NCBI RefSeq assembly: GCF_006345805.1
Contig: NW_021826934.1
Coordinates: 1-11,676, forward strand
Length of the DNA: 11,676 bases
Reading direction: 5' to 3'
Source of the DNA: Octopus sinensis
Taxonomy: Eukaryota
How positions within the stretch are numbered: position 1 is the stretch's first letter; the number at the start of each line of letters is the position of its first letter. Below are positions 1 through 11,676 of this stretch, one piece after another. A program made the position numbers and the translations under genes. The notes under the pieces were generated by a model. That model worked only from the letters and a program-made list of their open reading frames with translations, was not told the origin of the DNA and did no database searches.

Positions 1-78
1 ATGAAAAATGAATGGAAGTTTGTGGCAAAATCTTCTTCAAACGAAGAAGGGAAATCTCTTAATTAGATAATTTAGTTT
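1..78 (-). CDS. Possible continuation (next exon) of the IFT74-like gene, running off the left edge of the window
   Basis: Follows an AG at 79-80. Reads KLNYLIK-EISLLR-EEDFATNFHSFF only if two single-base deficits are assumed. This loosely parallels recalled IFT74 KISELTTEVNKLQKGIE. Weak similarity. Confidence 0.3.
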
Positions 79-82
79 CTTA

Positions 83-305
83 ACAGCGGTTTGCGTGGGC
101 GTCTGCAAGGCCTTTGACAGTGGCTGGTATTTTTGATTGTTAGAGAAAGTGGCGGAATATTTAAAACAGCTGGGTGTAGATAAGTCTCGAAAGACCTATA
201 TACAGTCAATTGTTCTTAAAAGGACTCTGGAGAGTGTCTCGTTTGATGCTCGCCGATCCAGCCCTTTCCTGACGTTTACTCAGCGAGAGACGCTGGCCTG
301 CACCT
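83..305 (+). mobile_element. 3'-terminal remnant of an R4-like REL non-LTR retrotransposon (copy 1), antisense to and interrupting the IFT74-like gene
   Basis: The frame from 83 gives ...EYLKQLGVDKSRKTYIQSIVLKRTLESVSFDARR. This matches the C-terminal YIQSIVLKKTLESI-type motif also seen in copy 2 (YIKSLVLEKTIESI) and copy 3 (YIRSIMIRKTLKNM). In-frame TGA at 134-136. GC-richer than the flanks. Confidence 0.65.
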
Positions 306-349
306 GATAAATACAAATTGCAACCAAAATGATAAATACAATTGCAACC
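305..349. repeat. Short imperfect tandem duplication, ~20 bp x2
   Basis: tgataaatacaaattgcaacc (305-325) and tgataaatacaattgcaacc (330-349) differ by one base. It duplicates the 5' end of IFT74 intron 5. Confidence 0.9.
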
Positions 350-698
350 TCAAAAGTCCATGAATAAGTTTTATCTTGAACAGTTCTTCGCGTGGAAGCT
401 ATAAATTCATGATTTCCTAAGTAAACCAGTATCCATCCGAAGTCCTCCTAGACCATGTTGAGTTGTGGGACGGTCTTGAATTTTGATTGGCGGGTTAATG
501 ACTATAATGCAAAAATTGAGATTCAAATAATCAATAAATACCTACTCCAGAAGGCTTTGAAGACTGTTGATTTCTCTATAATATTAAATAAGCTTCATTA
601 AATACAGCTGCAGTAGATAAGCGAGTTGCAGTTCCCGTCATTTGTCGATTTGTTGATACTGAAAATTAATATTGTTGTAAACCATTTTCCTTTTTCAT
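349..698 (-). CDS. IFT74: Intraflagellar transport protein 74-like, N-terminal exons 1-5 (spliced)
   Basis: Exons 698-683, 658-606, 575-542, 501-427, 398-349; GT-AG introns of 24, 30, 40 and 28 nt. The spliced frame is open: MKKENVSTNRQMTGTATRLSTAARNQQSSKPSGVVINPPIKIQDRPTTQHGLGGLRMDTASTRRTVQDKTY. This matches recalled IFT74 [38 protein letters not shown]. After DKTY, two single-base deficits would restore YFMGLLR (cf. YYLGLLR). Confidence 0.8.
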
Positions 699-1258
699 CA
701 CAAAAAAATTTTATATGGTTTCTATAGCAAAATTATATTTATACAAATAACAAAAAATAAAATGCCAAAATAAAAGACTTACGGAATTGTGAAATTTCTC
801 AAACGACATTTTTAAATTAAAAAATATAGATGTGTATAATTTTTCACTGAAAAATCAATTTTCCTCTAAAAACATCTTTTCTGAGTTTTTTCAAAAAGAA
901 TGTTGATTATTCTTATCTGAGTATTTTCAATTTCTACAAAAGTCTTGTGGGTGGGACGGTGTCTATCGTTTTTGTCAAGAAATTTGAGTCTCTTCACGGC
1001 GTATCATGCCATAAATTATTGAAATTGTCAGTGAAATATATTCACAAGAGTTTTGGTTTTATTTAATTCTTGAAAAAAAATTCGTGGATCACCAGATGGT
1101 TTATGTCCAATCACATGTATGTCAATATTATATAATTTACTTACAAGTTTAATTATTATTTGGGATAATTTGATCTTGTGTCTGATGGGAGCAAAAAGAA
1201 AGTGTCAGGATGCAAAAAGCAAATTTTCATCCATTCATAATGTAAAGCAAAAAATTAT

Positions 1259-1975
1259 TTATAACAAAAACTCAGGAACTTTTGATTTTTTAGAGTTCTG
1301 TTCATCGAAAATCTAAGCTTTCAATGGATTCAAGATTTTCAACATCTAAGAATTCTTCTTGATTGTGGAATTTATTTAAAACTTAAAAACTTCGTTAAAG
1401 TTACAGCTTTCTGACTTTCCTCTAGGGGTTCTTCACTATCAATTTCTTGTTCTAATGTTCCGAATCATTAAAGTCAAATTCTTCATTTTTACTGTAGTCA
1501 ATTTCGATATAAATTCTCTCTTCTAAAGGATCACTTATGTTCATTTTTTATAAAATATATTCGTAATTTTCAATGACAGGGTTTTCATAATTTATAAATT
1601 TTTTCTATTATGTTTCCCCAATTTCCCATTTCAAAAGGAATTGATTAAAAATTCGGCTAATTTGATATCACATTAAGGTCAAAATTTAAAGTTGCAAATT
1701 CTCCATGCATATTTCGTAACTTCAAATTATTCCTTTTTTTAAATTTAACAAGCCATCCTTGCATTCTTTAAAATCATTGAATCCTCATTCCGAAGCAAAT
1801 ATTTTGCCTTTCTGAGTAATAATTTCATCGTTCAAAATGGCTTCTTTAGCATCCATTGAATTAATCTAAGAAATCGTATCATTATCGATTTCACAAAACT
1901 TTAAATATTCTTTAAGAAAAATGTCAGATCTTAAGTTATTCAAAATATTTCCTCTTTTATTTTCAGATTATAATA
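1259..1975 (-). mobile_element. Decayed pogo/Tigger (CENP-B/Tc5-type) DNA transposase remnant with the DDE domain deleted
   Basis: The minus strand at ~1850-1690 reads LNDEIITQKGKIFASE*GFNDFKECKDGLLNLKK/NNLKLRNMHGE, like the HTH_Tnp_Tc5 consensus (KAKEFAKELG..DFKASNGWL..FKKR.NI....I.GE). ~1548-1259 is an acidic tail ending SKKSKVPEFLL*, like the typical K-QxKITDFF end. Stops and frameshifts are present. No TIRs found. Confidence 0.72.
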
Positions 1976-2105
1976 GATCTACAAGAAATAGGTACATTAT
2001 ATTTTTCAGAAAAAAATTCTGAAATTTTTATGGAAGGTACAGTGGGTCAAATTGATCTTTGGAGAATTTTTTATTTTTAATATAATTTTATTTTCTATTA
2101 CATAA

Positions 2106-2652
2106 CTGTTTTATTTAAGTTTTTCCAAAAGTATAAAGTTCACCTAATTTTTTTACAAAACAAAGAGATAGAAGAAAAGCGTTAAGTCCCAGCGGCAAGG
2201 ACGCAGTATGCGTTGTCGCGAACAATGGCCAGACCGATGCGCTGGCAGAACCAGAGGCCCTCTCTCGGGTCCTTGTACCTCCTCCCAATGGACTGCCCGA
2301 CCTCGTTGAGGAACGAGTCAGTCTTTTTCCCGCGGCTCCAGCGGTCTCCAGGGCGATTGGCATAACGCGGTAGGGGTCCGCGAACAAAGAATATTTTTGT
2401 ATTTTTATCTTTTCGGCGTGGTTTGCAGCCGAACAAGGGTTCGCGGCGGAAGAATAGATCCTCGACTTTGAAAAGGTATCCACAACGATAACATCCCATA
2501 CGAGGGCCTTCCCCGACGAGTACGGGAATATTGTCATCCCGTCAGGCCTTTTGCCGTCTCCCCGATCGAGTCCGACTGGTTTGAGGAGGCACGAATGGCC
2601 CGCCGATTCGAGACCGGCCTTCACGATTCTATTGAGGGCCTTGTGTCTGTGT
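2106..2652 (-). mobile_element. 5'-truncated CRE-like non-LTR retrotransposon fragment (restriction-like endonuclease domain plus short 3' UTR)
   Basis: Two overlapping ORFs join at a single-base shift in the T5 run at 2324-2328. The joined product is RHKALNRIVKAGLESAG...GLDRGDGKRPDGMTIFPYSSGKALVWDV..VDTF...AEKIKIQKY...PIALETAGAAG/KKTDSFLNEVG...DPRE..WFCQRIGLAIVRDNA, stop at 2182-2184. Sharply GC-richer than the flanks. Candidate 8-bp TSD ttacataa at 2098-2105 and 2653-2660. Confidence 0.85.
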
Positions 2653-3569
2653 TTACATAATAAAACATATAAAAATAATCCAAAATCAATTTATTTTAAG
2701 ATTCAGAAAACTTTTTAATTGCAAATGATGTTAATTAACTCTTGGTCTGAATTTCAGTGGTTATCTATTAATTTTAGTGAAAATGAAAATAATGTTGGAA
2801 AAGTTTCTAAATTTATAACCAGCTAAATAAAATAACTTGATTTTACTGATTTAGTCTTTAAAAAATGTATTTGAAAATTCGTTTAAAATGTGGCCATGTA
2901 GATAAATTTCTTTTTTAGTTCACCATGAGGAAACATTAAGATAGATTACATAAAACCAAAATTCTAATTGAAACTAAGAAAATTTTATTTTCCCCGTTAC
3001 ACAAAAGCGGAAAAAAGATCATAGTAAAAGATTGTTGATATTAAGCTAAGAATTTTTTTATAAATGTTGTTGATTATTTGTATCCAGAAAAAAAATAATT
3101 GATAAAAAATTTGCTGGTTAATAAGGCGTGGACCATAATTAATGCAGTTTTTCATTTCAGTCTAAACTAATTAAAATTTAATTAAACTACAGTTTATTTG
3201 TTATTTTATAGATTGAATATAAATAGGAAGGAAGTAATAAGAATAATTTAATCTAGACAAAACAGCGATCATCAATTTTTAGTTTAGATGATATATAAAC
3301 GGATTTGAGAAACGTGTTGACTAATAATTCTATTTCCAGAAAATAAAAATATTAAATATTGAAACATTTCAAAATAGAAGAGTTCTAACAAAACAATTTT
3401 CATTTTTCAATACATAATTTTATCCAAAAACAGACAAACATGAAATATCAAAATAACTTTAAACATAAATTCTTACATTTACATCAGCTATACATTACCC
3501 CCTTCCTCAAGATCTTACAATTAATTCAAAGATCAAAATTATGGAAAAATCTATATCTTTTATTGTTAG

Positions 3570-3799
3570 AAATCCGATAAAAACGTTTCTTGGTTTGAGA
3601 ACAAGCCCAGAACTTATGAGGGCCGTTCCAAATTTCGTTGCATCTATTCCGTGTTTTTAGTGCATAAAAATGTCGAGTCTTTGGTTTTGGAGAAAGTTGA
3701 TGGAGTTAACGTTTTGGGTTTCCGTCCTGAAAATATGAAAGAGTAGTACTTGTAATCCCAAAGCATGTTAAATTGCCACGTGTGGGTGCCGACAGGGCT
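3570..3799 (-). pseudogene. CAF1/POP2/CNOT7-like deadenylase gene fragment, copy A (one 23-nt intron, one in-frame stop)
   Basis: Removing intron 3749-3727 (gtactac...tttcag) gives SPVGTHTWQFNMLWDYKTETQNVNSINFLQNQRLDIFMH*KHGIDATKFGTALISSGLVLKPRNVFIGF. This aligns gap-free with recalled CNOT7 YPPGTSTWQFNFKFNLTEDMYAQDSIELLTTSGIQFKKHEEEGIETQYFAELLMTSGVVLCEGVKWLSF. TAA at 3657-3659. Confidence 0.78.
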
Positions 3800-4072
3800 G
3801 CGTCTATACCTAATCATCTTACAATTAATTCAGGGATCAAAATTATGAAAATATTAAATATTGAAACATTTCCAAAATACAAGACTAGTTCTAAGAAAAC
3901 AATTTTCATTTTTCAATACATAATTTTATCCAAAAACAGACAAACATGAAATTTTAAAATTACTTTAAACATAAATTCTTACAATTACATCAGCTATACA
4001 TTACCCCCTTCAAGATCTTACAATTAATTCAAGGATCAAAATTATAGAAAACTCTATATCTTTTATCGTTAG

Positions 4073-4302
4073 AAATCCGATTAAAACGTTTCTTGGGTTG
4101 AGAACAAAACCAGAACTGATGTGCAGCGTTCCAAATTTCGTTGGATCTATTCCGTGTTTTTAGTGCATAAAAATGTCGAGTCTTTGGTTTTGGAGAAAGT
4201 TGATGGAGTTAACGTTTTGGGTTTGCGTCCTGAAAATGTGAAAGAGTAGTACTTGTAATCCCAAAGCATGTTAAATTGCCACGTGTGGGTGCCGACAGGG
4301 CT
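4073..4302 (-). pseudogene. CAF1/POP2/CNOT7-like deadenylase gene fragment, copy B
   Basis: Same structure as copy A: 23-nt intron 4252-4230 and TAA at 4160-4162. Reads ...HTWQFN...H*KHGIDPTKFGTLHISSGFVLNPRNVLIGF. Confidence 0.78.
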
Positions 4303-4402
4303 GCGTCCATACCTAATCATCTTACAATTAATTCAGGGATCAAAATTATGAAAATATTAAATATTGAAACATTTCCAAAATAAAATTTTAAACAAAGAAT
4401 TT

Positions 4403-4591
4403 TTTGGTGTTAATCCCATTTAGTTTGCTATTAATCCCATAGTGTTTGGTATTAATTCCACTTAGTTTGATGTTAATCCCATTTAGTTTTCTGCTAATCC
4501 CACTTAGTTTGATGTCAATCCCATTTAGTTTGATGTTAATCCCATTTAGTTCTCTGCTAATCCCACTTAGTTTGGTGTTAATCCCATTTAG
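4403..4591. repeat. 21-bp minisatellite, 9 copies, consensus tttgRtgttaatcccaYttag
   Basis: Nine contiguous 21-nt units with no indels, starting at 4403, 4424, 4445, 4466, 4487, 4508, 4529, 4550 and 4571. It explains ORFs 4388-4615(-) and 4446-4634(+). Confidence 0.97.
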
Positions 4592-4592
4592 T

Positions 4593-5987
4593 ATGGGAAA
4601 TGGTATAGAATCCATAAACGACGTGAAATGTTAGGATGGATAATTTTTACGGGTTATAGAAGACAAAGGGAGTAATGTAATGAAAAGTGAAGTTTTGAAG
4701 ACTATTGCGGAAAATGTGAATAAGAGAATTGTAAGCTTGGTGCATATAAAACACAATTTGTTAATATCTTCGAATAAAGAAACGAATATGCGTAATCGTT
4801 TTACAATCTTGAACCTAAGTATTTTGAAAATATTGATTTGGAAATCCGACATGTAATATCAGAGCATAAAATTTACCTACAACCGGCTAACATCGAAAAA
4901 CCAAGTCTGAAAGGGCTTTATCTCAATTACTATAAAAAGCGAGAATATGCTGTTTTAATTTATTAATGATTTGGAAAGAGAATCGGATATTTTTGAGAAA
5001 GAATGGAATCTTCTCAGTCTTGAAAGCTAAAAGAACACATGTGACTACGATCGTCAGATTTCCTATTTTTAAACATAAATTGAATCCAACTTATGTTAAT
5101 ATCAAAGCTATTAGAGACTCCCAGAAGTTTCTTCTTGAATCAATTGCAAAACCGCACAATTCTATTTTTTTAACATTTGTGAGAATGAGGAAGTTGATAT
5201 TGGTGACTCTTCTTAATGGCTTGCAAAAGGGAATAACAGCCCAAGATCTGAAGCCATTTATTGTTTGTTTTAGAATAGAAATATATTTTATAATAAAAAA
5301 GAATCAACATTAATCACTGTAACCAGAAAATAGGCGAATCATTTGGTTTATGATGTAATAGAATGTTCAACGGTTAGGGTTAGGGTGATTATTGTAGACA
5401 TAATGAGGTTGTTAGATGCGCAAATCTTTATTTATGCAAAAATTATAACAATAAAATCTCCATAAGTTTCAAGACACACTCAATTCTGTCAATTGTTGCG
5501 ACAAAGAGTGTAAAAATCAGAGTGGGCACTTTAATTATGGCTGAAAATGAAATGCAAACAACAAACCAGATATTTTTATATTTAACAAAATGAAGATTGA
5601 GATAGGTGATTATAGAAGTTAGAATCACGTACTTAAACAGACTGAGGTGGAAAAACTACACAAGTAAGACTTGTTAGCCAGTGAATTGAAAATTTTACAC
5701 AATGCTCCTGTAAAAATAGAATGCTCCTAACATAGGATAAATTGTGCAAAATCCTGAACCATGTGATTGATGTCTCAATTAGAACATATATTAAATCGCT
5801 AGTACTCGAGAAAACTATTGAAAGTATTATCGTGGAGCATAAACATGAAATCATAGCTTCAAATGAGGATATTTTATGTACCATGGATCGATTGGAAGAA
5901 CGTTCAATTAATTATGTTCACGAGATGGCACGTCCGGCTGTCAAGAAAAAAGTAGAAATCGTGTGGATGCTCGGTCTGTTAAATTAA
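4593..5987 (+). mobile_element. Decayed 5'-truncated R4-like REL non-LTR retrotransposon (copy 2): end of RT/thumb, zinc-knuckle region, REL endonuclease, C-terminus
   Basis: Motifs appear in the expected order across shifting frames: RVIEDKGS (~4650), FYNLEPKYFENIDLEIRHVISEHKIYLQPA..LYL (~4800-4930), ENEEVDIGDSS*WLAKGNNSPRSEAIYCLF*NRNIF (5181-5290), DYCRHNEVVRCANLYLCKNY (5387-), NKPDIFIF (5560-), VIIEVRIT (5606-), EKLHK*DLLASEL (5650-), TYIKSLVLEKTIESI (~5785-5830). Many stops and frameshifts. Confidence 0.85.
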
Positions 5988-6698
5988 AAAAGAAAAGTCT
6001 GTTAATTAAGTTATATTAGTTAGTGGAATTTTTCTGTTTGAATTTTCTTTTTATTTAATGCTGCTTAAAATTTTTCAATGGGTTTAAAACTAAAATTCAA
6101 ATTAAATATTAAGTCTTGTTATTAAACTTCAATTATCGTTTAAATAATTTTTTTAGTCCTTTGGATGACGAATCCGTGTTTGTTTTTCTTATTTTATCTA
6201 ACGGAGTAGCCGTTTTATTTCAAAAAATGCTTTAAAATCATTCTGAAACAACAGAGCCTTATTTTTTCAAACATTCAAATGTGTAAATCAAAATACACGC
6301 GGACACAATGATCAAACTAAAAACAATAATATTTGTATCTTTAACAGAAGACAGGATATCCTTACGAGGCTAGTTCTAAGAGAATCTATGGAGTAAATAA
6401 AAAAATAAATTGGACATAAGTGGTAAGAAAGAATATAGTATATTTAGAATAAAATAATGTTTTTAACTAAGAAACATAAATTAACATTAATGAGGAAGAA
6501 GAAAAGGCATTTTAGGATAGTTATGGGATATTTATATGCAACAACATTGAAACTAAATCCTTAAAAATAATTCATACAATCAAAAAACGGTACTTTAGAA
6601 GTGTATATTTATTTCTCACACTTTTTACAGTTAGAGAAGACAAATTTAAAAGAAAAAACACAATATCTATATATAAATCAATAAATCGAATTAAAATT

Positions 6699-7583
6699 TT
6701 ATTTTATTCTACGTCTTCTTCCTCGACGAGGCTTTATTATTTCAATTTCTTCATATTTATCTCCCTATAATCGATATTTGATTTTAAACAAACATCGCTA
6801 TTATATATGGTATCTTTAGTAGACTGAATAGAATCGGTACCACTGATCACTTCCGAACTACTGGATTGTTCCCTATGTTCTTGGATGAGAGTATCGTTTA
6901 AAAGTGTTCTAAAAATAGCTCTCATATTTAACAAACATCGAAGGAGCAGAATCAACTCCAATATTTGAAAAATTGAACAATTTTTCATTCTCTAAAATAA
7001 TCAAGTAAATATATTCACCGGATATTAATCTGAAAAAATATCGTCTAAAATCATTCTAAGACAAAGAATAGAAAATGTTACGGCTGATGTTGTTGAAGAA
7101 AGATTAAAGAGAAAACTACGCATCATTTTCCAGAAATCTATGAAGAGTTGATACCCACGATTTTCCAATCGACCTAATGCATCATCAATAGCCTATGGAA
7201 ATCAAAATTGACAGATTTACAATTTCATGTTTTATAAGAAATTTGTTAAGAAGGACCTTGTATAGTAAGACAGAACCCTTGGTGATTGGAGATAGCATCC
7301 AAAAGATAATAAGAATTTTTAATTCATAATAAAAAGGTATCCAAATGAGAAAAATGTCTGAAAATATTTCAATAGCTAAGAATGCAGAAAATGTAATCCA
7401 AAACATAAGCAATTCGGGCTAAATAGAAATTAAATAAACAATTTTAATACATATTGTCTTGCATTTTTGGATCGAAGTGACTTAAATGAGTTGTATGCAG
7501 CATAATGGGACGACTCCATTTCTTAATAAATTTTAAAAGACCAAAAAATACATAGTCAATTTGCTTATCAAATGCGCGATCAT
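6699..7583 (-). CDS. REEP: Receptor expression-enhancing protein, REEP1-4 type (TB2/DP1/HVA22 family ER-shaping protein); 8 exons, ~228 aa, apparent 2-nt deficit in exon 2
   Basis: Exons 7583-7552, 7521-7451, 7418-7221, 7192-7082, 7055-7019, 6991-6937, 6908-6794, 6764-6699. GT-AG introns of 30, 32, 28, 26, 27, 28 and 29 nt. Product MIAHLISKLTI...YAAYNSFKSLRSKNARQY|PELLMFWITFSAFLAIEIFSDIFLIWIPFYYELKILIIFWMLSPITKGSVLLY...KHEI|AIDDALGRLENRGY...KPRRGRRRRIK*. Exons 2-8 splice in one open frame; exon 1 joins exon 2 out of frame by 2 nt. Confidence 0.9.
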
Positions 7584-8451
7584 ATTGACTAAAATATATA
7601 AGAGCATAAAATATTGATTTAAATAGAATAATTTTTATGAACTAAAAAAATTATGAAAAAACATACAACAACCATAATAGTGTGCCGCTATAATAAAAAC
7701 CGTAATATATATTATTAAAATCAAAATAATAAAAATTTCAATATAAATAATTAAAAATCATTTTAAAATAAAATACAATAGTTCATGCGGTTGGGTTCAA
7801 AAATTGATAATGGATGTTCATGTCGTCATCAAATAATAATTATGTTCCAGTAAAAATAGCAATAAAATTTTTATAATCTCCGTGATTATGACCGAAAAAA
7901 CTATAAAAGACGAAAAATGTAATCATCAGTAGATCAACCATTGTTTTTTTCTAATTAATAAGTATATATTCGCTAAGGGCACCTAAGGATAAAACTTGCA
8001 TACGTCATATTAGAATCGTAATTGTTGCATTTTTGACACCTTGATTTTTAATTCAATGCGACAAACTTACTCATTTAGACTTCACCACCATGTAAAAAAC
8101 TGTGAAAGAAACAGCAGCCGTTAGTGGCGTATTCTGACAATGCCGATCCTTGATTTCGAAGGACGAAGATAGTGGGGTGCATTATATTTAAATGAGCCAC
8201 AGTTTTTTTAGTTCTAGGTTTCATCCAAACTGTGTTTGAAATGGCAACTTCCTAGAACATAGTAGTCCTCATTTTTATGAGAGGAAAGATTCAGTGTGGT
8301 GGACCTTGGAGGATGTCAGCCAAGGATTTTGTTTGATGCAACCTATCTGATCAAATAGGCTGACATTTAACAATTTGATATTCATAGTTAAATAATCATA
8401 GTCATATATTTAATTGTTCACTATGTTCTATCTTGTAGTGCGTGCCCTAGA

Positions 8452-8490
8452 AGGTGGAGGTCCAGCGCCTCTCGCTGATTAAATGTCAGG
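8452..8490 (-). repeat. Dispersed ~39-bp motif, inverted copy of 268-305
   Basis: The reverse complement cctgacatttaatcagcgagaggcgctggacctccacct matches cctgacgtttactcagcgagagacgctggcctgcacct at 34 of 39 aligned positions. Confidence 0.85.
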
Positions 8491-8719
8491 TAGTAAAAAC
8501 AGATAAATATTTAGTTGCTTGCCATAACGTCTATACCATTTTCAAGTCAATTTGTTTATTACAAACTTCAAAAAACAAATTTTCAAGTACAAACTTCAAA
8601 TTGTAATTACGAAAGTCAATGTTGGATATAACAAATTTTTCGTCAAAATACATTAAAAATTGTTTTAGATGACTGAAAAAAACAAGAAATCGCAAATACA
8701 GTGGTAAAACAAAAAAATA

Positions 8720-9337
8720 ATAATTGAAACACACGAAAAATCTTTGTACAACATAGAATTTATTTGAGCCCTAGAGATAAAGATCATTTGCCAATGTGTC
8801 AACTTAAAAGAGGACTAGTATTCATCTCACATAACGTGAGAAAATGCTTGTTCAATTTATAAGATATGGAAAAGAAATCATACTATGGCCTAATAAGAGA
8901 TAAGATTCTGCGGCACTGAAAGCAAGGATTTTCAAGAAAATGCATCTGGCTGAAATCTTAGCATCTATTAGTAACAAGTACAGACTCGATGCTTTTCGAA
9001 TTATAAGATTAAAGAAAAATAGGTGCATTCGACACTTTTTAACTGTCTAGAAGACATCAATACAGACATCTTCGGATCTGCTTAGTGGCTTGTGCAAGAA
9101 AAAAATTCACCTAAAATTAAAAGAATGCTATTTTCTGTAAAAAAACCTTCTTTGGTCCATTCAAAGACAGATTCGTGCTAAAATGTTGATTGAAGCACTG
9201 AAGAAGGGTAGGCATCATGAGAGCCCTTTCCAATACATGGGACCGTCAACATTCCCTCAATTTGGAGGTACGATAAAAGCATATATTCGCAGTATTATGA
9301 TAAGGAAAACCTTGAAAAATATGCTATTTGAATACAC
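8720..9337 (+). mobile_element. Decayed R4-like REL non-LTR retrotransposon (copy 3), left part, interrupted by the hAT element
   Basis: Motifs: RKIFVQHRIYLSPRDKDHL..QLKRGL (~8730-8820), KMHLAEILASISNKYRL (~8935-8990), HSTLFNCLEDINTDIFGSA*WLVQEKNSP (~9025-9115), NTWD (~9232) and IKAYIRSIMIRKTLKNMLFEYT (to 9337). Most of the zinc-knuckle/endonuclease segment is missing. Confidence 0.75.
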
Positions 9338-11162
9338 CAGGGGTGGCCAACCTTTTTCACCGGCGAGCTACTTTTCATTTTGCGATTTTTTGGAGATCGA
9401 TTTATATATTTTAATATCAAAAATTTTATTTTACAATTAAAAATTAATGCGATTTTTGGCATTGTAATTCACTTGCGATTATTTCAATCTTCGATCAACG
9501 TCAAAAATCTTGCTAAATTCTTCTGAAATATTTTCGATGTCTACATCCATGAACGGAGAAACAAAGAAACTGCATAATATAGTAATTTTCTTGAAATCGC
9601 TAAATCTGTTATTAAACTCGTTCATTATTTTTTCTAGTACCATAGCAAATTCATTGACATAATGATTTTTATTCACAAGTTGTTTTGTGAATTCATCTTC
9701 AATGTTAGGAAAATGGGTAAAATTTTCTTTTCTGATTTGAGATATCCATAATTCCAACTTCATTATGAAAGCATTTATTGAACTGATCATATCGATAATA
9801 TATCTATTCTTTCCCTGTAATTCTAAATTGAGTTCATTCAGTTTGCTGGTAATATCGGTTAAAAATGCCAAGTTTATTAGCCAAACAGGATTTTCAAGAA
9901 AATGCCAATTCTTGTTGTTTTCTTTAGAAAATTCTTTAATGTATGATAATAATTCTCTGAAACGACTGAGAATTAATCCCTTGCTTAACCATCTTATGTC
10001 ACAATGTAAAGGTAGATCGCCATAGATTGCATCGACTTGTTCTAGAAAAAGTCGAAATAATCTTCTTTGTAGGGGCTTGGCTCGGATGGAATTAATAATT
10101 TTAACTGTTGTCTCCATAACATAGTTAAAATTTAACATTTTCCCACATAATGCATGTTGGTGAATGATGCAATGATATGATAAAAATTTCGGAAAATGTT
10201 CATCTTTCCGACAAAATGCAATAAATCCATTTTGATTCCCAATCATTGCAGGGGCTCCATCTGTTGTTATGGATACAAGTTTCTTCATTAACGGTAATAA
10301 TTCGAATGATAACAAAAACGTTTTGAAAGAATTATAAATATTTTCACCAGTTGTTCTTTCTTTCATAGGTATAATAGCAAATAACTCTTCCTTGACAATT
10401 AGATCATGGAAGATTAAACGGGAAAATACACATAGTTGGGCGATATCAATAGCATCGTTTGATTCGTCAAACTGTAGAGAAAAACACGAACATGCGTAAA
10501 GATCCTTTTTTAACTGCGAAAGAAGATTTTCAGAAATGCTTTCAGCCCTTCTGACAATTGACTGTTTTGAGAGCTGAAGCTCTTTGATGCAATTTGAAAT
10601 TTCCTGTTTATTTTTCATACCATCAAATAGTGAATCGGCAGCTTCCAAAAAACAAGATTTTAAAATTTCCCCATCAGTGAAAGGTTTTTTGTGTTTTACG
10701 AGGAGACGAGTCACTCGCAATGATGCAATTGTTGCAGATCTGGACGAATTAATAAACTTTTTCAAAATTGTATGTTGTGAAAAAAAGATTTTTTTAATTG
10801 TTCAACTTTCTCTTCCCGTAATAAGGAATTTAAAGGAAAGTGTTTGTTGAACTCGGGATGTAAAGAATTAAAATGCCGACAAAGATTTCCCCTTTTTGGT
10901 AATGAAATGATTTTATTGCATAGCATACATGTGCATTTTTCCATATGCATCGTAAAAATATAGTCTTTTTCCCATTTGGCATTAAATTTATATGATTTGG
11001 ACTTTTTGTTACACCTCATAACAAGACACGTGAAAAATACTTACTTTAATATTGATAAATATTTTTTTTATAATAATTTAAATACAAAAAAAATAATTAG
11101 CAATTTATATATCGAGCGATCGACCACGAAACATGCCGCGATCGACTGGTTGGCCACCCCTG
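9338..11162 (-). mobile_element. hAT DNA transposon (Buster/Charlie/SPIN, GTF2IRD2-like), 1825 bp, with both TIRs and TSD; internally deleted
   Basis: Perfect 15-bp TIRs caggggtggccaacc (9338-9352) and ggttggccacccctg (11148-11162). Identical 8-bp TSD gaatacac at 9330-9337 and 11163-11170, with the central TA typical of Buster-type targets. Subterminal repeats gcgatcgac at 11116 and 11138. Confidence 0.97.
9479..11019 (-). CDS. hAT transposase (BED zinc finger, DUF4371-like region, catalytic core), frameshifted and C-terminally truncated
   Basis: ORF 11019-10762 (CMLC...RHFNSLH BED finger) joins ORF 10765-9479 by one extra base in the A7 run at 10780-10786. Motifs present: SLQFDES, TTDGAPAM, HCIIHQHALC, HCDIRWLSKG, LAFLTDITSKLNELNLELQG. 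The C-terminal dimerisation domain with the catalytic Glu (STY.CE..FS) is absent. Confidence 0.92.
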
Positions 11163-11170
11163 GAATACAC

Positions 11171-11275
11171 AAATGAGTCAATTGAGAAGGATGACCGTGA
11201 ACAGATTGAAATCAACAATTTGACGATTGAAGAAAGAATTCAATATTTTGGAATAAAGACCTCCAACTCCAAATA
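11171..11275 (+). mobile_element. R4-like retrotransposon copy 3, right part (C-terminal tail after the hAT insertion)
   Basis: Removing the hAT and one TSD restores an open frame ...KTLKNMLFEYT|NESIEKDDREQIEINNLTIEERIQYFGIKTSNSK*. Confidence 0.6.
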
Positions 11276-11676
11276 GAAGTCGTTGGAAGATCTTGTGACT
11301 TGGAGGAGACTGAGAGGAGGTTGGAGAGTACCTCAAAAAAAGACCTGGAGATTAAAAATTTTGTTGAATTCCTGTTCATATTTAAAAACTAATCTAGTTA
11401 ATAAATAAGTGATCAAGTATTTAATTCAGAAAACCTTAGAGAAATTTTGCGAATTGTTTCTTTTTTCGAGACAAAAAACTGATTTTTTCTCTTATCAAAT
11501 AAGAAGTTTCAACTAAAACGAGTATTAAAACAACGCGATACAGAAGCCATTTGTAATTTTTTTTTGTAATCAGTTATTAGAACTGTTGTACTAAAAAGCA
11601 AATTTAATCGATAATAAGTCGGAGAACCTTTTGTAACAGTCAAGAAAATTTTCGGGGATCTTTAATGACTTGAAAA

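Follow-up and report, generated by a model that had tools for sequence, protein, structure and literature searches.

The window, an 11,676-nt stretch of DNA, is most likely (a probability of roughly 85%) dicyemid nuclear DNA, from Dicyema japonicum or a close relative, and sequence comparison suggests that the tiny introns in its REEP and IFT74 genes are shrunken U2-type GT-AG introns. Homology fixes intron boundaries at four junctions, the genetic code is standard, the REEP protein has animal affinities, and the transposons are common to octopus contigs. The two genes are laid out as follows.

6699–7583, minus strand: REEP1-type gene (TB2/DP1/HVA22), 228 codons, identified by Pfam and a gap-free alignment
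7583–7542, 7513–7451, 7418–7221, 7192–7082, 7055–7019, 6991–6937, 6908–6794, 6764–6699, minus strand: REEP exons
7541–7514, minus strand: REEP intron 1, 28 nt, GTCTTT...GGAG
7450–7419, minus strand: REEP intron 2, 32 nt, GTATTA...TTTAG
7220–7193, minus strand: REEP intron 3, 28 nt, GTAAAT...CATAG
7081–7056, minus strand: REEP intron 4, 26 nt, GTAACA...CTTAG, placed by frame only
7018–6992, minus strand: putative REEP intron 5, 27 nt, GTGAAT...TTTAG, unsupported
6936–6909, minus strand: REEP intron 6, 28 nt, GTTTGT...TTTAG, placed by frame only
6793–6765, minus strand: REEP intron 7, 29 nt, GTTTGT...TATAG, weak
349–698, minus strand: IFT74 5′ fragment, ATG at 698, 76 codons, truncated by a LINE
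698–683, 658–606, 575–542, 501–427, 398–349, minus strand: IFT74 exons
682–659, minus strand: IFT74 intron 1, 24 nt, GTTTAC...TTCAG, no homology anchor
605–576, minus strand: IFT74 intron 2, 30 nt, GTATTT...TATAG, no homology anchor
541–502, minus strand: IFT74 intron 3, 40 nt, GTATTT...TATAG
426–399, minus strand: IFT74 intron 4, 28 nt, GTTTAC...TATAG, with a homology-anchored GTT donor

The sequence-only reading had counted thirteen introns. Eleven could be located (seven in REEP, four in IFT74); the other two were a fifth IFT74 donor, which is a LINE tail, and an intron in CAF1, a gene without a match. The located introns range from 24 to 40 nt with a median of 28, have a GC content of 21% compared with 34% in exons, and begin and end in GT...AG in 11/11 cases. 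Donor position +3 is A5/T4/G1/C1 and acceptor position −3 is T9/C1/G1. Earlier splice-site counts were reproduced: five of thirteen donors start GTT (REEP introns 6 and 7, IFT74 introns 1 and 4, and the spurious fifth), nine acceptors are TAG (9/11 of those located), and GTAAG donors are absent. Four introns, REEP 1–3 and IFT74 intron 4, are anchored by gap-free homology, and all four gaps are bounded by GT and AG, as against 0.2% of random 24–40-nt segments of the window. The core proposal, that these are real ultra-short spliceosomal introns, holds at these four junctions. An open frame is the sole basis for six of the 11, and nothing requires or supports REEP intron 5 (27 nt). Scanning the window for tRNAs and Rfam families gave no match.

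Spliced REEP matches the Pfam profile TB2_DP1_HVA22 with 74 bits over profile positions 2–76, the domain starting near residue 1. It runs colinear with the REEP1-type proteins of animals; its alignment with them (A1) is gap-free over residues 1–125, with E100 and D104 invariant. Its closest named relatives are animal REEPs, from Helobdella, Lingula and insects, which agrees with the animal placement suggested earlier. A word-indexed protein search with exon 3 gave no match, and a query combining spliced REEP, spliced IFT74 and an acid-rich stretch (described below) recovered a beetle REEP only; no same-species protein turned up.

Scored against an HMM of homologues, spliced exons 1–4 reach 146.4 bits, more than every variant shifted by one residue. 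Intron 1 is the sole GT-AG pair found that links the ATG frame to the frame of conserved exon 2, and its GTC donor and GAG acceptor are unusual. Exon 1 contributes 6 bits to the HMM score, and a one-residue shift in either direction costs 3 bits. A 30-nt intron 1 (GTATTT...TTAAG) had been proposed and breaks the frame, whereas the 28-nt GTCTTT...GGAG segment restores it and yields a gap-free N-terminus; the other six REEP lengths (32/28/26/27/28/29 nt) stood as listed. With intron 2 removed, the Pfam score climbs from 60.4 bits (profile 20–77) to 76.8 bits (profile 2–76), compared with 63.7 bits for read-through. Exon 4, which follows intron 3, adds 18 bits, and one-residue shifts in either direction cost 5–6 bits.

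Downstream introns lie in more divergent sequence. Retention of intron 4 ends the ORF at ...DDIFSD, in a region without homology. Intron 5 has a length divisible by three and contains no stop in frame, and its retention leaves the ORF open (segment 6912–7055), again where there is no homology. With intron 6 retained, the frame ends at ...KYESYF. Splicing of intron 7 produces a basic tail, KPRRGRRRRIK, resembling the basic homologue C-termini in A1; the unspliced frame is also open.

Animal-type exon structure, another earlier suggestion, is borne out by intron 2, the one position checked against a source for conservation with other animals: it is a phase-0 intron that follows coding nucleotide 105, matching human REEP1, a gene of seven exons in which c.105+6 falls in intron 2 (PMC2492855). 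The window gene differs from the human one in lacking the intron at c.182/183, in having its first intron after nucleotide 42 rather than 32, and in carrying four further introns in its divergent C-terminal part. Human intron 4 presumably lies after c.303, the same position as REEP intron 3 in the window.

IFT74 was the sole PDB match of the spliced IFT74 peptide, at a marginal score (8bd7_G, E 0.012, 19.5 bits, residues 82–139). The N-terminal basic region ends in the conserved motif RP-T-HG--G...R-V-DK-Y, and across intron 4 the PDB alignment runs without a gap for 28 residues, DRP to DKtY, in the window and in Chlamydomonas IFT74 alike. Removal of intron 3 restores the frame into a conserved exon encoding IKIQDRPTTQHGLGGLRMDT. 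Intron 1, whose removal joins the ATG to the downstream exons, would bring in an in-frame TAA if retained, and intron 2 an in-frame TAG. The four lengths (24/30/40/28 nt) match those first listed exactly. An interrupting retrotransposon defines the end of the fragment.

1–349, plus strand: 3′ end of an RLE-type non-LTR retrotransposon, GC-richer, identified by tblastx of its C-terminal peptide

The ORF of this LINE stops at 305–310, beyond which a tandem 20-mer runs to 349. In tblastx, its C-terminal peptide, YLKQLGVDKSRKTYIQSIVLKRTLES, is matched to the LINE ORF of L002. The element cuts off IFT74 at 349, at codon 76 and near the window edge; the long coiled coil through which IFT74 pairs with IFT81 would lie beyond this cut. 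The supposed fifth donor, GTTGCA at 348, is its reverse-complemented tail, located in the tandem repeat after the plus-strand stops; it is not a donor. Because the gene is truncated in this way, the window copy of IFT74 may be dead. Another candidate location for IFT74, in plus-strand 4644–5990, was rejected, the stretch being a decayed RLE-type LINE.

Plus-strand 4680–6087 is the remnant of a dead LINE: where it has stops, intact copies have sense codons. A simple dynamic-programming, intron-aware ORF modeller nonetheless built a 333-codon ORF from it via 12 false GT-AG "introns" of 22–48 nt. Such a modeller overfits, and frame restoration alone is therefore weak evidence in AT-rich DNA; tiny GT-AG segments that restore a frame are no evidence by themselves. 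It is conceivable on this precedent, and given the truncation of IFT74, that both genes are decayed pseudogenes whose "introns" merely step over frameshifts and stops. We regard this as very unlikely: conserved REEP and IFT74 blocks are free of stops, and the interruptions are 24–40-nt insertions relative to homologues rather than 1–2-nt indels, each bounded by GT and AG, with removal producing gap-free alignments.

A further gene, CAF1 with a 23-nt intron, had been proposed, but no CAF1, whether the CNOT7/POP2 RNase or chromatin assembly factor 1, was found in any frame with Pfam or PDB. The sequence behind that proposal is probably the following.

1290–2000, minus strand: acid-rich stretch of coding appearance, carrying TAA, TAG and TGA in frame and a frameshift, no Pfam or PDB match

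This stretch contains the only 23-nt candidate in coding-looking sequence whose donor is not GTT and whose acceptor is not TAG (1404–1382, minus strand), and it probably holds both the "CAF1" and its intron. The 100 nt or so upstream of the TGA near 1785 contain no GT. Neither the stretch (2000–1290, minus strand) nor the antisense ORF at 452–598 (plus strand) matches CAF1. A Pfam search of six frames of positions 1–9340, at E-values up to 0.05, returned TB2_DP1_HVA22 only, with no CAF1, CAF1A or WD40. PDB searches gave no CAF1 match either; the six-frame pseudo-proteins missed even IFT74 because its exons are too short, and for intron-rich genes six-frame negatives carry little weight. The intron-aware modeller, run with its intron penalty raised, returned no gene in 830–2100.

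We propose that the REEP1-type gene, which is intact in the window, and IFT74, of which the window has the first 76 codons, are both interrupted by U2-type GT-AG introns of the ordinary kind, reduced in length to 24–40 nt. A conventional spliceosome would remove them, reading little beyond GT, a short T-rich stretch and AG, and the branch point would probably be a loosely placed A. AT-richness and the narrow length range would aid intron definition. Retention would be caught, since 10 of the 11 introns add a stop or a frameshift when left in place.

Evidence for the origin of the DNA comes largely from its transposons. Two unplaced contigs of the O. sinensis assembly, VCDQ01009551.1 and VCDQ01009621.1, carry copies of the window's hAT element at 99.1–99.5% identity, and two LINE families are also common to the window and O. 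sinensis contigs. The hAT transposase combines DUF4371 with a SPIN-DOC-like zinc finger, and its named relatives are animal only, among the matches listed. Its closest database proteins, among the matches listed, are labelled Octopus sinensis, as would be expected if the window were genuine octopus nuclear DNA with tiny-intron genes or transposons acquired from a parasite. That explanation seems highly improbable to us: among the matches listed, these proteins occur only on the two unplaced contigs, which are 24.9 kb and 188 kb long; none of the best 120 matches carries another cephalopod name; and the 188-kb contig, VCDQ01009621.1, likewise has a compact gene with tiny introns, an IQUB of 449 codons in about 1.5 kb. 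Cephalopod introns, by comparison, are kilobases long. Very recent horizontal transfer of the hAT and RLE-type LINEs between the cephalopod and its renal parasite, in place of contamination, is an equally doubtful account of their sharing (up to 99.5% identity).

Dicyemid origin has good, if indirect, support from the hAT copies on O. sinensis contigs, the tiny-intron IQUB and the collection of D. japonicum from O. sinensis as its host (PMC6736024). These observations back the sequence-only reading, which pointed to a compacted animal with cilia, for instance a dicyemid. Some contigs in the public Octopus sinensis assembly, and some proteins bearing the octopus name, appear to be dicyemid; standard annotation is unlikely to model the genes of such contigs correctly.

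Ciliates also have introns of 15–35 nt and carry IFT74 and IQUB, and a ciliate or other tiny-intron protist, such as one of the ciliates that inhabit cephalopod kidneys, might be considered as the source. We find this extremely unlikely. TAA and TAG act as stops, within introns and at the end of REEP, and conserved exons read CAA as Q and TGG as W, confirming the standard code proposed at the outset. REEP is of the REEP1 type with its closest named relatives in animals, and the named hAT relatives are animals only, among the matches listed.

Introns of Paramecium are about 25 nt long. Those of Stentor measure 15–16 nt (PMC13644364). The window resembles ciliates in its short, AT-rich GT-AG introns, retention of which usually gives a premature stop, and differs in its standard code and in the animal affinities of its genes and transposons. 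Myxozoans, cnidarians that live in fish and annelids, are not expected to keep ciliary genes. Myxobolid introns are ultra-short, with medians of 22–27 bp (PMC13644364), and the similar lengths, reduced splice motifs and parasitic animal lifestyle are points of likeness; IFT74 and IQUB, however, are present here, and the transposons tie the DNA to the octopus sample.

Correspondence with dicyemids is much closer. Dicyemid introns have a median length of 27 bp (PMC6543705) and splice logos reduced to GTa at the 5′ end and AG at the 3′ end (PMC13644364), and the D. japonicum genome contains 48.9% repeats at 36.7% GC (PMC6736024). The window shares the median of about 27–28 nt, GT-AG termini, 5′ GT(a) and 3′ AG (PMC6543705, PMC13644364), the lack of a clear branch point beyond scattered A residues, animal-conserved intron positions, many introns per gene, a repeat-rich genome and the host O. 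sinensis. Nothing substantive sets it apart; with n = 11, the A5/T4 at +3 and T in 9/11 at −3 are too few to claim any difference from the logos in print. Ultra-short dicyemid introns were described by Ogino in 2010, according to the citation in PMC6543705. The sequence-only reading overstated novelty in calling such splicing poorly understood, as dicyemid lengths and reduced signals have been published (PMC6543705, PMC6736024, PMC13644364). The window introns are most likely ultra-short introns of the dicyemid type, and since reports from 2010, 2019 and 2026 precede it, the finding is correct but the phenomenon was already known. The window adds two worked examples to this record of the shortest animal introns known, with one homology-anchored GTT donor, a GTC donor and a GAG acceptor among them.

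Removal of seven GT...AG segments of 28, 32, 28, 26, 27, 28 and 29 nt from the minus strand, starting at the ATG at 7583, leaves a 228-codon REEP ORF that ends in a TAA at 6699, with the TB2/DP1/HVA22 domain encoded by the segment 7418–7188. Six of the seven lengths are those proposed in the sequence-only reading, but the 30-nt intron 1 given there puts the frame out, and a 28-nt intron (GTCTTT...GGAG, 7541–7514) regains it. With intron 2 spliced out, the Pfam match widens from profile positions 20–77 (60.4 bits) to positions 2–76 (76.8 bits), compared with 63.7 bits when the intron is read through. In an exhaustive search with exon 3, relatives were 45–59% identical and most matched at their own residues 39–100, which is the offset predicted by the spliced model; the spliced protein aligns with ten such relatives without gaps over residues 1–125. 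On an HMM built from these ten, spliced exons 1–4 score 146.4 bits, with gains of about 28 bits from exon 2, 18 from exon 4 and 6 from exon 1, and one-residue shifts at introns 1 or 3 all score lower. The gap-free alignment and the HMM and Pfam gains anchor introns 1–3 by homology. Introns 4, 6 and 7 fall in the C-terminal part, which is not conserved, and their only support is that they keep the frame open; the final basic tail of the spliced product is similar to the tails of its homologues. The 27-nt intron 5 of the earlier model is not supported, because it contains no in-frame stop and the ORF does not need its removal.

To place the IFT74 introns, all GT...AG segments of the lengths given in the sequence-only reading were enumerated; minus-strand positions 698 to 349 contain the complete series (24, 30, 40 and 28 nt). 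Retention of any of the four would result in a stop. When the spliced product, MKKENVSTNRQMTGTATRLSTAARNQQSSKPSGVVINPPIKIQDRPTTQHGLGGLRMDTASTRRTVQDKTYSWTFE, was compared with all PDB sequences at E-values up to 10, the sole match was IFT74 of Chlamydomonas (8bd7_G, E 0.012, residues 82–139). This alignment crosses the intron 4 junction without a gap, which gives a homology anchor to at least one GTT donor, the GTTTAC at 426. GTTGCA at 348, which had been taken for a fifth IFT74 donor, is the reverse complement of a LINE tail. With a LINE 3′ end occupying 1–349, IFT74 is truncated after codon 76 in the window. The junction of the element with codon 76 leaves an interrupted copy of a ciliary gene, in a ciliated animal.

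Mobile, repeated and coding-looking features of the window
1–349, plus strand: LINE 3′ end; C-terminal peptide matches LINE ORFs elsewhere, ORF stops at 305–310, tandem 20-mer tail to 349
2000–1290, minus strand: acid-rich, coding-looking stretch, mostly in one frame, with TGA, TAA and TAG in frame and one frameshift
2118–2690, minus strand: RLE-type non-LTR retrotransposon fragment, about 45% GC, 191-codon open frame, CCHC motif and PD-(D/E)xK-like block
3343–4380: tandem duplication of a 503-bp unit, two copies 94–95% identical
4382–4613: minisatellite directly after the 503-bp duplication, about 11 copies of a 21-bp unit, TTAATCCCATTTAGTTTGATG-like
4644–5990, plus strand: RLE-type non-LTR retrotransposon fragment, AT-rich with many stops, CCHC motif and PD-(D/E)xK-like block
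9338–11162: hAT element, inverted ends CAGGGGTGGCCAACC, 8-bp target duplication GAATACAC at 9330–9337 and 11163–11170

The plus strand of 4644–5990 also has a coding look, and a simple intron-aware ORF finder converts it to 333 codons with 12 GT-AG 'introns'. Related copies elsewhere encode the same protein in long ORFs without interruption, and the stops of the window copy fall where these have sense codons; judged against them, it is a dead LINE. That such an element can be 'rescued' by 12 'introns' means that frame restoration alone proves little in this window. What makes the REEP and IFT74 introns credible is that, relative to homologues, they are insertions of 24–40 nt, and that GT and AG bound every one of them, as they do only 0.2% of random window segments. 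Relative to intact copies, a telomere-like GGTTAGGGTTAGGGTG at 5372–5387 is an insertion within the dead LINE.

Transposon sequence makes up much of the window, which is AT-rich (about 30% GC) with islands of higher GC at 1–305 and 2180–2650; Rfam and tRNA scans of the window gave no match. Several non-LTR retrotransposon fragments are present, in whose C-terminal part a PD-(D/E)xK-like block comes after a CCHC motif, and relatives of the 4644–5990 (plus) and 2118–2690 (minus) fragments on three loci of O. sinensis contigs (L001–L003) show 35–62% protein identity. The hAT element lies in a decayed LINE copy (about 8990–9337, resuming from 11163 onwards). It is 99.5% identical to the copy on L001, about 270 bp of which are absent from the window, and the family looks recently active. 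The 21-bp minisatellite recurs at L001 642–681. Between REEP and the hAT-bearing LINE, 8040–8480 forms an island of higher GC (37%) with no match in Rfam or in the fetched loci.

A CAF1 gene had also been proposed, with one 23-nt intron. Six-frame Pfam scans of 1–9340 returned the REEP domain only, and PDB searches of plausible places in the window gave no CAF1 match. The likeliest site of the 23-nt segment, 1404–1382 on the minus strand, falls within the acid-rich stretch at 2000–1290. Upstream of one TGA in this stretch, the nearest 100 nt or so contain no GT. Comparison of the stretch with Pfam, PDB and the fetched loci gave no match, and it may represent either a gene in decay or a series of short ORFs.

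GC content is 21% in the eleven introns versus 34% in the exons. Donor position +3 is A in five of the eleven, T in four, and G and C in one each, while acceptor position −3 is T in nine and positions −5 and −6 are mainly T. Beyond these positions there is no conspicuous feature, and a branch-point motif is not apparent in the eleven introns, as had been noted from the sequence. The earlier counts of five GTT donors (the spurious one included), nine TAG acceptors and no GTAAG were reproduced. As an observation the sequence-only reading was largely right: ten introns are as it described, one was re-modelled, and one donor and one gene were wrong.

Its interpretation, a dicyemid as the probable source, is well supported. 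Three proteins that carry the name "[Octopus sinensis]" match the hAT transposase ORF at 97–99% identity; their loci are on the unplaced contigs VCDQ01009551.1 (24.9 kb) and VCDQ01009621.1 (188 kb) of assembly GCA_006345805.1. At the DNA level the window element and the contig copies are 99.1–99.5% identical, and both LINE families and the minisatellite are common to the window and these contigs. The contig segments retrieved for the comparison do not include the window itself. The next named transposase relatives are at most 55% identical, with no other cephalopod name among the best 120 matches; the nearest named REEPs are from leech, brachiopod and insects. On the 188-kb contig, IQUB (L003 18537–20047, minus strand) has 449 codons in about 1.5 kb, so its introns are likewise tiny (only tens of bases). 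By these comparisons the two contigs look like dicyemid DNA, and the proteins predicted on them carry octopus names in public databases.

Dicyema japonicum was collected from O. sinensis, and its genome has 36.7% GC, 48.9% repeats and introns of 38 bp on average (PMC6736024); the median intron of Dicyema sp. is 27 bp (PMC6543705). Dicyemids are ciliated (PMC6736024), consistent with the presence of IFT74 and IQUB. Shared transposons and tiny introns on octopus-labelled contigs, set beside these published values, make a dicyemid origin of the window DNA well, if indirectly, supported. Tiny introns of the dicyemid type are an already published phenomenon: among 51 animal genomes, introns this short occur only in myxobolids and D. 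japonicum, with splice signals reduced to GTa at the 5′ end and AG at the 3′ end (PMC13644364).
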